A stretch of DNA of 64,000 bases, taken from the NCBI GenBank assembly GCA_003223875.1, contig QHWY01000087.1, forward strand, positions 4,267-68,266, given 5' to 3'. Each line of letters starts with the position of its first letter. The first letter of the stretch is position 1. The notes below the pieces were generated by a model, which saw only the letters and a program-made list of their open reading frames with translations, did not search any database and was not told the DNA's origin. This DNA comes from Acidobacteriota bacterium (lineage in GTDB: Bacteria; Acidobacteriota; Terriglobia; 20CM-2-55-15). The position numbers were made by a program, and so were the translations under genes. This document shows positions 1 to 64,000 of the stretch, piece by piece.

Positions 1-369
1 TACATCAATATTCAGGAGATCCACCGGCCGGAACTGGATGCCCAACTTGTTGGGGAATCCATTGCCCTGCAGCTCGAAAAACGAATCGCTTTCCGTCGCG
101 CCATGCGCAAATCTGTCGACTCGGCGTTGCGGTTCGGCGCCAAGGGTATCAAAGTCCGCGTCAGCGGCCGCTTGAACGGCGCCGAAATCGCGCGCTCTGA
201 ATGGTACTTGCAAGGCCGCCTTCCTCTGCATACGTTGCGCGCGGATGTGGATTACGGTTTCGCGCAGGCATACACGACTTATGGAGTCATCGGAGTGAAG
301 TGTTGGATTTATAAAGGCGAGATTCTTCCGAGCAAACAACCGCAGGGTCCCGCAGCCGCTAGGATCTGA
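1..369 (+). CDS. rpsC: 30S ribosomal protein S3, C-terminal part (gene starts upstream of the window)
   Basis: The frame is open from base 1. The [24 protein letters not shown]...[14 protein letters not shown] motif is typical of the S3 C-terminus. It sits directly upstream of rplP. Confidence 0.9.
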
Positions 370-372
370 CGT

Positions 373-798
373 ATGTTGATGCCCAAAAAAGTGAAGTACC
401 GCAAGCAACAGCGAGGCCGAATGCGCGGCAAGGCCTGGCGCGGGTCGTCGCTCGCGTTTGGCGACTACGGTCTGAAGACGCTGGATGCGGCTTGGATCAC
501 CGACCGCCAGATCGAAGCCGGGCGAATCGCCATCGCCCGCTTCGTCAAGCGCGGCGGAAAGATCTGGATCCGCGTTTTTCCGGACAAACCCGTCACCAAG
601 AAGCCGGCAGAAACGCGAATGGGCAAAGGCAAGGGTGCACCAGAATATTGGGTTGCCGTAATCAAACCGGGACGCATTCTTTACGAGATGGAAGGTGTGC
701 CTGAATCCGTGGCGCGCGAGGCAATGCGCCTCGCCGCTCAGAAGCTTCCGGTGCACACGAAATTCGTCATGCGCCAAGAAAAGGGAGGCGAGTCGTGA
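373..798 (+). CDS. rplP: 50S ribosomal protein L16
   Basis: The N-terminus [21 protein letters not shown] is canonical for L16, and the gene is in operon order. Confidence 0.95.
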
Positions 799-1001
799 AG
801 TCCTCAGACCGGGTCAAGAAATTTCGCGACCTCTCGGCCGACGAACTCCAACGGCAGGAAGGCGAAATGAATGAACACATGTTCAAGCTGCGCTTTCAAT
901 GGGCGATGGGGCAAACCGAATCACTCAAGAAGATCCGGGAGCTGCGTAGGGATCGGGCGCGAATGTTGACGATTTTGCGCGAGAAGGAAAGCGAGAAGTA
1001 A
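795..1001 (+). CDS. rpmC: 50S ribosomal protein L29
   Basis: A 68-aa protein with an L29-like helix, sitting between rplP and rpsQ. Its start overlaps the rplP stop (ATGA-type). Confidence 0.9.
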
Positions 1002-1294
1002 TGATGGCCGAAGAGAAACAAGCTGGCGGCGAGTCACCGCGCCACCATCAAGAGAAGGTGGGAATCGTAACCAGCGCGAAGATGCAGAAGACGATCGTCG
1101 TTCAGGTGCACAGGCGAGTTCAGCACCCGGTCTACAAACGAATTGTTACGAAACGATCGAAGTTCATGGTACACGACGAGCACAAAAAAGCGCATGAGGG
1201 CGACATGGTTCGGATCGTCGAGAGCCGCCCTCTCAGCAAGAACAAACGTTGGACTCTGAAAGACGTCCTTCGTGCAGCGACGACAGGAGTTTAA
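1001..1294 (+). CDS. rpsQ: 30S ribosomal protein S17
   Basis: [41 protein letters not shown] matches the S17 core. It carries a short N-terminal extension. Confidence 0.9.
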
Positions 1295-1299
1295 GCGCC

Positions 1300-1671
1300 A
1301 TGCCCGTCCAAATGAGAACCATCCTCGAGGTAGCCGACAATTCCGGCGCAAAACGGCTTGCATGCATTTTGCCGATCGGCGGCTCAACCGGACTGAAAGC
1401 CGGGCTCGGCGACATCATCACGGCTTCAGTCAAAGAAGCGAGCCCGGATAGCAATGTGAAAAAAGGCTCGGTCGTGAAATGCGTCATCGTTCGAACCAAA
1501 AAAGAAACGAGGCGCAAGGACGGAACTTACATCCGGTTCGATCAGAATGCGGCCGTGCTGATCAATGACGATCACGAGCCAATCGGCACGCGCGTATTCG
1601 GACCGGTGGCTCGAGAGCTTCGGGACAAAAGGTTTATGAAAATTGTTTCATTGGCGCCGGAGGTCATTTAG
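1300..1671 (+). CDS. rplN: 50S ribosomal protein L14
   Basis: [18 protein letters not shown]... is L14. The start was taken at the internal ATG at 1300 rather than the ORF-track start at 1249, which overlaps S17. Confidence 0.93.
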
Positions 1672-1998
1672 ATGCCGGCAATGCCTGCAATCAAGAAAAA
1701 CGACGAGGTTTACATCCTGCGGGGGAAGGACCGCGGGAAGACCGGCCGTGTTTTGATCGTCATACCGAAGGACCAGAAGATCGTGGTCGAAGGGGTTCAG
1801 ATGATCAAACGCCATACGCGTCCGAATCCACAGCGCAACATCAAAGGCGGAATCGTTGAGAAGGAAGCTCCGATTCATGTTTCGAACGTCGCTATCGTTT
1901 GCAAAAACTGCAAGGAGCATACACGTATCGCACATAAGGTGCTGGCGGACGGCCGGCGCGCGCGGGCATGCAAGAAATGCGGGAGTACGATTGAATGA
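1672..1998 (+). CDS. rplX: 50S ribosomal protein L24 with an unusual C-terminal Cys4 zinc-ribbon-like tail
   Basis: The N-terminal KOW region ([21 protein letters not shown]) is L24. The C-terminus reads C-x2-C-x19-C-x2-C (CKNC...CKKC) where typical L24 has no cysteines. Confidence 0.9.
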
Positions 1999-2639
1999 GT
2001 AAGAAAGAACCGAAGAAAGCGAAAGCCCCGAAAGAAGCTCCGGAAGCGGCTCCAAAAGAAGCGGGGGCGAAGAAAACAAAACCCAAAGGACCGCAAGAGC
2101 CAAGCCGGCTGCGCACGCGGTATACGAAAGAGGTCGCCCCGGCGTTGATGAAGCATTTCAACTACAAAAATGTGATGGCCGTGCCAAAGCTCGAAAAGAT
2201 CGTCATCAATATGGGCCTGGGTGAGGCCATTGCGAATGCGAAGATTCTCGACGTCGCAACCGATGAACTCGGACGAATCGCCGGCCAGCGGCCGGTCGTC
2301 ACGCGCGCGAAGAAGTCGATCGCTAATTTCAAACTCCGTCAGAACATGCCGATCGGCGCAGCGGTGACGCTGCGCGGCGAACGGATGTTTGAATTCCTCG
2401 ACCGTTTAACGAGTGTTGTGCTTCCCCGCGTCCGCGATTTTCGCGGCGTATCCACGAAGTCTTTTGATGGCCGGGGAAATTACACGCTGGGTTTGCGCGA
2501 TCAATTGATCTTCCCAGAAATCGATTACGCCAAGGTCGATAAGGTTCGGGGCATGAATGTCACGATTGTGACGACTGCGCGTACCGATGATGAAGCGCGG
2601 GAGTTATTGAAACAGTTGGGAATGCCCTTCAGGCAGTAA
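1995..2639 (+). CDS. rplE: 50S ribosomal protein L5 with a Lys/Ala/Pro-rich N-terminal extension
   Basis: The [22 protein letters not shown] core is L5. The first ~38 aa are low-complexity K/A/P/E. Confidence 0.93.
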
Positions 2640-2748
2640 CTGTAGCGGCGGTCCGCGAAGCGCAAGCGCGACAGCGCGCAGCCTTCAGAGATGACCGCCG
2701 ACGATTCGGAAGTGAGACATAGCCGGCGGTCATAGACCGCCGCTACAG
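2640..2748. repeat. Palindromic intergenic element (MITE/REP-like family 1, copy A) between rplE and rpsN
   Basis: The element has termini CTGTAGCGGCGGTC ... GCCGGCGGTCATAGACCGCCGCTACAG. The same inverted-repeat ends recur at 8346, 28543 and 51734. Confidence 0.8.
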
Positions 2749-2759
2749 AAATCGGAGTT

Positions 2760-2948
2760 TTGATGGCTCGAACATCAGCCGTTGCGAAAGAAGCAAAGAA
2801 AAAGAAATTTGCCGTGCGGTACCACAGCCGCTGCAAGCGCTGTGGTAGGCCGCGCGGCTTTATCCGAAAGTTTCAGCTCTGCCGTATTTGCTTCCGGCAG
2901 TTGTCGCTTGCGGGCGAAGTCCCGGGAGTGATCAAGAGCAGTTGGTAA
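2760..2948 (+). CDS. rpsN: 30S ribosomal protein S14, type Z (zinc-binding)
   Basis: A 61-aa protein with CKRCGRP...CRICFRQ Cys4, in the spc-operon position. Confidence 0.93.
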
Positions 2949-2967
2949 TTTAAAGGGAATTTCGAAT

Positions 2968-3360
2968 ATGACTGATCCGATTGCAGACATGCTTACCCGA
3001 GTCCGGAACGCCGTTCAAGGAAAGCACCAGAAACTCGATATGCCCGCTTCGCGTTTGAAGATTGAAATTGCCCGGATTTTGAAAGAAGAAGGCTACATCG
3101 CGCATTACAAGACCATGGAAGAAGGCGGCAAAAGCTTTTTGACCGTTTTTCTGAAATACGGGCCGAAAGGCGAACAGGTGATCTCGAAGATCGAGCGGGT
3201 CAGCCGTCCCGGCTGCCGTGTCTACGTTTCGAAGAACGAAATTCCCAGAGTGCTCGGTGGCCTGGGCATCAACATTCTAACGACGTCGCACGGCGTCATG
3301 ACCGGCAAGCAAGCCCGCAAAGAAGGTTTTGGGGGCGAATTGCTTTGCAACATTTATTAA
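2968..3360 (+). CDS. rpsH: 30S ribosomal protein S8
   Basis: The MTDPIADMLTRVRNA N-terminus is S8. Confidence 0.95.
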   Translation: MTDPIADMLTRVRNAVQGKHQKLDMPASRLKIEIARILKEEGYIAHYKTMEEGGKSFLTVFLKYGPKGEQVISKIERVSRPGCRVYVSKNEIPRVLGGLGINILTTSHGVMTGKQARKEGFGGELLCNIY

Positions 3361-3366
3361 AGTTTT

Positions 3367-3906
3367 ATGTCTCGAATTGGTAAAAAGCCTATCCCGGTTC
3401 CCGACAAGGTGAAGGTCGATATCAAACCGAATGCTGTCGTCGTTACTGGACCGAAAGGGTCCGTCACCAACCCGATTCCTCCCGGAATCAAATGGGAACA
3501 GAAGGACAAACAACTCGTCGCCACTCGGCCCGGCGATACCGGCGCCGACAAGGCGTTTCATGGTTTGGCGCGCGCGTTGGTGGCGAATGCGGTCCGCGGT
3601 GTGACTGAGGGTTTCAGCAAAGAGCTCGAAATTGTCGGTGTCGGCTACCGCGCAGAGCAGAGGAAGAGTTCCGTGCTCTTTACGCTCGGATATTCGCATC
3701 CGATCGAATATCCGATTCCGCCGGGAATCAATATCACTGTGGATAAGCAGACGCGCTTGGTCATCAGCGGCGTAGACAGGCAGCAGGTCGGACAGATTGC
3801 GGCAAATATTCGCGCGTTGAGAAAACCGGATCCATATAAGAACAAGGGGATCCGCTATGTCGGTGAAGTTTTGAAGAAGAAAGCCGGAAAGGCCGGTGGT
3901 AAATAA
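3367..3906 (+). CDS. rplF: 50S ribosomal protein L6
   Basis: The [18 protein letters not shown]-terminus is L6. Confidence 0.95.
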
Positions 3907-3908
3907 GT

Positions 3909-4274
3909 ATGCCGAAAGTATCTTCAAATGAAGTAAGGCTGAGGATTCACGAACGCATCCGGAAGCGTTTGCTGGGGGCGCCCGCTCGGCCGCGCCTGGC
4001 GGTGTTTCGCAGCAACAAACATATTTACGCGCAGATCATTGATGATTCCAAGGGCGCCACTTTGATAGCAGCGTCGTCTTTGGACGGTGACGCCAAAAAA
4101 GGTCTAAAGAACGGCAGCAATATGGCTGCAGCGAAGGCTGTTGGAAAGCTTGTCGCCGAACGAGCCAAAGCGAAAGGAATCGATGCCGTTCTATTCGACC
4201 GCGGCGGATATCTTTATCACGGCAGGGTGAAAGCTTTAGCCGAAGCAGCGCGGGAAGCAGGTCTCAAGTTCTAA
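3909..4274 (+). CDS. rplR: 50S ribosomal protein L18
   Basis: The [19 protein letters not shown] motif is L18. Confidence 0.93.
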
Positions 4275-4276
4275 TC

Positions 4277-4783
4277 ATGAATAGCGCAAGAATCGATCCC
4301 TCACAATTGCAGCTCAAGGACACAGTCGTCTCGATCAATCGCGTCACGAAGGTAGTTAAAGGCGGCAAAAATTTGAGTTTCAGCGCGCTCGTCGTCGTGG
4401 GTGACGAGAGCGGTCATGTCGGATACGGCAATGGAAAGGCGAAGGAGGTGCCCCAGGCGATTCGTAAAGCAATCGAGGCGGCGAAGAAGAATCTGGTGAA
4501 AGTTCCGATCACGAACAATACGATTCCTCATCAAGTCACTGGACTGTTCGGTTCCGGACGGGTCCTGCTAAAGCCGGCAATCGAAGGAACGGGAATCATC
4601 GCGGGCGGTGCTGTGCGTGCTGTTATGCAAGCGGCGGGCGTTCAAAATATTCTGACGAAGTCGCTTGGGACTTCTAATCCGCACAACGTCATTAAGGCCA
4701 CCTTCGAGGGACTTCGAAATCTCAAAGATCCTCAGGACGTCGCCCGGCTTCGCGAAAAACCGTTGGAAGAGATTTTGGGATAG
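4277..4783 (+). CDS. rpsE: 30S ribosomal protein S5
   Basis: [43 protein letters not shown] is the S5 core. Confidence 0.95.
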
Positions 4784-4989
4784 TGATGGCTACGAAGAAA
4801 AAAGCGGCTGGAGCTTCGAAACTGAAGATTCAGTACTATCGGAGCGCCATTGGGTTTACCGAGAAGCAGAAACTCATTGTGAAAGGACTTGGCTTCACGA
4901 GGTTGAATGCGGTTCGGGAAGTCGTCGATACACCGTCGATTCGGGGAATGGTTGCCAAGGTCCCGCATCTGGTGCGGATCGTGGAATAG
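4783..4989 (+). CDS. rpmD: 50S ribosomal protein L30
   Basis: A 68-aa L30-like protein in operon order. Confidence 0.88.
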   Translation: MMATKKKAAGASKLKIQYYRSAIGFTEKQKLIVKGLGFTRLNAVREVVDTPSIRGMVAKVPHLVRIVE

Positions 4990-5086
4990 ATTCAATCTGA
5001 AATTTGAAATCTTGGAATCTCGACTTTCAAATTATTGGAGATTGCAAATTCCAAAATTGCAGATTGGAAATTGAAGAGAAATATTT
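4990..5086. other. AT-rich (~30% GC) 97-bp intercistronic spacer with reiterated GAAATT/TTGCAAAT-type motifs between rpmD and rplO
   Basis: The sequence tctgaaatttgaaatcttgg...ttgcaaattccaaaattgcagattggaaattg contrasts with ~58% GC in the flanking genes. Confidence 0.6.
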
Positions 5087-5542
5087 ATGGCAGGTATAAA
5101 CACACTCAGGCCGGATCCGGGATCTACGCACAAGACTAAACGGATTGGGCGTGGTCCGGGCACCGGACACGGCAAGACGGCGGGGCGCGGGAACAAAGGT
5201 ATGTGGTCGCGTTCGGGAAGCAGTCAAAAGCGCGGTTTCGAAGGCGGGCAGATGCCTCTGCACCGGCGATTGCCCAAGCGCGGATTCACCAATGCGCCCT
5301 TCAAGAAGGAGTTCTCGACCGTTAACGTTAGCGATCTCGTGAAATTCGACAAGGGCTCGAAAATTGGTCCTCAGGAACTTTTGACTGCGGGAATTATTCG
5401 CAAACTCGAAAAGAACGGCCTGCGAATCCTCGGCGATGGCCGGATCGATCGTGTGCTGCACGTTTCCGCTCATTATTTCACTGAGGGGGCCCGGCAAAAG
5501 ATCACCAGCGCGGGAGGAACCTGCGAGGTAATACGTCTGTGA
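5087..5542 (+). CDS. rplO: 50S ribosomal protein L15
   Basis: The Gly/Arg-rich N-terminus [18 protein letters not shown] is L15. Confidence 0.93.
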
Positions 5543-6909
5543 TTGAAGCAATCCAAAATATTTTCAACATACCCGATCTACGAAAACGAATCGCTTTCAT
5601 GCTGGCGCTGCTGGCCGTCTATCGCATTGGCGCGCACATTCCAACGCCTGGGATCGATTCGGAAGCGCTTGCGAATTTCTTTGCTCAAAACCAGGGTACG
5701 GTTTTCGGATTCCTGGATCTGTTCTCGGGTGGAAACTTTCGGCGGCTGACGATCTTTGCTTTGGGCATCATGCCCTACATTACGGCGTCGATCATCCTGC
5801 AGTTGCTGACGGTCGTCTGGCCGTATTTGGAAAAGCTTTCGAAAGAAGGCGAACTCGGACGCCGGAAGATCACGACGTATACGCGCTATCTGACGGTCGT
5901 ATTGAGTGCTGTGCAGTCGGCCGGCATAGCCGTTGCGCTGCAGCGTCAGGGGCAGTTCGTCGTGAATCCCGGAATCGGATTCACATTGATGACGATGCTC
6001 ACGCTGACGACTGGGACGGCGTTCATCATGTGGTTGGGCGAGCAAATCACGGATCGCGGAATCGGCAACGGCATGTCGCTGATCATCTTCGCCGGCATCG
6101 TCGTTGGATTGCCGCGGGCCATCCTCGATGTATACGAGAAGGTCAGCACAAACGAATGGGGTGTGCTCCAACTGATTATCCTCATCGCCCTCATGATCGC
6201 CGTGGTGGCCTTCATCGTACTGGTAGAGCGCGGGCAGCGGCGCATCACCGTACAATATGCTAAGCGCGTCGTTGGACGGCGAGTGTTAGGTGGGCAATCC
6301 ACACATCTACCCTTACGCGTGAACACCGGCGGAGTCATTCCGGTCATTTTTGCGTCCTCGATTTTGACCTTTCCGCAGACCTTTGGGCTCGTTGTACGGG
6401 AAAATCGTTTTCTAAGCGCCATTACCGACGCGCTGCGGTTTGGCGAGCCGCTTTATAACCTGTTGTACGTTCTCGGTATTATCTTTTTCTGCTACTTCTA
6501 TACCTCGATCATCTTCAATCCGAACGAAGTCGCGGATAACATGAGGAAGTACGGTGGATTTATTCCTGGGATTCGGCCAGGAAAACGCACAGCGGAATAT
6601 GTCAATTCGATCTTGACCAGAATTACTCTGGTTGGTGCATTGTATCTGGCGCTGATAGCGATCATTCCGGAGTTCATGATCACGGGCTTTCACGTCCAGA
6701 ATATACCTGTTGTGGGACCCAAGCTGGATGCCGTTCTGCCGCAGTGGGTGACGCAAGGACTCCGCGTGAATTTTTATTTCGGCGGCACATCGCTGTTGAT
6801 TGTCGTTGGAGTGGCAATGGATACTATTCAGATGGTCGAGTCACAACTAATCATGCGTCACTACGACGGTTTCTTGAAGAAGGGCCGAATTCGCGGGAGA
6901 AGAGGTTGA
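5539..6909 (+). CDS. secY: Protein translocase subunit SecY
   Basis: A 456-aa protein with 10 transmembrane segments and SecY motifs, positioned after rplO. Confidence 0.95.
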   Translation: MIEAIQNIFNIPDLRKRIAFMLALLAVYRIGAHIPTPGIDSEALANFFAQNQGTVFGFLDLFSGGNFRRLTIFALGIMPYITASIILQLLTVVWPYLEKLSKEGELGRRKITTYTRYLTVVLSAVQSAGIAVALQRQGQFVVNPGIGFTLMTMLTLTTGTAFIMWLGEQITDRGIGNGMSLIIFAGIVVGLPRAILDVYEKVSTNEWGVLQLIILIALMIAVVAFIVLVERGQRRITVQYAKRVVGRRVLGGQSTHLPLRVNTGGVIPVIFASSILTFPQTFGLVVRENRFLSAITDALRFGEPLYNLLYVLGIIFFCYFYTSIIFNPNEVADNMRKYGGFIPGIRPGKRTAEYVNSILTRITLVGALYLALIAIIPEFMITGFHVQNIPVVGPKLDAVLPQWVTQGLRVNFYFGGTSLLIVVGVAMDTIQMVESQLIMRHYDGFLKKGRIRGRRG

Positions 6910-7598
6910 TGGGTCGCAAGATTGTGATCCTGTTGGGGCATCCCGGAGTGGGAAAAGGGACCCAAGCTCGCGCGATCGTCCAGCACCTGGGGATCCCGCA
7001 GATCTCGACCGGCGACATGCTCCGCGAGGCCATCGCGAACAAAACCGCTTACGGCCGCGAGGCTAAGGAAAAGATGGATGCGGGCGAGTTGGTCAGTGAT
7101 TCAATTGTTAATGGTATCGTCTCAGAGCGAATCAAACGCGACGATTGTAAGAAAGGGTTTATTCTGGATGGTTACCCGCGGAACGTTTCGCAGGCCGAGA
7201 CGTTTAGGAAACTCGTAAAGAATAGTGACCGGCTATCTGTGATCGAGTTGTCTGCGGATTCCGAGCGGCTGCGAAAAGAAAAACGCCTTGTCGGGCGCTT
7301 GATGTGTCCCGGCTGTGGAGAGATTTACAACGAGTTCAGCAAGGCGCCCAGGCAGGATCAGATGTGTGATCTGTGCGGCAGACAACTCATTCATAGGTCC
7401 GATGACCGCGAAGATCTGATCAAAGAGCGCTTCCGGACTTATCACGAGGAAACCTACCCGCTGACCGAGTTTTATAAGGGGCGAGGTCTTTACCATCAGG
7501 TGGACGGGATGAGGCCGATAAACGCGGTAACGGAGGAAATCCTTAATATCATCGACAAAAAAAAACTAATGACGCCTGTCACTGACGGAGGAAGGTAA
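6909..7598 (+). CDS. adk: Adenylate kinase (zinc-lid type)
   Basis: [15 protein letters not shown]-loop. The CPGCGEIYN...CDLCGRQL lid is present. The start was taken at the ATG at 6909, which overlaps the secY stop. Confidence 0.93.
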
Positions 7599-7602
7599 GC
7601 GT

Positions 7603-7821
7603 TTGCCCAAAGAAGATGCGATTGAAGTCATAGCAACAGTCATCGAGCCTTTGCCGAACGCCATGTTCCGCGTCGAACTCGACAACAAACATCAGGTCCT
7701 TGCTCACATCTCGGGCAAGATGCGGAAAAATTTCATTCGAATACTTCCCGGTGACAAAGTGGCCGTCGAACTTTCGCCATACGATCTGACACGAGGCCGG
7801 ATCGTGTATCGCTATAAGTAG
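7603..7821 (+). CDS. infA: Translation initiation factor IF-1
   Basis: A 72-aa S1-like protein with [21 protein letters not shown]. Confidence 0.95.
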
Positions 7822-7826
7822 GTACT

Positions 7827-7940
7827 ATGAAGGTTAGAGCATCAGTTAAAAAAATTTGTGACAAATGCAAGATTGTGCACCGCAAGCGCGTTGTCCGTGT
7901 GATTTGTGTCAACCCTAAACACAAACAACGCCAGGGATAA
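7827..7940 (+). CDS. rpmJ: 50S ribosomal protein L36
   Basis: A 37-aa protein, [37 protein letters not shown], that is not in the ORF track. It has the C3H zinc ribbon. Confidence 0.93.
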
Positions 7941-7954
7941 CCGGAGGTTTTGAG

Positions 7955-8341
7955 ATGGCACGTATTGCCGGCGTGGATCTTCCACCGAACAAGAGAATCG
8001 AAATTGGATTGACGTATATCTATGGAATCGGGCGGCCGCAATCGAACAATATTTTGCGCGCGGCAGGAGTAAGCGCGGATACAAAGGTTCGAGAACTCAA
8101 CGATGACGAAGTCAACAAGATCAGGAAGGTTATCGAAGAGCAATATCGTATCGAAGGCGATCTCCGCAAAGAGATTTCATTCAATATCAAACGCCTCATG
8201 GAAATCGGTTCGTATCGCGGGCTCCGGCACCGCCGTGGATTGCCGGTGCGTGGGCAGCGCACCCATACCAATGCCCGCACACGGAAAGGTCCAAGGCGCG
8301 GAGCGATCGCCGTCCGCAGGAAGGCCACGGCAAAGACATAG
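7955..8341 (+). CDS. rpsM: 30S ribosomal protein S13
   Basis: The [27 protein letters not shown]-terminus is S13. Confidence 0.95.
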
Positions 8342-8345
8342 TTAA

Positions 8346-8419
8346 CTGTAGCGGCGCTCTACGAGCGCCGGCAGTCCGGCAATTTAGAGATCGCCGGCGG
8401 TCATAGACCGCCGCTACAG
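8346..8419. repeat. Palindromic element family 1, copy B (74 bp) between rpsM and rpsK
   Basis: CTGTAGCGGCGCTCTACGAGCGCCGGC-(20 nt)-GCCGGCGGTCATAGACCGCCGCTACAG, with imperfect 27-bp arms. Confidence 0.85.
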
Positions 8420-8442
8420 CTGAACATCAATGGGAGTGATCG

Positions 8443-8838
8443 ATGGCAGGCCAGCCTAAGAAAAAAGGTGCAAAGAAAAAAGAAAAGAAGATTGTGCCGA
8501 CGGGCATAGCGCACATTCAGGCGACGTTCAACAATACGACGGTGACGATCGCGGATCTGGAAGGCAATGTCGTCTGCTGGTCCAGCGCCGGTTCTCTTGG
8601 TTTCAAAGGTTCCCGGAAAGGAACGCCGTTCGCCGCGCAGCAAGCTGCGCTGACAGCGGCAAACCGCGCGCGTGAGGCAGGAATGCGCACGCTTGAAGTG
8701 AACGTAAAGGGGCCGGGCTCCGGACGTGATTCCGCGATCCGGGCGTTGCAGACAGCGGGACTCGAAGTACGCACCATTCGCGATGTGACTCCGATACCGC
8801 ACAACGGCTGCCGTCCCCCGAAGAGAAGGAGAGTGTAA
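8443..8838 (+). CDS. rpsK: 30S ribosomal protein S11
   Basis: The [22 protein letters not shown] motif is S11. Confidence 0.95.
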
Positions 8839-8839
8839 T

Positions 8840-9469
8840 TTGGCTAGATATATTGGACCTGTCTGCAGGTTGTGCCGCAGAGAAGGAATGAAGCTTTTTT
8901 TGAAAGGCGAGAGATGCTTCAAACCGTCCTGCGGAATCGAGAAGAGAAATTTTCAGCCGGGACAACACGGCCACGATCGAAAGGCGAAAATCATCGGATA
9001 TGGGCTGCAGCTCCGCGAAAAGCAGAAGGTGAAGCGCATCTACGGCATCCTCGAAAATCAATTCCGGACATATTTCGAAAAAGCCGTCCGTCAGAAGGGT
9101 GTTACCGGCGAGAACCTGCTGGCGCAGCTCGAACGGCGCCTGGACAATGTGCTGGTCCGTCTGGGTTTTGCCACAACCCATGCTCAGGCCAGGCAGTTTG
9201 TCCGTCATGGCCATGTCCTCGTCAATGGAAAGAAAGTGAATATTCCTTCTTACCAGGTCAGTGTCGGCCAGGAGATCAGTGTCAAAGAGAAGATGAAGAA
9301 AAATGTTCAGGTCGCCGGCGCGCTCGAGTTGGTGGGTGGCCGTGGAACTCCTCACTGGCTGGAGCTGAACGCCGAGGCTGTTACTGGAAAGATTCTGACA
9401 ATACCCAAACGGGACGACATCAGCCTGCCGATCCAGGAACGAATGATCGTAGAGCTTTATTCTAAATAA
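8840..9469 (+). CDS. rpsD: 30S ribosomal protein S4 (Cys4 form)
   Basis: [16 protein letters not shown]...CFKPSC N-terminus plus an S4 domain. Confidence 0.95.
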
Positions 9470-9480
9470 GGGGCCGAAAA

Positions 9481-10485
9481 ATGCTTTGGAAGGGTTTTCA
9501 AAAACCGAAAAGACTGACCGTCGGGAGCGAGCCGCCCGCGACGGAAACCTACGCTCAATTTTCAGCGCAGCCATTTGAGCGAGGATTTGGAACAACCATC
9601 GGCAATGCACTCCGTCGCGTACTGCTGTCGTCGATCGAGGGCGCGGCGATCACTGCCGTAAAAATCGAAGGTGTGTTGCACGAGTTCTCATCGATTCCGG
9701 GCGTCGTCGAAGATGCCACCGATATCATTCTCAACCTGAAGCAGATTCCGCTGAAGCTGCACGGCGAGGAGCGTAAAACGATTTACCTTAAAGGGCTCCA
9801 GCCTGGCGCCTACACCTCAGGCAATATCGAACACGATCCCGATATTGAGATTCTGGACAAGAACATTTATATCGGCACGGTGAGCGAAGGTGGTGCGTTG
9901 CAGATCGAAATGCGTGTCCAAAATGGGCGAGGGTATGTTTCCGCCGACCGCAATTTCGATGAGGATCTTGGAATCGGTTACATTCCCGTCGACTCGGTTC
10001 ATTCGCCGGTCCGCAAAGTTAATTACTGGGTCGAAGCCGCCCGCTTGGGTCAGGTCACCGATTACGACAAACTCACCATCGAAGTCTGGACCAACGGTTC
10101 GATTACCCCCCAGGATGCGCTGGGATTGGCGGCGAAGCTGATCAAGGACCACATGCAGATCTTCATTCAATTCGAAGAGAAACCCGAGCCCGTGGAGGAG
10201 CAGACTGAGGTGCGGCACGACGCTGTTATCGAGCACTTGAACAAGTCCGTGGACGAACTCGAACTGTCGGTCCGCTCCTACAATTGTCTGAAGAATGCCA
10301 ACATCCGGACCATCGGAGAACTCGTCACCAAGACCGAGGCCGAGATGCTCAAGACGAAGAACTTCGGCCGCAAGTCTCTCAACGAAATCAAAGAAATCCT
10401 CGGCAGTATGGGCCTGCAACTGGGCATGAAACTGGATGACCACGGCCGGCCAGTGATGCCCGCCTCGACAGAGCAAACAGTGTGA
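9481..10485 (+). CDS. rpoA: DNA-directed RNA polymerase subunit alpha
   Basis: A 334-aa protein with N-terminal and C-terminal alpha domains, in alpha-operon order. Confidence 0.95.
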
Positions 10486-10486
10486 T

Positions 10487-10945
10487 ATGAGACACAGGAA
10501 CGCGCATCGCAAACTCAGCCGGAACACGTCGCACCGCCGCGCGTTGCTTCGTAATCTCGTTACCGATTTTCTGGATCACGGCCGTCTCATGACAACTCTG
10601 CCGAAGGCAAAGGAGATTCGGCCGCTTGCCGAAAAGATGATCACGCTCGGCAAGCGCGACAACCTTCACGCCCGCCGCCAGCTTCAGGCATTTCTTCTTC
10701 GCGAGGCTGTAGCAAAGAAAGTATTCGATACGATTGCCCCTCGTTTCGCCGATCGCAACGGGGGCTACAGCCGCATTATCAAGCTCGGAAACCGTAAAGG
10801 CGACGGCGCGGATTTGGCCATCATCGAATTGCTGGGCAGCGAACTGGAAGTGAAGAAAGCCGAACGCGCGGAAAAAGACAAAGAGAAGCAGACGAAGCAA
10901 GCGGGCAAGGAAAAGAAGGAAGAAAAGGAAGAAAAGGAAGAGTAA
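10487..10945 (+). CDS. rplQ: 50S ribosomal protein L17 with a Lys/Glu-rich C-terminal tail
   Basis: MRHRNAHRKLSRNTSHRRALLRNL is L17. The last ~30 aa are EKDKEKQTKQAGKEKKEEKEEKEE. Confidence 0.93.
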   Translation: MRHRNAHRKLSRNTSHRRALLRNLVTDFLDHGRLMTTLPKAKEIRPLAEKMITLGKRDNLHARRQLQAFLLREAVAKKVFDTIAPRFADRNGGYSRIIKLGNRKGDGADLAIIELLGSELEVKKAERAEKDKEKQTKQAGKEKKEEKEEKEE

Positions 10946-11245
10946 GGTTCATTTAGCGATTTTCTTGCACCTCGCGTGTGTGCGGGGGTCGACGTCAGTT
11001 CAATAGCTGGACCCGATTGGGCGATGGACCACACCCTGCGGTCCGAAGCTCAAGTATTTGACAGCAAAGTCTTGTTCAGTTCGCCTTTTATAAGAAATTC
11101 GCCCAACGCTTCCTAGGACTGCCGAAACATCTCAGGACTAACAAAAGAATTCCGGCCGCGCGGCTATTCCTCGACGCGTTAACATGGCGTCTGTTGAATA
11201 TCTCAAAACCCGTTTCACCGGGAAGCGCGATCGATGGAAAACATT

Positions 11246-11310
11246 AATACGCGATAGGCAAAAGCACTTCAAATTGATGCTTCTGAAATAACCGCAGCCT
11301 TTCGTTTTTT
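11246..11310 (+). repeat. 65-bp direct repeat, copy 1 (TAATACGCGATAGGCAAAAGCACTTCAAATTGATGCTTCTGAAATAACCGCAGCCTTTCGTTTTT)
   Basis: It is identical to copy 2 at 12287-12350. Its 3' end forms a 9-bp stem with the following AGGCTGCGG. Confidence 0.85.
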
Positions 11311-12096
11311 TTAGGCTGCGGTACGGGCAGTTTTCATTACGAAGTTTACAGGTGCCAAGTTATTGGAATTGATCTGACGGTGCCTAGCGGGATCAAAAGC
11401 TCACACGTCAGTTTTGTTCAAGCTAATTCAGCGCAAATTCCGATCGCAAACAATTCTGTTGATGCAGTAGTTTGTCATCATACGCTGGAACATTTTGATG
11501 ATTATCGAACGACTCTCGTGGAGATCAATCGAATCTTAAAGGATGGCGGACTGGTCTGGATCGCTGTCCCTAACGGTTTTGGGCTGGACGATGAACTTTA
11601 TCGTTTTGTCTTTTCGGGAGGTGGTCACGTAAATCGTTTTTCTAGGGATCAGTTGATACAGGATGTTCATCGTCATACCAGATTCAGGTTGGTACAAGAG
11701 GTGGATCTCTTCAGCAGTTTCATTTATCTCAAAAAACCCACTCTTGAGGAATACCAGTACTACCCGCCACCAGCCCGTTTCTTGTTTCATATTCCGGATG
11801 GCACTAGCACGGCTGTTGTGTTTTCTCTCAATGCACTCGCACGCTTAATCGATCGACTATTTGGATACCGAATCAGCCAGTACGGCTGGGGTTTTGTGTT
11901 CGCCGCAGAGAGCGCATCTTTGCCGCCGTTACACCGCCCTTACTTCAATGTTTGTTCGAAGTGCGGCTCCGGGGTGTCCGCCAAAGAGCTCCGCGACAAG
12001 GGGCTATCGAGACAATGTTTTGGAGTCGGTTTTTACTATTGCCCGATTTGTCAGCAGCTAAACGCTTTTGTTTCACCTCCCATCGGATGCGAATAG
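11287..12096 (+). pseudogene. 5'-truncated class I SAM-dependent methyltransferase (Methyltransf_11-like) with a C-terminal Cys-rich zinc-ribbon-like tail
   Basis: The frame stays open upstream of the GTG at 11380 and encodes motif I (LGCGTG) plus VIGIDL directly abutting repeat copy 1. There is no start codon and no N-terminal region. Local GC (~45%) is lower than the surroundings. Confidence 0.6.
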
Positions 12097-12286
12097 AGTT
12101 TCAACGTGGATGAGCTCATACAATTGGCTGCCCCTGATTTGGTCTGATTAGAAAAAATCGTAGCCTCTTCGGAAGCATTCCTTGTCAGATTTGCACTTCA
12201 AAAATCGACGGGATTTGTCCGTGCTAAGGCCAAGCCGCAGATCCACGCGCATCTATTCGCTCGTACAGACGAAGATAGCGAACTGG

Positions 12287-12350
12287 TAATACGCGATAGG
12301 CAAAAGCACTTCAAATTGATGCTTCTGAAATAACCGCAGCCTTTCGTTTT
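12287..12350 (+). repeat. 65-bp direct repeat, copy 2
   Basis: Identical to 11246-11310. It lies immediately upstream of the DUF1592 gene. Confidence 0.85.
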
Positions 12351-12383
12351 TGTAGCTATTTCATCGGTGTAGTTTTACAATTT

Positions 12384-14768
12384 TTGGCATCGGAGGCCCC
12401 GATGACAAACCGGTTTTTTGCGTGGGCGGCTGCCTGTCTGTCAGTCCTTCTTGCGTCCGCCATATCTGGCGCACCCGCACCTCAAGAGGCGCCGTCAACG
12501 CGCTCTGCCATCGATCAATATTGCGTCGGTTGTCACAACGACAAGTTGAAGACCGGAGGGCTTTTTTTAAGCGGCTTAGATATCGCTCGCGCTGGTGAAC
12601 ATCCCGAGATATGGGAAAAAGTGGTTCGCAAACTTCGCGGCCGTATGATGCCTCCTCCGGGCCGACCGCGTCCGGATGAACGCGGATATGATGCGCTGGT
12701 CGCATCTCTGGAGACGTCGCTGGACGGGGCTGCTGCTGCCAATCCGGATCCGGGACGCACCGAGACGTTCCGCCGTCTGAATCGTACCGAATACCACAAC
12801 GCGATTCGCGATCTGTTGACGCTGGATGTTGATGTTGCGTCGCTGCTGCCGAAGGACGACGCCAGCTACGGCTTTGATAATGTGAGTGTCGGGGGTCTTT
12901 CGCCGACACTGCTCGAAAGATACCTGGCTGCAGCGCAGAAAATCAGCCGGCTTGCCTTGGGCAGCCCTGTGCGGACACCGGCTTCTAACATTGTGCTCGT
13001 CCCGCCGGATCTCACTCAGGAAGACCATCTTGACGGATTGCCCTTCGGAACCCGCGGCGGAACGATTGTCCCCTACACGTTTCCGGTCGATGCCCAATAT
13101 GACATCCAGATTCGCTTGATGCGGGACCGCAATGAGCATATCGAGGGTCTCACCGAACCGCATCAGATGGATCTCACCCTGGACGGAAACCGTGTGCAAG
13201 TATTTACCGTCAATCCCAAACGGGCGAACACGCGGGGCATCGATTTCACGGATGCTGACGTCGACAGTAACCTGAAAGTGCGCCTGGCGGTGAAGGCCGG
13301 ACCGCACGAGATCGGCGCCACTTTCATCAAGAAAGACTCAGCCTTGATCGAGACCACCGAGCAGCCTTATCAGGCGCACTTTAACTACTACCGGCATCCG
13401 AGAATTCAGCCCGCCGTCTACTCTGTCGCGATTACGGGACCTTTCGATACCAGCGGGGTGACCGACACGCCGAGCCGCCGCCGCATTTTCGTTTGCCGTC
13501 CCGCGAGACCTTCCGAAGAAGAGCGCTGCGCCACAACTATCATTTCGACTTTGGCTCGGCGCGCCTATCGCCGCCCGGTCAACACCGACGATCTGCGAGT
13601 GCCGCTGGCGTTTTACAAGGACGCTCGCGCCGAAGGAGATTTCGAAGCCGGTATAGAAATGGCGCTGCGCGCGATTCTGACGAGCACGGAATTTATATTT
13701 CGCATTGAACGCGACCCGGAGGGTGTTGCACCGAACAGGCCATATCACATTAGTGATATCGAGCTCGCATCCCGCTTATCGTTCTTCTTGTGGAGCAGTA
13801 TTCCCGACGACGAATTGCTCGATTTGGCGGCTCAAGGGAAACTTCACGAGCCGGCAATACTGGAACGGCAGGTGCGGCGAATGCTGGCCGACGCTCGCTC
13901 GCAATCATTGGTTACAAATTTCGGCGGACAGTGGTTGTACCTCCGTAACCTGGCGGACGCGGGTCCGGATGGCAGAATATTCCCCGATTTCGATGACAAT
14001 GTGAGGCAAGCGTTCCGGCAAGAGACAGAGTTGTTTTTGGAAAGCATCATAAAAGAGGATCGAAGTGTTATCGATCTTTTGAGTGCTAATTACACCTTCC
14101 TGAACGAAAGACTGGCGAAGTATTACGGTATTCCGAATGTGTACGGAAGTAACTTCCGGCGTGTGACGTTGCCGAATGACAGCATTCGCGGCGGTCTGCT
14201 TGGAAAGGGAAGCCTTCTCACGGTCACTTCGTACGCCAACCGCACCTCACCGGTTCAGCGCGGAAAATGGGTTCTCGAAAATATCCTTGGGACGCCGCCG
14301 CCACCCCCGCCGCCAAACGTGCCGCCTCTGACGGACGACAATCCGGTGGGTAAGGTCCTGACGATGCGTGAGCGCATGGCCCAACACCGCTCCAATCCGG
14401 CGTGCTCGGCTTGCCATCAGCTGATGGATCCGATCGGCTTGTCCTTCGAACACTTCGATGCGACCGGCCGTTGGCGGAATCAAAGCGAAGGAGATGTTCC
14501 GATCGACGCAGCGGGAGCGCTGCCAAGCGGCGTTACATTTGAAGGTGTCACTGGTCTTAAGAAAGCGTTGCTGGCGCGCCCCGAGTTGTTTGCCACAACC
14601 GTCACGGAAAAAATGCTCACGTATGCCTTAGGCCGAGGCATGGATTACTACGATGCTCCGGCAGTTCGCGCGATCGTGCGCGAAGCCCGCAATAATGACT
14701 TTCGCTTCTCGGCGCTCATTTTGGGCGTTGTGAAAAGCGCACCATTTCAGATGAGGAGGTCCCAATGA
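12384..14768 (+). CDS. DUF1592/DUF1585/DUF1587/DUF1588/DUF1595-family protein with N-terminal signal peptide and a CxxCH heme-binding motif (planctomycete-type cytochrome-c-like domain)
   Basis: A 794-aa protein with a signal peptide and CVGCH at aa 47-51. The architecture is the one that pairs with DUF1552 in Planctomycetota, Acidobacteriota and Verrucomicrobiota. Confidence 0.75.
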   Translation: MASEAPMTNRFFAWAAACLSVLLASAISGAPAPQEAPSTRSAIDQYCVGCHNDKLKTGGLFLSGLDIARAGEHPEIWEKVVRKLRGRMMPPPGRPRPDERGYDALVASLETSLDGAAAANPDPGRTETFRRLNRTEYHNAIRDLLTLDVDVASLLPKDDASYGFDNVSVGGLSPTLLERYLAAAQKISRLALGSPVRTPASNIVLVPPDLTQEDHLDGLPFGTRGGTIVPYTFPVDAQYDIQIRLMRDRNEHIEGLTEPHQMDLTLDGNRVQVFTVNPKRANTRGIDFTDADVDSNLKVRLAVKAGPHEIGATFIKKDSALIETTEQPYQAHFNYYRHPRIQPAVYSVAITGPFDTSGVTDTPSRRRIFVCRPARPSEEERCATTIISTLARRAYRRPVNTDDLRVPLAFYKDARAEGDFEAGIEMALRAILTSTEFIFRIERDPEGVAPNRPYHISDIELASRLSFFLWSSIPDDELLDLAAQGKLHEPAILERQVRRMLADARSQSLVTNFGGQWLYLRNLADAGPDGRIFPDFDDNVRQAFRQETELFLESIIKEDRSVIDLLSANYTFLNERLAKYYGIPNVYGSNFRRVTLPNDSIRGGLLGKGSLLTVTSYANRTSPVQRGKWVLENILGTPPPPPPPNVPPLTDDNPVGKVLTMRERMAQHRSNPACSACHQLMDPIGLSFEHFDATGRWRNQSEGDVPIDAAGALPSGVTFEGVTGLKKALLARPELFATTVTEKMLTYALGRGMDYYDAPAVRAIVREARNNDFRFSALILGVVKSAPFQMRRSQ

Positions 14769-16126
14769 GCACAGCGAATGCAAGCCCGACAGGGCGCAGC
14801 AATCAACCAATGATCGTCACGAAAAAAGCTCTGCCCCGGCGAACGTTTTTGAGAGGCATGGGGGTCACCGTAGCTCTGCCCTTGCTGGATGCAATGGTTC
14901 CAGCACTTTCCGCAATGACGCCGGCCACCAATCCGGTGCGGCGGTTCGGGTTCGTTTACATCCCCATGGGAATGAACCCGGCACCCTGGATACCTAAAGC
15001 TGAAGGCAAGATCTCCGAACTATCGCCTTCTCTCGCATCGCTCATGCCGGTTATGGATCAAGTGACGGTCATCACCAACACTGAACTGAAGATGGCCAAC
15101 TCTGCCGGCAATCACGCGACCGCCAATTCGTCGTTCCTGACCGCCACCCTCGCCAAGAGAACCGAAGGCAACGATTACGTATTGGCGACGTCGATCGATC
15201 AAGTGATCGCAAAACAAATCGGAAGGGACACCCAGATCCCGTCGCTCGAGCTAGGAACCGATCTCATTGCGATGGTCGGTAACTGCGATAACGGATATGC
15301 CTGCGTGTATCAGAACAACTTGTCCTGGTCGTCCCCGACGAATCCGCTTCCCACCGAGGCAGATCCCCGCATCGTTTTCGAGCGCTTGTTCGGTGATGGT
15401 GGCTCGGCAAAGGACCGCCAGACGGAACTGCGAAAGAATCGGAGCATTCTGGATTGGGTCACCGAAGACATGGCGCGGCTTCAAAGGAAACTGGGTTCGG
15501 GAGACCGCACGAAGGTCACTGAGTATATCGATTCCGTACGTGAAGTCGAGCGTCGTATCCAGAAGGCGGAACAACAGGCGGGTGAGGCCGTGTTGCCGGA
15601 TCTGGATCGTCCCGCGAGCGTACCGGCAGCCTGGGAAGATCACGTAAAACTGATGTTCGATTTGCAGATTCTGGCTCTGCAGGCCGACATCACGCGCGTT
15701 ACTACTTTCCAGATGGCCCGCGAGACCAGCACGCGGACCTATCCGCAGATCGGCGTGCCCGAGCCGCACCATCCCACATCGCATCACTCGAACGATCCGG
15801 AGAAGCTGGCGAAGCTGGCGAAGATCAATGCGTATCATGTCTCGCTCTTCGCTTACTTCCTGAACAAGCTGAAAGCCACGCCGGATGGTGACGGCACATT
15901 GCTAGATCACTCGACCTACATGATTGGCAGTGGTCTCGGCAATCCGTCTCTCCACAACCATACGAATCTGCCATGCGTCGTGGTTGGTGGGCACAAAGGG
16001 GGACGGCACATCAAATACGCTGAGCCGGTGACTTTGGCGAACGTTCACCTGACGCTGCTGGAAAAAGCGGGTATTCACCAACAGGGCTTTAGCAATAGCA
16101 CCGGACGGATCGAGGAGCTGCTGTGA
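14765..16126 (+). CDS. DUF1552 domain protein (Tat-signal, RRTFLRGMGVTVALP)
   Basis: A 453-aa protein whose start overlaps the upstream stop (ATGA). It has a twin-arginine motif and is the conserved partner of DUF1592 proteins. Confidence 0.75.
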   Translation: MSTANASPTGRSNQPMIVTKKALPRRTFLRGMGVTVALPLLDAMVPALSAMTPATNPVRRFGFVYIPMGMNPAPWIPKAEGKISELSPSLASLMPVMDQVTVITNTELKMANSAGNHATANSSFLTATLAKRTEGNDYVLATSIDQVIAKQIGRDTQIPSLELGTDLIAMVGNCDNGYACVYQNNLSWSSPTNPLPTEADPRIVFERLFGDGGSAKDRQTELRKNRSILDWVTEDMARLQRKLGSGDRTKVTEYIDSVREVERRIQKAEQQAGEAVLPDLDRPASVPAAWEDHVKLMFDLQILALQADITRVTTFQMARETSTRTYPQIGVPEPHHPTSHHSNDPEKLAKLAKINAYHVSLFAYFLNKLKATPDGDGTLLDHSTYMIGSGLGNPSLHNHTNLPCVVVGGHKGGRHIKYAEPVTLANVHLTLLEKAGIHQQGFSNSTGRIEELL

Positions 16127-16139
16127 TGTTGTGGGAGTC

Positions 16140-16290
16140 TAGCCAAACACCACCCTGTCCCTCTGGCAGAGGGCAGGGTGAGGGTCTCAGGATTTGGCGA
16201 AATTTGCGACCTTCACCCGGCGCGTCAGACTTGCGTCTGTCGCGCCGCCCTCTTCCAAAGGGAGAGGGTTCTGCGCTTCTTTGCATTTTG
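16140..16290. repeat. Intergenic GC-rich hairpin cluster (CCCTCTG-GCAGAGGG and CCCTCTTCC-AAA-GGGAGAGGG hairpins) between the DUF1552 and ankyrin genes
   Basis: The palindromes caccctgtccctctggcagagggcagggtg and ccctcttccaaagggagaggg are seen directly. The same hairpin type recurs at 38761 and 55300. Confidence 0.7.
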
Positions 16291-16296
16291 TTGTTA

Positions 16297-17706
16297 ATGA
16301 TCGCCGTCAATGCAAGTGCTGCACCTGTCCGTTTGATCGATGCCGTCAAGTCCGCTGATAGAGCCGCGATTCAGACATTACTCCAGCAGCGGGTGGATGT
16401 GAACGCTGCGGAGCCCGACGGAACGACGGCGCTGCACTGGGCAGTTCGCACGAATGATTTCGAAGCTGCCGAAATGCTGGTTCGCGCCGGCGCCAACGTC
16501 AAATCAGCAAATCGTTACGGTGTGACGCCGCTTTACCTCGCCTCGACAAATGGAAACGCGGGGATGATCGAGTTGCTGTTAAAGGCAGGCGCCGATCCCA
16601 ACTCGGCGCTGCCTGAAGGTGAAACGGTGTTGATGACCGCGGCGCGCAGCGGGAGCGTCGACGCTGTGAACGTGCTCATTGCACGTGGTGCGGACGTCAA
16701 CCGCAAGGAAGCCTGGCGCGGGCAGAACGCGCTGATGTGGGCAGCGGCTGAAGGGCATGCCGAGGTCATCCGTGCTTTGGTCGCGCATGGCGCGGATGTA
16801 CGTGCTCGTTCGAACGGCGGTTTTACAGCACTGTTATTTGCCGTCCGTGAAGGCAAAATCGGCGCCGTGAAAACGCTCCTTGAAGCTGGAGCGGACCTCA
16901 ACGAATCGCTGCCTGTGCGTCGAGGCGGCGGGCCGGCGGCTGCGGATGCGGAACCGGGACTCAATGCCTTCATGCTGGCTGTCGACAACGTTCATTACGA
17001 ACTTGCTGCCTTCCTGTTAGACAGAGGGGCCGATCCGAACTCTGCGCCTCTCGGATTTACAGCATTACATCAGATTACTTGGCTACGCCGGCCGGGCAGC
17101 GGCGACAACAATCCAGCTCCGCAAGGATCCGGAAATATGGACAGCCTCGAGTTCGTCCGCAAACTTGTTGCGCATGGAGCGAATGTCAATGCTCGGGCGA
17201 CCAAGCAAGTCAGTATGGGTGTGACCCCCCAGTTCCGCACGACTGGGGCGACACCGTTCTTATTGGCTTGCCGAACTGCCGATATTCCCCTCATGAGTCT
17301 TCTGCTCGACTTGGGAGCTGATCCGCTGCAAGCCAATGAATACGGCATAACCCCGCTGTTGGCAGCGGCAGGAGTCGGTACGAATTCAGCTGAGGAAGAG
17401 CCCGGAACAGAGGCCGAGATCCTTGAAGCCGTGAAGCTCGTAATGGCACACGGAGGTGACGTCAATACAGTCGATAAGAATGGCAACACGGCGATGCATG
17501 GCGCCGCTCATAAGCGCGCTCCTTCTGTGATACGGTTTTTGGCTCAAAACGGCGCGAAAATCGAGATCTGGAACCAGCCGAATAGTGCCAAGCAGACTCC
17601 CCTGCAAGTCGCTGAAGGTGTCCGGGTCGGCTTGAACTTTCGGAGTCACGCCCCGAGCGCGGAAGCCATCCGTGAAGTTCTGGCCGCTGCCGGCAAGAGG
17701 GAATAG
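16297..17706 (+). CDS. Ankyrin-repeat protein, probably secreted
   Basis: Multiple ANK repeats (GxTALHWAV..., GVTPLYLAS..., GQNALMWAA...). The start was taken at the ATG at 16297. The longer ORF-track start at 16123 reads through the hairpin repeats. Confidence 0.8.
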   Translation: MIAVNASAAPVRLIDAVKSADRAAIQTLLQQRVDVNAAEPDGTTALHWAVRTNDFEAAEMLVRAGANVKSANRYGVTPLYLASTNGNAGMIELLLKAGADPNSALPEGETVLMTAARSGSVDAVNVLIARGADVNRKEAWRGQNALMWAAAEGHAEVIRALVAHGADVRARSNGGFTALLFAVREGKIGAVKTLLEAGADLNESLPVRRGGGPAAADAEPGLNAFMLAVDNVHYELAAFLLDRGADPNSAPLGFTALHQITWLRRPGSGDNNPAPQGSGNMDSLEFVRKLVAHGANVNARATKQVSMGVTPQFRTTGATPFLLACRTADIPLMSLLLDLGADPLQANEYGITPLLAAAGVGTNSAEEEPGTEAEILEAVKLVMAHGGDVNTVDKNGNTAMHGAAHKRAPSVIRFLAQNGAKIEIWNQPNSAKQTPLQVAEGVRVGLNFRSHAPSAEAIREVLAAAGKRE

Positions 17707-17736
17707 CCACAAAAAGGCACAAGAGTCAGAAATTTT

Positions 17737-18333
17737 TTGGAGTCTTTTGTGTCTTTTGGTGGCTATTTTTATACTTATAGAGTGTCACCCGAGAATGACG
17801 GCCCCCATCTCGACCTGACTTTTTCCATTCAGGAGAGGAGCTATGCCCGGCCGATCGGCATTGGCGCAGCCGCCGCGCTGATTGTCTTGATCATCCTGAC
17901 GATGACAACGACTCTCGCCTCCAAGATCCTCCCGATGAGTGACGAATATTTGCTCGTGATGATACCCCCGGCCCCCGACGGCGCAGAGCCGCTGGCGCTC
18001 AACTCGCTCAGGCACGAAATCGATGGCAAGACGATTTCGGTCAGCGGTTCGGTTATGAATCGCACGGCGGTGTCCATATCGAATGTTCTTGCCGTCGTCG
18101 AGATGCAGGATACAACCGGCCGCTTTCCTCAAACCCAAGAAGTTCCCGTTCAGCCCGAGGAATTGGCGCCGCAAGCGGTCGGCACTTTTATGGCAATGGC
18201 GACGCTCGAAGAGAATCCGGGTGGTTATATCGTGAAGTTTCGCTTTGCCGACGGACCGTTCATCCCCCACAAAGATGAACGCGCGCCGGAAATAACCATT
18301 ACGCCGCAGCCAATGCCGCATCTGATAAAGTGA
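17737..18333 (+). CDS. Hypothetical membrane-anchored protein
   Basis: A 198-aa ORF with one hydrophobic segment (IGIGAAAALIVLIILTMTT). It is co-directional and tightly spaced with its neighbours. The start is uncertain. Confidence 0.5.
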   Translation: MESFVSFGGYFYTYRVSPENDGPHLDLTFSIQERSYARPIGIGAAAALIVLIILTMTTTLASKILPMSDEYLLVMIPPAPDGAEPLALNSLRHEIDGKTISVSGSVMNRTAVSISNVLAVVEMQDTTGRFPQTQEVPVQPEELAPQAVGTFMAMATLEENPGGYIVKFRFADGPFIPHKDERAPEITITPQPMPHLIK

Positions 18334-19853
18334 TGCGCGCCGCGTGTATAGCCGGTCTTTCGACGTTTTTGCTATTTCAAACCTCTCCTGCCGGACGACT
18401 TCATTTCGAGGTTACCAACCGGGTTGCCCCAGCATCGGGTCGTCTTCTGGTCGTCGTTGCGAAATCGGAACGTCCCGAGCCGCGAAATACAATTGGTGAT
18501 GCGGGCCCAAACGCTTCAACAATGCTTGGCCGTGAGGTGAACAACCTTGGCGCGAATGCTGCTGCAACGATCGACAACACGGCGGCTGCATTTCCGATTC
18601 AGAATCTGGATGAACTTCGGGCCGGCGAATATTATGTCCAGGCGCTTCTCGCGTCGAACCGAGATCTCAAGTCTCCAAATGCACCGGGCAACCTTTATAG
18701 CGACACGCTGCGTGTTCATCTGGACCCTCGCTCCCGGAATACCGTAAGGCTCGAATTGACGAAATCGATTTCTAGCGAAGAACTACCGGCGGAGAACGAG
18801 TTCATCAAGTACATCAAAATCCAATCCGACCTTCTGTCGCGATTTCACGGCCGTCCGATCTACGTGAGAGCAGGAATCATTTTGCCGAAGGACTACGCTG
18901 TTGATGAAAATCGGCGTTATCCCCTCCGGATTCACATCGGCGGCTATGGTACTCGCTATACTGCCATCGAGCGTTCGATGGCCCCCGGTTCTGATTTTCG
19001 AAGGCTGTGGCTTTCCGGCGATACACCTCGCTTGATTTACGTCCAACTCGATGGCGCTGGTCCGTACGGCGATCCATACCAGGTGAATTCCGACAACAAC
19101 GGTCCGTATGGCGACGCGCTGACGAAAGAGTTGATTCCCTACATCGAAAAACGATTCCGTGCGATTCCAGAACCGCGCGCGCGTGTGCTCGATGGGGAGT
19201 CGACGGGCGGCTGGGTTTCCCTCGCTCTGAAGATCTTTTACCCCGAGTTTTTCAATGCCGTTTGGTCTTCCTGTCCCGACGGCGTAGATTTTCGCGGACT
19301 CCAGCTCATTAATGTTTATAGCCACCGGAATGCCTATTTCGACGATTACGGTTCAGAACGTCCGAGCAAGCGAAATATCGATGGCCGTGTCGAGTTTACG
19401 ATTCGTGACGAATGTCAGATGGAAAACGTTCTCGGCGAAGGCGATAGCTGGACGCTTTCAGGTCAGCAATGGGGTGCATGGAACGCCACATATGGTCCGC
19501 GAGGAGCAGATGGCCGTCCCGTCCCTTTGTGGCATTCCAAAACAGGTGTTATCAACAAATCAGCCATCGATCACTGGAAGCGATATGATCTTCGTCTTGT
19601 CCTTCAGCAAAACTGGGAGATCCTCGGCTCCGAGCTGCGCGGTAAATTCCATATCTCCGTAGGTGAGGCGGACAGCTATTATTTGAATAATGCTGTCCAC
19701 ATGCTGGACGAGTTCCTTAAGAACGCGGATCCTCCGGCTGACGCGCGAATTGCTTATGGCCGCGGCCGTGGCCATTGTTGGAATAGCCTTTCAGAGGCTG
19801 AGATGATGAAAGAAATGGCTCTCGCTGTTCAGGAAACGGGTAAAACGAAATGA
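18330..19853 (+). CDS. Secreted esterase-family alpha/beta hydrolase (putative esterase/enterochelin-esterase-like C-terminal domain)
   Basis: Signal peptide. The GESTGGW nucleophile elbow (GxSxG) sits in the C-terminal half. A 4-bp overlap with the upstream gene. Confidence 0.65.
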   Translation: MMRAACIAGLSTFLLFQTSPAGRLHFEVTNRVAPASGRLLVVVAKSERPEPRNTIGDAGPNASTMLGREVNNLGANAAATIDNTAAAFPIQNLDELRAGEYYVQALLASNRDLKSPNAPGNLYSDTLRVHLDPRSRNTVRLELTKSISSEELPAENEFIKYIKIQSDLLSRFHGRPIYVRAGIILPKDYAVDENRRYPLRIHIGGYGTRYTAIERSMAPGSDFRRLWLSGDTPRLIYVQLDGAGPYGDPYQVNSDNNGPYGDALTKELIPYIEKRFRAIPEPRARVLDGESTGGWVSLALKIFYPEFFNAVWSSCPDGVDFRGLQLINVYSHRNAYFDDYGSERPSKRNIDGRVEFTIRDECQMENVLGEGDSWTLSGQQWGAWNATYGPRGADGRPVPLWHSKTGVINKSAIDHWKRYDLRLVLQQNWEILGSELRGKFHISVGEADSYYLNNAVHMLDEFLKNADPPADARIAYGRGRGHCWNSLSEAEMMKEMALAVQETGKTK

Positions 19854-20242
19854 GTGCTAGAGCACTTCTCACATTGGCTGTGCTACCTGACCGGTATGCA
19901 ATCTGCCGTTTGGATCCAAAAACGCCTGTGCCCGAGTGGGCAATCGGAGATGACTTCGTGTCGATCTCGCGCACACGCGATGAGTTGTCGATCGTTTGTC
20001 CCGAACGCAACCTACCACAAGAGGCGTCCTGCTCGAGAGGGTGGCGAATCTTGAAATGTGAGGGCCCCCTCGATTACACGCTGACCGGTATCATAGCTTC
20101 TCTCGCTGAGCCGCTTGCGGATGCAGGCGTATCCATCTTTCCGCTCGCGACGCATGATACCGATTACGTCTTAATCAAAGAACCGCAGCTTGATCTCGCC
20201 ATTCAGGCGCTTACAGGTTACGGTCACGCCGTCCGTGTCTGA
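19850..20242 (+). CDS. ACT-domain-containing small protein
   Basis: A 130-aa protein with an ACT-like beta-alpha-beta-beta-alpha-beta pattern (LIKEPQLDLAIQAL). A 4-bp overlap with the esterase gene. Confidence 0.55.
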   Translation: MSARALLTLAVLPDRYAICRLDPKTPVPEWAIGDDFVSISRTRDELSIVCPERNLPQEASCSRGWRILKCEGPLDYTLTGIIASLAEPLADAGVSIFPLATHDTDYVLIKEPQLDLAIQALTGYGHAVRV

Positions 20243-20987
20243 ATTGCCGAAGGTCCCAAAACTTCCAAAACTTTATAGTGACCTTTCTTCCTGGTTCCAT
20301 CTGTTGTCTGACCCCGCCGATTATGCCGAAGAAGCAGAATTTGCCCGCGGATTGCTTGTCGACGCCTCAAGCACAGTGCCCGTGACGCTGCTCGAACTCG
20401 GCTCCGGTGGGGGAAACAATGCATCGCATTTGAAGGCACACTTCAAGATCATGCTTGTCGATCTATCTCAGGGAATGCTCGATTTGAGCCAGACGATTAA
20501 TGCTGACTGTGAGCACCTCCAGGGAGATATGAAAACCATTCGCTTAGGACGGATCTTCGATAGCGTCCTCATACATGATGCGATCATGTACATGACTTCC
20601 GAACAGGATCTCCGCCAAGCGATCGAAACCGCATTTGTCCATTGCAGGCCTGGCGGTGCCGCCCTGTTCATGCCGGATCTTATTCGCGAAACCTTTGTGT
20701 CGCTGACCACGCATGGCGGCCATGACAGCACTGCCGGTGACGGGCGCGCCATCCGGTACATCGAATGGACGTTCGATTCCGATCCAGCCGATACCACATA
20801 TACCGTCGATTTCGCTTACTTGCTTCGCGAGAAGAATGGGCCTGTGCGGGTCGTCCATGACACCCATGTGTTCGGGATTTTCCCTCGTGAATCGTGGCTG
20901 CGGCTATTTCAAGAAGCCGGATTTGAGCCACGCGCCATGGCAGATCCGTGGGGACGCGAAGTGTTTGTATGTAAGAAGCAAGAGTAA
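20190..20987 (+). CDS. Class I SAM-dependent methyltransferase
   Basis: Motif I LELGSGGGNNA and post-I MLVDLSQGML. The true start may be the TTG at 20244 just after the ACT gene stop. Confidence 0.75.
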   Translation: MISPFRRLQVTVTPSVSELPKVPKLPKLYSDLSSWFHLLSDPADYAEEAEFARGLLVDASSTVPVTLLELGSGGGNNASHLKAHFKIMLVDLSQGMLDLSQTINADCEHLQGDMKTIRLGRIFDSVLIHDAIMYMTSEQDLRQAIETAFVHCRPGGAALFMPDLIRETFVSLTTHGGHDSTAGDGRAIRYIEWTFDSDPADTTYTVDFAYLLREKNGPVRVVHDTHVFGIFPRESWLRLFQEAGFEPRAMADPWGREVFVCKKQE

Positions 20988-20999
20988 GTGGTGAAGCGC

Positions 21000-21199
21000 C
21001 ATTCCCCTCCTTGCATCACCGCAAGGGGTGGCTGCGTCATCAAAGAAATGCCGCGAAGCCACCGAAGCTGACGCAGCCGGGGTGGTTTTCGAATGAATCC
21101 AAGAGGAAAACCACCCCGGCTTCGCGATCAGCGGAGGCTTCGCAATATTTTCTTGATCGCTCGGCCACCCCTCCTTGCGGTGATGCAAGGAGGGGAATG
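21000..21199. repeat. 200-bp nested palindromic element (outer ~33-bp inverted repeats CATTCCCCTCCTTGCATCACCGCAAGGGGTGGC / GCCACCCCTCCTTGCGGTGATGCAAGGAGGGGAATG, inner perfect 15-bp stem GCCGGGGTGGTTTTC)
   Basis: Seen directly. It lies between convergent genes (MTase + and a hypothetical -), and the ORF-track 'ORFs' inside it are artefacts. Confidence 0.8.
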
Positions 21200-21228
21200 T
21201 CCGCTTGATTCCAATTTGTTCACATCTT

Positions 21229-22218
21229 CTATGCGGGCCCACGGTAATACGAGGTGTACGTTTCCCTATAGTTCCCACCGGAAGCGGAAATCACTTTGAA
21301 CGCTGTTCCGAGGCGGTAGCTCGCCTCCAGCACAAGTTCATCAGTACTATCTCCATCGAGATCGAGCGAGGCGACAAAATAGGCGACATATTGCTCGTCA
21401 GAGACGGATGGCTTGTTGATGTAAAGCGGCTCGAGTCGACCCGATTGTTCGAGAAAAATTCCCCAGGGATGGGTACCCATCGTTGTATCGGGATGGCTAT
21501 AGTTGAGAAGCCACAATTTGGCGACACGGCCTCGAACCAGCGCCTCGATTGACGTGCCATAGATGAATCGTTGTTGGGGTGAGGAATTCTTGTCATCAAG
21601 CAATTCTTTCGCGGCTTCATAACCGGCGGGTAGAGTCGCCGGATCTTCGACAGGCAACAGGTTCTCCCATTTCGTTTCAAAGAGCTTTGTTCTGAGGTGC
21701 TTTGTTTTCACATTGCCCGCAATGCCGAAGATCAAATTTCCAGAGAAAGGTTCCTTCCTGACGCCGAGAAACGGATCGCTCGGCATCGAAGCCATTGAAA
21801 CCAGATGATAGCCGCCCTCGGTCGATGTCATCTGTGTTCCCATGAAAATACCAATGCCTTGAAAACTTTTGGCCGTCGACTTTCCCTCGAGGTCCAGGAT
21901 TGTCCATTGCCGAGGATTGACCAACTGCCGAGTGTCGACGTTCACCTTCATGAAGGGAAGCAATGCCAGACCGAAACTCAACACAGGTCGAGGCAGAAGG
22001 CGCTCTGCTTCGCGAACAGCGGCTTTGAAGTCATTATCGGGATTCAACTCGGGTGTTTCCAGTATCGTGACATTGCCCATATTGAATCCGATCCGCCATT
22101 GGGACTGCCGTGGCTCGGGCGTGAAAGGAACGGCTGTTGGCGATGGCGCGTCGTCGGTCTGAGCGCTTGCTCGAATGACCAGCGTGACGAAACAAAGGAT
22201 TGCAATCGAGAATCTCAT
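21229..22218 (-). CDS. Hypothetical secreted protein
   Basis: A 329-aa protein with the signal peptide MRFSIAILCFVTLVIRASAQ. Confidence 0.55.
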   Translation of the reverse strand: MRFSIAILCFVTLVIRASAQTDDAPSPTAVPFTPEPRQSQWRIGFNMGNVTILETPELNPDNDFKAAVREAERLLPRPVLSFGLALLPFMKVNVDTRQLVNPRQWTILDLEGKSTAKSFQGIGIFMGTQMTSTEGGYHLVSMASMPSDPFLGVRKEPFSGNLIFGIAGNVKTKHLRTKLFETKWENLLPVEDPATLPAGYEAAKELLDDKNSSPQQRFIYGTSIEALVRGRVAKLWLLNYSHPDTTMGTHPWGIFLEQSGRLEPLYINKPSVSDEQYVAYFVASLDLDGDSTDELVLEASYRLGTAFKVISASGGNYRETYTSYYRGPA

Positions 22219-22685
22219 TGAGAGTCCGCTGAATCGTTGACAATCAAAGTGTATGGCCCCGTGGTGCTGCGCTGACCGGAAATCTGAATGTAGTAAATGG
22301 TGTTCGCTTGTGCAAGGAGGCTATCGTCGGCGGCTAACTTTTCATCGATGAGCTTCTTTGTCGTGTCGTATATGTCCAGAGCTGGAATTAACGTACCCGA
22401 GTCATTGCGAACGTGAATTTGAACGCGACCGCCGGATCCGGAACGGAACCGGTAATAATCGGCATCGCTTCCGTCCACAATTCGTCCTTGAACCGGTTTG
22501 TTGATTTCGAGCGGTCTTGCACTGGAGAAGTCACGCCGCGGTTGATCGAACGTGAAACTGTTCGAATCCGGTGTTGTCGGTATAGTCCACATCACCCCGC
22601 CGATCAGCAGCAGCGCTGCTCCAGCCGCAGCGATCAAACGAATATCGATCGTTCGAATGCCGACAAACCAGTTCTTCGCAGCCAT
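22215..22685 (-). CDS. Hypothetical membrane-anchored protein
   Basis: A 156-aa protein with an N-terminal transmembrane segment. A 4-bp overlap with the downstream gene. Confidence 0.5.
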   Translation of the reverse strand: MAAKNWFVGIRTIDIRLIAAAGAALLLIGGVMWTIPTTPDSNSFTFDQPRRDFSSARPLEINKPVQGRIVDGSDADYYRFRSGSGGRVQIHVRNDSGTLIPALDIYDTTKKLIDEKLAADDSLLAQANTIYYIQISGQRSTTGPYTLIVNDSADSQ

Positions 22686-22688
22686 GGA

Positions 22689-24368
22689 TCATTTCTTCAG
22701 AGATTTTTCAATCTTTGCCCATGTGTCACGCAGTGTGACCGTGCGGTTGAACACGAGAGCACCCGGCTTGGAATCCGGATCGACGCAAAAATACCCGATA
22801 CGTTCGAATTGGAAACGGTCGCCCGGCTTTGCAGCTTTCAAGCTGGGCTCAACTTGACAGGAGCGGACCAGCTCGAGCGAATTCGGGTTGATTGGTGAAT
22901 CGTTATCCGGCCGCTCCTCATTGAAGAGCCGATCGTACAAACGCGCTTCTGCCGGAAGCGCGTGCGCGGCTGAAACCCAGTGCAACGTTGCCTTCGGCGA
23001 ACGGCCATCCGGCGAATCGCCGCCGCGAGTTGCCGGATCGTACATGCATCGCAATTCGACAACTTTGCCCGCGGCGTCCTTGATGGCTTCCTTGCATGTA
23101 ATGAAGTAAGCGTATCGCAGCCGCACCTCTCGTCCGGGCGCCAGCCTGAAGAATTGTTTCGGCGGGTTTTCGCGGAAGTCGTCCTGCTCTACATAGAGAA
23201 TGCGGTTGAACGGTACCTTGCGAGTTCCCGCACTGGCATCCTCCGGATTGTTGATCGCATCGAGTTCCTCGCCCTGCCCTTCCGGATAGTTTTCGATCAC
23301 GACGCGCAGTGGCCGTAAAACAGCCATTACGCGCTGCGAGCGTCTGTTCAGGTCATCTCGAATCGCGTGTTCGAGTTGCGCAACATCGACGATCGCATCT
23401 CGTTTGGCCACGCCGATCGACTCACAGAAACTCCGGATAGCTTCGGGTGTATATCCGCGCCGGCGCAGTCCGCTCAATGTCGGCATTCGCGGATCGTCCC
23501 AGCCATTCACCGTGCCTTCTGTCACCAGGGTCAGCAACTTCCGCTTGCTGAGCACCGTATAGCTCAGATTTAATCGCGCAAACTCAATCTGGACGGGACG
23601 TGACGGAACCGGCAGCTTTTCCAGGCACCAGTCGTAAAGAGGACGATGGTCCTCGAATTCGAGCGTGCAAAGCGAGTGCGTGATGTTTTCGAGCGCGTCG
23701 GAGATCGGGTGGGCATAGTCATACATGGGGTAAATGACCCATTTCGATCCCTGACGGTAATGCGGCACATTCATGATGCGGAAGATCACAGGATCGCGCA
23801 TGTTGATATTCGGCGAAGCCATGTCGATCTTCGCCCGCAATACGTGCGTTCCGTCTTCGAACCCTCCAGCACGCATCCGCTCAAATAGATTGAGATTCTC
23901 TTCGACCGATCGATTCCGGTAGGGGCTATTCTTTCCGGGCTCCGTCAATGTTCCACGGTATTCGCGAATTTCGTCGGCATTCAAACTGTCGACGTAGGCA
24001 TTCCCGTCTTTGATGAGCTGCACGGCGTATTCGTACAACTTCCCGAAATAGTCGGAAGCGTAGTACATTCGATCATCCCAGTCGAAACCAAGCCAGCGCA
24101 CGTCGCGCTGAATCGATTCTTCATACTCGACGGTTTCTTTACTGGGATTTGTATCATCGAACCGAAGATTGCAAAGGCCTTTGAATTCCGCTGCAACGCC
24201 AAAGTTCAGACAGATCGATTTCGCATGACCAATATGCAAATAGCCGTTGGGTTCTGGAGGAAATCGCGTGTGTACACGTCCGCCGTTCTTCTTTACTTTG
24301 ACATCTTCGGCGACACGCTCTCGAATAAAGTCAACAGAAGCCGTGAATTCTAAATCAGGCATTTTCAT
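22689..24368 (-). CDS. glnS: Glutamine--tRNA ligase
   Basis: [19 protein letters not shown] (HIGH) and VLSKRK (KMSKS) motifs. The N-terminal region is GlnRS-type. Confidence 0.93.
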
Positions 24369-24387
24369 GGTGACAAAAAACTACAGT

Positions 24388-25314
24388 TTAGCACACCGGC
24401 GGGAGATCGATATTGCCGCCAGTAATGATAGCCACGATTGGTTCAACGCTATGGACTTTACCGGTGGTGACCGCGGCGAACGCCGCAGCCGCGGAACCTT
24501 CTGCGACCAGCTTTTCGCGATTCAACAGGGTGTATATCGCCGTTTTGATCTCGTCCTCGGAGACGAGCACGACGTCATCCACGTATTTCTGAATGAGGGG
24601 AAACGTCATTGTCTGAAGATCGATGTTGCCTGCGATTCCATCGGCAATGGACGAGTGGTCCGCAACCGTGATCATGCGGCCGGCCTCGAGGGAGTGGTAC
24701 ATTGCCGCTGAAACCTCTGCTTGGACACCGACCACGCGGACTCGCGGCCTAAGTTGTTTCACGACGGCTGCGACACCCGCCGCCAGACCGCCGCCGCCAA
24801 TCGGCACTACGATGGTGGATACGCCTGAAAGCTGTTCTAAAATTTCGAAGCCCAACGTTCCTTGACCAAGGATCACGAAGTGGTCGTTGTAGGGAGAGGC
24901 AAATACATAATCGTTCGTACGTTTCGCTAACTGCAGAGTCCAGGCCTCGGCCTCATCGTAGTTGGTGCCTTCAATTCGGAATTCGGCCCCATTTCTTCGG
25001 ATCGCTTCGATCTTCGTCCGCGGGGTGTTGGCCGGCACCACGACCACGCAAGGTATTTTGAAAATCGCCGCCGCGTGGGCGATTGCCAGTCCGTGATTCC
25101 CAGCCGATACTGTAAGCACCGTTTTTGTGTTGCCCGTCTGAAGGAGCTCCAAAATGTAGGCATAAGCACCACGGACTTTGAACGAATGCGTGTACTGAAG
25201 GTTCTCCAATTTCAGGAATAGATTCGGGAGTTCGCTTGGAACGATAGGAGTTAACCGGATGTGCGGCTGAATGCGAGCGCGGATGTGCCGGAAGTCGCTG
25301 AGCGTCATTCGCAT
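24388..25314 (-). CDS. PLP-dependent threonine/serine dehydratase-family enzyme (fold type II, no regulatory domain)
   Basis: The SFKVRGA PLP-lysine motif and a glycine-rich loop (GGGGL). A 10-bp overlap with the cobA stop. Confidence 0.8.
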   Translation of the reverse strand: MRMTLSDFRHIRARIQPHIRLTPIVPSELPNLFLKLENLQYTHSFKVRGAYAYILELLQTGNTKTVLTVSAGNHGLAIAHAAAIFKIPCVVVVPANTPRTKIEAIRRNGAEFRIEGTNYDEAEAWTLQLAKRTNDYVFASPYNDHFVILGQGTLGFEILEQLSGVSTIVVPIGGGGLAAGVAAVVKQLRPRVRVVGVQAEVSAAMYHSLEAGRMITVADHSSIADGIAGNIDLQTMTFPLIQKYVDDVVLVSEDEIKTAIYTLLNREKLVAEGSAAAAFAAVTTGKVHSVEPIVAIITGGNIDLPPVC

Positions 25315-26075
25315 TCAATTTTTTCGGCGAGTTCCATCCATTGAATAGTGTTTCTGAGCGAAACGACCTCACCAATAACGATAATTGCAGGTGGCTTGAG
25401 CCCCTCGCTCTCCTTCTCAATACTCGCGAGAGTTCCAGTGCGGCAATCCTGAATCAAATAAGTTCCCCGCGAAATCAGGGCTACAGGAGTCGTAGCGTCA
25501 CATCCGTTGGACAGAAGCTGCGCAACAATTGGGCCAAGCCGCGATAATCCCATGAGGACGATGACTGTTCCGCCCGCCTTTACCAGCGCCGACGCGGCGA
25601 GCCACTGGGTCGAGCGGAGATCGTGTGACCGGCTTCCGGCAATCACCATAAATGAATGCGCGTGATCCCGATGCGTTACGGGGATGCCGGCATAGGCAGG
25701 GACAGCGATGGCACTCGACACACCGGGAACGATCTCAAAAGGAATTCCGGCTTGCGCCAACGCGCAAGCTTCCTCGGCTCCTCGACCAAAGACAAAAGGA
25801 TCGCCGCCTTTTAAGCGGCAGACATTCTTGCCTTGCCGGGCCTTTTCGATCATCAACCACTCAATGTGTTGTTGTTGGAGTGTCTCTTCGCCGGGTTGTT
25901 TGCCGACGTTCAGGATTTCCGCATCCGGGCGAGCCTCTTCGAGTAGATGTAAATCAATTAGACGATCATGCATCACCACGTCGGCTTCTCGGAGACACGT
26001 CAGGCCGCGGACTGTGATGAGGTCGGGATTTCCTGGTCCCGCGCCGACGATGAAGACAGTTCCCAACGCTTTCAT
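25305..26075 (-). CDS. cobA: Uroporphyrinogen-III C-methyltransferase (SUMT)
   Basis: The VGAGPGNPDLITVRGLTCLREADVVMHDRL signature. Confidence 0.9.
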   Translation of the reverse strand: MKALGTVFIVGAGPGNPDLITVRGLTCLREADVVMHDRLIDLHLLEEARPDAEILNVGKQPGEETLQQQHIEWLMIEKARQGKNVCRLKGGDPFVFGRGAEEACALAQAGIPFEIVPGVSSAIAVPAYAGIPVTHRDHAHSFMVIAGSRSHDLRSTQWLAASALVKAGGTVIVLMGLSRLGPIVAQLLSNGCDATTPVALISRGTYLIQDCRTGTLASIEKESEGLKPPAIIVIGEVVSLRNTIQWMELAEKIECE

Positions 26076-26722
26076 GGTGTCCTTTGTCCGTATACAGAGT
26101 CTTCGACAAGTTCCCGCAGGCGCCGTTCCGCACCTGCAAGGTCATTCGCCTTTAGCAAAGCCATAATATCCGAATTCAGAATTCGATAATGAAGCTGCTT
26201 GCGGTCCTGTTCGTCTCGGACGCGGCGGCGAATTTCGGATCGCGCCCGCGATAAAAGTTCGGCGAAGCGCTCGTATTCCGGGCCGACAATCTTCGATATT
26301 TTTTCCCGTAACCGCGAAGCCAGGGCCGGACTCGTTCCGCTGGTCGAAATGGCAATACCGATGTCACCGCGCTGGACAACCGCCGGCATGATGAAACTGC
26401 AAAGCGCGGCTTGATCGGCGGTATTGATAAATATCCCGAGTGCAATCGCCTCCCGATAAACATTGCGGCTCACTTCGGGATCATCCGTTGCCGAAAAAAC
26501 GAGCACCGCACCCGTGCAATCGCCGCGAACGTATTGACGTTTGCGCAATTCAATCCGCTTCTGGTCACCGAGCGCACCAAGATAAGGAGTCACTTCAGGG
26601 CTGATCACGATTACAGACGCACCTGTATCTAACAACGATGCCGCCTTTCGCTGGGCGACTTCACCGCCGCCGATAACGACCACGCGTTTGCCTCTTAAAT
26701 CGAGGTATACCGGATAAAACAC
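26072..26722 (-). CDS. sirC: Precorrin-2 dehydrogenase / sirohydrochlorin ferrochelatase (siroheme synthase N-terminal-type, SirC/Met8-like)
   Basis: LRGKRVVVIGGGEVAQRKAASLL Rossmann motif in a 216-aa protein. It overlaps cobA. Confidence 0.8.
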   Translation of the reverse strand: MFYPVYLDLRGKRVVVIGGGEVAQRKAASLLDTGASVIVISPEVTPYLGALGDQKRIELRKRQYVRGDCTGAVLVFSATDDPEVSRNVYREAIALGIFINTADQAALCSFIMPAVVQRGDIGIAISTSGTSPALASRLREKISKIVGPEYERFAELLSRARSEIRRRVRDEQDRKQLHYRILNSDIMALLKANDLAGAERRLRELVEDSVYGQRTP

Positions 26723-26724
26723 GT

Positions 26725-27540
26725 TTACTTCTTCGAAAAATAATCCGCCACTGCCTGAGCCAGTACTCCCATCTTCGACTGATTCGGCACGATCTTCGGC
26801 GTTAAACCTTGTTCTCCAAGGGCGCGGCTGGTGACCTCTCCTATAGATGCAACAACAACCTTGTTTCTTAACTGGTTTGCCAACGTTTCGGCACGGCCAA
26901 GTTGTTGAGCGAAATCAAACAACATCCGAACCTGAGGCGCGCTTGTAAACGCAACCACTTGGATCTCTCCATTCAGAATTCTAGTGATCAATGCGTCGAC
27001 GGCACCCGAATCGGCAGCGGCGCCATAAGCGTACACCTGTACAGGCGTAACGTTGGCGCCTTTGGCTTCGAGCGCAGAGGCTAGCTGCGGATTCCGTGTG
27101 CCGTAAAGTTGAACACCGACCCGCCGGCCCGCGAGGTCTCGAGTTCGCAGCGCCTCAATGACACCTTCAGTCGTTGGATTTTCGGGGATCACATCCACGT
27201 GAACGCCGAATTGTCGCAAAGCCGCGACCGGCTTGGGTCCGCGAACAACGATCGTCATTTTATTGAGTGCTTCCAGAAATTCATTCTTTAGACCGGCAGA
27301 TTCGGCAGCGGAAACGAGGAACCGCGCTCCAACTCCTGTCAGAAAAATCATGGCGTCGAAGGTTCCTGCGGCAAGTTGGCGAACAAATTCCTCGAGCTCT
27401 TCTCGATTTTCGACAGGTTTTTCTTCGAGCAGCGGGCATGCATAGACTTTGGCGCCGAATCGCTCGAACAATGTCGAGAGTTCCTTTGTGAAGCGATGCT
27501 CCAGGATGGCGATCGTGAGTTGTTCAAGCGGCTGCGCCAT
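26725..27540 (-). CDS. hemD: Uroporphyrinogen-III synthase
   Basis: A 271-aa protein with the HemD-like two-lobed pattern. It is upstream of sirC and cobA. Confidence 0.65.
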   Translation of the reverse strand: MAQPLEQLTIAILEHRFTKELSTLFERFGAKVYACPLLEEKPVENREELEEFVRQLAAGTFDAMIFLTGVGARFLVSAAESAGLKNEFLEALNKMTIVVRGPKPVAALRQFGVHVDVIPENPTTEGVIEALRTRDLAGRRVGVQLYGTRNPQLASALEAKGANVTPVQVYAYGAAADSGAVDALITRILNGEIQVVAFTSAPQVRMLFDFAQQLGRAETLANQLRNKVVVASIGEVTSRALGEQGLTPKIVPNQSKMGVLAQAVADYFSKK

Positions 27541-27600
27541 AAGCCGAGTTTATCAAAAACCCTGGACGCGGCATGCCGACCAGCGGTGTATGATGCACGC

Positions 27601-28446
27601 ATGCCTTCCGAGTACGATGCTGCCTACCAGGGAACAAGGGGCGCGAACAGCGAAGATGCGGCGATCGATTTGCTTTCCAAGGGCGCCAAGCTTCTCCCGC
27701 GAGACACGCTGGAGGATGTTTTCGCCGCGGTGGCGCGCGGAGAAGCACGCTATGGTATCGTGCCCATCGAGAATACACTGGCTGGATCGATCCACCGCTG
27801 CTACGACCTTTTGTTTGAACATGACCTGAAGATCGTCGGCGAGACTGTGAGGCACATTCTATTTGCGCTAATTGCCCCTCCGGGTGTGGCATTGAGCTCG
27901 GTCCGGAAAGCGCTGTCACATCCTGTGGCTCTCGCCCAATGCGAGCAGTTCTTCAGGAAACATCCGCTCATCCAGGCTGTGCCGGTTTATGACACGGCAG
28001 GCGCGGTGGAACACGTGATCCGCGAAGGGTCCGGCGATTCCGCTGCGGTTGCCACTCGCCGTGCCGCCGAAGTGTATGGCGGTGTCATTTTGGCGGAATC
28101 GATTCATGATCACTCGGAAAATTACACACGATTCCTGCTCATCACGGCGTCGAAATCTCCCGACCCGGCAAAATCGGCGGTGGATCCGTACAAAACGACG
28201 ATCGTCTTCAGTGTGGGAAACGTTCCCGGGGCACTCTATCACTCGCTCCGGCCTTTTGCCGAGCGACGCATCGACCTGGCGAAGATCGAGAGCCGCCCGC
28301 TCCGGGGCTCGCCATTCGAATACCTCTTCTATTTGGATCTGATCGGACGTGCCGAGACGGCACCAGTGTCGGACGCTCTCAACGAACTCCGCGCCCAAGC
28401 GAAATCGGTACGCGTTTTGGGGACATATCCGTGCTACCGGGGTTAG
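27601..28446 (+). CDS. pheA: Prephenate dehydratase
   Basis: PDT domain plus a C-terminal ACT (ESIHDHSENYTRFLLI). The start was taken at the ATG at 27601, because the ORF-track start overlaps hemD. Confidence 0.85.
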   Translation: MPSEYDAAYQGTRGANSEDAAIDLLSKGAKLLPRDTLEDVFAAVARGEARYGIVPIENTLAGSIHRCYDLLFEHDLKIVGETVRHILFALIAPPGVALSSVRKALSHPVALAQCEQFFRKHPLIQAVPVYDTAGAVEHVIREGSGDSAAVATRRAAEVYGGVILAESIHDHSENYTRFLLITASKSPDPAKSAVDPYKTTIVFSVGNVPGALYHSLRPFAERRIDLAKIESRPLRGSPFEYLFYLDLIGRAETAPVSDALNELRAQAKSVRVLGTYPCYRG

Positions 28447-28494
28447 CGGCGGCGTACCGACCTGGCATTCGTGAACAAATTGGGTGCGCGACTC

Positions 28495-28670
28495 CCCCTA
28501 ATTTGAGGTGTTGCAAAACTGCCGCAAACCGGTTTTCGTCTGCTGTAGCGGCGGTCTATGACCGCCGGTACTTCGTTGATTCTGCGAAAAACCGGCGCTC
28601 ATAGAGCGCCGCTACAGTAAGAACCGAACCCGCTATTCCGTAGTTTTGCAACACCCTCAACTTAGGAGGG
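28495..28670. repeat. Composite nested palindromic element: family-1 copy C (28543-28617) embedded between outer inverted repeats CCCCTAATTTGAGGTGTTGCAAAACT / AGTTTTGCAACACCCTCAACTTAGGAGGG
   Basis: Both the inner and the outer inverted repeats are visible directly. It lies in the pheA to ICL-family gene spacer. Confidence 0.8.
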
Positions 28671-28737
28671 GAGAGCGTCGCTGAAGTTACAACGATTGAT
28701 AGGTTTGACACCGCGCCGGTAGTATATTCAGGTACTC

Positions 28738-29571
28738 ATGTCCGATTCCAACTTCACTGCGCGACGTCAGGCCTTCCAGAAACTGCACCAGAGCGGATGT
28801 TTTGTGATCCCGAATCCATGGGATCCTGGTTCCGCGCGGTATTTGCAGCACCTGGGTTTTAAGGCGCTGGCAACGACGAGTGCGGGTTTTGCGTTCTCAC
28901 GGGGGCTGCCGGACGGCGAATCGGCTGTTTCTCGCGACAGCATGCTCGGGAACATCGCCGAGATCGCCACTGCAGTCGACGTGCCCCTGAATGCAGACTT
29001 TCAATCCGGATATTCTCACGATCCGGAAACCGTTGGCGCAAACGTTCGCTTGTGCATCAGCACTGGTGTAGCGGGTCTTTCGATCGAAGACAACACGGGA
29101 GATCGCGCAAAGCCATTATATGAGATCCCTCTCGCTGTCGAGCGCATTAAGGCGGCGCGTTCGGCTATTGATAGCTCCGAGACCGGCGTTCTACTTACCG
29201 CGCGGGCCGAATGCTATCTCGTTGGACACGCCGAGCCGTTCAAGGAATCGATTCGCCGGCTTCAACGGTACGCAGAGGCGGGCGCGGATGTGCTGTACGC
29301 CCCGGGTGTCCAGCGTGAAGAGATCAAGGCCTTCGTTGCCGAACTGGCACCTAAACCTGTGAACATTCTCATCAGCAATAACATCGGCCTCCGGGTGGTG
29401 GATCTTGCGGAAATGGGCGCGCGCCGAATCAGTGTCGGTTCTTCACTCGCGCGCACCGCCTGGACAGGTTTTATTCGCGCCGCGGAGATGATTGTCCGGG
29501 AAGGCAGCTTCACGGGTTTTGATCACACCGTCCTGTTTGCCGATATAAATAAATTCTTCAGCAACCTGTAA
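28738..29571 (+). CDS. Isocitrate lyase/PEP mutase-family enzyme (2-methylisocitrate lyase / carboxyvinyl-carboxyphosphonate phosphorylmutase-like)
   Basis: CFVIPNPWDPGSARYLQHLGFKALATTSAGFAF is typical of the PEP mutase/ICL superfamily. Confidence 0.8.
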   Translation: MSDSNFTARRQAFQKLHQSGCFVIPNPWDPGSARYLQHLGFKALATTSAGFAFSRGLPDGESAVSRDSMLGNIAEIATAVDVPLNADFQSGYSHDPETVGANVRLCISTGVAGLSIEDNTGDRAKPLYEIPLAVERIKAARSAIDSSETGVLLTARAECYLVGHAEPFKESIRRLQRYAEAGADVLYAPGVQREEIKAFVAELAPKPVNILISNNIGLRVVDLAEMGARRISVGSSLARTAWTGFIRAAEMIVREGSFTGFDHTVLFADINKFFSNL

Positions 29572-30093
29572 TCAAGCTTGGGCGCGGATAATGAGTCGTT
29601 CTTTCGAGTCGTCGCTGATACGGGTGAGCCCGAAGGATTTGCCAAGAACGTGATTGAGGGCGCTGGAAACCTGGGGTTCGAGAGCCGAGAACGTTTCGTC
29701 GTCGTTTGGAGCAAGGAGACGATCATTGGCGACGATGAGCACTTCATCGGTGCGAAAGCGCAAGCGGGGGCGCAGCCTGGCATCGTTTTCAAGCAGGCGG
29801 CAGCCTTGCACAGCGGGTTTTATGATTTCGGTGAAGGTTTGGACTGGCTGCTTGCGGTAGTAAAGGAGACCTATTCGATCGTCGGCCCTCTCTATACTGA
29901 AGTTGCCTTGATGCGCGACGAGCAAAATACCCGGTCCATCGTGAATGTGACTGTAATTGTGGACGTCGATCAGAAGATGGTTTTCAATGGTTTGCTTCTG
30001 AATCCATTCATGGAAAATGGGAATGAATTCCGTGGGCTCAATCCGTTCGCCGGCAACGTCGAAAAATTTAATCCCCAGCCGATACAGGTCCAT
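29572..30093 (-). CDS. Hypothetical protein translationally coupled to sulfite reductase
   Basis: A 173-aa protein with no cysteines. Its ATG overlaps the sir stop (ATGA). No recognisable family. Confidence 0.5.
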   Translation of the reverse strand: MDLYRLGIKFFDVAGERIEPTEFIPIFHEWIQKQTIENHLLIDVHNYSHIHDGPGILLVAHQGNFSIERADDRIGLLYYRKQPVQTFTEIIKPAVQGCRLLENDARLRPRLRFRTDEVLIVANDRLLAPNDDETFSALEPQVSSALNHVLGKSFGLTRISDDSKERLIIRAQA

Positions 30094-32381
30094 TACGGGG
30101 TGGCTTTCCCAACCTGAACAGGGCTTTTCGCAGAAATGCCTACCGTGCCGCGTTCGCTAAGGGAATCGTGGCAAGCGTAAACGGCTTCGATGAACAACTG
30201 AGCTTCCTCTACGATGCGGTGAGCGTAGTCGCGCGTGTAAACACTGGTCGGAGCCTCATGACGCCGGAAAAGATACTGCGCGAATTTGTTGCCGGCATAG
30301 CGATCGCCCAACACGTTGGTATCGTAGAACCGTGTTCGAAATTCGTTCACGATGGTGTTCGGATGATCAGGAACATCATGAAATTCGGTTCTGACGAGTG
30401 CAATGGCCGCTTGAAGCATCGCCTTATAGGCAAGAGCATCGGCCTCCGCATAGTCTTCTTCATCCAATTTCAACTGGCTTTCAAATACCAGCCGCTCTGC
30501 GTTCGCTAAATCGAATTGCACGGTTGAGACGACTTCCCCTGCGCATTCGCCCATTCCAAGGTCGCCGATGGTGAAGACACGTGGGTCGCCCCAGTCGGAA
30601 TAATAGGAGGGATCGCTTTCGAACGAAGGAACGTCCATGAAAAGTTCGAGCATTCGACGCAGTTCCGGTTTGCCGATCCGTTTCACGAATTCCTGGAAGT
30701 TCTCGTTTCCGGAGCGTTCTCGAACGTAGCGTTCGGTCAGAAGCTCCACGACCTCGGGAATGCGTTTGGAAGGAACCGTGCCGATTGCGAGTCCATATGC
30801 CGCCGCATTCTGCTGCCACTTGCCGCCTAGCACGACCTGGAAATGAGGTACCTTGCGATTTCCAATGGTCCGGCTGGTCCCATAAAAGCCGAGGTCTGCA
30901 ATGTGGTGCTGGCCGCAGGAATTGAAGCAGCCGCTGATCTTGATGTGGAGATTCTTGACCGCGTCTTCGAGCGTGAAAAACTTCTCGCTCAGCCGATTTC
31001 GAATCTCCGCTGCCAGGCCTCGCGATGAAGCGATGCCTAGCTTGCACGTATCGGTGCCTGGGCATGCCGTCACATCCACAATTGTCCCGGCTCCGGGTTG
31101 TGCCAAACCAATACGTTTCAATTCACGGTAGAGATCGGGCAGATCTGCCTCGCTGATCCAGCGTAGAACGATGTTCTGTTCCACCGTTGTGCGGATGTTA
31201 TCGCCACTGAAACGGCGCGCAATCTTGGCGAGCTGACGCGACTGGCTGGCGGATAGGTCGCCCAACGGCAGCGTCACCGTGACCACAGCGTACCCGGCCT
31301 GGCGCTGCGCATAAACATTGGTTCGGGACCAGGCTTCAAAACCTTCGGGCCGATCGTGGCCGTTCAGGCGGGCGGGTTGTCTCTTTGGAGTTTCCTGATA
31401 ACGATCGACATTGCTCAGATAGCCCGTCCACCGGTCGTCCGCGGGCATGATCTTCCGCTCTTCCAGCACGATTCTCCGGAACTCCTCGATGCCGAGCTTC
31501 GTGACAAGGAATTTGATTCGAGCGGCAGCCCGATTTTTCTTTTCCCCCAATCGAGCGAACACGCGTGAAATAGCCTGAGCGATGGGTAGCAATTCTTCCG
31601 CGGGCAAAAATTCCTCGAACAGTTTGGCTTGATGGGGCACGGCTCCCAGGCCGCCTCCAACGTATAGCTCAAAACCGCGCCGCTCTTTGCCGTTTTCAAT
31701 TCGCTTCACGGCAATGCAGCCCATATCGTGCATGCTGGTCAAAGCACAGGCTTCGTCTTTGCATCCGGAGAAGGCGATTTTGAACTTGCGGCCGAAGCCC
31801 TGCGTATCGGGATGACCCAGCAAGAACTTCGAGCAGGCCTTTGCATAAGGTGTCACATCGAAGACTTCGCTGCGGCACACGCCCGCGAGCGGACAAGCCG
31901 TAACGTTACGAACGGAGTTGCCGCATGCTTCGCGCGTCGTGATACCAACAGCCGCGAGCCTTCGCATGAGGTCTGGCGTATCCTCGATATGGACATAATG
32001 AAGTTGGAAGTCCTGGCGAGTGGTGACGTGAAGCACACTGTCGGCGTATTCCTCCGCCAGGTCCGCCAGAGTATCCAGTTGATTCGGGGTGACACCTCCG
32101 AATGGGATTTTGATGCGCTGCATGCCGGGCGCGTCCCAAAGGGTTTCGGGGCCTTTGGTTACATCGCTCAGATATGGGAGCTGTTGGGTGCGAATGCCAT
32201 CGTGCCGATGCCCATTATCGTAACGCTGTCCATAACAGCCTCTGCGGAGGCGAGTTTCCGCAAAGATCTTTTCATCGAGCTTACCTTGACGGCGCAATAC
32301 CATCTGCGTTTCGAAGATGTCGATCTCTTCGGCAAGCTGTTGATCCATCCTGCCGACGAGCTTTTCTTTCCAGGTGGGCAT
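30093..32381 (-). CDS. sir: Ferredoxin-dependent sulfite/nitrite reductase hemoprotein (siroheme-[4Fe-4S]) with ~180-aa C-terminal extension
   Basis: CPGTDTCKLGIASS and SGCFNSCGQHHIADLGFYG siroheme/Fe-S motifs in the two NIR_SIR repeats. At 762 aa it is longer than the typical ~560-640 aa. Confidence 0.85.
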   Translation of the reverse strand: MPTWKEKLVGRMDQQLAEEIDIFETQMVLRRQGKLDEKIFAETRLRRGCYGQRYDNGHRHDGIRTQQLPYLSDVTKGPETLWDAPGMQRIKIPFGGVTPNQLDTLADLAEEYADSVLHVTTRQDFQLHYVHIEDTPDLMRRLAAVGITTREACGNSVRNVTACPLAGVCRSEVFDVTPYAKACSKFLLGHPDTQGFGRKFKIAFSGCKDEACALTSMHDMGCIAVKRIENGKERRGFELYVGGGLGAVPHQAKLFEEFLPAEELLPIAQAISRVFARLGEKKNRAAARIKFLVTKLGIEEFRRIVLEERKIMPADDRWTGYLSNVDRYQETPKRQPARLNGHDRPEGFEAWSRTNVYAQRQAGYAVVTVTLPLGDLSASQSRQLAKIARRFSGDNIRTTVEQNIVLRWISEADLPDLYRELKRIGLAQPGAGTIVDVTACPGTDTCKLGIASSRGLAAEIRNRLSEKFFTLEDAVKNLHIKISGCFNSCGQHHIADLGFYGTSRTIGNRKVPHFQVVLGGKWQQNAAAYGLAIGTVPSKRIPEVVELLTERYVRERSGNENFQEFVKRIGKPELRRMLELFMDVPSFESDPSYYSDWGDPRVFTIGDLGMGECAGEVVSTVQFDLANAERLVFESQLKLDEEDYAEADALAYKAMLQAAIALVRTEFHDVPDHPNTIVNEFRTRFYDTNVLGDRYAGNKFAQYLFRRHEAPTSVYTRDYAHRIVEEAQLFIEAVYACHDSLSERGTVGISAKSPVQVGKATP

Positions 32382-32458
32382 TCCAGAACCTCTCAGGGAC
32401 GGGTGTCCGTGGTATCCCCACCGAAATTCTTTCTTTTTTGATCGAACTTGTCAACATT

Positions 32459-32543
32459 CGAGAAAATTCGGGGCCAGACGGGTGAATTCCCTATTTTGAA
32501 CTGCAAAAATAGGGAATTCACCCGTCTGACCCCGAATTTTCTC
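32459..32543. promoter_or_regulatory. 38-bp-arm near-perfect palindrome (GAGAAAATTCGGGGCCAGACGGGTGAATTCCCTATTTT / AAAATAGGGAATTCACCCGTCTGACCCCGAATTTTCTC) in the sir/transporter divergent intergenic region
   Basis: Seen directly, with one mismatch in 38 bp and a 7-nt spacer. It ends 25 bp upstream of the transporter ATG. Confidence 0.7.
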
Positions 32544-32568
32544 CCAATTGTGCTAAAGTCCTCCAACC

Positions 32569-33831
32569 ATGAACCTTGCGGTGCTTTCCGTTATTGCGTT
32601 TGCGGTTGCCATCATTATTAGTTGCGTTTCAGAAATCAATGTTGGGTTTCTCTCGATCGCCTTTGCATTCATCATCGGGGTGGGTTTTGGAGGAATGAAA
32701 GCTACCGACGTGGCGGCTGGTTTCCCAACGAGCCTGTTCTTGATCTTGGTCGGCGTTACGCTGTTCTTCAGTCAGGCCAACGTAAACGGGACGTTGCATA
32801 AGATCGCGAGACACAGCGTAAAGCTCGCGCGCGGCAACGTCGGTATGATTCCCGTCATTTTCTTTTTTCTCGCGGCCGGACTGGCGAGTATCGGTGCAGG
32901 AAATATCGCGACAACCGCATTACTGGCCCCAGTTGCGATGACGGTTGCTGGAAACATGGGGATCAGTGGATTTCTGATGACGGTTGTCGTGTGTTGTGGC
33001 GCGAATTCGGGCGCGCTTTCGCCGTTTGCGCCCACGGGTGTTATCGCGAATGGCTTGCTTGCCCGCATCGGTATCACGAACCAGGAGTGGCCCACGTTCT
33101 ACAACAATTTCCTGGCTGAAGGATTCGTAGGGCTAACGGGATATTTCCTGCTGGGCGGATATAAATTGATGTCGCGCACCGCCCCTGTCAAGGCAATGCG
33201 GGCCGATGATGCCTTACTTGCGCACGAGGGACCGTTCACTTGGCAGCAGAAACTTACGCTGGTTCTGATTGGCGCAATGGTGATATCGGTGTCGTATTTT
33301 AAATTCGACGTGGGAATGGCGGCCATCATTGCTGCTGCAATCATGACACTGGCGCGTGCAGCCAATGAGGAGAAAGCCGTGAAAGTCATGCCGTGGAACG
33401 TTATTTTGATGGTGTCGGGCGTGACCGTGTTGATTTCCATTCTCGAGAAAAAGGGCGGCATGGATCTATTCACAACGATTCTCGCGCGTTTCTCGACGCA
33501 GACTTCCGTGACCGGAGTTATGGGATTCGTCACGGGAGTCATCTCGGTATACAGCAGTTCTTCGGGCGTGGTCCTGCCAGCGTTCATGCCCACAATTCCG
33601 GGGCTAATCCAGAAGATTGGTGGCGGCAATGCCATGGCAATCGCGTCGTCGGTAAATGTCGGTGCTCACCTAGTCGATGTCTCTCCGCTCTCAACCCTGG
33701 GCGCGCTTTGTATTGCGAACGCGGCAGCTTCGGAGGATCGGAAGAGGCTGTTTAATAAGCTAATGATCTGGGGACTATCGATGAGTGTCATTGGTGCGGT
33801 TGTTTGCTGGGTGTTCTTCGGGCTTCTATGA
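32569..33831 (+). CDS. Ion-transporter-superfamily permease (GntP/CitMHS/ArsB-like anion transporter)
   Basis: A 420-aa protein with ~12 transmembrane segments and a duplicated hairpin-like Gly-rich pattern. It lies between the sulfite reductase and modA. Confidence 0.55.
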   Translation: MNLAVLSVIAFAVAIIISCVSEINVGFLSIAFAFIIGVGFGGMKATDVAAGFPTSLFLILVGVTLFFSQANVNGTLHKIARHSVKLARGNVGMIPVIFFFLAAGLASIGAGNIATTALLAPVAMTVAGNMGISGFLMTVVVCCGANSGALSPFAPTGVIANGLLARIGITNQEWPTFYNNFLAEGFVGLTGYFLLGGYKLMSRTAPVKAMRADDALLAHEGPFTWQQKLTLVLIGAMVISVSYFKFDVGMAAIIAAAIMTLARAANEEKAVKVMPWNVILMVSGVTVLISILEKKGGMDLFTTILARFSTQTSVTGVMGFVTGVISVYSSSSGVVLPAFMPTIPGLIQKIGGGNAMAIASSVNVGAHLVDVSPLSTLGALCIANAAASEDRKRLFNKLMIWGLSMSVIGAVVCWVFFGLL

Positions 33832-34628
33832 AAGCGGCCCCATGGATTTTGTGTTTCTTGACGGCCGCCATTCCACTTCGGGCTGAGAGCGTCAACGTCG
33901 CGGCAGCCTCTGATCTCAATTTTGCTGTCCAGGAAATCATCAAATCATTCGAACACAATACAGGCAATACGGTTCGTCTCACGCTCGGCTCCTCGGGTAA
34001 TTTCTATGCCCAGATTTTGAATGGGGCACCGTTCGACGTGTTTCTCTCGGCCGATATGGACTATCCGAAGCGACTCGAGAGACAAGGATACTCGGTGCCC
34101 GGCTCAACATTTACTTATGGTGTCGGCCGACTTGCATTGTGGGTGCCGAACCGATCATCTCTGGATCTCGATAAAATTGGAATGAACGCTTTGCTAGATG
34201 ATTCGATTAGGAAGATCGCGATTGCGAATCCGGAACACGCACCGTACGGGCGCGCGGCGGTTGCCGCTCTGGAACATACGAAGCTTTACGATCGTGTCAA
34301 GGGCAAGCTTGTACTTGGAGAAAATGTCTCGCAAGCCGCGCAATTCGTCCAATCGGGTGCTGCGGACGCCGGAATTGTCGCGATGTCGATTGCGCTATCT
34401 CGGCCAATGCGCGACGGCGGCCGATATTGGGCGGTTCCGGCCGATACTTACCCCCGACTCGAACAAGCTGCTGTGCTGTTGAAACACGCCGGTCCAGTGG
34501 GAAAAGCCTTTCACGAATGGCTTCGCAGCGCTGAAGCACGGAGAATTTTCGACAATTATGGCTTTGCCGCAAGCCGCGAAGCGCGTCAGGGCGTGTTGCC
34601 CCAGCCGCGAAGCGGCGTCAGAAGATAG
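33804..34628 (+). CDS. modA: Molybdate/tungstate(-like oxyanion) ABC transporter periplasmic binding protein
   Basis: ModA-family motif LTLGSSGNFYAQILNGAPFDVFLSAD, plus a signal peptide. Confidence 0.8.
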   Translation: MLGVLRASMKAAPWILCFLTAAIPLRAESVNVAAASDLNFAVQEIIKSFEHNTGNTVRLTLGSSGNFYAQILNGAPFDVFLSADMDYPKRLERQGYSVPGSTFTYGVGRLALWVPNRSSLDLDKIGMNALLDDSIRKIAIANPEHAPYGRAAVAALEHTKLYDRVKGKLVLGENVSQAAQFVQSGAADAGIVAMSIALSRPMRDGGRYWAVPADTYPRLEQAAVLLKHAGPVGKAFHEWLRSAEARRIFDNYGFAASREARQGVLPQPRSGVRR

Positions 34629-34800
34629 CCCAGCGCGCGAGCGCTGGGGTTTGTGTTCGTCCATGTCACAGCCCCGGAGGGGCGGCAGATTTGAAGCATC
34701 TGCCGCCGCTTCGCGGCTTGTGTCGGCTGTGAAATCAAAGCCAGGGCTGACGCCCTGGGCTAGTGTTGCCGCTTCGCGGCTTTGAGCAAGAGGGCTGGCG
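34629..34800. repeat. REP-like array (CCCAGCGCGCGAGCGCTGGGG, GCCCCGGAGGGGCGGC, CCAGGGCTGACGCCCTGGG, GGCTGGCGCCCTGGG) between modA and modB
   Basis: These GC-rich palindromic units have the same consensus as the REPs flanking the RAYT at 47140-47830. Confidence 0.7.
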
Positions 34801-34841
34801 CCCTGGGATATTTGTCTAACGTCGCTTCATGACTTTGGCGA

Positions 34842-35495
34842 ATGAACTGGGAAGCACTGAATACGACGCTTGAGCTCGCATCGACTACGTCAGTAATCCT
34901 GATGGGGATTGCACTGCCGCTTAGCTACTGGCTCGCATTTTCAGAGTGGCGATGGAAATTTTTTATCGAAGCGGTCGTGGCTTTGCCGCTCGTATTGCCG
35001 CCGACGGTATTGGGCTTCTATGTCCTCATCGCGATGGGACGCTTTGGCCTCGCGTTCACATTTCGGGGCCTCGTGATCGCGTCCGTCCTATACAGTCTTC
35101 CATTTGCAGTGCAGCCGATTGTGGCAGCATTCGGTGCAGTCGAGCGCAAATACATTGAGGCTTCCTGGATGCTGGGCAGCTCCAATTTGCAGACGTTCTT
35201 TCGGGTCATCATTCCTCAGTCATGGGCCGGTGTGGTCACGGGTTTCGTTTTGAGTTTTGCGCATACGCTGGGCGAATTTGGCGTAGTGCTGATGGTTGGT
35301 GGAAACATCCCAGGTGTGACGCGCACCCTTTCGATCGACATCTACGATCAAGTGCAAGCCTTGAATTACTCTTCGGCTACTCTGACTTCCGCAACGCTGC
35401 TTGTCATTTCATTCGTGATCCTATCGATCATCTATGGACTCAATCGAAGAGTGTGGTTCTTTGCTGCTGATCGCCGACATCGAGAAGCGGTTTAA
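34842..35495 (+). CDS. modB: Molybdate ABC transporter permease
   Basis: A 217-aa protein with 5 transmembrane segments and an EAA-like loop (ASWMLGSSNLQTFFRVIIPQ). Confidence 0.8.
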   Translation: MNWEALNTTLELASTTSVILMGIALPLSYWLAFSEWRWKFFIEAVVALPLVLPPTVLGFYVLIAMGRFGLAFTFRGLVIASVLYSLPFAVQPIVAAFGAVERKYIEASWMLGSSNLQTFFRVIIPQSWAGVVTGFVLSFAHTLGEFGVVLMVGGNIPGVTRTLSIDIYDQVQALNYSSATLTSATLLVISFVILSIIYGLNRRVWFFAADRRHREAV

Positions 35496-36513
35496 AGGCC
35501 GATTATCCGTCGAGGCCTCGGTTCGTATTCCGCATGGTCCCTCTACAACAATTCTCTTCGGCCCGTCAGGCGCCGGCAAAACCACCGTCCTTCGATGCAT
35601 CGCCGGATTGGAAAAACTAACTGCCGGCCGAATCATCTTCAATGGTCAGGATTGGACGAACATGCCGCCGCACAAGAGACCCATTGGTTATCTCTTCCAG
35701 GACTACGCATTGTTCCCGCATCTCAGGGTTTCGGAAAATATCGGATATGCGGGCAAGCAATCACGTGAGTCGATAAAAAGTATCGCCTCGATGCTTAAGG
35801 TGGATGATGTTCTCGATCACTGGCCTTCGGAACTATCGGGTGGACAGCAACAGCGCGTGGCGCTGGCCCGGGTGCTGGCGCGAGAACCGCGATTGCTGCT
35901 TTTGGACGAGCCGCTATCGGCTCTGGATGCGGCCACTCGTGACCATGTGCGAGCGGAGCTCGCGCAGGTCCTTCGCAATCTCGGTATTCCCGCGATTGTT
36001 GTGAGTCACGACTGGGTAGATGCATTGACGCTCGGCGATCAAATGCTGGTCATGAGCGGTGGGCGCGTCTTGCAAGTTGGTGCTCCGCCGGAAGTCTTTA
36101 AGCGGCCGCAGCATCCCGAGGTCGCGTCGGCGGTGGGAGTGGAAACGGTGGTCACAGGGCGCATCCGACGGCGTGAAGCCGGAGTTGCTTTGCTCGACAT
36201 CGGATCAACACAACTGGTTGCTGCCGATCCGGGCGGCGACGCCTTAGACTTCTATGTTTGTATTCGCGGTGAAGATGTGACTCTGGAAAAGGGCCGTGCC
36301 GAACAGAGCAGCGCGCGAAACCACTTGCGCGGCACGGTGTCACAAATTTCCGTTGCAGGAGTTCTCACGAAAGTTACGATCGACGCCGGGTTCGAGCTCG
36401 TCGCATTAGTAACGCGGCAGGCTACCGCGGACCTCGAGTTATCAACGGGCACCGAGATTTTCGCGGTCTTCAAAGCATCCGCGGTTCATCTCATTCCCAA
36501 CGCCCGCATATAA
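35434..36513 (+). CDS. modC: Molybdate ABC transporter ATP-binding protein with C-terminal TOBE/MOP domain
   Basis: Walker A GPSGAGKTT, LSGGQQQRVALAR, and a C-terminal MOP-like domain. The start may be the TTG at 35461. Confidence 0.85.
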   Translation: MDSIEECGSLLLIADIEKRFKGRLSVEASVRIPHGPSTTILFGPSGAGKTTVLRCIAGLEKLTAGRIIFNGQDWTNMPPHKRPIGYLFQDYALFPHLRVSENIGYAGKQSRESIKSIASMLKVDDVLDHWPSELSGGQQQRVALARVLAREPRLLLLDEPLSALDAATRDHVRAELAQVLRNLGIPAIVVSHDWVDALTLGDQMLVMSGGRVLQVGAPPEVFKRPQHPEVASAVGVETVVTGRIRRREAGVALLDIGSTQLVAADPGGDALDFYVCIRGEDVTLEKGRAEQSSARNHLRGTVSQISVAGVLTKVTIDAGFELVALVTRQATADLELSTGTEIFAVFKASAVHLIPNARI

Positions 36514-38759
36514 TGTTGAACGCCAATATGAAATCTTTGTGTTTTTTGTGTCTTCCTTTGTGCCTCTTGTGGTTTGCTCCCGATTTCTATGGAAAAGACA
36601 TCAATTACGAAACAGCACGTCTCGAAAAGCGGCTTCGCGCGGTCAAGATTACCGACAAAATCACGATCGACGGCAGACTGGACGAACCCGTGTGGACCGA
36701 CGCGCCGCGGACAACCGAGTTTATTCAGAAAGACCCTGATGAAGGCGAGGCGGTGTCGGAGCGCACAGAAATCCGAGTGCTTTACGACAGTGACAACATT
36801 TATTTCGGCGTTGTCGCCAATGATTCGGACGTTCGTAGCGTCCTTATTTCGGAACTGAAGAAGGACTTCACCGTCGATACCGGTGATTCGTTCCAGATCG
36901 TTCTCGATACGTTTCACGACGAACGCAATGCGTATCAATTCATCATCAATCCGGCTGGCGCAAAGTGGGATGCGCAGATTGCCAATGAGGGACGCGACGT
37001 CAATCAGAGCTGGGACGGCGTCTGGTATGTGAAGACACGAATTGGGGACGATGGATGGACGGCCGAGATTGCCGTCCCTTTCAGGACGCTAAAATTCCCT
37101 CGCGCTGCTGCGCAGACCTGGGGCATTAACTTCCAGCGAACGATTCGGCGGCGCAACGAAGAGAGTCTGTGGGCACCCGTTCCGCGAATCTATACAGTTC
37201 AGCGAGTATCGCTGGCCGGCACGCTTGAAGGATTAGAAGGGATCGAGCCCGGTTCCAACATCAAGATCAAACCCTACGTCATTTCCAGTTTTGCGCAAAA
37301 CCGCACGCCACAATCTCACAAATATGATGCTGACGGAGGGCTTGACTTAAAGTACGGAGTGACTTCTGGTCTTACGTGGGATTTCACCTATAATACCGAC
37401 TTCTCGCAAGTCGAAGCCGACGAACAACAAATTAATCTCAGCCGCTACAGCCTGCTCTTTCCTGAAAAGAGAGATTTCTTTCTGGAGAACTCGGGCATCT
37501 TTCAGTTCGGTGTCCCCAATGCAAGTCTCGGCGGCGGAGGCGGTACAGGTCAAAGCGTGTTTACTCTATTGAACCCCCGGCCGAATGCCGTTCGGAACGA
37601 TTTGATTCAGTTTTTTAGCCGGACCATCGGCCTTTCTGATTCCGGTGATGCGATACCTATTCTCGGCGGCTCGCGGCTCACGGGCAGCGTAGGACGCTAT
37701 CAAGTCGGCTTTCTTGATATTCAGCAGCGACAGTTGGGCTCAATTCAAGCAACAAACTTCTTTGTCGGCCGTCTTCGCCGGAATGTACTGGAGAATTCCG
37801 ATCTCGGATTCATGGTCACCAACAAGGAAGTGAACAATTCCTCACGCTACAATCGCAGCATAGGAGCGGACGCCAATTTCCGGTTTGGGCAATCCCTAAG
37901 CCTCAACGGTTTCGTGGCGAAGACCATGACGCCTGATCTTTCCGGAAAAGATCTGGCCGGTCGCATCGCGATGCAGTATCAGGACAAAGTGTGGCAGCTC
38001 AGCGGCACCTACACGGTCATCCAGCCGAACTATCACAATGAAATGGGCTTCGTACCGCGCGTGGGCATTCGAAGATTTGCGAGCATCACCAGTTATACTT
38101 GGCGTCCGGGGCGATGGCACCGCCACATTCGCGATATTCGCCCTCATTGGCAAGTCGACTATGTCGTGGATTCGGCCGGGCGTCTGCAAACTAAGTATGT
38201 CGACCTTCATCTTCCTTTCGACTTTCAGAACGGCGCAAATATCGAAATGGGTAAGAACCCGACGTTCGAATATCTCACACAGCCGTTGAAGCTTTCCGGC
38301 ACGGCGATCACGCCACGTGAATACAAATTTAATGATTATTTCATTCTTGGAACTACCGATACGAGCCGCCGCCTCTCCGCGAACGGGCGATTTTCGACTG
38401 GTCGTTTTTATTCCGGCTACAAACATTCATATCTGGCGGGAGGGGCCTTGCGATTCAATTACAAGCTAACGACATCCTTTCAGTACACGCACAACAACAT
38501 TAGCCTAGCCGAAGGCCGCGTGACGCAGAATCTGCTGGTGACACGCGTGAATTATGGATTCACGACGACAATGTTCTTGAATGCGCTCATCCAGTACAAC
38601 AGCGATAACAAGCAGTGGAGCTCGAACGTGCGATTCAACATCATCCATCGGCCACTAAGTGACATTTTCGTTGTGTACAACGAACATCGCGACTCGGTGA
38701 CAGGCAATCTGATCGACCGCGCTCTAATCGCAAAGATGACGTACATGATTTCTCGATAA
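36513..38759 (+). CDS. DUF5916 outer-membrane beta-barrel-like protein with N-terminal CBM9-like (carbohydrate-binding family 9-like) domain
   Basis: A 748-aa protein with a signal peptide. ITIDGRLDEPVWTDAP...DSFQIVLDTFHDERNAYQFIINPAGAKWDA is the CBM9-like signature, and the rest is beta-rich. Confidence 0.65.
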   Translation: MLNANMKSLCFLCLPLCLLWFAPDFYGKDINYETARLEKRLRAVKITDKITIDGRLDEPVWTDAPRTTEFIQKDPDEGEAVSERTEIRVLYDSDNIYFGVVANDSDVRSVLISELKKDFTVDTGDSFQIVLDTFHDERNAYQFIINPAGAKWDAQIANEGRDVNQSWDGVWYVKTRIGDDGWTAEIAVPFRTLKFPRAAAQTWGINFQRTIRRRNEESLWAPVPRIYTVQRVSLAGTLEGLEGIEPGSNIKIKPYVISSFAQNRTPQSHKYDADGGLDLKYGVTSGLTWDFTYNTDFSQVEADEQQINLSRYSLLFPEKRDFFLENSGIFQFGVPNASLGGGGGTGQSVFTLLNPRPNAVRNDLIQFFSRTIGLSDSGDAIPILGGSRLTGSVGRYQVGFLDIQQRQLGSIQATNFFVGRLRRNVLENSDLGFMVTNKEVNNSSRYNRSIGADANFRFGQSLSLNGFVAKTMTPDLSGKDLAGRIAMQYQDKVWQLSGTYTVIQPNYHNEMGFVPRVGIRRFASITSYTWRPGRWHRHIRDIRPHWQVDYVVDSAGRLQTKYVDLHLPFDFQNGANIEMGKNPTFEYLTQPLKLSGTAITPREYKFNDYFILGTTDTSRRLSANGRFSTGRFYSGYKHSYLAGGALRFNYKLTTSFQYTHNNISLAEGRVTQNLLVTRVNYGFTTTMFLNALIQYNSDNKQWSSNVRFNIIHRPLSDIFVVYNEHRDSVTGNLIDRALIAKMTYMISR

Positions 38760-38760
38760 C

Positions 38761-38803
38761 CCTCTCCCTGTGGGAGAGGGCTACCCTCTCCCTGTGGGAG
38801 AGG
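38761..38803. repeat. Two tandem perfect hairpins CCCTCTCCC-TGT-GGGAGAGGG
   Basis: Seen directly. Same hairpin type as at 16140-16290 and 55298-55421. Confidence 0.8.
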
Positions 38804-38845
38804 GCGCGAAGCGCGAGCCCGATAGGGCGAAGCCTCAAGAAAACG

Positions 38846-39130
38846 GTGCACAATTTGGCCGTTTCTTCGAGTGAGCAAGGAGGCGGGAAAGGAGAAGGGT
38901 TTACATTGAACATTCCTCTGCCGGCCGACACGTCGGCTCGAGAGCACCGGCAGGCATTCGCCGATGCCATTCGCGATATCGAGGGAAGATTTCCGCCCGC
39001 CCTGACCATCATCTCAGCCGGCTTCGACTCGCGTCGCGGAGATCCTCTGGGAGGCTTGATGCTCGACAAAGGACATTCTTCGCCTCGCCGAGAAGCACGG
39101 CGCCGGCCGCGTGATTGGGGACTCATCTGA
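38846..39130 (+). pseudogene. Fragment of a histone-deacetylase/acetoin-utilisation (arginase-deacetylase superfamily) gene
   Basis: GEGFTLNIPLPADTSAREHRQAFADAIRDIEGRFPPALTIISAGFDSRRGDPLGGLML matches the HDAC-family GxGF-N-PL...SAGFD-H-DPLG block. The N-terminal ~200 aa and the C-terminus are absent. It is bracketed by 34-bp direct repeats. Confidence 0.55.
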
Positions 39131-39178
39131 ATGGGAGGGGGGCACCCCGAATTCAACCGAATTCGGGGTGCCCCCCTC
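39128..39178. other. Perfect 25-bp-stem hairpin (GGGAGGGGGGCACCCCGAATTC-AACC-GAATTCGGGGTGCCCCCCTCCC)
   Basis: Seen directly. It lies ~115 bp upstream of the giant-protein gene. Confidence 0.85.
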
Positions 39179-39293
39179 CCATTCTCCGCTTCCCTCGTCT
39201 TGCTCCGGCCGTCCAAAACAGGCTAGCATTTTGGGTTTGCCGCGCGAAGCGCGAGCCCGGCAGGGCGAAGCCTCAAATTGAGGAGGTAATTGT

Positions 39294-42200
39294 TTGTTCT
39301 TAGTCCTCTTAGTAATACTGTTGTTCAGGGCCTTGCCCGCGACAGCTGCATCTTCGGCTAATCCCATCTATGGCAAGCTCGATTTAGCTTTCGAGCGAAA
39401 CCTCGGGCAGGCTGCCCACCGCGTGAAATTTCTCAGCCGCGGAAGCGGATATACGGTCTTTCTCACCCAAGACGAAGCGGTTGTTGGACTTACAGCTCCG
39501 AAGACATCGGCGGTTCGGATGAAACTGCTGGGCCAAAACAGACATCCGCAGTTGGAAGGGATGGACCGGCTCCCGGGCTCGGCGAATTATCTCAAGGCAC
39601 AGTCTCAGACCACGGACATACCACGATACAGAAAAGTCCGATATTCGGATGTTTATCCCGGAATTGATGTCATCTACCACGGCAACGGCCAACTTCTCGA
39701 GTACGATTTCGTGGTTAGTCCTGGAGCCGATCCAAACAGAATCCGGCTCGGCTTCTCGGGGATCCGTTCGACGTCGCTCGACACTGCGGGCGATCTTGTA
39801 CTTACAACGGATGGTGACCCGATCCTTCAACGTAAACCTCGTGCGTATCAGACGATCGAGGGGCTCGAGAAAACCGTCGACGTATCCTACGTCCTTTCCG
39901 CCAACCATGTGAAATTCCATATCGGCGACTATGACAAGACCAAGCCGCTCATCATTGATCCTCTGCTCGTCTACTCCACGTACTTTGGCGGCTCTGGTCC
40001 CGACCAAGGAAATGCCATCACGGTCGATGTCGAGGGCAGCGTATATGTGACTGGTGTCACGACTTCAGTAGATTTCGCCGTCGCGTCCGCCACGCAGGGC
40101 AAGTATGCCGGCGGGACCACAGATGCGTTCGTACTCAAGCTCGATGCAACTGGGACCCAAATTGTGTACTCGACCTATATTGGCGGTTCCAGCTCAGATG
40201 AAGGGCACTCGATTGCCGTCGATACCGGCGGCAACGCTTACATGACGGGGTTCAGCTCTTCTAACGACTTCCCAATTATCAATGGCTTTCAGAGAACACG
40301 TGGTGGGCTTTTGGATGCATATGTCCTGAAGCTGAACAGGGCGGGTAACGCGATTCTATTCTCGAGTTTCCTGGGCGGCTCCGACGACGACCGAGGGTAC
40401 GGTATTGCTCTTGATGCAGGCAGAAACATTTACGTTACCGGAACTACAAGGTCCGGCAATTTTCCAATCGCTAATCCATACCAGCGCAACTACGCGGGAG
40501 GATTCGCCGATGCTTTTGTGACCAAGATCGGCTCCGCGGGAAATCTGATTTATTCCACGTACACGGGGGGCATCGGCAACGATAACCCATTCGCCATTGC
40601 GGTTGACGGCAATGGAGCGGCGTATGTTACCGGTTTCACCAGTTCGCCCAATTTTCCGCTTGTTAATGCTTTACAGAACGGCTTCGGCGGTGGTACCGAT
40701 GATGTTTTCGTATTCAAACTGAACCCCGCAGGCACAGCACTGCAGTATTCCACATACATCGGTGGAATCAGCTCCGACGAAGCAACCCGGATCGCCGTGG
40801 ACGAAGCAGGGAGCGCGTACATTACGGGATACACGAACTCCTCCCTGAATTTTCCGACCGTCAATGCCTACCAACCCACGATTGCAGGCTCTCCTGATGC
40901 TAACGGCGTTTGGCCTTTTGATGCCTTTGTCGCAAAACTATCGCCGGACGGCGCGTCGTTAATCTTTTCAACTTATTTCGGCGGCTCCATGCACGAGAGC
41001 GGCACCGGTATTGCTGTTGACGCAGGGCACAATATTTATATCTCCGGCTATACCAATTCATTCGATCTTCCTGTAGCCAATGCAATTCAGTCTTTCATAG
41101 GGGGAGAGCGCGACGCGTTCCTGGCAAAATTCGATCCGGCTGGAAACATACTCGTTTTTTCCACATTTCTCGGAGGGGCCGCCTCTGAGTCCGCTGTTGG
41201 TTTGGCTCTGGACAATGCAGGGAACGCTTACGTCACAGGTTTCACATATTCAACGAATTTTCCTACTGCCAATCCGATTCAAGAGACAAACGCCGGTACA
41301 CCAGATACCTTTACTGCAAAGCTAAACTCAGCAGATATCGTCTCCTCGCAACAATTTCGAGTTGCGCCCCAGGGGGCCACATCATTAATTACCGAGGGTA
41401 AACGGACCGATGCAGTATTTGGCTATGCCACGGCAGAATCAGCGCCGGGCACGCAGCTCGCCGGGTTGGCGATCGTCGACCGCAGGCAAAATGGCGCGAC
41501 CGTCAGTGAAGTGTCGGTGCCGGCGCCGCCCTTTTTGGACGTCGGACGTCTGTTTGTGGACGTATCGTCGAGCGGCCGTTCGGTCGTATCGATCGCAAAC
41601 CCGAATGACAGCGACGTGACGGTCGATTTTTTTTACACGAATGACAAAGGAGATTCATCAAAGTTTGTAACCGTGACGGTCACCGCGCACCAGCACTTTT
41701 CTAAGTTCGTTACGGATGATCCGCTCAAGATCGATGCTCCGGGAACGCTGAATTTCACATCATCTCTCCCGGTCGCGGCAACCGCGTTCTTCACCATTAC
41801 CAACGAATCCAGCGAGCTTTTGCTCAGCGGCACACCTATCGTAAATACGTTTCAGTATTCGGCCGGTTTTGGCGATAAAACGGTCACAATCCCAGAGCTT
41901 TCCGACGGCGCCGGATGGACCACCGATATGGTGCTCGTCAACACCAGCGAAGATCAAATGAACGGGGAGGTGCGCTTCTTTGATCAAGGGAGCGGATCTC
42001 AAGCCGGAAGTCCGCTTGAACTCGGAATCGGCGATGGCACCACTGTGGCTCCGGCTGTGGAATACAATATTCCGCCTCGCAGCTTTCAGAAGATCGCCAC
42101 CGCCGGCAACGCAACGGCTTCGGAGGTTCCATTTGCGGTAAATCGCGGCGCGTCGTTCAGTACACCGGGTGGTGGAGTAACCCAGATATCGGGATGGGCA

Positions 42201-44177
42201 TCTGCCGATACCGTGGCGCTGGACGCGCGGCTCACGGGATTGGAAATCCTGCAGTACCGTCAAACCGGTGTCACTCAGAGTGAAGCCGGTGTACTGGCGC
42301 CTCCTCTTCGCCAAAGCGGCGGTTTACTTGTCGAAGTTACCGACAAGATCCGGTCGTTGATCGCCATCGCCAATCCAAACAATCAAGATGTCGCAGTTGA
42401 TTTTTACCTGACCGATGATGCGGGAACATCGACAGGTTCGGTCAGCGTCACTGTCCCCGCCGGCGGCCAGTATTCGGCGTTTGTTGCCGACGCTCCGATC
42501 AGCGTGCCCACGGGGCAGGCTCGAGCGCTGAATTTCAATGCATCCCTGCCAGTTTTTGTCAGCGCCTTGCGCTTCTTTACGAATGAGCGAAACGACAGCC
42601 TTCTGAGCTCGATTCCGATAGCCGATAATGCAAACGTGGCAACCGAGGTCGTCGTCATTCCAGACTTCGCCGATGGAGCAGGCTGGAGCAGCAAAGTCAT
42701 CCTCGTAAACAACAGCGATGAACCGATGCAAGGCGTCATCCAGTTCGTGGGCCAAGGTTCGCCAACGGAACCTCCTCAAGGCGTTCTGGTTGGGACAGCA
42801 GTCGGTACAGATACCGTTTTTGAATATGGCATCGCGCCGCACAGTTTCTATCGACTCGAGACAAATGGCGCGCAGGACAATCTCTCTCTCGGTTCCATCT
42901 ATATCCACCCCTCCCCTGGCTTCGGGACACCGCATACACATGCGATCATCCAGCAGCAAGCTGGAGGAAACACGATTTATCAGACGTCGTTTGAGGGGCA
43001 AATTCCAGCCACGACCTTCAGTTTTTATGCCGAGGCTGTTGGCGATTTCGATGCTGGTAAACCGAAGTCCACGAGCACCGCCATTGCGATCGCAAATCCA
43101 TCCAGTGGTGTCGCGACGGTTCGGTTGGAACTGACGTCCTTTGGTGGGTCAACGTTGGCGACTTCATCGCCTGTTCAAATCCCCGGCTACGGCCAGATCG
43201 TCTTTTTTCTTTCTCAGATTCCCGGCATGGAATTTGTGAAGGCGCCGTTTCAGGGAATATTGCGGCTCAATGCTGTTTCGGGGATGCCAGTCACTGCGGC
43301 GGCGGTGCGCGTCCTCATCAACGAACGTTCGGATTACCTTGTCACTCCGACAGGGCCCCTGAACGAAAGCGCAGGCGCGCCGGGCCATTTGGTCTTTCCT
43401 TACATCACCGACAGTACCGGCTATACGACACAATTCGTCTTAATTAATGGGCCGGGCGTGGCCAATGTGAGCGGCATTCTTCACTACTTAGGAACCGATG
43501 GATCTCCGCTGCAGGTGACTGCACTGAAACTGGGTTCAATTCAGGTGGTCCCCTTCGCGGGCTTCAATACTCCCCATGCGCATGCGATCCTAAGCCGAAA
43601 GGAGGGAGGGGTTCTCATATTCCAAACTTCTGTGGAGGCAGAAAGGCCGCTACAGACTTTTCGCGTCTACACCGAATCGGTAGGCGATTTTGACGCCGGC
43701 ATTGCTGGTTCGACTCGGAGCGCGATTGCTCTGGCGAATCCGTCAGACTCTCTCGTGAGCGTGCGGCTGGAATTGCGAGGTCTTGATGGTGTTCTGCTGA
43801 GAACGTCACAGCCGCTCGTTATTCCCGCATTTGGCCAAGTCACGATGTTTTTGAATCAAGTTCCGGGATTTGAAACGCTCGGTGCGCCGTTCGAGGGTAT
43901 TTTGCAAGTTACCGCCGTTTCCGGCCCGGGTGTCACCGGCGCTGGTTTCCGAGCTATATTCAATGAGCGAGGAAATGCGCTCTTTATCACCACGGGACCT
44001 TTAGTCGAAAACGCGGGCGTGCCTGGCATGATTGTGTTTCCGCATCTAGCCGAAGGCGGCGGCTATACGATGCAATTCGTCGTTGTTGGCGGCACGCCGG
44101 GGCAGAGCGATTCCGGCTTGCTCCGTTTTTTCAACCAGCAAGGTAATCCCTTGAACGTCACATTAGGGGAGCGCTGA
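39294..44177 (+). CDS. Giant secreted protein: N-terminal SBBP (seven-bladed beta-propeller) repeats followed by ~8 tandem ~110-aa beta-sandwich-like repeats
   Basis: A 1627-aa protein with a TTG start, GGAGG RBS and signal peptide. YSTY(I/F)GG...D.G..IAVD..GN.Y(V/I)TG.T.S.(D/N)FP is reiterated >10 times. The C-terminal half repeats a module containing IANP...V.VDF(Y/F)...IP(E/D)(F/L)(S/A)DGAGW.T..(V/I)LVN.S. Confidence 0.8.
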   Translation: MFLVLLVILLFRALPATAASSANPIYGKLDLAFERNLGQAAHRVKFLSRGSGYTVFLTQDEAVVGLTAPKTSAVRMKLLGQNRHPQLEGMDRLPGSANYLKAQSQTTDIPRYRKVRYSDVYPGIDVIYHGNGQLLEYDFVVSPGADPNRIRLGFSGIRSTSLDTAGDLVLTTDGDPILQRKPRAYQTIEGLEKTVDVSYVLSANHVKFHIGDYDKTKPLIIDPLLVYSTYFGGSGPDQGNAITVDVEGSVYVTGVTTSVDFAVASATQGKYAGGTTDAFVLKLDATGTQIVYSTYIGGSSSDEGHSIAVDTGGNAYMTGFSSSNDFPIINGFQRTRGGLLDAYVLKLNRAGNAILFSSFLGGSDDDRGYGIALDAGRNIYVTGTTRSGNFPIANPYQRNYAGGFADAFVTKIGSAGNLIYSTYTGGIGNDNPFAIAVDGNGAAYVTGFTSSPNFPLVNALQNGFGGGTDDVFVFKLNPAGTALQYSTYIGGISSDEATRIAVDEAGSAYITGYTNSSLNFPTVNAYQPTIAGSPDANGVWPFDAFVAKLSPDGASLIFSTYFGGSMHESGTGIAVDAGHNIYISGYTNSFDLPVANAIQSFIGGERDAFLAKFDPAGNILVFSTFLGGAASESAVGLALDNAGNAYVTGFTYSTNFPTANPIQETNAGTPDTFTAKLNSADIVSSQQFRVAPQGATSLITEGKRTDAVFGYATAESAPGTQLAGLAIVDRRQNGATVSEVSVPAPPFLDVGRLFVDVSSSGRSVVSIANPNDSDVTVDFFYTNDKGDSSKFVTVTVTAHQHFSKFVTDDPLKIDAPGTLNFTSSLPVAATAFFTITNESSELLLSGTPIVNTFQYSAGFGDKTVTIPELSDGAGWTTDMVLVNTSEDQMNGEVRFFDQGSGSQAGSPLELGIGDGTTVAPAVEYNIPPRSFQKIATAGNATASEVPFAVNRGASFSTPGGGVTQISGWASADTVALDARLTGLEILQYRQTGVTQSEAGVLAPPLRQSGGLLVEVTDKIRSLIAIANPNNQDVAVDFYLTDDAGTSTGSVSVTVPAGGQYSAFVADAPISVPTGQARALNFNASLPVFVSALRFFTNERNDSLLSSIPIADNANVATEVVVIPDFADGAGWSSKVILVNNSDEPMQGVIQFVGQGSPTEPPQGVLVGTAVGTDTVFEYGIAPHSFYRLETNGAQDNLSLGSIYIHPSPGFGTPHTHAIIQQQAGGNTIYQTSFEGQIPATTFSFYAEAVGDFDAGKPKSTSTAIAIANPSSGVATVRLELTSFGGSTLATSSPVQIPGYGQIVFFLSQIPGMEFVKAPFQGILRLNAVSGMPVTAAAVRVLINERSDYLVTPTGPLNESAGAPGHLVFPYITDSTGYTTQFVLINGPGVANVSGILHYLGTDGSPLQVTALKLGSIQVVPFAGFNTPHAHAILSRKEGGVLIFQTSVEAERPLQTFRVYTESVGDFDAGIAGSTRSAIALANPSDSLVSVRLELRGLDGVLLRTSQPLVIPAFGQVTMFLNQVPGFETLGAPFEGILQVTAVSGPGVTGAGFRAIFNERGNALFITTGPLVENAGVPGMIVFPHLAEGGGYTMQFVVVGGTPGQSDSGLLRFFNQQGNPLNVTLGER

Positions 44178-44189
44178 GAGATCTGGATG

Positions 44190-44495
44190 CTATGGCCGAC
44201 GATCGCGCGGCTCCGAGGGCCGCTGCGCTCGTCCGTCAGAGCGCGGTGTCTGGGGCAATGCTTCGTTTACGGTAAGGACTCGGCCCCCCATGCGCTGGCC
44301 GTTTAGAGCGTTGATCGCATCCTTCAGTTTCCATTCTTCGTTCAATACGACGAATCCGAAACCGCGAGATTGTCCAGTGGACCTATCGCGGATAATTTGC
44401 GCCGATTCCACCTGAAATCCCTGTGATTCTACCCACTCCTGCAGCTCTGTGTCGGCGGAAGCATGGGGTATATTTCCAATGAAAAGTTTTGTCAT
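44190..44495 (-). CDS. RRM-type RNA-binding protein
   Basis: RNP-2 LFIGNIP and RNP-1 RGFGFVVL motifs in a ~90-aa RRM protein. Confidence 0.88.
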   Translation of the reverse strand: MTKLFIGNIPHASADTELQEWVESQGFQVESAQIIRDRSTGQSRGFGFVVLNEEWKLKDAINALNGQRMGGRVLTVNEALPQTPRSDGRAQRPSEPRDRRP

Positions 44496-44610
44496 GGGTT
44501 CCTCTCCAATTGATTGTCTGGAGAAGTATAGCGAGCGGGAAGATACTGCAAATCGGTAGCGAAAGAGTTCGCTGATAGGTATTTGTCCTACGCGATTTTT
44601 GTCGTTCCGA

Positions 44611-45192
44611 TCAGGCCTCTCGGCTCCTCACGATGATGACTGCAAAGTCGTCGCGGATTTTTTGAGATGCAGTTAACTGATCTTCCGTTTCGAAAAGCCT
44701 TCGTAAGTAATCCAAGGATCCGGTGTGTTCCTCGCAAAAATTTCCTGCGATGTCATACAACAGTTCGTGCAGGATCGCCCCTCCGTAGCCTTTGACTTCC
44801 AAGATCCTGAAGTATTGGGCCAGGAGCGGCACGATCTCCAATGAGCGAACGGCCTCGGAAGGATCCGCAGCAGCCATATAGGCCACAGTTTTCCGAACGA
44901 TACGTTCCTTGAATTTGGACTGATCCGATATGAGCCGGCGAAGATGTTTCGGAAGCTGTTGAAGTTGTTCATTCATAGTCTGGATTTGCGCATCCGTCCA
45001 TTGGAATCGGCTCGGTCCAATGAATTCGTCCAGACGATTCAGTCGTGCCGTGCCCGAGACCTTGAGGTTGATACGTTCCTGGACTAGCGGGTGCTCGAGC
45101 CAGTGCTGGACCTGACTTCCACCCCAGATCCGGCCGGAGCCCCAAACATACTTGATACGCTCGAGGTTCTTTCGCGAAAACAGTCTGAACAT
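44611..45192 (-). CDS. Hypothetical protein
   Basis: This ORF has no recognisable family. The start was taken at an internal ATG (45192), because the longer ORF-track form overlaps the OsmC-like gene by 85 bp. Confidence 0.45.
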   Translation of the reverse strand: MFRLFSRKNLERIKYVWGSGRIWGGSQVQHWLEHPLVQERINLKVSGTARLNRLDEFIGPSRFQWTDAQIQTMNEQLQQLPKHLRRLISDQSKFKERIVRKTVAYMAAADPSEAVRSLEIVPLLAQYFRILEVKGYGGAILHELLYDIAGNFCEEHTGSLDYLRRLFETEDQLTASQKIRDDFAVIIVRSREA

Positions 45193-45203
45193 AGACAGGG
45201 AAC

Positions 45204-45701
45204 TCAGCCCTCTGTTCGCGAATTTTCCTCGAGCGTGTACGACGATGTGATTTCGATCGCCGTATGTAGAGTGCGGAACAATGGGCACTTGTCTGCGAAA
45301 ATCCCATGTACGCGTTCCACTGTGTCGCGCGTACTTTCCGGCGCCCGAAGCGTAAAGTCGATGTGAATCCTTCGAATTACCAGCACACCCTGGTCAGCTT
45401 CAATCTCGCCGCGGACGGAGGCGGTGAGCCGGCCGTCGCTCGCGTCAATTTTGCGCGCTTCCAGCGCGCCTCCGAAAGTGCCCAGCATTCAGCCGGCCGT
45501 GGCGGCAACGACGTAATCGATCGTTGCCGCGTGCGATTCGCCTAGTTTCTTCTCATCGACTCCGTAGTGTTTCGCGATACCGCCGTGCACGCTGAACGTG
45601 ATTGGCCTTTCTTCACCTGGCAAATACGCCAAGCGGAGTGGTCCTTTGCGTCTTTCCAGACGAACCGTTGAAACATAAACGACTTCTGCCATGGACTCCA
45701 C
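45204..45701 (-). CDS. OsmC/Ohr-family peroxiredoxin-like protein interrupted by a single in-frame TGA (45489-45491) at the position of the conserved N-terminal active-site Cys. Candidate selenocysteine codon, or alternatively a nonsense pseudogene
   Basis: ORFs 45489-45701 and 45204-45488 are in the same frame. Joined they read ...IDYVVAATAG-[TGA]-MLGTFGGALE...KCPLFRTL, matching the OsmC family ...LAGC(F/L)..T... and ...KCP(V/L)S.... A GC-rich stem-loop (GCGCGC-UGGAA-GCGCGC, lower stem UUU/AAA) lies 19 nt 3' of the UGA in the mRNA. Confidence 0.6.
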
Positions 45702-45815
45702 AATAGCCGAATCCGTCCGCGAACACTACGATCGAATTGAAGGTATTTCGGAGGCAGCGCCGGATATGGCATGTTCATATATGCGAGATCGATTTAATAT
45801 AGTCCGGGCTGATTT

Positions 45816-47132
45816 ATGGGCGACGGGATCACAAACGAACTTCAAACGTCCTTGGATGCGTGGAACACGCTGGCGGAGGAGGAGCGGGTCACCACGTTCC
45901 AGCAGTTGCCGTACGCGGAGAAAGACGACTTCTTTCTCGCCTTGAGCGCGCGGGACCAGGCGGAACTGATCCTCTCGCTTCCGCCGGGTGAACGGCGCAT
46001 TTGGGCGCGCCTGCTTCCGCCCGACGACGCCACCGACCTCATTCAAGAAGCGCCTGAAGAAGAACGGGCGGGACTAATGGCCCTCATGGACGATTACACG
46101 CGGCGTGAAGTGGGTGCGCTGCTTGCTTATGCGGAAGATGATGCCGGCGGTCTGATGAGCCCGCGTTTCGCGCGTCTTCGTCCCGATATGACGGTGGACG
46201 AGGCCATCGCTTATCTGCGCAGGCAAGCTGAGCAGGTGGAAACGATTCACTACGCCTACGTGCTCGATTCGGAGCAGCACCTTCTGGGAATCGTACCGCT
46301 GCGCCGGTTGATGTCGGCGCGCAAAGACCAGACTGTCCGTGAAATCATGCGGACCGATTTCGTGGCCGCTTCAGAAGAAATGGATCAGGAAGCGCTTGCC
46401 AAACTGTTTTCTAAAGAACATCTGTTCGCGATGCCTATCGTCGACAAGGAAGGCCGGATGAAGGGTATCGTGACGGCGGATGACATCGTCAACGTCGTTA
46501 CCGAAGAAGCCAGCGAAGATATTCAAAAAATCGGTGGTATGGAGGCTCTCGAGGGACCGTATCTGCAAGTGCAGTTCGCCGAAATGGTCAAAAAGCGAGG
46601 CGGGTGGCTGGCTGCCCTATTTCTAGGAGAAATGCTGACCGCGACTGCCATGGGTTTCTTCGAACAGGAGATCGCACGAGCCGTTGTGCTTGCGCTGTTT
46701 ATTCCTTTGATCATCAGCAGCGGCGGAAACTCGGGGTCGCAGGCGACAAGTTTAGTTATTCGCGCAATGGCCTTAGGTGAAGTCCGGCTTCGCGATTGGT
46801 GGCGCGTTGTACGCCGGGAAGTCGCCGCGGGGTTTGCTCTTGGGTGCATGCTGGGCTCGATCGGAATGATCCGTATTCTCGCGTGGCAAACCGTACGTCC
46901 TGGTCTCTATGGACCCCACTACCTTTTGGTTGCCATTACCGTGGCCTGCAGCCTGATTGGCGTGGTCTTATTTGGCACCGTCGTCGGCTCGATGCTTCCA
47001 TTCATCCTTCGCAGCCTTGGCTTCGACCCAGCCAGCGCGTCCGCGCCCTTCGTTGCCACTCTTGTCGACGTCACGGGCCTCGTCATCTACTTCAGTGTCG
47101 CCAGCGTCATTCTCCGCGGGACGCTACTGTAA
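45816..47132 (+). CDS. mgtE: Magnesium transporter MgtE
   Basis: N-terminal MgtE_N, two CBS domains, and a C-terminal 5-transmembrane domain with D-x-x-x-(Q/G) motifs. Confidence 0.9.
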   Translation: MGDGITNELQTSLDAWNTLAEEERVTTFQQLPYAEKDDFFLALSARDQAELILSLPPGERRIWARLLPPDDATDLIQEAPEEERAGLMALMDDYTRREVGALLAYAEDDAGGLMSPRFARLRPDMTVDEAIAYLRRQAEQVETIHYAYVLDSEQHLLGIVPLRRLMSARKDQTVREIMRTDFVAASEEMDQEALAKLFSKEHLFAMPIVDKEGRMKGIVTADDIVNVVTEEASEDIQKIGGMEALEGPYLQVQFAEMVKKRGGWLAALFLGEMLTATAMGFFEQEIARAVVLALFIPLIISSGGNSGSQATSLVIRAMALGEVRLRDWWRVVRREVAAGFALGCMLGSIGMIRILAWQTVRPGLYGPHYLLVAITVACSLIGVVLFGTVVGSMLPFILRSLGFDPASASAPFVATLVDVTGLVIYFSVASVILRGTLL

Positions 47133-47139
47133 GCGCCGC

Positions 47140-47296
47140 GCAGCGGCGTCAAGACATCAGCCCAGGGCGGCAGCCCTGGGGACAGAATCGACAAAGCAGT
47201 CCAGCCCCGAAGGGGCGGCAAGAGATTAGCCCAGGGCGTCAGCCCTGGGTGACAGGATGGAAATAGAAGTCCAGCCCCGAAGGGGCGGCAGAACTC
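47140..47296. repeat. Tandem REP units (~62 bp x2: AGCCCAGGGCGKCAGCCCTGGG...GTCCAGCCCCGAAGGGGCGGCA) at the 3' end of the RAYT gene
   Basis: The two units are near-identical and can be read directly. Each contains two hairpins. Confidence 0.85.
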
Positions 47297-47746
47297 TCAC
47301 CGCCACACATATCGTTCGTCGTATGGTAGATTATGCTTCTTCAGGAGCGCCATCAATTCTTCCTGAAATGACCGCTTACGATGATGTTCTTCCTGACCAT
47401 CGATGTATTTCGAAACGTGTTCCAAATTGGATTCGCTCACGCTGAACGCCGAATATCCGGCCTGCCACCCAAATGCGCGTCGCTCGCGGCGTGTTTCGTG
47501 GACCCATTTCGAAGAGTTCGCCTTGATGGTACGTACAGCTTCCGCCACGGAGACATTGGTGGGTAGGAAAGTCAGAATGTGTACGTGATCGTTCGCGCCA
47601 TTGATATTTATCGCCTTGCCGCGAATTCCGCGAATGATCCCGCCCATATAGGGGAACAGATCCTCGCGTAAGGGCCCGAGATATGGCATTCGCTCTTTTG
47701 TGCTGAAGATAATGTGAAAGAGAAGTTTGGAGAAGGTTTGGCCCAT
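47297..47746 (-). mobile_element. IS200-like Y1 (HUH) transposase of the REP-associated tyrosine transposase (RAYT) type
   Basis: A 149-aa protein with HVHIL (HUH) and a catalytic-Tyr region AGYSAFSVS. It is flanked on both sides by CCCAGGGC...GCCCTGGG REPs. Confidence 0.85.
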
Positions 47747-47764
47747 ATGTCGCCCCTCTGGGGC

Positions 47765-47830
47765 TGCGGTTTCATGGGCCAGACGTTTTCCCAGGGCTGA
47801 CGCCCTGGGCTATTTTCTGACGCCGCTGCG
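47765..47830. repeat. REP units (CCCAGGGCTGACGCCCTGGG; CGCCGCTGCGCGGCG) at the 5' side of the RAYT gene
   Basis: Seen directly. Same consensus as 47140-47296 and 34629-34800. Confidence 0.8.
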
Positions 47831-47950
47831 CGGCGTTGGAGCGCTCAATGATCTTACTCCCGTGACGTGATATGCAGCTTCACTTCGTCGGAGACAGGAG
47901 CCCAGACGCGAAATCGGCACCGGTTGTCGTCCAACCAAACCGCTCCAAGG

Positions 47951-49846
47951 TCACTCATTACTGCTTTTGAACAACACGGCGCCGAGTGGCGGGACAATCA
48001 GACTCAGGGAGTACTGTTTTCCGTGCCAGGCGACATCTTGGGCATCCGTACCGCCCAAGTTTCCGAAGTCCGCTCCGCCGTATTCTTTCGAATCGCTGTT
48101 AAAGATTTCCCGCCAATAGCCACGGCGCGGGACGCCGACGCGGTAGTTGTGCCTCGGTACAGGTGTGAAATTGAAAACGGCGGCGATGATTTCATCTACG
48201 CCTTTTGATTTCCGCATAAAACTAAGCATGCTTTGCTGAGAGTCACTCCCGTCGATCCACTCAAAGCCCGCGGGATCGCAATCTAGTTCATGGAGCGCGC
48301 GCTCGTGCCGGTACGTTCGGTTCAGAGCGGCAACCAGTTTCTGAAGTCCCCGGTGGGAATCATACTGAAGCAGATGCCATTCCAGACTATTATCGTGGGA
48401 CCATTCCGCCCACTGGCCGAACTCGCCACCCATGAACAGCAATTTTTTCGCCGGCTGCGCGTACATGTATGAGAACAGCAGCCGCATATTCGCGAACTTC
48501 TGCCACCGGTCACCGGGCATTTTGCCAAGGAGAGATCCTTTGCCGTGAACGACCTCATCGTGCGACAGCGGAAGGATAAAATTCTCATGAAACGCGTAGA
48601 GCATTCGAAAGGTCAGCTCATTGTGATGGTATTTGCGATAGACCGAATCATGACTCATGTACTGGAGTGTGTCGTGCATCCAGCCCATGTCCCATTTGAA
48701 ACCGAATCCTAGGCCACCTACGTATGTCGGTCGTGACACCATGGGCCAGGCCGTCGATTCTTCCGCGATCGTCTGAATGCCAGGATGGTCCCGGTACACT
48801 TCGGCATTGAAGCGACGAAGAAAGTCGATCGCGTCCAGATTTTCATTGCCGCCATATACGTTAGGAATCCACTCGCCCTCTTTTCGCGAGTAGTCCAGAT
48901 AGAGCATCGATGCGACGGCGTCGACTCGTAAGCCATCAATGTGATAACGGTCGAGCCAAAACATTGCGCTGCTCAGCAGAAAACTGCGCACCTCGTGCCG
49001 GCCGTAATTAAAGATATAACTGTCCCAATCCTTGTGAATCCCTTTGCGCGGATCGGAATGCTCGTAGAGATGAGTGCCGTCGAAGTAGCCCAATGCCCAA
49101 TCATCGGTTGGGAAATGTGACGGGACCCAATCCAGAATCACCGCGATCTCATGCCGATGGAGGTAGTCGATCAGGTACATGAGATCCTGTGGTGTGCCGT
49201 ACCGGCTCGTGGGCGCAAAGTAGCCCGTTGTTTGGTATCCCCACGAGCCGTAGAAAGGATGCTCCGTCAGCGGCAGAAACTCAACATGGGTGAAACCCAT
49301 CTCCTGGACATACTCGGTGAGCTTCGGAGCAATCTCACGGTAACTCAGCCATCGGTTGTTGTCTTCGGGAATGCGACGCCAGGATCCGAGATGGACTTCA
49401 TAAATTGCAATAGGCGCGTGTACCGAATTTCGCTTTGCGCGCGACGACATCCAGTCCTGGTCATGCCATTCGTAATCGAGATTCCAAATGATCGATGCGG
49501 TTCGCGGCGGCGTCTCGGCATGAAACGCAAACGGGTCCGCCTTATCTACGTTATAGCCGTGGTAACGCGATACGACATGGTACTTGTACGCATCGCCATG
49601 CCGAACGGTGGGAACAAATCCTTCCCAAATTCCCGATTGGCCGCGGGGATACAATTGCAGGCTCGTCTTATCCCAGTCGTTGAATGAACCCATCACAAAC
49701 ACCTTGTCGGCGTCCGGCGCCCAGACGGCAAAGTTGGTGCCCTCGGTTCCCTCAATGACACGTGTATGCGAGCCAAGGCGCTCGTACAGCTTCAGGTGAC
49801 TGCCTTCGTTAAAGAGATAGAGGTCGTGATCGGTGAGCAAAGACAT
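47951..49846 (-). CDS. glgB: 1,4-alpha-glucan branching enzyme
   Basis: GH13 branching-enzyme motifs (FAPTSRYGTPQDLMYLIDYLHRHEIAVILDWVPSHF). The start was taken at the internal Met (MSLLTDHDLYLF), because the longer ORF overlaps malQ. Confidence 0.9.
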   Translation of the reverse strand: MSLLTDHDLYLFNEGSHLKLYERLGSHTRVIEGTEGTNFAVWAPDADKVFVMGSFNDWDKTSLQLYPRGQSGIWEGFVPTVRHGDAYKYHVVSRYHGYNVDKADPFAFHAETPPRTASIIWNLDYEWHDQDWMSSRAKRNSVHAPIAIYEVHLGSWRRIPEDNNRWLSYREIAPKLTEYVQEMGFTHVEFLPLTEHPFYGSWGYQTTGYFAPTSRYGTPQDLMYLIDYLHRHEIAVILDWVPSHFPTDDWALGYFDGTHLYEHSDPRKGIHKDWDSYIFNYGRHEVRSFLLSSAMFWLDRYHIDGLRVDAVASMLYLDYSRKEGEWIPNVYGGNENLDAIDFLRRFNAEVYRDHPGIQTIAEESTAWPMVSRPTYVGGLGFGFKWDMGWMHDTLQYMSHDSVYRKYHHNELTFRMLYAFHENFILPLSHDEVVHGKGSLLGKMPGDRWQKFANMRLLFSYMYAQPAKKLLFMGGEFGQWAEWSHDNSLEWHLLQYDSHRGLQKLVAALNRTYRHERALHELDCDPAGFEWIDGSDSQQSMLSFMRKSKGVDEIIAAVFNFTPVPRHNYRVGVPRRGYWREIFNSDSKEYGGADFGNLGGTDAQDVAWHGKQYSLSLIVPPLGAVLFKSSNE

Positions 49847-51716
49847 CGGCGAGTACCTCAGCGACGCCTGACATTTTTCGGATCTGCTCGATGCTTGGCC
49901 GCATCCGGCGGCGCCAGTTTGGACGCTCTTTGTTGGTTGCTGGGACATTTTGCGGGAGAGTCTCCTGCCAGAGATCTTCCATATTGACAAGCACGATTTC
50001 GGCCATACTCTTGGCCAAAAAATTAGTGGCATAGATGATGGAACGTAACTTCCGCCTCATGGCCACCCGCTGCTTCCGTTCTTTCTTTGCGGTCTTCTCA
50101 TCCAGAAAACCCAGGTCCAAGCGATCATCAATATCATGACCTTTAAGAAAGGCTTCAAAAGGAGGCATATCGTGGGTATTCAAGCTCGCGACACTCTTGC
50201 CGGGAACCGGCCGCAGTTTAGGTTTGTCGGGGTCAGCCATGATCTCATACTGTACAACGTACATCTGGTGCACATCATGTTTGGCAAGCGCCCGATTCAC
50301 CGCAGGAGGCACTGTTCCGAGATTTTCCCCAACGATTCCCGCTTTGTACCGATGTGACTCGAGACAGAGAATCGCATAGAGCTCGTCGGCGGGATATTCA
50401 ACATAAACGCCCTTGTCCCCGGTGAATCCTTCCGGGATCCAATAAAGCCGATGAAGACCCATAACGTGATCGATACGAATGAGCCGTGCGCAGCGAAAGT
50501 GATTTCGCAAGAATGCGATGACGTACTCGTACCGATTCAAGCGCATCGCTTCGGGATTCATGGGCGGAAAACCCCAATTCTGACCTTTCGTGAATACCGG
50601 ATCCGGCGGGGCTCCGCCGGTAACGTGAGGTACAAAGAACTCCCGATACCTCCAGACATCATAACTGTCGGGATGCAGTCCGAGCGGAACATCGAGATAA
50701 AGCGCTTGACCGCGTCTACGTGCCTTATCCGCAAGCCTTCCAAGTTGCTCCTGAATGATCCACTGGGCGTAGAGATGATACTTTTTCGTACGCTCGTCGT
50801 AGTGGGCTCGGCTGAGCTTCGCGTTCCGCAACGCGGCGGGCCAACCGGTCCACCCTTTCCGCTGGCGATCAGTCACGGCGCGAAATTCGGCATAACTCTC
50901 GAGGTGCTTGTTTTCCTTGACGAACTTTTTGAAGGCGTGAAGGCGTTGAGAACTGGGTTGGAAAAAGAATTGACGCGCAAGCTCTTCGAGAATGCCCCGC
51001 TTGTATGTCATGACGCCGCGGTAGTCGACAAGCTTCGTTCTGCGCGGGGGCTCGCCCGGCTCAGTGCGCGCAAATTCGGGAACGCGTTCGACATCGATGT
51101 AAAACTCATTCCAGAAAAGTCGCGTGGCCGGAGAGTAGGGGCTCGGCTCAAACGGTTCGTCCAAAAATGCGCCGAGCAGCGGAAGCGTTGCCGCAACGCT
51201 TCCGCCGAGCTGATTTTCCCAATCCATCAAATGCTCGAAATCGGTGAGATCGCCTGCGCTGGGATTCCGCTTCGAGTGCAGAGCGTAAATCGGAGCAAAG
51301 ATGCCCCAGTGTTTCTGTAAAGACAAATGCGCTCTCCTTGGCGCCGAGATCACGAACACTTCCTGGCCTTGGACCTCGGCCCGATGGTACCCAAACTCGA
51401 ATTTCCGGCTGCCCAGCTTCCCGTCCCACGCGACCATCACCGGTTCCACCGTGCGTTTGCGTAATTCGTCTTTGCGGCGCGCCAAAGCCTCTGAGACATC
51501 GCCGAATTTTTCCACTCCTGCGCCCATCGCGCGTAGGACCAAGAGCAGCGCCTCAGGGTCTGCCTCTCGTCGTTGCTTGGTCATATCGAGGTACGAGGGT
51601 TGAATGCCGTAGAGCCGGGCCAACTGGAACAGTTCCCGCCTCACCTCAGCGTCGGGCCCACCAGCCGGCCCACTGCCGGTATAGCTTCCATCGGCAGGGC
51701 TTTGCAAAAAGTGCAT
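49809..51716 (-). CDS. malQ: 4-alpha-glucanotransferase (amylomaltase, GH77)
   Basis: A 635-aa protein with GH77 signature regions (GxPPD-like, HRLYWIPEG). Confidence 0.85.
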   Translation of the reverse strand: MHFLQSPADGSYTGSGPAGGPDAEVRRELFQLARLYGIQPSYLDMTKQRREADPEALLLVLRAMGAGVEKFGDVSEALARRKDELRKRTVEPVMVAWDGKLGSRKFEFGYHRAEVQGQEVFVISAPRRAHLSLQKHWGIFAPIYALHSKRNPSAGDLTDFEHLMDWENQLGGSVAATLPLLGAFLDEPFEPSPYSPATRLFWNEFYIDVERVPEFARTEPGEPPRRTKLVDYRGVMTYKRGILEELARQFFFQPSSQRLHAFKKFVKENKHLESYAEFRAVTDRQRKGWTGWPAALRNAKLSRAHYDERTKKYHLYAQWIIQEQLGRLADKARRRGQALYLDVPLGLHPDSYDVWRYREFFVPHVTGGAPPDPVFTKGQNWGFPPMNPEAMRLNRYEYVIAFLRNHFRCARLIRIDHVMGLHRLYWIPEGFTGDKGVYVEYPADELYAILCLESHRYKAGIVGENLGTVPPAVNRALAKHDVHQMYVVQYEIMADPDKPKLRPVPGKSVASLNTHDMPPFEAFLKGHDIDDRLDLGFLDEKTAKKERKQRVAMRRKLRSIIYATNFLAKSMAEIVLVNMEDLWQETLPQNVPATNKERPNWRRRMRPSIEQIRKMSGVAEVLADVFAHRSRPLSL

Positions 51717-51733
51717 GATGTCGGGCTCTCCCG

Positions 51734-51847
51734 CTGTAGCGGCGGTCTATGACCGCCGACAATACAGCAATTTGCGAGATCGCCGGCGGTCATTTCTTGA
51801 GGCTGCGCGCTATCGCGCTTGCGCTTCGCGGACCGCCGCTTCTACAG
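51734..51847. repeat. Palindromic element family 1, copy D (degenerate/expanded)
   Basis: The left arm CTGTAGCGGCGGTCTATGACCGCCG is intact. The right arm is split (GCCGGCGGTCAT ... GACCGCCGCTTCTACAG). Confidence 0.65.
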
Positions 51848-51921
51848 TGGCCATTCTCGACTTTCTGTGCAAAGCCCATCGGCAGCCTCTTTGAAGGGCC
51901 ATCGGCCGGTCCCCCCACGCC

Positions 51922-54900
51922 TCAAGTCGCCTCCGTCGTCTGGAGTAACTGGAGAATTCCGGTTAGCGGGATTCGTACCCAATCCGGACGGTTGTTCAAT
52001 TCATAGCCCAGTTCGTAAAGCGCCTTTTCGAAGAGGTAGATGTTCAAGAGGATGTTCAGTTCTTCACGATTTTCGGGCAGAAATTCACCGGAAGCCGCGT
52101 GTTCCAGATAGGAATTGAGGAATGTGGAAGAGACCCATACGTTCCAAAGGCGTGCCCAGGCTTCGAGTCCCACTAGATCCTCAGGTCTGACATTGGCGCT
52201 TCCCAAATGGCCAAACAATGAAGTGTACGCCGCGTAGTGAAACGATCGCAGCATGCTGGCAACGTCGCGAACCGGTGTCCTCTTGATCCGCCGCTCCGTG
52301 AGCGGTCTAGCCGGCTCTCCTTCAAAATCGATGATCACGTAATCCTTTCCCGTGTAGAGGACCTGGCCGAGATGAAAATCGCCGTGGATACGCGTGCGCT
52401 TGGCGGTGATCTTTCTCGAAAGCACGCCGCGGAAACGATTCAGCACTTCTTGCTGTAGATCAAGCACCTTCAATGCTTCATCGAACACAACACCGCGCAA
52501 CGCACTGAGCCGGTTTTTCAACAAGAGAAACATCTGACCGGAATAGTTCCGCATCGACTGGTACAACGATCGCTGGTACAGCAGAGAAAAAGGTTCCGGC
52601 GCAAAACCCGGATCTTCGATATTCGAAGCCAATGCAAGGTGCAACTCTGCGGTCCGCCGGCCGAGCAATTTCACATTTTCCAGGTACGGGCCGATGAGTT
52701 CCAGCGCGAACGGCGGCACCGGCGTTGATTGCAGTCGGTCCACGAACGGCATTGGGCGCAACAAATCCTTCAGTTCGTCAGCAGGCCGCGTGACCGCTCG
52801 ATCAAGATACTGGCTGAATTGGTCCAGCGTGTGCCGCCAGGCGTCTCCCTCATTGGCGACGTACCGTTGGAGGATGCCGACAGCCGCAGCCCGGCCCTCG
52901 TGTGTTCGATATTCGATCGTGCCGGCAACAGGCGGAGCGTGGGGGAAGCCAATCCGTTCGGTCAAGAAATATCCGATTTCGAGATCCGGATTGGTACCTT
53001 CCTCGGCCCGGCGAAAAAGTTTCAATATGAGTTGATCGCCGAAAACGACGGAAGAATTGCTTTGCTCGGCCCGCATCGAGGCGACTTCAAGATTTCTAAT
53101 TGCCGCCGTCGGGCCGTCTCGGAATACGCGCGTTGGTGCTGCAACAAATTCACCGGCCACACCACGTAGATGCCGGCGCCGCGAGATCATGTCGATCAGT
53201 GATCTGCAAAAGTCCTGATCGAGCACCGCATCATATAGGAGGCCTTCGAGGAAATGTTCTTTCTGACGAACGGTGACGTCTGCCAATACCGCCTTCGGTG
53301 ATGATTGCCGGATTTGCTCCGCTCGCTCTCCGGTCGCGAATGATAGCGGCAGAATGTAGGTTTCCGGGTCTTCTTCCGTGTATTCGATCTGAATTTGTGT
53401 GATGCAAGCCTTCGCCGAATTGAAACTGACGGGAACGGTCTCGAGGAATGTTGCAGCTTTGATCCCACGCGCTTTTCCGCCGAACCACCGTTGCGTCTGA
53501 ACATACCCAATCAGGCGGTCTTCTAGGCTAAGACGCGCTTTGCCGGAGAAGACATTCGTCCAAGGTGCTTGTACCGTCAATTGTAACGGCGCTCTAAGAG
53601 CGGCCGGGCGGTCGTAAACGGCGCCCAGAGGTGTTAATGCAAACCAGTAAAAGGAGTGTGGTCCTAGAGTAAGAAAGTACGGCGCATCGCCAATCGGCGG
53701 GAACTGCGCACGGCCGAACAATTCAATCGGCGACGTTCCCTTGAATGCCGACAAATCCAGACCGGCGTATTGAACAAAGCGTGAAAGGTTCGCAATAACG
53801 AGAAGGACCTCATCTTGGTAGCGGCGAATGAACGCCAGAACCCGATGGTTTTCCGGATAGAGAAACTCCAGCGTGCCGCGTCCGAATGCTTTATATCGCT
53901 TCCGCATGGCAATGAGCCGCTTCATCCACCACAACATCGAATGGGGATTGTTCTGTTGTGCTTCGACATTGAACGCTTCGTAGTGTGAATCGGGATCGAT
54001 GACGATCGGCAGATACAGGCGGTGCGGGCTCGTCTTGGAGAATCCAGCATTCCGATCCCCGCTCCACTGCATGGGCGTGCGCACGCTGTTGCGATCACCC
54101 AGATAGATATTGTCGCCCATACCGATCTCGTCCCCGTAATAGAGCACGGGCGTTCCCGGCAACGAGAAAAGCAGTGCATTCATTAACTCGATGCGGTTCC
54201 AGTCCTTCCCGAGCAGCGAGGCCAGCCTGCGGCGGATGCCAAGGTTGATACGCATTTGCGGATCGTGCGCGTAGGCGCGATACATGTAGTCGCGCTCTTC
54301 ATCGGTGACCATCTCGAGCGTCAGTTCGTCGTGATTGCGCAGAAAGAGCGCCCACTGGCAAAGATCGGGAATCGGAGGGGTTTGCGCGAGGATATCAATG
54401 ATGGGGAACCGGTCTTCCATCCGGAGCGCCATGAACATGCGTGGCATCACTGGAAAATGGAAAGCCATCTGACACTCATCCCCGTTGCCAAAGTAAGCGA
54501 TCGCATCTTCGGGCCATTGATTGGCTTCGGCAAGCAGCATACGATTTCGAAACCGCTGATCGACCTGCTTACGAAGGTGCTTCAGAAACTGGTGGGTATC
54601 CGGGAGGTTCTCGCAATTCGTGCCATCGCGCTCGTACAGGTATGGCACCGCGTCCAATCGCATGCCATCCACACCCATTCCGAGCCAAAAGTTGACGACG
54701 GCCAGCAAGCTGCGCCTGACATCGGCGCTCTCAAAATTCAAATCCGGCTGGTGATGATAAAACCGGTGCCAGTAATACTGGCTCGCAATGGCATCCCAAG
54801 TCCAGTTGGAGCTTTCGAAATCTTTGAATATGATGCGCGCTTCTTTGTATTTATCCGTTGTGTCGTTCCATACATAGAACTTGCGCGCCGGACTTCCCGG

Positions 54901-55287
54901 CCGCGCTCTTCGGGCGCGCTGGAACCAGGCATGCTGGTCCGAGGTGTGGTTGAGCACCAGCTCCGATATCACCCGAATGCCCCGCCGGTGAGCCTCGCGA
55001 AGGAACGCTCGAAAATCTTGCACCGTCCCGTATGAAGGATGGACGGCGGTGTAGTCCGCAATGTCGTATCCATCGTCTTTCAGCGGCGATGGATAAAACG
55101 GAAGTAACCAGACTGCGGTAATGCCGAGATCCTGCAGATAGTCGAGTTTTTGAGTCAGGCCCGCGAAATCTCCGATGCCGTCATCATTGCTGTCGTAAAA
55201 CGCGCGGACATGCAACTCGTAAATGATGGCGTCCTTGTACCACAGCGGATCGTCTTCGAGGGTGAAACCTTCGGTGATTTCGCGCAT
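51922..55287 (-). CDS. treS: Trehalose synthase / maltokinase fusion protein (TreS-Mak)
   Basis: N-terminal GH13 TreS (AIIYELHVRAFYDSNDDGIGDF...) and a C-terminal aminoglycoside-phosphotransferase-like maltokinase (HGDFHLGQVLYTGKDYVIIDFEGEP). 1121 aa. Confidence 0.88.
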   Translation of the reverse strand: MREITEGFTLEDDPLWYKDAIIYELHVRAFYDSNDDGIGDFAGLTQKLDYLQDLGITAVWLLPFYPSPLKDDGYDIADYTAVHPSYGTVQDFRAFLREAHRRGIRVISELVLNHTSDQHAWFQRARRARPGSPARKFYVWNDTTDKYKEARIIFKDFESSNWTWDAIASQYYWHRFYHHQPDLNFESADVRRSLLAVVNFWLGMGVDGMRLDAVPYLYERDGTNCENLPDTHQFLKHLRKQVDQRFRNRMLLAEANQWPEDAIAYFGNGDECQMAFHFPVMPRMFMALRMEDRFPIIDILAQTPPIPDLCQWALFLRNHDELTLEMVTDEERDYMYRAYAHDPQMRINLGIRRRLASLLGKDWNRIELMNALLFSLPGTPVLYYGDEIGMGDNIYLGDRNSVRTPMQWSGDRNAGFSKTSPHRLYLPIVIDPDSHYEAFNVEAQQNNPHSMLWWMKRLIAMRKRYKAFGRGTLEFLYPENHRVLAFIRRYQDEVLLVIANLSRFVQYAGLDLSAFKGTSPIELFGRAQFPPIGDAPYFLTLGPHSFYWFALTPLGAVYDRPAALRAPLQLTVQAPWTNVFSGKARLSLEDRLIGYVQTQRWFGGKARGIKAATFLETVPVSFNSAKACITQIQIEYTEEDPETYILPLSFATGERAEQIRQSSPKAVLADVTVRQKEHFLEGLLYDAVLDQDFCRSLIDMISRRRHLRGVAGEFVAAPTRVFRDGPTAAIRNLEVASMRAEQSNSSVVFGDQLILKLFRRAEEGTNPDLEIGYFLTERIGFPHAPPVAGTIEYRTHEGRAAAVGILQRYVANEGDAWRHTLDQFSQYLDRAVTRPADELKDLLRPMPFVDRLQSTPVPPFALELIGPYLENVKLLGRRTAELHLALASNIEDPGFAPEPFSLLYQRSLYQSMRNYSGQMFLLLKNRLSALRGVVFDEALKVLDLQQEVLNRFRGVLSRKITAKRTRIHGDFHLGQVLYTGKDYVIIDFEGEPARPLTERRIKRTPVRDVASMLRSFHYAAYTSLFGHLGSANVRPEDLVGLEAWARLWNVWVSSTFLNSYLEHAASGEFLPENREELNILLNIYLFEKALYELGYELNNRPDWVRIPLTGILQLLQTTEAT

Positions 55288-55297
55288 GGGTCTGTAA

Positions 55298-55421
55298 ATT
55301 CCCCTCCTCGCAGAGGAGGGGTGCCCGAAGGGCGGAGTGGTCAGTTCGGCGGAATGTTGCCGGTCTGACCACCCCGTCTGCGCCTACGGCGCAGCCACCC
55401 CTCCTCTGCGAGGAGGGGAAT
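55298..55421. repeat. MITE-like element with 27-bp terminal inverted repeats (AATTCCCCTCCTCGCAGAGGAGGGGTG / CACCCCTCCTCTGCGAGGAGGGGAATC), each terminus itself a perfect 9-bp-stem hairpin, with two more hairpins inside
   Basis: Seen directly. It fills the entire treS-mak/glgE spacer. Confidence 0.8.
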
Positions 55422-57320
55422 CTACTCCTTCCTCAATATATGAGCCGCCACTTCATAGGGCCTCAGCTCCACATAATTCCTCGGACCCTGCCACGTGAAT
55501 CTAGCGCCCGTCAGCAGATCCACCATTCGATAGGGATGTCGCACGTCGATTCCCAAATCGTCCACGGGTAACTCCACAAATCCAGATTGAGTCCAGACAG
55601 AATCCAGATTAACGATGGTCAGAATGACGTTCCGCTTGTCCCGAGTTCGCTTGCTGTAGCAAACAATCTGGTCGTTATTGATTGGGTGGAAGTGCAAATG
55701 CTCATTCGATTGGAGCGCCGGATTTTCTCTTCTTATTGCATTCACGCGGGAGATGAACGCTCTGAGGCTCGACGGATCGTACACATTGCCCTGTTTGATC
55801 TCGTATTTCTCAGAGTTCAGATACTCCTCACTTTCCGTTTCCCGCGGCACGTTTTCGCAGAGCTCATAAGCCGGTCCATATATCCCGTAATTTGCGCCGA
55901 GCGTAGCCGCCAGCACGAGGCGAACCATGAAGGCCGGACGTCCGCCGCGCTGCAGGTATTCGTGGAGGATATCGGGCGTATTGGGCCAGAGATTCGGCCT
56001 GAAAAATTCAGCCACCTCCGTTTGCGTCAACTCTGTGAAATATTCGATGATTTCGTTTTTCGTGTTGCGCCACGTGAAGTACGTGTATGACTGAGTGAAC
56101 CCCAGCTTTGCCAGCCGATACATGATGTTGGGACGAGTAAAGGCCTCCGATAACAAAATCAGATCGGGATTTTTCTTCTTGAGATCACGGATCATCCATT
56201 CCCAGAAGTCGAAGGGTTTCGTATGCGGGTTATCGACGCGGAAAATCCGGACTCCCTGCTCGATCCAAAACTCGACAATGCTCTTCAATTCTTCCCAAAG
56301 CGATCGCCAATGTGGCGATTCGAATTCGAAGGGATATATGTCCTCATATTTTTTCGGAGGATTTTCCGCGTACTGAACCGTTCCATCCGGCCGCCATCGA
56401 AACCATTCCGGATGTTGCCGGACGTACGGGTGATCCGGCGAGCATTGATAGGCGAGATCCAACGCAACATCGATCCCCCTGCTTTTCGCAGCCGCTACAA
56501 AGCGCCGAAAATCGTCGAGAGTTCCAAGCTCGGGGTGAACGGCCTTGTGTCCGCCCTGTTGGGAACCGATCGCCCACGGGCTTCCGGGCTCGCCAGGCGC
56601 GGCTTCGCGCGCGTTGTTTTTCCCTTTGCGATGGGTGTGCCCGATCGGATGAATAGGAGGAAAGTAAAGAACGTCGAAACCCATTTCAGCGACTTCGGGA
56701 ATGATGCGCTCGCAATCTTTGAATGTCCCGCAGGACCGTGGAAACATTTCGTACCAGGTACTGAAGCGCGCACGAACCGGATCGACTGCAACCCTTAGCT
56801 CCCGATAATGGGAGGCCCTGGATCGGTCCGCATAGCTCGATGCGAGTGCAGCGAGACGATCATCGACATCTTCGATTCGAAGATGCCGAGCGGCGTGGTG
56901 GAGCTTCTGCGCATCGGCGCCCATCGCGCGCTCACTGGCGGCCTTTAGCAGTTCCGCGCCGATTTGAAGATCGACCGTGACATCTTGATTGGCGGCAACT
57001 CTTTTGAGGAAATCTTTGTACCAGGTTTGAAAAGGATCGATCCAACCCGTGATGGTGTATATGTAATGGCCGAGCTTCTCAACCGGAAACTCAGCACTCC
57101 ACCGGTCGTTGCCGAGCAGCTCCATGGCAATTTCCGTCCACGGTTCGTCATCCTCGTGGCGGTATCGCACAACGCCCTCAATCGCCTCGTGCCCATCGGC
57201 GAAGATATCCGCTTCAACAGCGACCGTTTCCCCGACAACCCGTTTGATCGGAAACCGCCCGCATTCGAGTTCAGGCTTCACCCCCCGAATGATCACTCGC
57301 TCCGGAGGCCGCTCGCTCAT
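55422..57320 (-). CDS. glgE: Alpha-1,4-glucan:maltose-1-phosphate maltosyltransferase
   Basis: GlgE-type GH13_3 with N-terminal domains (RFPIKRVVGETVAVEADIFADGHE). The start is probably the internal Met at ~57320 or 57383. Confidence 0.88.
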   Translation of the reverse strand: MSERPPERVIIRGVKPELECGRFPIKRVVGETVAVEADIFADGHEAIEGVVRYRHEDDEPWTEIAMELLGNDRWSAEFPVEKLGHYIYTITGWIDPFQTWYKDFLKRVAANQDVTVDLQIGAELLKAASERAMGADAQKLHHAARHLRIEDVDDRLAALASSYADRSRASHYRELRVAVDPVRARFSTWYEMFPRSCGTFKDCERIIPEVAEMGFDVLYFPPIHPIGHTHRKGKNNAREAAPGEPGSPWAIGSQQGGHKAVHPELGTLDDFRRFVAAAKSRGIDVALDLAYQCSPDHPYVRQHPEWFRWRPDGTVQYAENPPKKYEDIYPFEFESPHWRSLWEELKSIVEFWIEQGVRIFRVDNPHTKPFDFWEWMIRDLKKKNPDLILLSEAFTRPNIMYRLAKLGFTQSYTYFTWRNTKNEIIEYFTELTQTEVAEFFRPNLWPNTPDILHEYLQRGGRPAFMVRLVLAATLGANYGIYGPAYELCENVPRETESEEYLNSEKYEIKQGNVYDPSSLRAFISRVNAIRRENPALQSNEHLHFHPINNDQIVCYSKRTRDKRNVILTIVNLDSVWTQSGFVELPVDDLGIDVRHPYRMVDLLTGARFTWQGPRNYVELRPYEVAAHILRKE

Positions 57321-57395
57321 ATTTAGAGCGTACCACGGACCGTTGACTCCTCTTGTCGTCTCTCCTATAGTTCGCGTTGGCATCAGAGTAGGGCC

Positions 57396-59102
57396 ATGCC
57401 GCCGTCTTTTCCCAACGAGTCCGCAGTAGCCTTCGTCCGCGCGCGGGATTTTGTGGCGCAACACCGGACGGACTACACCGAAGCCGTAAGGCTATTTCAA
57501 TGGCCTTCCCTCGACCGGTTCAATTGGGCTCTGGACTACTTCGACAGGTATGCCGATGGTAATGAAACCACAGCTCTGGAGATTATCGAAGAAGACGGAC
57601 GCCAATGTGTGCGTTCATTTGCAAACCTATCGGTGCGTTCGAATCAAGTCGCTAACTTCCTCCTCGAATGCGGAGTGCGGCGGGGTGATTGCCTACTGCT
57701 CATGCTCGGCAACGAGATCGCGTTATGGGAAATGGTTCTCGCCGGCATGAAACTGGGCGCCATCATGACGCCCGCCACTCCTCTACTGACACCAGCCGAT
57801 TTGTCGGACCGAATCGAACGTGGGAATGTGCGGCACATCGTCGCCGGCGCACCTCACATCGGCAAGTTCGCAGGCTTTCCGGAAAATCTGACTAGAATCG
57901 CCGTGAGTGGCGAAGTCACTGGTTGGAAGCGATACGAAGACAGCAATCGGTCCGCTGAAACGTTTATTCCGGATGGTGAGACTCGGGCGACCGATCCCCT
58001 GCTGTTGTACTTCACATCCGGGACGACCTCGAAGCCGAAATTGGTGCGCCACAACCATCAAAGTTATCCTGCCGGCCATCTCTCGACTTTTTTCTGGTCC
58101 GGACTTCAAGAGGGCGATCGGCATTGGAACATCAGTTCTCCCGGATGGGCGAAGCACGCATGGAGCTGCTTCTTTGCGCCATGGATCGCCGGAGCGACGG
58201 TTGTTGTTTACAATTACAGCCGGTTCCAAGCAGCAGCGATTCTAGACGCGCTGATCCAGTACCGAATTACGACGCTCTGTGCCCCTCCTACAGTCTGGCG
58301 AATGCTCGTACAGGAGCCGCTCGAGCGATATCGTGTATCGTTGCGGGAGGCGCTCAGCGCGGGCGAGCCGCTGAATCCTGAGATCATCGAGCGCGTTCAG
58401 GCGGCATGGGGACTGACGATTCGTGACGGTTACGGACAAACTGAAACCACCGCAATGATCGGGAACACGCCGGGGCAGCCCGTCAAACCGGGATCCATGG
58501 GACGTCCGCTGGTTGGTTATGATGTCGTGCTACTCGGTCCGGATGGCCGTCCCGCAGATGATGGGGAGATTTGCCTGGATCTCGGCCGTCGCCCTCTTGG
58601 CCTTACGCCAGGTTACGCAGGAGAGGAGATAAGGAGTTCCGAACCGGTGCACGATGGCTTTTATCACACCGGGGATATCGCCCACAGGGATGCTGACGGC
58701 TATCTCACCTTCGTCGGCCGCACCGACGATGTATTCAAGTCGTCCGACTACCGGCTCAGCCCGTTCGAATTGGAAAGCGTGTTGATCGAGCATCCTGCGG
58801 TTCGAGAGGCCGCGGTTGTTCCGAGCCCGCATCCGATTCGACACACCGTGCCAAAAGCATTTGTCGTCTTGGCAGCCGGTTACATTCCATCACCTGAAAT
58901 CGCTCGAGACATCTTCGGCCATGCCCGAAAAACGTTGGCTCCGTACAAGCGGATCCGCCGGCTGGAATTCGCCGAATTGCCAAAAACAATTTCAGGAAAA
59001 ATCCGCCGCGTCGAACTGCGAATGCGTGAACAGCAGCTTCGGGCAAGCGGGTCCCGCGCGCCGCTGGAATTTTTCGAAGAGGATTTTTCGGAGGCACCAT
59101 GA
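57396..59102 (+). CDS. AMP-dependent acyl-CoA synthetase/ligase
   Basis: AMP-binding motif YFTSGTTSKPK and ligase core motifs in a 568-aa protein. Confidence 0.85.
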   Translation: MPPSFPNESAVAFVRARDFVAQHRTDYTEAVRLFQWPSLDRFNWALDYFDRYADGNETTALEIIEEDGRQCVRSFANLSVRSNQVANFLLECGVRRGDCLLLMLGNEIALWEMVLAGMKLGAIMTPATPLLTPADLSDRIERGNVRHIVAGAPHIGKFAGFPENLTRIAVSGEVTGWKRYEDSNRSAETFIPDGETRATDPLLLYFTSGTTSKPKLVRHNHQSYPAGHLSTFFWSGLQEGDRHWNISSPGWAKHAWSCFFAPWIAGATVVVYNYSRFQAAAILDALIQYRITTLCAPPTVWRMLVQEPLERYRVSLREALSAGEPLNPEIIERVQAAWGLTIRDGYGQTETTAMIGNTPGQPVKPGSMGRPLVGYDVVLLGPDGRPADDGEICLDLGRRPLGLTPGYAGEEIRSSEPVHDGFYHTGDIAHRDADGYLTFVGRTDDVFKSSDYRLSPFELESVLIEHPAVREAAVVPSPHPIRHTVPKAFVVLAAGYIPSPEIARDIFGHARKTLAPYKRIRRLEFAELPKTISGKIRRVELRMREQQLRASGSRAPLEFFEEDFSEAP

Positions 59103-60814
59103 GCACGGACGAACCGAGAGTTCAACTGAGCTACGCTTCCGGCGCAGGCACAACGCCACTGCTCGGCTGCTCAATAGGTGAAGCGCTGGACACGACCGCC
59201 CGAACCTACCCTAAGTCGACTGCACTGGTTTCGCGTCATCAAAATCAGAGGTTCACGTTTGCCGATTTGCATGCCGCCGTCGAGCAATTCGCGCGTGGTC
59301 TCATGCATCTGGGCGTCGAGAAGGGCGATCGCGTGGGGATTTGGGCTACCAATTGTTCGGAGTGGGTGATTGCGCAATTTGCCGCGGCGAAGCTCGGAGC
59401 CATTCTGGTGAATGTGAATCCGGCATACCGGCCATATGAATTGAAATTCGCGCTAGCGCAATCGGAATGTCAGACGCTTATCATGGTTCCGAATTTCAAC
59501 AATGCCGACTTTGTTTCGATGTTTTTCGAAACGTGCCCGGAAGCGAAAGCCAGTAAACCGGGAGCATTATCGGCGGCTGAGTTGCCGTTCTTGAAAAATC
59601 TCATTTTGATCGGCGAAACCCATCCGGATAGTTTCTTTGGCTGGAATCAGATTGTCGCGATGGGCGATCGCGTCACTCTGAACGAATTGAGGCAGAGAGA
59701 GGCGACACTCTCTTTCGATGAGCCGATCAACATTCAGTACACCTCGGGAACCACGGGTCGACCGAAGGGAGCTGTCCTGAGTCATCACAACATTGTCAAC
59801 AACGCGCTGCTCGTAGCCGAGTGCATGAGGGTCGCGCCTGGTGATCGCATTTGCGTTCCGGTGCCGTTCTACCATTGCTTTGGAATGGTAATGGGCAACA
59901 TGGCAGCAGTTTTGAAAGCTTCCACAATCGTCATTCCTGCTCCACATTTTGATGCTCTCAAAACCCTCGAGGCCGTGGCCGAGGAACGGTGCACCGCTCT
60001 TTATGGGGTTCCAACGATGTTCCGTGCGGAATTGGAGCATCCCGAGTTTCGCCGTTTCGATTTCACTTCGTTACGCACAGGAATCATGGCCGGCTCACCC
60101 TGCCCGATCCAGTTGATGAAGCGAGTTGTGGCCGAAATGCATTGCCACGAAATCACCATTGCGTATGGACAAACCGAATCGTCCCCTGTCATTACACAGA
60201 CCACGACGGATGATCCGATCGAATTGAGAGTAACGACAGTGGGAAGGGCGCTCCCCCACACCGAAGTCAAAATCATCGATCCCAGCGGGAAAATTGTGTC
60301 GCGAGGAACGCAGGGCGAGCTTTGCACGCGCGGCTATTGCGTCATGAAGGGCTATTACAAGAACGAGGAAGCTACGCGGAGTGCCATCGACGCGGATGGC
60401 TGGCTGCATACGGGCGACATCGCCGTCATGCGCGAGGACGGTTATTGCCGGATCGCCGGCCGCGTCAAAGACATGATCATTCGTGCCGGCGAAAATATAT
60501 ATCCGCGTGAGATCGAGGAGTTTCTCTACACCTGCCCCGGCATTAGCGAAGTCCAAATCATTGGGATTCCCAGCGCGAAGTACGGCGAAGAGGTGGCGGG
60601 GTGGGTCAAGCTGCAACCTGGCGCAATGCTTTCGGTAGCGGAAATTCAAGCATTTTGCAAAGGAAACATCGCATCATTCAAGATTCCGCGCTACATCAAG
60701 ATCGTGAGTGAGTTTCCGATGACGGTCACCGGCAAAATCCAGAAATTTCGAATGAGAGAAATCATGATTCAAGAACTGGGCCTTGAAGAAGCTGCGGGTA
60801 TCGAAACGGCCTGA
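59099..60814 (+). CDS. AMP-dependent acyl-CoA synthetase/ligase (second, translationally coupled)
   Basis: IQYTSGTTGRPKGAVLSHHN motif. Its ATG overlaps the upstream stop (ATGA). Confidence 0.85.
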   Translation: MSTDEPRVQLSYASGAGTTPLLGCSIGEALDTTARTYPKSTALVSRHQNQRFTFADLHAAVEQFARGLMHLGVEKGDRVGIWATNCSEWVIAQFAAAKLGAILVNVNPAYRPYELKFALAQSECQTLIMVPNFNNADFVSMFFETCPEAKASKPGALSAAELPFLKNLILIGETHPDSFFGWNQIVAMGDRVTLNELRQREATLSFDEPINIQYTSGTTGRPKGAVLSHHNIVNNALLVAECMRVAPGDRICVPVPFYHCFGMVMGNMAAVLKASTIVIPAPHFDALKTLEAVAEERCTALYGVPTMFRAELEHPEFRRFDFTSLRTGIMAGSPCPIQLMKRVVAEMHCHEITIAYGQTESSPVITQTTTDDPIELRVTTVGRALPHTEVKIIDPSGKIVSRGTQGELCTRGYCVMKGYYKNEEATRSAIDADGWLHTGDIAVMREDGYCRIAGRVKDMIIRAGENIYPREIEEFLYTCPGISEVQIIGIPSAKYGEEVAGWVKLQPGAMLSVAEIQAFCKGNIASFKIPRYIKIVSEFPMTVTGKIQKFRMREIMIQELGLEEAAGIETA

Positions 60815-60899
60815 CATTCTCGGTTGACAACCGGGACCAGACGGCAATAATCAAGGCACTGGGATTCAATTAACTCAATCGCCCAACGACGAGGTTCAC

Positions 60900-61520
60900 A
60901 TGAAAAAGTTTCTATTGGGACTCACCATTGTTGCGGGTTTCGCTGTCTTAGTGATGGCGCAAGGCAAGATCAATCCGACCGACCCGCAACCGACCTGCAA
61001 CATGTGCCCGGGAACCTATATACCGGTGTCTGAACTGGAGGCGTACACAAAAAAGGCAATTGCAGAAAAATTGATTGACCAGCAAGTACGAGATATCGAG
61101 ATCGGAAAGGCTCATGTCGGTATCGGTATGGTCCACCGCGGAAAGCTGGACAAGCCCGCGTCCAGCTCCGTCGCCGAGCATGACCTGGTCAGCGAGGTTT
61201 ACCACATCGTCTCCGGTTCGGCCACTCTCGTTCTCGGTCCCGATATTACGAACAGGCAGAGACGTCCCGCCACGCTGCGGACTGTTATCGAATTCAACGG
61301 CCCGGGCAATAACGGTTCGGAAATTCGAAACGGCAAGTCATACGACCTGAAGGTTGGGGACGTGGTTGTGATTCCCGCCGGCACAGGGCACTGGTTTACG
61401 AAGATCGATGATCACATCGATTACTTGATGGTTCGGATCGATCCGGATAAGGCGACACCGCTCAGGAGTGAAGCCCAGTCGAAGGAGTATCTCTCAAAGC
61501 CTGCTCCGCGAGAGCCGTGA
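60900..61520 (+). CDS. Secreted cupin-domain protein
   Basis: Signal peptide plus a cupin beta-barrel motif pair (HDLVSEVYHIVSG ... GDVVVIPAGTGHWF). Confidence 0.6.
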   Translation: MKKFLLGLTIVAGFAVLVMAQGKINPTDPQPTCNMCPGTYIPVSELEAYTKKAIAEKLIDQQVRDIEIGKAHVGIGMVHRGKLDKPASSSVAEHDLVSEVYHIVSGSATLVLGPDITNRQRRPATLRTVIEFNGPGNNGSEIRNGKSYDLKVGDVVVIPAGTGHWFTKIDDHIDYLMVRIDPDKATPLRSEAQSKEYLSKPAPREP

Positions 61521-62393
61521 GTGCTCCGTTAACGCAGCGAGGATTTCATCGAGTGTGGGTGGCGTGCCGGAATCTTTGAACCGGGCCAGACGCCGGTAGA
61601 TGTTTGCGGCCGCGGCGTGGAATTCGCCCGGCGATCCGGCTTCGCTGAAGGTTCGGGAAATCTCTTCCATTTCGCCAACGAATCGCCAGGCTTTCGATGT
61701 ATTGGCTTGAATTCGCTTTTGCACTTGTTCAGGTAAAACCGGATCGTCGCGTTTCCACTGGGCAAACAATTCTTCGCGCACGCCGAGAGTTTCCGCCGTT
61801 GCCAAAATGGCGGCGAGCAGCGCCACGGTTCCTTTTGTGTTCGCCGCGTAACACATCTTCAGCGCGGAGGCTTTGCCGATCGTAGATCCCAAGATTTTCA
61901 CATCCAATGGACCTGCTGAAAAACAATCGGCGACGGCCGCCGCGCCCTGTCCAGAGAGATACAGACAAGTTGTTCCCGGCTTCCAAGCGGGGAATCCAAT
62001 AATACCTCCATCGACGAAGCTCACACCCGCTGCCGACATGGTTTCACCGATTTTGATGGTGCGCTGTGGCGCTATGGCATTCGCATCGACATAGATTCCG
62101 GTAAATCCGGCAGCGGCTACATCGTTGGCGAGCGATTCGGCCGCGTCGGGCGGGCATACACTGATAATGATCGGGCATTCGGCACACAGCGACGCCAGAG
62201 TTCGCGCATCATGCAGGTGGAGTTGCGCCGCACGCTCGCGTGTTTGTTGCCGGCGTCCTTCGGAAATCCAATAGACCTCGCAGCCGCTATTTTGTGCAGA
62301 CGCCGCGATAGAGATTCCCATTTCACCCGGATGCAAAATTCCGATATGTGGTGCCACGTTTCCCCCTATTGCCCGATATATTTCTTCATCCAC
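61494..62393 (-). CDS. NAD(P)-binding oxidoreductase (6-phosphogluconate-dehydrogenase-like / DUF1932-type)
   Basis: N-terminal Rossmann IGILHPGEMGISIAAS and a C-terminal all-helical domain. Confidence 0.55.
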   Translation of the reverse strand: MDEEIYRAIGGNVAPHIGILHPGEMGISIAASAQNSGCEVYWISEGRRQQTRERAAQLHLHDARTLASLCAECPIIISVCPPDAAESLANDVAAAGFTGIYVDANAIAPQRTIKIGETMSAAGVSFVDGGIIGFPAWKPGTTCLYLSGQGAAAVADCFSAGPLDVKILGSTIGKASALKMCYAANTKGTVALLAAILATAETLGVREELFAQWKRDDPVLPEQVQKRIQANTSKAWRFVGEMEEISRTFSEAGSPGEFHAAAANIYRRLARFKDSGTPPTLDEILAALTEHSRLSRSRL

Positions 62394-64000
62394 CCGAACA
62401 CGGTTTCATGCCAGCGTTTGCTGTCGAGCGCTCCGAGTACCCAATGGCCCTCGTCGGGAAAAACAAGGGTTTCGGATGGCACTCCGTTGCGGCGGAGCGC
62501 AGTGAAGAGCTGGAGGCCCTGATCGACCGGCACGCGAAAATCTTGCTCGTTAGTGATAACCAATGTTGGAGTTTTGATTTTGTCCGCAGACAAATGTGGC
62601 GAGCATCGTGCGAAATGCCTTCGCGCCGGGGGACTCCAGGGCGGACCACCGGATTCCCAGTCGGTAAACCAGAGTTCTTCGCTCTCGAACGACATGGTCT
62701 CGAGGTTGAAAACACCATCGTGGGAGACGGCGGCCTTGAAACGGTCCGTGTGTCCGATGAGCCAATCGACCGCATATCCTCCGTAGCTCGCGCCCGCGAT
62801 ACCCATTCGCTGTGGATCGACGAATCCGAACCTCGTCACCGCATCGAAAACGGCATTGAGGTCAATCATGACCTTGCCGCACCAATCCTGCGAGATTTCA
62901 TCCACGAATCTCTGCCCGAAACCCGTAGAACCGCGAGGATTCGGCGCTGCAACAATCCAACCTCGCGCAGCCCAAAGCGCGGGATTCCAGCGATACGACC
63001 ACGAGTCCGACCAATCGCCCTGCGGGCCGCCGTGAATGAGGAAAACGGCCGGATATTTTTTCGAAGCGTCGAAGTTCGGCGGCTGAAGCAACCAGTATTG
63101 GATCGGAGTGCCTGAGGCACCCGTGACCGTCAGACTCTCGGTCTGAGACGTTGCCGTTTGACTCAGCCATCGCAAGTTCTCATTCGTTAGTTGCTTTGTT
63201 GAGCTTCCATCAAGCGAAGCGCGGAACAATTCCGGAGGAGCCGTCAGTGTTGATTTTGAAAACAGAATGAAATCCGGACCAGCGTGGATTTGATTGATGC
63301 TACCGCCTTTGCTTATCGGTTTGGGCGTGCCGCCGGCCACGGGAACGACATACAAGTTGAGCGTCCCTTTCTCGCTCGCGGTAAAGAAAATGGAATGGCC
63401 GTTTGGAGAGAAGGTGAACTCGTCTACCGAAATATCCGTCGACTCAAACAGCGTGCGTTTTGAACCAGTTGCTCGATCATAGACGTCGATATACCACCGA
63501 TCCGATTCGAAACCCGGGCGCCGTTGAGCTGAGATGGCAAGAAGCGTTCCGTCGGGCGAAAACACCGGCTGATTATCTGCCGCGGGATTCGCGGTGATCT
63601 TTTTGGGTTCCCCTCCGACCACAGGAACCAACCAGACATCACGGTTCGTGTTCAACATTTCGCGATCCCTACCGTCGCGATTGGAAACGAATGCGATGGC
63701 ACGGCTGTCCGGAGCGAAGGCGATTGCGCCGTCCTCATAAAAGTGCGGGGGCGAATCGAAATCTCCGGGCGTAACGTCGCGCGCTTCTCCGGTGTCGAGA
63801 TCGGCGACGAAAACATGATGGCGAATATTCGTGCGCCATTCGTCCCAATGCCGGAATGGCAGAGCCGTCAAGAGCCGGACCTTGACCGGATCTTTCTCGA
63901 GCGCCTCGCGCGTGCGCCGGTTGCATTCGTCATCCTTGCATTGCGGATAGACGTCCGAGACGAAGGCGATCTTTTTCCCGTCGGGGGACATAACAAGAGG
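62366..64000 (-). CDS. S9 family serine peptidase (prolyl oligopeptidase/acylaminoacyl-peptidase-like). The N-terminus lies beyond the window edge
   Basis: A beta-propeller region followed by an alpha/beta hydrolase with GASYGGY and downstream D/H. The frame is still open at base 64000. Confidence 0.8.
   Translation of the reverse strand, partial: PLVMSPDGKKIAFVSDVYPQCKDDECNRRTREALEKDPVKVRLLTALPFRHWDEWRTNIRHHVFVADLDTGEARDVTPGDFDSPPHFYEDGAIAFAPDSRAIAFVSNRDGRDREMLNTNRDVWLVPVVGGEPKKITANPAADNQPVFSPDGTLLAISAQRRPGFESDRWYIDVYDRATGSKRTLFESTDISVDEFTFSPNGHSIFFTASEKGTLNLYVVPVAGGTPKPISKGGSINQIHAGPDFILFSKSTLTAPPELFRASLDGSSTKQLTNENLRWLSQTATSQTESLTVTGASGTPIQYWLLQPPNFDASKKYPAVFLIHGGPQGDWSDSWSYRWNPALWAARGWIVAAPNPRGSTGFGQRFVDEISQDWCGKVMIDLNAVFDAVTRFGFVDPQRMGIAGASYGGYAVDWLIGHTDRFKAAVSHDGVFNLETMSFESEELWFTDWESGGPPWSPPARRHFARCSPHLSADKIKTPTLVITNEQDFRVPVDQGLQLFTALRRNGVPSETLVFPDEGHWVLGALDSKRWHETVFGWMKKYIGQ

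Follow-up and report, generated by a model that had tools for sequence, protein, structure and literature searches.

Introduction

REPINs are non-autonomous single-strand DNA elements copied by a RAYT, an HUH/Y1 enzyme of the IS200/IS605 superfamily, which binds the REP once its single strand has folded into a hairpin and cuts at a CT dinucleotide. In S. maltophilia, the REP of the group-3 REPtron is 23 nt long, with a perfect palindrome of 8 bp and a loop of 3 nt; TnpAREP cleaves it at CT (PMC8266576), and the neighboring tetranucleotide GTAG acts as a guide (PMC8266576, Corneloup et al. 2021). REPs bearing this tag form a broader GTAG superfamily, which includes the Opitutus terrae families GTAG-17 to -20 (Di Nocera et al. 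2013, PMC3733652). In that survey, GTAG repeats are listed for Proteobacteria, Cyanobacteria, Chloroflexi, and the PVC group, with Acidobacteria not listed, and the exact REP sequence described below does not occur in its text or in the supplements searched (PMC3733652). A full-text literature search with the same sequence matched only unrelated primer sequences. According to the current account, RAYTs pass vertically and seldom change hosts, co-evolving with REPINs specific to their lineage, and the published view derives REPINs from an IS200-like ancestor (bioRxiv 10.1101/2021.07.10.451892).

Here we analyze a 64-kb stretch of Acidobacteriota DNA (the window, meaning the whole stretch at its full length) that contains four dispersed palindromic loci, copies A to D. 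These loci are very probably REPINs, each consisting of two inverted REP units and made by RAYT copying, and we assign them to the known GTAG-tagged REP superfamily and to the REPIN-RAYT kind of system. The REP predicted in the window is closest in layout to those of the group-3 REPtrons (REPSm with TnpAREP), with which it shares the arrangement of the REP, the adjacent CT, and a RAYT gene flanked by inverted REPs. It differs from them in its stem and loop sequences and in its hosts, which are Acidobacteriota and Verrucomicrobiota rather than Gammaproteobacteria, and the system is known here from sequence. Like the REPIN-RAYT systems of Pseudomonas and E. coli (Bertels & Rainey 2011, PMC3116915), the elements are inverted doublets that fold into a long hairpin, lie outside genes, and are associated with a RAYT, and in both cases the spacer is the less conserved part. 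Unlike the Pseudomonas and E. coli elements, they are short (about 70-75 bp), some are composite, and an identical 22-nt REP accompanies RAYTs in two phyla. With the GTAG superfamily, they share the GTAG tag, stems of 6-9 bp, sub-families with complementary stem bases, homo- and heterodimers, dimer spacers of variable kind, and occasional intragenic copies (Di Nocera et al. 2013, PMC3733652).

Results

Architecture of four candidate REPINs

Each REP unit reads CT-GTAG-CGGCGGTC-TAT-GACCGCCG, in which the GTAG tag precedes a perfectly paired stem of 8 bp closed by a loop of 3 nt; CT would be the cleavage dinucleotide and GTAG the guide tetranucleotide. A locus pairs two such units, one inverted relative to the other so that both GTAG ends point outward, with a spacer of ~23-25 nt between them at the window loci (Table 1). 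A sequence-only reading had described four loci with shared inverted-repeat ends, a loop motif common to some of them, and a copy expanded to 109 bp between the L5 and S14 genes. All of this is borne out. The 27-nt terminus CTGTAGCGGCGGTCTATGACCGCCGGC has six matches in the window at three or fewer mismatches, as compared to none in 100 dinucleotide shuffles; the 12-mer CTGTAGCGGCGS has eight, as compared to 0.6 expected; the spacer motif GCAATTT..GAGATC is common to copies B and D; and the 109-bp form, copy A, lies where it was placed. That description of the family is sound overall and overlooked three features, namely the GTAG-hairpin termini, the location of copy B in a ribosomal operon, and the nested insert that copy D has in common with copy A. 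Searching irrespective of family for GTAG ahead of any perfect 7-9 bp hairpin yielded seven sites versus 0.2 in shuffles, six of the seven belonging to the REPIN family, and GTAG is present in all intact window REPs.

Table 1 Features of the REPIN family and the nested hairpin family in the window. Strand is given as + or -, or as a point for elements without a strand.
Feature	Position	Strand	Context or evidence
Copy A, composite REPIN, 109 bp	2640-2748	.	rplE stop (2637-2639) / rpsN start (2763); strong folds
Copy A, left REP, outer half CT-GTAG-CGGCGGTC	2640-2653	+	split-REP search
Copy A, 38-nt nested hairpin element in REP loop (second repeat family)	2654-2691	+	blastn-short
Copy A, left REP, inner half TGACCGCCG	2692-2700	+	
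Copy A, spacer	2701-2723	.	
Copy A, right REP, intact, consensus CTGTAGCGGCGGTCTATGACCGCCG on the - strand	2724-2748	-	
Copy B, heterodimer REPIN	8346-8419	.	rpsM (stop 8339-8341) / rpsK (start 8443)
Copy B, left REP, C-allele stem	8346-8370		
Copy B, right REP, G-allele stem	8395-8419		
Copy C, heterodimer REPIN	28543-28617	.	prephenate dehydratase / PEP-mutase-like gene
Copy C, left REP, G allele	28543-28567		
Copy C, right REP, C allele	28593-28617		
Free-standing copy of the 38-nt hairpin family nested in A and D	38805-38842	+	
Second free-standing copy of the 38-nt hairpin family	39242-39276	+	
Copy D, composite REPIN, 114 bp	51734-51847	.	treS-mak / malQ, both genes on the - strand
Copy D, left REP	51734-51758		
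Copy D, spacer	51759-51783		
Copy D, split right REP	51784-51792 and 51831-51847		
Copy D, 38-nt nested hairpin in right REP loop	51793-51830	-	same family as 2654-2691
Probable decayed short-spacer REPIN (GTAACGGCGCTCTAAGAGCGGC...GGCGGTCGTAAACGGCGCC)	53576-53625	.	treS-mak ORF, inter-domain linker; tentative, 4 mismatches

All four loci are predicted to fold into strong hairpins. As DNA, they reach -27.5 to -40.4 kcal/mol, with long hairpins as the minimum-energy folds, and as RNA -54.6 to -66.7 kcal/mol; the corresponding z-scores range from -4.2 to -9.5 (DNA or RNA). Rfam 15 contains no family that matches the elements at gathering score, across the window and six related loci and with Acido-Lenti-1 (RF01687) included. 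A permissive Rfam search with copy A returned a sole match up to E = 1, which is spurious (15.4 bits versus a gathering score of 229). The 64-kb window contains no tRNA or tmRNA.

Copies B and C carry the stem GGCGGTC in one arm and GGCGCTC in the other, a change that is compensated inside each arm. The local hairpins of these heterodimers remain perfect, while pairing from arm to arm gains mismatches. Copy C also forms the center of a larger palindrome at about 28487-28672. The window copies differ from one another (A and D are ~86% identical) and, because they are not mutually identical, none is demonstrably recent.

The extragenic, GC-rich nature of the elements would suit DNA sites with a host function (BIME-like, bound by gyrase, IHF, or similar) or bidirectional terminators, kept for genome organization, and E. 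coli REP/BIME elements bind proteins such as gyrase and IHF. We consider such a role very improbable: three of the four copies are situated between co-directional genes of one apparent operon, no T tract follows the stems, and a terminator scan calls none at A or B. An intrinsic terminator was rejected for these two copies, whose stems are followed by AAATCGG and CTGAAC, respectively.

Composite copies and a second hairpin family

Copies A and D have the same structure when D is read on the - strand. In both, a 38-nt segment, CGCGAAGCGCAAGCGCGA(C/T)AGCGCGCAGCCT(T/C)(C/A)AGA(G/A)A, replaces the loop bases TA of one REP, between GGTC and TGACC, and copy D carries it in the orientation opposite to that of copy A (62 nt, 92% complementary). 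The two free-standing relatives (38805-38842 and 39242-39276) display a second small hairpin with compensatory differences, and Rfam yields only spurious miRNA-like matches to them. Among all DNA compared, the insert is confined to the window species. We interpret it as a two-hairpin member of another repeat family, one restricted to this species. At its outer end, the window version of copy D has the variant GCTTCTACAG. In strain L231, which is 99.5% identical, this end is the canonical GCTACAG, and another REPIN of L231 bears the TTC variant.

Two sequences that are 99.5-99.8% identical to the window end (L231 and L232) extend ~7.5 kb past it. This extension contains one further REPIN as well as a 105-nt copy (98-99% identical) of the spacer, right REP, and right flank of copy C. 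The window species thereby has six loci in ~71.5 kb, or roughly one per 12 kb, a density that holds locally and should not be taken for a genome-wide count.

Copy A occupies a spacer that is empty in close relatives

Copy A begins immediately downstream of the rplE TAA and stops 14 nt short of the rpsN ATG (2763), and the rpsN ribosome-binding site GGAG (2754-2757) is intact and free of the element. It is present in all seven same-species sequences, which come from different samples: the window and six metagenome contigs with an identical L5 protein (L117-L122), two of which show a single SNP. Within the population sampled, copy A has gone to fixation. The element is missing from relatives with L5 identities of 92, 89, and 88%, where the L5-S14 spacer measures 15, 15, and 16 nt, respectively, and copy A was not found at this spacer in some 80 more distant relatives. 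The junction reads ...AGGCAG-TGA-ATCTGAGGAGTATTG-ATG in a relative and ...AGGCAG-TAA-(109 bp)-AAATCGGAGTTTTG-ATG in the window, where copy A is located exactly between the stop codon and the old 14-15 nt spacer, both of which are intact. No target-site duplication is present at the filled versus the empty rplE-rpsN junction, nor at any of the four copies.

Comparison of these junctions indicates that copy A is a recent, lineage-specific insertion, and, since close relatives lack the element, it cannot be an ancient regulatory structure. The mobility suggested by the sequence-only reading is likewise upheld. The motif is not unique, recurring at at least 116 loci elsewhere and at two further same-species sites past the window, and its operon position is not conserved, as the empty spacers of the relatives attest.

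Copy B is likewise located within a ribosomal operon, 4 nt past the rpsM stop. The rpsM-rpsK spacer is 9 nt long in one relative (L131) and holds an unrelated palindrome in another (L130). The ribosomal proteins of the window are annotated as Acidobacteria.

Because copy A is inserted in the rplE-rpsN spacer, it should be co-transcribed with the spc operon. In the computed fold, the resulting transcript contains a hairpin of about -67 kcal/mol starting immediately behind the rplE stop, which could plausibly act as a barrier to 3' exonucleases or hinder termination at the rplE stop codon abutting the stem. REPs stabilize upstream mRNA, and E. coli REPs that lie ~15 nt or less from a stop codon reportedly reduce expression of the gene before them. 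Any effect of copy A on the mRNA would be a by-product of its insertion; its fixation within an essential operon is also compatible with selection for a function.

Selection for such a function is central to a different explanation, in which copies A and B, regardless of origin, have been exapted as cis-acting RNA structures and are retained in the ribosomal operons for their role, be it to stabilize the upstream mRNA, to uncouple or attenuate rplE-rpsN or rpsM-rpsK translation, or to provide a processing site. The great stability of the RNA hairpins, their placement against or just behind a stop codon, the presence of copy A in 7/7 same-species sequences, and the mRNA effects of REPs noted above are all consistent with this idea, as are the unrelated palindromes found at the same two spacers in other Acidobacteria, where a hairpin could be tolerated or useful. 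The element is nevertheless absent from the closest relatives (88-92% L5 identity), which retain compact 15-16 nt spacers; it also occurs between unrelated genes; its spacer sequence is not conserved; and the covariation described below supports local REP hairpins that are recognized as DNA, not an operon-specific structure. We therefore regard exaptation as unlikely and favor insertion of mobile REPINs at both sites.

Distribution and selection of the REP hairpin

A scan of one genome per species with the REP pattern GTAGCGGCGSTCTAYGASCGCC identified at least 116 loci in other genomes. Among the 80 loci listed, ~52 are from Verrucomicrobiota (Chthoniobacterales, Opitutia, and Verrucomicrobiia), 22 are from Acidobacteriota (Terriglobia, gp5, and gp13), and the remaining six are in three oddly labelled bins; the taxon labels are those of the depositors, and several of the supporting genomes are metagenome bins. 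Several matches reside on long-read contigs of 0.3-2.2 Mb, and the presence of the REP in two phyla is therefore not a binning artefact. REPs were also found on 16 viral contigs, none of which carries a RAYT, so transfer of the REP by phage finds no support (0/16).

The window and the at least 116 loci together contain 241 REP matches at three or fewer mismatches, among which are 91 convergent doublets. The doublet spacers vary in both sequence and length (mostly 3-34 nt, with a mode of 23-26 nt), and their sequence is not conserved. For base frequencies, we used a set of 291 monomers in which four or fewer mismatches were allowed and the RAYT loci L123-L129 were added. The GTAG tag is nearly invariant in this set (G 98%, T 98%, A 97%, G 98%), and in the CT that precedes it, T is found in 93% and C in 73% (T instead in 22%), frequencies that are read from sequence only.

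One stem position covaries in the 291 monomers, with 198 G-C pairs, 87 C-G pairs, and six unpaired, counted with a search pattern that allowed all four base combinations at no cost. A second stem position has 255 G-C, 17 C-G, and 11 G-T. Across 85 distinct REP sequences, 95.1% of stem cells are paired, a level reached by 0/500 shuffles, with slid controls at 26-68%; five of the eight stem pairs are changed on both sides. These patterns argue that the local REP hairpin is under selection. The doublets are also depleted from coding-like sequence: 12 of 83 (14%) lie in an open frame, defined as one that stays open 150 nt either side of the site, versus 1420 of 2000 random sites (71%).

Classical MITEs likewise have ends in inverted repeat, are small and dispersed, and vary in their interior; on that reading, the elements would be deletion derivatives of a DDE-type insertion sequence whose 27-bp termini serve as terminal inverted repeats in double-stranded DNA. 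Several observations render this origin extremely improbable. No copy has a target-site duplication, whether judged at the filled versus empty site or at the four copies. The termini are self-complementary, with compensatory changes that keep the local pairing and break arm-to-arm pairing in heterodimers (44/88). Finally, the only protein that recurs between the termini is Y1/RAYT. A DDE-type MITE was rejected on the lack of a target duplication and of a DDE gene recurring between the termini in the 116 listed loci. The sequence-only reading had called the family MITE/REP-like; its REP-like half stands and can be sharpened to REPINs of a RAYT system, as opposed to a DDE-type MITE of the classical kind.

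RAYT genes flanked by the same REPs

Clustering of all ORFs from the 116 listed loci revealed no protein family that generally accompanies the repeats, and the larger clusters, when checked by sequence, comprise ordinary housekeeping or regulatory proteins. No recurrent neighbor is expected if a single gene in each genome serves many copies. An HUH-motif search of the listed loci picked out a 152-aa Y1 protein from Opitutia (L024:3272-3730) with a weak Pfam Y1_Tnp match. Its gene is flanked by a CT-GTAG-REP (+) 15 nt upstream and an inverted REP 14 nt downstream. Among the 116 listed loci, tblastn further detected a 57.6% identical homologue with a REP 22 nt downstream (L046) and a decayed RAYT remnant between REPs (L051). 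This REP-RAYT-REP arrangement amounts to a REPIN with a gene as its spacer, which fits the view of an IS200-like ancestry.

At E <= 1e-5, the number of homologues of the Opitutia protein is 2,517, and many carry the name RayT or REP-associated tyrosine transposase at their source. Three homologues were examined in their contigs, from Terriglobia (P0032), from Verrucomicrobiota (P0056), and from an unlabelled host (P0054), and all three are directly flanked by a REP or REPINs. The REP beside the Terriglobia gene shows a further compensated G/C swap (GTAGCGCCGGTC...GACCGGC). RAYTs flanked by the same REPs are found at L024, L046, and L123-L129, in other genomes that are mostly metagenome bins; L128 contains 13 REPs in 4.5 kb. 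Four of the RAYTs score 88-103 bits on the NCBIfam model NF047646 (REP_Tyr_transpos, cutoff 80). Across 32 homologues, neither the two HUH histidines nor the tyrosine nor the NP motif shows any variation, and the labelled RAYTs are 55-64% identical, within or between phyla alike. The Verrucomicrobiota protein P0056 matches E. coli TnpAREP (RayT/YafM, PDB 4ER8) at E 3.7e-9, a similarity that spans 130 residues and aligns the HUH motif and the catalytic Y115. The match is a distant one and, unlike the E. coli REP, which has a bulged stem whose bulge is needed by the enzyme, the REP stem here is perfect.

No RAYT of the REP-flanked clade is present in the 64-kb window or in the ~7.5 kb of the same species beyond it. 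We infer that such a RAYT is, or formerly was, encoded in the window genome and made the copies.

The only Y1 transposase in the window (47297-47746) is IS200-like, scoring 55.5 bits on NF033573 and only 24.6 bits on REP_Tyr_transpos. This enzyme was rejected as the mobilizer, as it falls in a different clade and its flanking repeats are Acido-Lenti-1 hairpins instead of the REP. In a separate observation, Rfam Acido-Lenti-1, a family of unknown function, lies beside an IS200-like Y1 transposase in 5/5 independent contexts; this suggests that Acido-Lenti-1 acts as a DNA hairpin associated with the transposase and is not a small RNA. The IS200-like clade numbers 2,006 homologues.

Discussion

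We propose that a RAYT of the kind described above copied the REPINs of the window, acting on single-strand hairpins as we assume from the tested TnpAREP enzymes, and that copy A would thus have entered a 15-nt rplE-rpsN spacer of its Acidobacteriota host. The apparently unusual feature of this system is its range, with the same 22-base REP and a RAYT in two bacterial phyla, from soil and freshwater. Because the same 22-nt REP is found in two phyla and RAYT identity is 55-64% regardless of phylum, this pattern suggests horizontal transfer, pending a proper phylogeny. Nesting is the second feature that bears on how these elements move, and it takes two forms: the 38-nt element within REP loops and the REPIN at the center of a larger palindrome. 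Taken jointly, we tentatively put forward, as a reading that falls a little short of probable, that the REPIN-RAYT system moved horizontally between Acidobacteriota and Verrucomicrobiota and that extruded hairpin loops are preferred single-strand targets.

If true, the horizontal move would be a counter-example to the near-exclusive vertical inheritance of REPIN-RAYT systems within single lineages. The occurrence of the REP and its RAYT in two phyla offers a concrete test case for the crossing of large phylogenetic distances, a transfer that the literature treats as rare. For annotation, the hairpin in the spc operon is a mobile REPIN inserted in this lineage and should not be recorded as an ancient regulator of the ribosomal operon. 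Finally, REPINs fixed against stop codons in essential ribosomal operons may serve as a natural experiment on the tolerance of polycistronic ribosomal mRNAs for secondary structure.

Acido-Lenti-1 hairpins accompany an IS200-like transposase

An intact IS200-like Y1 transposase gene in the window is flanked on both sides by inverted matches to Acido-Lenti-1 (RF01687), the whole unit spanning positions 47134-47835 (see the table). For all three transposase homologues that we checked in contigs (79, 61, and 60% identity; loci L210-L214), Acido-Lenti-1 matches lie approximately 35-200 nt from the gene. In Rfam, RF01687 is entered as a small RNA without an assigned function, and its original description likewise gives none. 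We conclude that Acido-Lenti-1 is probably a DNA hairpin that belongs to this clade of IS200-like Y1 transposases. A further copy (34603-34648, minus strand) sits among short GC-rich hairpin repeats that cluster at 34560-34810, between the genes for the solute-binding protein and the permease of an ABC transporter.

Repeat features of the window
Feature	Position	Strand	Remarks
IS200-like Y1 transposase ORF	47297-47746	-	Intact; Pfam Y1_Tnp, 77 bits; NCBIfam transpos_IS200, 55.5 bits
Acido-Lenti-1	47134-47180	-	Rfam motif match beside transposase
Acido-Lenti-1	47203-47249	-	Rfam motif match beside transposase
Acido-Lenti-1	47790-47835	+	Rfam motif match beside transposase
Second GTAG-tagged hairpin family	38759-38805; 16152-16174	-	GTAG-CCCTCTCCC-ACA-GGGAGAGGG
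Two-hairpin element, 38 nt	38805-38842		Free-standing; family also nested in REP loops (copies A and D)
Two-hairpin element	39242-39276		Free-standing; same family
Further long palindromes	21000-21199; 32460-32543; 39129-39184; 55294-55425
Degenerate short-spacer REPIN (probable)	53576-53625		Inside TreS-Mak fusion ORF 51922-55287 (-)
Perfect 65-nt direct repeat	11245-11309; 12287-12351		Copies 1042 nt apart

Hairpin elements nest within one another

The 38-nt two-hairpin element, which interrupts one REP loop in each of the inverted REP doublets (REPINs) A and D, also occurs free-standing in the window, where the differences between copies in the second hairpin are compensatory. The free-standing copies match no Rfam family, and among all fetched DNA the element is confined to the window's species. 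Copy C, another REPIN, forms the centre of a larger palindrome (28487-28672), whose arms lie at 28507-28535 and 28627-28655. At a second site in the same species, approximately 3.5 kb past the window end (16349-16453 in L231, a 99.5% identical strain), the spacer and right REP of copy C are repeated with 98% identity, along with 56 nt of the sequence flanking it on the right. The 38-nt inserts in REP loops, together with the position of copy C inside a larger palindrome, show that the nesting of one hairpin element within another has recurred.

The second GTAG-tagged family includes a tandem duplicate directly after the stop codon of ORF 36513-38759. The further long palindromes have arms of 26-67 nt with 76-100% complementarity, and since several of them share CCCCTCC/GGAGGGG-type arms, the genome appears to harbor at least one additional palindromic repeat family. 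The 65-nt direct repeats lie close downstream of rplQ and enclose an ORF (11380-12096) with a product that matches methyltransferase domains over their C-terminal part only; the pair could have arisen by duplication, belong to a small element, or be an artefact of the assembly.

REP elements in coding, CRISPR-Cas, and viral contexts

The probable degenerate REPIN is in frame at approximately residue 561 of TreS-Mak, in the linker joining the trehalose-synthase and maltokinase domains, and is also present in strain L231. [quoted passage not shown] Exact REP copies are found on 16 predicted viral contigs from IMG/VR (L215-L230), three of which carry doublets and none a RAYT homologue.

Insertions at ribosomal-operon spacers of other Acidobacteria

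Unrelated palindromic or simple-repeat insertions are present in the L5-S14 (rplE/rpsN) spacer at four loci (L141, L159, L160, and L184) and in the S13-S11 (rpsM/rpsK) spacer at one (L130). These insertions measure 80-200 nt, compared with spacers of 0-30 nt in most relatives. Both junctions seem to have been invaded repeatedly or to be tolerant of insertions.

Follow-up and report, generated by a model that had tools for sequence, protein, structure and literature searches.

Sequence that lies between direct repeats can be deleted in bacteria through RecA-independent slippage or template switching, through single-strand annealing, or through RecA-dependent crossover (e.g., PMC7145654, on post-replication gaps in E. 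coli, and PMC4627823, on Deinococcus). Templated insertions arising by template switching have been described under FoSTeS/MMBIR (PMC2621351), in Pol-theta-type end joining (PMC7165422), and for a bacterial reverse transcriptase acting in MMEJ (bioRxiv 10.1101/2022.03.14.484287). The automated repair of metagenomic scaffolds is also documented: regions with zero coverage under stringent mapping are identified, the reads from their 1-kb flanks are re-assembled with Velvet, and the region is either replaced or written as Ns (PMC5079060), a procedure that was applied in PMC6784897.

Here we describe a locus in a 64-kb stretch of DNA (the window, by which we mean the whole stretch that was analysed) in which two perfect 65-bp direct repeats bracket the remnant of a methyltransferase (MTase) gene. 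Three alleles of the locus are found among conspecific contigs, with junctions resolved to the exact base; the allele with an intact MTase is the ancestral one, and an allele without the gene corresponds to the window form minus one repeat unit. The locus is a strain-variable presence/absence polymorphism of a native accessory MTase in an uncultured soil Acidobacterium (Terriglobia). Its features in the window are as follows, where R is the 65-bp repeat and J1 and J2 are the left and right ends of its first copy.

10487..10945, + strand: rplQ (ribosomal protein L17); Pfam Ribosomal_L17, E = 1.2e-36
10946..11233, + strand: spacer between rplQ and the MTase; SNP-rich in the population, with haplotypes alpha, beta and gamma
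11234..11244, + strand: retained MTase start ATGGAAAACAT (Met-Glu-Asn plus 2 nt), from alignment with intact alleles
11245..11309, + strand: R copy 1 (extra), replacing 36 bp of the MTase
11291..11322, + strand: hairpin across J2, from fold and random-junction statistics
11310..12096, + strand: MTase remainder, starting with the last base of codon 16 and ending in the TAG stop; 100% identical to intact alleles
12097..12286, + strand: native spacer leading from the MTase stop codon to R; shared unchanged by all intact alleles
12287..12351, + strand: R copy 2 (native), found in every allele
12402..14768, + strand: DUF1592-family gene (PSD3/PSD5/PSD4/PSCyt3/PSD2 domains), from Pfam
14765..16126, + strand: DUF1552 (HXXSHH) gene; Pfam, E = 2.5e-98

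The rplQ gene is the last of the rpsM-rpsK-rpsD-rpoA-rplQ operon, and the gene order in the window runs rpsD, rpoA, rplQ, MTase remnant, DUF1592, DUF1552. The DUF1592 gene is the first member of a DUF1592-DUF1552 pair, and the further neighbours are an ankyrin-repeat protein and an esterase. This gene order is specific to this species, and neither the MTase nor the DUF1592 gene was found within 5 kb after rplQ in any of 80 related species (0/80).

R is the 65-mer TAATACGCGATAGGCAAAAGCACTTCAAATTGATGCTTCTGAAATAACCGCAGCCTTTCGTTTTT, and exactly two copies of it, identical at 65 of 65 positions, are present in the window, at 11245-11309 and 12287-12351. The earlier note on this DNA had reported this pair correctly, with coordinates that were one base off: copy 1 starts at 11245 rather than 11246, and copy 2 ends at 12351 rather than 12350. 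The 64-kb window has no other long perfect direct repeat, no third copy of R was found there even when up to 3 mismatches were allowed (nor in 100 shuffles), and the window contains no Ns. Copy 2 lies 50 bp upstream of the DUF1592 ATG. Its position is occupied by R in every allele of the population, which indicates that copy 2 is native and copy 1 the extra copy, in agreement with the suggestion that a DUF1592 leader had been duplicated. R had no match in GTDB representative genomes or viral contigs and was found in JGI metagenomes only at this locus; with two copies in the window and a single metagenomic locus, a multicopy or mobile repeat was rejected. A structured RNA, a terminator and a promoter were likewise rejected, as the corresponding searches were all null: on neither strand does R fold more stably than its shuffled controls (z = -0.74 and -0.44), Rfam returned no family at gathering score (a weak snoZ185 match, 23.7 bits against 50, falls outside R), and no sigma-70-like promoter or terminator signal was found in R on the + strand.

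The open frame following copy 1 (11287-12096, with TAG at 12094-12096) contains no ATG, GTG or TTG before 11380. It encodes the methyltransferase motif I LGCGTG (11311-11328) just after the repeat and closes with a C-terminus of the form CSKC...CPIC (CxxC...CxxC), so that the description of a 5'-truncated MTase without a start codon, carrying these two motifs, stands. Pfam Methyltransf_11 matched from profile position 3 (E = 2e-17; class I SAM-MTase, Methyltransf_11/23/25). The sole structural difference between the window and the intact alleles is the presence of R (65 bp) in place of ATTAGCTGAGTTAACGGAACAGCGAACTGTGGTGGA (36 bp, codons 4-16), a swap that adds a net 29 bp and shifts the frame; reading from the MTase ATG gives MENINTR-stop, ending 7 codons in. 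From residue 17 onward the remnant is 100% identical to the intact 277-aa protein, the start and residues 4-16 having been lost. The first in-frame start is a GTG at 11380 (238 aa), beyond motif I. Because of the frameshift, and because this start falls past the SAM-binding loop, the MTase, a family member by homology, is predicted to be a dead pseudogene in the window. The 238-aa ORF is annotated, under the accession PYS02455.1 (locus tag DMG16_08835), on an NCBI MAG contig of 122.5 kb. This protein is exactly the window's GTG-start ORF and clusters with the intact protein, and NCBI is its only source; no such ORF was found in ENA, JGI or Logan assemblies from this environment.

Conspecific contigs were fetched with rplQ as the anchor and DUF1552 as the right-hand anchor. 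An identical L17 protein is encoded by 17 public contigs (soil metagenomes and one NCBI MAG), which are approximately 99.2-99.95% identical to the window over aligned stretches, and the alleles were compared across the roughly 25 contigs retrieved for this locus (L001-L025). The intact allele, present in about 12 independent contigs of the same species from several projects (including L001, L002, L004, L010, L012, L019 and L022-L025), has a full-length 277-aa MTase 289 bp past rplQ, followed by a single R and then DUF1592. Its MTase gene starts MENILAELTEQRTVVDLGCGTG, and it matches the window base for base from 11310 onward. In the deletion allele (L007, L009, L011 and L013) the MTase is absent and one R remains, the sequence running from ATGGAAAACAT into R and from R into GTAGCTATTTC and the DUF1592 gene; scaffold L013 encodes an identical 788-aa DUF1592 protein. 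Taking one repeat unit (1,042 bp) out of the window yields exactly the deletion allele, whose single R, in L011 and L013, aligned in BLAST to both copies; relative to the intact allele, the deletion is blunt and comprises 1,013 bp. One further contig, L005, has the same left junction J1 and ends inside R at exactly R position 55. Haplotype beta is shared by the window, the intact contig L025 and the deletion contigs L009, L011 and L013, and haplotype alpha is carried by the intact allele, by the deletion contig L007 and by L005. Each structural allele thus occurs on more than one SNP haplotype; the SNP patterns are mosaic, and the metagenome contigs, it should be noted, may be mosaic in their own right.

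Members of the MTase family occur widely in Acidobacteria/Terriglobia. The search for full-length homologues that the earlier note had proposed returned 187 matches of about 277 aa, the best 120 of which have identities between 75% and 47%, and the N-terminus MEN(I/V)LA.LTE.Q.VVDLGCG is kept in homologues down to approximately 50% identity. The deletion allele retains ATGGAAAACAT, the first 11 nt of the MTase. Because these bases match the start of a gene with a family-conserved N-terminus, the deletion allele is a deletion scar and not an empty site awaiting insertion. The intact allele is ancestral and the window form and the deletion allele are both derived, the ancestral order being rplQ, intact 277-aa MTase, 190-bp spacer, R and DUF1592-DUF1552. 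The segment between the R copies is the lowest-GC stretch of the window, at 47.4% (the figure of about 45% given before was roughly right), where the window as a whole averages 54.7% (sd 2.4); its GC3 is 0.47, that of the neighbouring genes 0.63-0.68. MTase homologues in two other lineages and contexts also have a GC content 4-7 points below their own surroundings; low GC is thus family-wide and was discarded as a sign of recent transfer. Homologues of 70-74% identity occupy unrelated genomic contexts, and the MTase may have reached this site at some earlier time, apart from the event recorded by the repeat.

J1 reads ACAT/TAATACG (the slash marks the join) and is common to the window and the deletion allele. 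In a census of six junction strings across L001-L025 it was present in L005, L007, L009, L011 and L013. J2 reads CGTTTTT/TTTAGG, that is, R followed by TTTAGGCTGCGG (CGTTTTT/TTTAGGCTGCG), and was present in 0 of the approximately 25 contigs in the same census, which makes it private to the window. The diagnostic 20-mers are GGAAAACATATTAGCTGAG for the intact allele, GGAAAACATTAATACGCGA for J1, TTCGTTTTTTTTAGGCTGCG for J2 and TTCGTTTTTGTAGCTATTT for R followed by DUF1592. No microhomology was found at J1, where ACAT/TAAT compares with native ACAT/ATTA and CTGG/TAAT, or at J2, where TTTTT/TTT compares with native TTTTT/G and GGA/TTT; the T-run at J2 measures 5+3 = 8 and not 5, as expected of a blunt join. 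Because J1 is blunt and unambiguous, it was made once and is common by descent to the window and the deletion allele. R copy 1 agrees with its template, 977 bp downstream, at 65 of 65 positions and in direct orientation. J2 also corresponds to the junction that circularisation or tandem duplication of the remnant-plus-R unit would form.

A 10-bp inverted repeat spans J2, with ACCGCAGCCT (11291-11300) in the 3' part of R, a 12-nt loop, and AGGCTGCGGT (11313-11322) in the MTase motif-I codons. The pairing between the end of the repeat and the first MTase codons that had been pointed out before is therefore real, and extends over 10 bp rather than 9. The hairpin has a dG of -12 kcal/mol (z = -4.63, with 0 of 200 shuffles as good), and both of its arms are native sequence, separated in the intact allele by about 1 kb. 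Of 200,000 random junctions, 72 (3.6e-4) had an inverted repeat of at least 10 bp within 25 nt on each side. This geometry is expected from the ligation of two single-stranded ends held by a stem. A 9-bp direct repeat, AGCGAACTG, has one copy within the 36 bp that were lost and another shortly before the native R. Template-switch routes were worked by hand for slippage (forward or backward) via AGCGAACTG, for snap-back priming at the 10-bp inverted repeat and for priming within the T-run. None yields the window: the models predict 30 extra nt kept, an inverted copy, or a run of 5 Ts where the window has 8.

Our tentative reading is that the window is a genuine, rare intermediate of gene loss, in which an intact allele was patched and then deleted. 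Under this reading, the form would exist in cells, and the codons for residues 4-16 (36 bp) would have been overwritten by a direct copy of R from 977 bp downstream, in a single break-repair or replication template-switch event that left both junctions blunt, with the native 10-bp inverted repeat plausibly holding the joined ends together. After the patch, the gene remnant would have been flanked by a perfect pair of 65-bp direct repeats, and recombination or slippage between the R copies would then remove one R together with the remnant (1,042 bp), giving the deletion allele, which is common in the population. It is possible, and we state it with reservation, that a microhomology-free, inverted-repeat-guided patch created direct repeats de novo in this manner and then drove clean gene excision in the wider population.

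The arrangement had previously been interpreted as a foreign, promoter-less, truncated MTase cassette that inserted between rplQ and DUF1592 and duplicated a 65-bp target. A perfect direct repeat around a low-GC segment invites this interpretation, but low GC is a family trait, and a 65-bp duplication far exceeds the target-site duplications of transposable elements, which are typically 2-14 bp. Genomes in which rplQ is followed by a single 65-mer and DUF1592, with no MTase, do exist as the earlier note had supposed (the four deletion contigs). Their 'empty' site, however, retains the gene's first 11 nt (ATGGAAAACAT) and is not a pre-insertion state. The occurrence of MTase homologues (70-74%) in other contexts and the absence of the gene after rplQ in all 80 related species also agree with an arrival from elsewhere, whereas most conspecific contigs (about 12) carry the full-length gene at the exact site, in the same arrangement and with one R. 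Among the sequence hallmarks of mobile elements, terminal inverted repeats were not found at the ends of 11310-12286, the domains in the bracketed segment belong to methyltransferase families only, with no transposase, no intI integrase, attI or cassette array occurs among the neighbours (a 'cassette' would be a single one), and R contains no attC-like fold. A plasmid- or phage-borne MTase unit was rejected, as searches of plasmid, phage and viral records gave no match. The intact alleles, together with the 11-nt scar, refute the model of an insertion, cassette or target-site duplication, and we give it hardly any credence. The reverse order of events, in which the deletion allele came first as a 1,013-bp blunt deletion and the MTase remnant and R were regained later, is improbable. 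The window can be written as the deletion allele plus one remnant-plus-R unit, regained through Campbell-type integration of a 1,042-bp circle via R or through homology-facilitated illegitimate recombination with intact-allele DNA; J2 would then be the circularisation junction of the unit, with the 10-bp inverted repeat holding the ends together, and the mosaic SNP patterns are compatible with frequent recombination. This order nevertheless requires two independent blunt illegitimate events, recovering a piece of a dead gene would bring no selective benefit, and no circle, tandem duplication or other J2-bearing molecule was found among L001-L025.

A further explanation, which we consider almost as probable as our tentative reading, is that no such cell exists and that assembly or curation joined deletion-allele sequence (spacer, ATGGAAAACAT and R) to intact-allele sequence (MTase codon 17 onward, R and DUF1592). 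All sequence to the left of J2 is of the deletion allele and all sequence to its right of the intact allele, with one private junction between them, and the CRIT18-1/SAMN089028xx series contains the intact as well as the deletion allele. The Angelo grassland study, to which we attribute the source MAG (BioProject PRJNA449266), used IDBA-UD followed by automated scaffold repair, which by its published description excises short regions that lack support and puts new sequence in their place; a short stretch swapped for another is the footprint expected of such a repair step and thus favours a curation chimera. The locus-tag prefix of PYS02455.1 matches that of a sister MAG, DMG15 (L001), which shares its population with the CRIT18-1 soil samples; the attribution to that study follows from these links. 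L001 went through the same pipeline and has a private change of its own 2 kb away, where 78 bp are replaced by 3 bp at a switch of haplotype. Mixtures of alleles are evident from several assemblies whose contigs end at this site, either at the MTase start or at R: L003 and L108, from one sample, stop on opposite sides of the locus, and the end of L005 at R position 55 is as expected of a k = 55 graph where two paths merge. The absence of J2 from every other assembly, and of the 238-aa ORF from all but the NCBI MAG, fits a chimera and counts against a real allele. Also weighing against a real allele are the blunt junctions and the 65-nt patch from 1 kb away, for which no well-characterised bacterial pathway fits, and the hairpin-loop-closing geometry, which is foreign to standard template-switch models. 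However, J2 shares no k-mer with either common allele, and a de Bruijn graph of intact and deletion reads contains no path from R to the MTase start; J2 reads should therefore have existed, which favours a genuine allele. The breakpoints fit no documented k (30-200 in steps of 10; 40, 60, 80...; 41, 61...), and these values would give no 65-nt overlap of contig ends; the idea that 65 is itself an assembler k was not supported, as neither 65 nor 66 is among the documented values of the source project. The repair pipeline writes Ns where an error is unfixable, and the absence of Ns from the window again favours a real allele. Were J2 a chimeric join, the 10-bp inverted repeat around it would moreover be accidental, at odds of about 4e-4; this is very unlikely by chance and points to a physical, DNA-structure-mediated process. 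It also speaks against a chimera that the approximately 20 kb of the window covered by independent contigs otherwise shows only indels of 1-3 nt and no second private structural change.

Whether it arose through gene decay in the cell or through misassembly, the window form reflects an event of a known type at a site that varies between strains. The supposed 'foreign cassette' beside the ribosomal super-operon should not be counted as a mobile element or as a horizontal-transfer event. The locus offers instead a clean, well-sampled accessory-gene presence/absence polymorphism in a wild soil Acidobacterium, with junctions known to the base. If the genuine intermediate that we tentatively propose is real, it would provide a rare snapshot of a microhomology-free deletion arising in two steps, and the 'blunt' 1-kb deletion seen in many strains would be the outcome of a patch followed by repeat recombination and not of one illegitimate join. 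It would also suggest a form of inverted-repeat-associated joining beyond current models of bacterial repair, with an undescribed geometry in which a hairpin loop is closed on a 10-bp stem. If it is not real, the window would illustrate how automated MAG curation can fabricate a plausible rearrangement at a strain-variable site, which matters for the mining of structural variants in MAGs.

Compared with the systems introduced above, the locus resembles a transposon target-site duplication or an integron cassette in that direct repeats bracket a promoter-less ORF of atypical composition. It differs in that the repeat is a 65-bp native intergenic sequence and the gene is full-length in sister strains; recombinase, attC and inverted ends are absent, and a piece of the gene is left at the 'empty site'. 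With MAG misassembly and scaffold repair (PMC5079060, PMC6784897) it shares an anomaly private to one curated MAG at a locus that is polymorphic in the same samples. Unlike in such cases, no mechanical route to J2 could be reconstructed, the inverted repeat is non-random, and the sequence contains no Ns. The likeness to template-switch templated insertions is that a short deletion was filled by an exact nearby copy in direct orientation. Those models rest on microhomology at each switch, whereas both junctions in the window lack any, the template lies about 1 kb away, the patch measures 65 nt, and the repeat at the junction is inverted rather than direct. To our knowledge, no templated-insertion pathway of this kind is documented for Acidobacteria. 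With respect to deletion between direct repeats, the repeats of the window are not ancient, one of them having been born in the event that broke the gene, and it is by such a deletion that the window form would have been converted into the deletion allele. As in the described systems, identical repeats flank about 1 kb of sequence, and the population holds the exact product of their recombination, with one repeat kept.

The ends of two of the public contigs compared with the window illustrate that such contigs stop at strain-variable positions, which makes haplotype linkage across them unreliable. L108 begins at 12368, directly past a G/T SNP (12367), and L003 ends at 11085, directly ahead of a SNP. 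In L010 and L025, SNPs form dense blocks in the 3'-terminal part of rpoA and within rplQ (10185-10479 and 10708-10768), which points to chimeric contigs or to recombination with a lineage more distant from this one. The length of the Lys/Glu-rich L17 tail varies, with a 9-nt deletion in L023 (10916-10924).

The DUF1592 gene of the sister curated MAG L001 (GCA_003222765.1) carries an in-frame change that is private to this genome, the 78 bp being present in all other contigs:

Window 13166-13243 (L001 10650-10653): 78 bp replaced by AAA

The site coincides exactly with a switch of the L001 SNP haplotype. The replacement is a genuine variant or else a scar left by the assembly and curation pipeline that the window's MAG also went through, with its automated cut-and-reassemble scaffold repair.

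Two short similarities occur around the 65-bp direct repeat, and neither falls at a junction. The final 20 nt before the left junction of the first copy, CGCGATCGATGGAAAACAT, bear a loose similarity to the repeat's initial 20 nt, CGCGATAGGCAAAAGCAC (11196-11244 vs. 11245-11264). The 9-mer AGCGAACTG occurs once within the 36 bp deleted from the methyltransferase gene and again 1 nt upstream of the native repeat copy. The same gene cluster encodes another methyltransferase, unrelated to the disrupted one, ~8 kb downstream:

Window about 20235-20987 (L106 9415-10167): Methyltransf_11/23 gene, 250 aa

Elsewhere in the window, besides a REP-like palindromic element, nested inverted repeats with the pattern CCCCTCCTTGC...GCAAGGAGGGG make up a second family, and a 38-nt near-perfect palindrome is separate from it. 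One strain (L107) has a 3-nt difference inside the nested copy at 21024. The REP-like element is repeated in both orientations, with one copy in the rpsM-rpsK spacer, within the ribosomal-protein operon:

21000-21199, 55294-55425, 32460-32543: nested inverted-repeat family and the 38-nt palindrome, listed jointly
2710-2748, 8381-8419, 28539-28568, 28579-28617, 51733-51763 (both orientations): REP-like palindromic element GCCGGCGGTCATAGACCGCCGCTACAG

Follow-up and report, generated by a model that had tools for sequence, protein, structure and literature searches.

Two open reading frames on the minus strand of the 64,000-nucleotide stretch of Acidobacteriota DNA analysed here (hereafter the window) lie in the same frame and abut at a single TGA codon, which raises the question of whether they represent a broken gene, two separate genes or one gene whose internal UGA is translated. 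The evidence set out below argues very strongly for the last of these, i.e., for one intact gene encoding a predicted 162-residue thiol/selenol peroxidase of the OsmC fold, in which the UGA at codon 68 is decoded as selenocysteine (Sec). A preliminary description of this DNA had likewise preferred Sec recoding to a nonsense pseudogene, and that preference is upheld by about 160 diverged loci carrying the same TGA, by Cys-containing homologues, by purifying selection, by a constrained downstream hairpin and by tRNA-Sec genes close to orthologues. The features of the locus, together with those of a neighbouring gene in relatives, are collected in Table 1.

Table 1. Coordinates of the OsmC-like locus in the window, and of the adjacent AhpC-TSA/Redoxin-DsbD_N gene in related loci
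Feature	Position	Strand	Remarks
OsmC/Ohr-fold ORF, predicted selenoprotein	45204..45692	-	162 codons + TGA stop 45204-45206; M1 at ATG 45692-45690, Sec68, Cys136
First half-ORF	45489..45701	-	70 aa, terminates at TGA 45489-45491
Second half-ORF	45204..45488	-	94 aa; same frame as, and abutting, 45489..45701
In-frame UGA, predicted to be read as Sec (residue 68)	45489-45491	-	Motif TAG-U-MLGTFGGALEAR; column compared across 172 sites
Cys136 codon (KCPLF)	45285-45287	-	Conserved second redox Cys; invariant in family alignments
SECIS-like stem-loop	45445..45475	-	Upper stem 45463-45469 with 45453-45459, loop GGA 45460-45462
Lower helix of stem-loop, UCGG/UUGA	45472-45475 with 45445-45448	-	Separated from upper stem by internal loop
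AhpC-TSA/Redoxin-DsbD_N gene, predicted selenoprotein	L002:2-1036	+	Upstream of OsmC-like gene
Further loci with AhpC-TSA/Redoxin-DsbD_N gene	L015, L017, L026, L029, L033, L037, L040, L043, L048, L054, L060-L066, L068, L070, L077, L080, L081

That the two frames belong to a single OsmC/Ohr-family protein, as was initially proposed, is borne out by their abutting positions and by the match of the joined translation, with Cys placed at the TGA, to the Pfam OsmC family PF02566 (E 2e-12, 47.9 bits; curated cut-off 27.5 bits). The TGA had also been described as the sole interruption of the frame and the second conserved Cys, within the KCPLF motif, as intact; both statements hold, since the 162-codon frame is otherwise open and the Cys is present at codon 136. 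Translation most likely begins at the ATG at 45692, not at the GTG at 45701, because homologues open with MS-EVVYVS, the corresponding residues of the window gene being MAEVVYVS. The GenBank/ENA gene calls are split at the TGA into ORFs of 70 and 94 aa, and GenBank lists a hypothetical protein from an Acidobacteria MAG that is identical to the C-terminal half.

The codon at the putative Sec column was compared across 172 sites in total, 165 of which carry TGA. The family is represented by at least 585 confirmed loci in GTDB species genomes (one genome per species) and at least 554 in metagenome contigs. In the best 80 of the former, which belong to the Acidobacteriota plus a few other labels and share 62-81% protein identity, the column is TGA in every case (80/80), while 79 of the best 80 soil metagenome loci, retrieved with a query built solely from Cys-containing homologues, possess TGA and the remaining one TGC. 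TGA was also read in the DNA of two further loci, L001 and L002, for which the database proteins show W. The question of whether homologues carry Cys or Sec at this position, raised in the preliminary description, is thus answered predominantly by TGA, with rare instances of TGC or TGT. Across the TGA-bearing loci the protein identity is 60-81%, and a frameshift or second stop is found in none of them. In addition, the gene of the window was read in four independent assemblies, whose DNA displays an identical TGA context, which argues against a sequencing error.

Selection was assessed separately on either side of the TGA. Over 3237 pairs, pN/pS has a median of 0.25 on the N-terminal side and of 0.26 on the C-terminal side, and comparison of the window gene with its relatives returned, for both halves, pN values of 0.10-0.26 and pS values of about 0.6-0.9, i.e., saturated synonymous sites. 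These substitution patterns indicate that both halves are translated and are under equal purifying selection. A recent nonsense mutation, leaving a pseudogene truncated at codon 68, would agree with the two separate database ORFs and with the lack of Sec machinery inside the window (see below), yet it is contradicted by the recurrence of the same TGA in so many diverged loci and by the identical TGA context across the independent assemblies read, while propagation of a pseudogene through one contaminating sequence is at odds with the pairwise protein identities given above. Because both halves are equally constrained with saturated synonymous sites, and because neither a frameshift nor an additional stop is present, a nonsense pseudogene is considered to be excluded for practical purposes.

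A different genetic code, in which TGA would be a sense codon for Trp or Gly, might be suspected from database entries, given that among the best 120 homologues (P0001-P0120) the column is occupied by W in 81, C in ten, G in five and S in one. However, DNA was read for three of the W proteins: two (those of L001 and L002) have TGA, a stop in table 11, and the third (P0021) has a true TGG, while the G protein that was checked has a true GGA. TGA, which had been noted previously to serve as an ordinary stop elsewhere in the window, is in fact the commonest stop there, being used by 14 of the 27 open frames that reach 300 codons or more, and the OsmC-like gene itself also ends in TGA. An alternative code is therefore excluded for the window, as TGA ends conserved genes there, and the probability left to this explanation is negligible. 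A further 20 of the 120 best homologues consist of the post-TGA half alone, these C-terminal-only matches being 89-95 residues long and starting right after the TGA. Gene callers systematically mis-render this OsmC-like family, and public records of it are wrong in nearly all cases, either through splitting into two 'hypothetical' ORFs or through rendering of the UGA as Trp.

Only seven of the 172 sites have a non-Sec codon at the column. Cys codons (TGC/TGT) occur in L091 (3202), L092 (3199), L093 (1218) and L160, the Trp codon TGG in L003 (816) and L004 (785), which represent one lineage, and the Gly codon GGA in L094 (575); all four variant codons are a single mutational step away from TGA.

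Downstream of the UGA, the mRNA contains a SECIS-like stem-loop. Its upper stem (45453-45469) begins 19 nt after the UGA and comprises 7 bp, GCGCGCU/AGCGCGC, closed by a GGA loop, or equivalently 6 bp with the loop UGGAA. Of the hairpin that was originally outlined, the GC stem at this distance is retained, while the proposed UUU/AAA lower stem with a 5-nt bulge was rejected, as it is paired in 48% of cells across 74 distinct relatives; an alternative lower helix, UCGG/UUGA, pairs in 97%. For the stem, pairing was observed in 98.4% of cells (74 distinct sequences), as opposed to 28-49% when the partners were slid. None of the 81 genes compared departs from Ala GCG, Leu CTG and Ala GCG at the three codons within the stem, whereas codon entropy amounts to 1.4-2.2 bits at all remaining conserved Ala and Leu columns. 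Furthermore, the flanking Gly is restricted to GGC or GGT and the Arg is almost wholly CGC or CGT, choices that preserve G-C or G-U pairs, and changes at the variable positions of the hairpin are wobble-compatible throughout.

The hairpin core, GCGCUGGA(A/G/U)GCGCG, is kept in 147 of 151 distinct TGA-bearing sequences. Two of the four exceptions have a changed third loop base (GGA to GGC), L135 has a single mismatch, and in L156 one stem pair has changed from G-C to A-U in a compensatory manner, which entails an Ala to Val substitution. Within the first 81 sequences the core stem pairs do not vary, and shuffle controls therefore carry no information on covariation there; the compensatory change came to light in the enlarged set alone. 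Taken alone, the hairpin has no thermodynamic significance (z = -0.55 for 71 nt and -1.67 for 35 nt), and an Rfam scan of 45300-45600 with E values up to 10 returned neither a SECIS element nor any other family. The support for the hairpin being more than a chance structure is accordingly comparative in kind, coming from aligned relatives.

The hairpin sequence is also retained in all four Cys-form loci sampled, although these stand at a synonymous divergence of 0.55-0.9 from the closest Sec form in the sample. Either the conversions to Cys took place recently, when set against Sec relatives outside the sample, or factors other than Sec insertion also constrain the hairpin. Since four diverged Cys loci keep the hairpin, its specificity for Sec insertion is to be regarded as putative. 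The TGG form L003 has a synonymous change from GCG to GCT in the otherwise invariant stem Ala codon, comparable changes being present in L135 and L156 alone. This stem change is consistent with relaxed constraint in the TGG lineage and would fit a secondary loss of Sec.

Acidobacteria are known carriers of the Sec trait (PMC1794560, PMC12013277). Within the 64-kb window, searches for selA, selB and selD (tblastn with the E. coli SelA, SelB and SelD proteins) and for tRNA-Sec (ARAGORN) returned no match. In three relatives (L002, L028 and L068), on the other hand, a tRNA-Sec gene is located within about 0.2-2.2 kb of the OsmC-like orthologue, and in two of these, L028 and L068, selD, selA and selB lie alongside. 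All three tRNA-Sec genes were confirmed by ARAGORN and by Rfam RF01852 (58-63 bits; gathering score 47). The order on one strand of L068 is a Prx-like gene with an in-frame UGA (U), tRNA-Sec (5086-5184), selD(U), selA, selB and OsmC-like(U) (10001-10492), and the same gene set is present within about 6 kb in L028, while in L002 the tRNA-Sec gene is situated 164 nt downstream of the OsmC-like gene. The product of selD would itself be a selenoprotein, because a TGA interrupts selD at SSCAG-U-(A/G)(S/G)K (SSCAG-U-ASK in L068). Each of the three UGA-containing genes of L068 exhibits a GC stem with a 3-nt loop opening with G (GGA, GUU and GUU), 21-33 nt past the UGA. These compact 'Sec islands' span L068:3992-10492 and L028:1878-8294.

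In approximately 25 of 80 genomic loci, a gene encoding a fusion of AhpC-TSA/Redoxin and DsbD_N domains is found directly upstream of the OsmC-like gene. It contains a conserved in-frame TGA in the motif FFRSADW-U-P[YF]CK (UxxC), followed about 14 nt past its UGA by a hairpin of the form GCAGCUG-GUN-CAGCUGC. No copy of this Prx-like/DsbD_N gene was detected in the 64-kb window by tblastn.

The linkage to sel genes bears on the possibility that the UGA is read by a tRNA other than tRNA-Sec, be it a near-cognate tRNA-Trp, an allo-tRNA(UCA) or a Cys-tRNA(UCA), with insertion of Trp, Ser or Cys. Such readthrough is conceivable in that Acidobacteria carry unusual suppressor-like allo-tRNAs (PMC5389517), that natural TGG (Trp) and GGA (Gly) variants occur at the column, and that the persistence of the hairpin in Cys forms might mean that it is not SelB-specific. 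It is nonetheless assigned a very low probability: three relatives have a bona fide tRNA-Sec gene close to the orthologue, accompanied in two by selD, selA and selB; selenoproteins are typified by alternation of Sec and Cys at a catalytic redox position; non-Sec codons occupy few of the sites, and each is one step from TGA; and the TGG lineage holds one of just three changes in the invariant stem Ala codon.

The position of the putative Sec within the OsmC fold was considered next to these genetic data. A search of PDB sequences with the single sequence returned spurious uS13 matches alone, and OsmC/Ohr structures were reached with a profile. The family profile aligns the Sec column with the Cys of Thermus thermophilus OsmC 1ukk ('HAGCFSMAL') and with that of 2opl ('ALSGCLTTS'), and Cys136 is matched to the C-terminal Cys-Pro of both OsmC 1ukk and OhrB 2bjo, these PDB profile alignments being individually weak (E 0.03-0.8). 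The claim that the TGA falls at the conserved active-site Cys is thereby sustained for OsmC proper and for the present subfamily; for Bacillus subtilis OhrB, a weak alignment places the Ohr Cys four residues downstream of the Sec column, opposite the T in GTFGG.

The Cys homologue P0024 was modelled with AlphaFold (pLDDT 95.2, pTM 0.88), and in this model the Sec column falls within a long central helix (H57-79). Among the 50 rows listed, the Foldseek PDB matches of this model are all OsmC/Ohr-family structures, with TM scores of 0.6-0.8 and a probability of 1.00. As modelled, the OsmC-like gene product has the OsmC fold. Both redox residues expected of such a protein are present, Sec68 on the central helix and Cys136 in the C-terminal Cys-Pro motif.

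These structural data also weigh on a further reading, according to which translation stops at the UGA and re-initiates at an adjacent AUG, yielding two polypeptides that assemble into the OsmC fold. Stop-start coupling of the UGA-AUG type is common in bacteria, and an ATG directly follows the TGA in 80 of 81 close relatives. In the wider family, however, the TGA is followed by Leu and not by a start codon (TGA-CTG in L001 and TGA-CTC in L101), and the Cys forms are read through as C-M or C-L. The break would moreover fall in the middle of the central helix, at the catalytic column, and would remove the catalytic residue, while the frozen hairpin and the linkage to sel genes would be left unexplained. 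A split gene of this kind is for these reasons viewed as having a slim chance of being correct.

With Sec recoding as the preferred reading, expression and function of the gene may be envisaged as follows. As the ribosome nears the UGA, SelB-GTP carrying Sec-tRNA(Sec) would bind the hairpin located 19 nt downstream, and Sec would be delivered at the UGA instead of release factor 2, allowing translation to run on to the TGA stop; in this organism, both SelB binding and Sec insertion are predictions. By analogy with the two-Cys OsmC/Ohr enzymes, the product would be a peroxidase in which a hydroperoxide is attacked by the selenolate of Sec68, located on the long central helix. Cys136, the putative resolving residue, would presumably convert the selenenic acid so formed to a selenenylsulfide, following which a thiol reductant would regenerate the enzyme. 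For many relatives, a candidate reductant partner is the Prx-like/DsbD_N selenoprotein encoded by the adjacent gene.

OsmC-like proteins have been an accepted selenoprotein family since the Sargasso Sea survey of 2005, where they were assigned to COG1765 with a UxxT motif (PMC1088965), and the statement in the preliminary description that OsmC-like families occur among predicted Sec/Cys families was correct (PMC1088965, PMC13188914). The marine OsmC-like selenoproteins (Sargasso Sea 2005/GOS 2008, YhfA type, NF041052, exemplar MCS5647933.1) have the PF02566 superfamily in common with the window protein. The U of MCS5647933.1 aligns with that of the window gene in both BLASTP and hhalign, at a homologous helix position, and the marine family and the soil clade alike possess a conserved C-terminal Cys and a hairpin downstream of the UGA. 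The two nevertheless differ in several respects. MCS5647933.1 and the window protein share 17% identity (pairwise E 0.034), and the window protein scores 17.4 bits (E 0.0033) against NCBIfam NF041052 'OsmC-related (seleno)protein', compared with a cut-off of 95. Where the exemplar has U-L-L-T, the window protein has U-M-L-G-T (UxxxT), with the Thr four residues past the Sec. The soil clade is further distinguished by about 55 additional residues that form a beta region at the N terminus and by its host, a soil Acidobacteriota member as opposed to marine plankton, and the Sec form is found in about 97% of the soil-clade loci seen.

The two-Cys OsmC/Ohr peroxidases (E. coli OsmC 1nye/1qwi, 1ukk, and Ohr 1usp/6eb4) share the fold of the window protein (Foldseek TM 0.6-0.8) and, likewise, carry their first and second redox residues on the central helix and within a Cys-Pro motif, respectively, whereas the window protein would have Sec in place of the first Cys. 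Its score against the OsmC peroxiredoxin subfamily TIGR03562 is 20.4 bits, far below the cut-off of 85.8. With respect to recoding, the SelB/SECIS system of E. coli fdhF similarly combines an in-frame UGA with a GC-rich stem in the coding sequence downstream of it, the apical loop of this stem being small and containing G. The fdhF SECIS and the window hairpin are unrelated in sequence, the role of SelB in the window gene is a predicted one, and the spacer between UGA and stem is 19 nt in the window as compared with roughly 11 nt in fdhF. The neighbouring Prx-like UxxC thiol:disulfide oxidoreductase selenoproteins differ from the OsmC-like protein in fold, being AhpC-TSA/Redoxin domains fused to DsbD_N; their presence shows that Sec is employed by more than one redox protein in these genomes.

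The OsmC-like Sec clade thus appears as a very widespread representative of a known kind of selenoprotein that is not captured by the curated NCBIfam selenoprotein model. Its recognition amends the selenoproteome of a phylum that is dominant in soil and points to a predicted selenium-dependent peroxide defence in Acidobacteriota. While it leaves the understanding of the Sec recoding mechanism unchanged and introduces no new mechanism, it provides about 150 natural variants of a compact SECIS-like hairpin for the study of SelB recognition outside the enterobacteria. It is possible, if on balance doubtful, that the clade constitutes a separate OsmC subfamily in which Sec is the default across soil Acidobacteriota, with some lineages carrying a 'Sec island'. 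Were this the case, it would help to explain why Sec machinery is retained in largely aerobic soil bacteria, and the survival of the hairpin in the few Cys forms would reflect either Sec-to-Cys reversions that were repeated and of very recent date, or else an additional role of the hairpin.

The surroundings of the OsmC-like gene in the window are also of note. On the same strand, 12 nt past its stop codon, begins a 193-aa ORF without a Pfam match (44611-45192, minus strand), after which comes a gene for an RRM-domain protein (44190..44495); this arrangement is kept in the close relatives L087-L090 and not in the wider family. The mgtE gene (45816..47132) and the OsmC-like gene are divergently oriented. 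The window also contains four Acido-Lenti-1 RNA copies (Rfam RF01687, 39-57 bits), at 34603-34648 (minus strand), 47134-47180 (minus), 47203-47249 (minus) and 47790-47835 (plus), three of them being clustered just downstream of mgtE. Finally, a secreted-looking repeat protein of 1627 aa with SBBP beta-propeller repeats and a DUF7948 domain is encoded on the plus strand at 39294-44177 and converges on the OsmC-like region.
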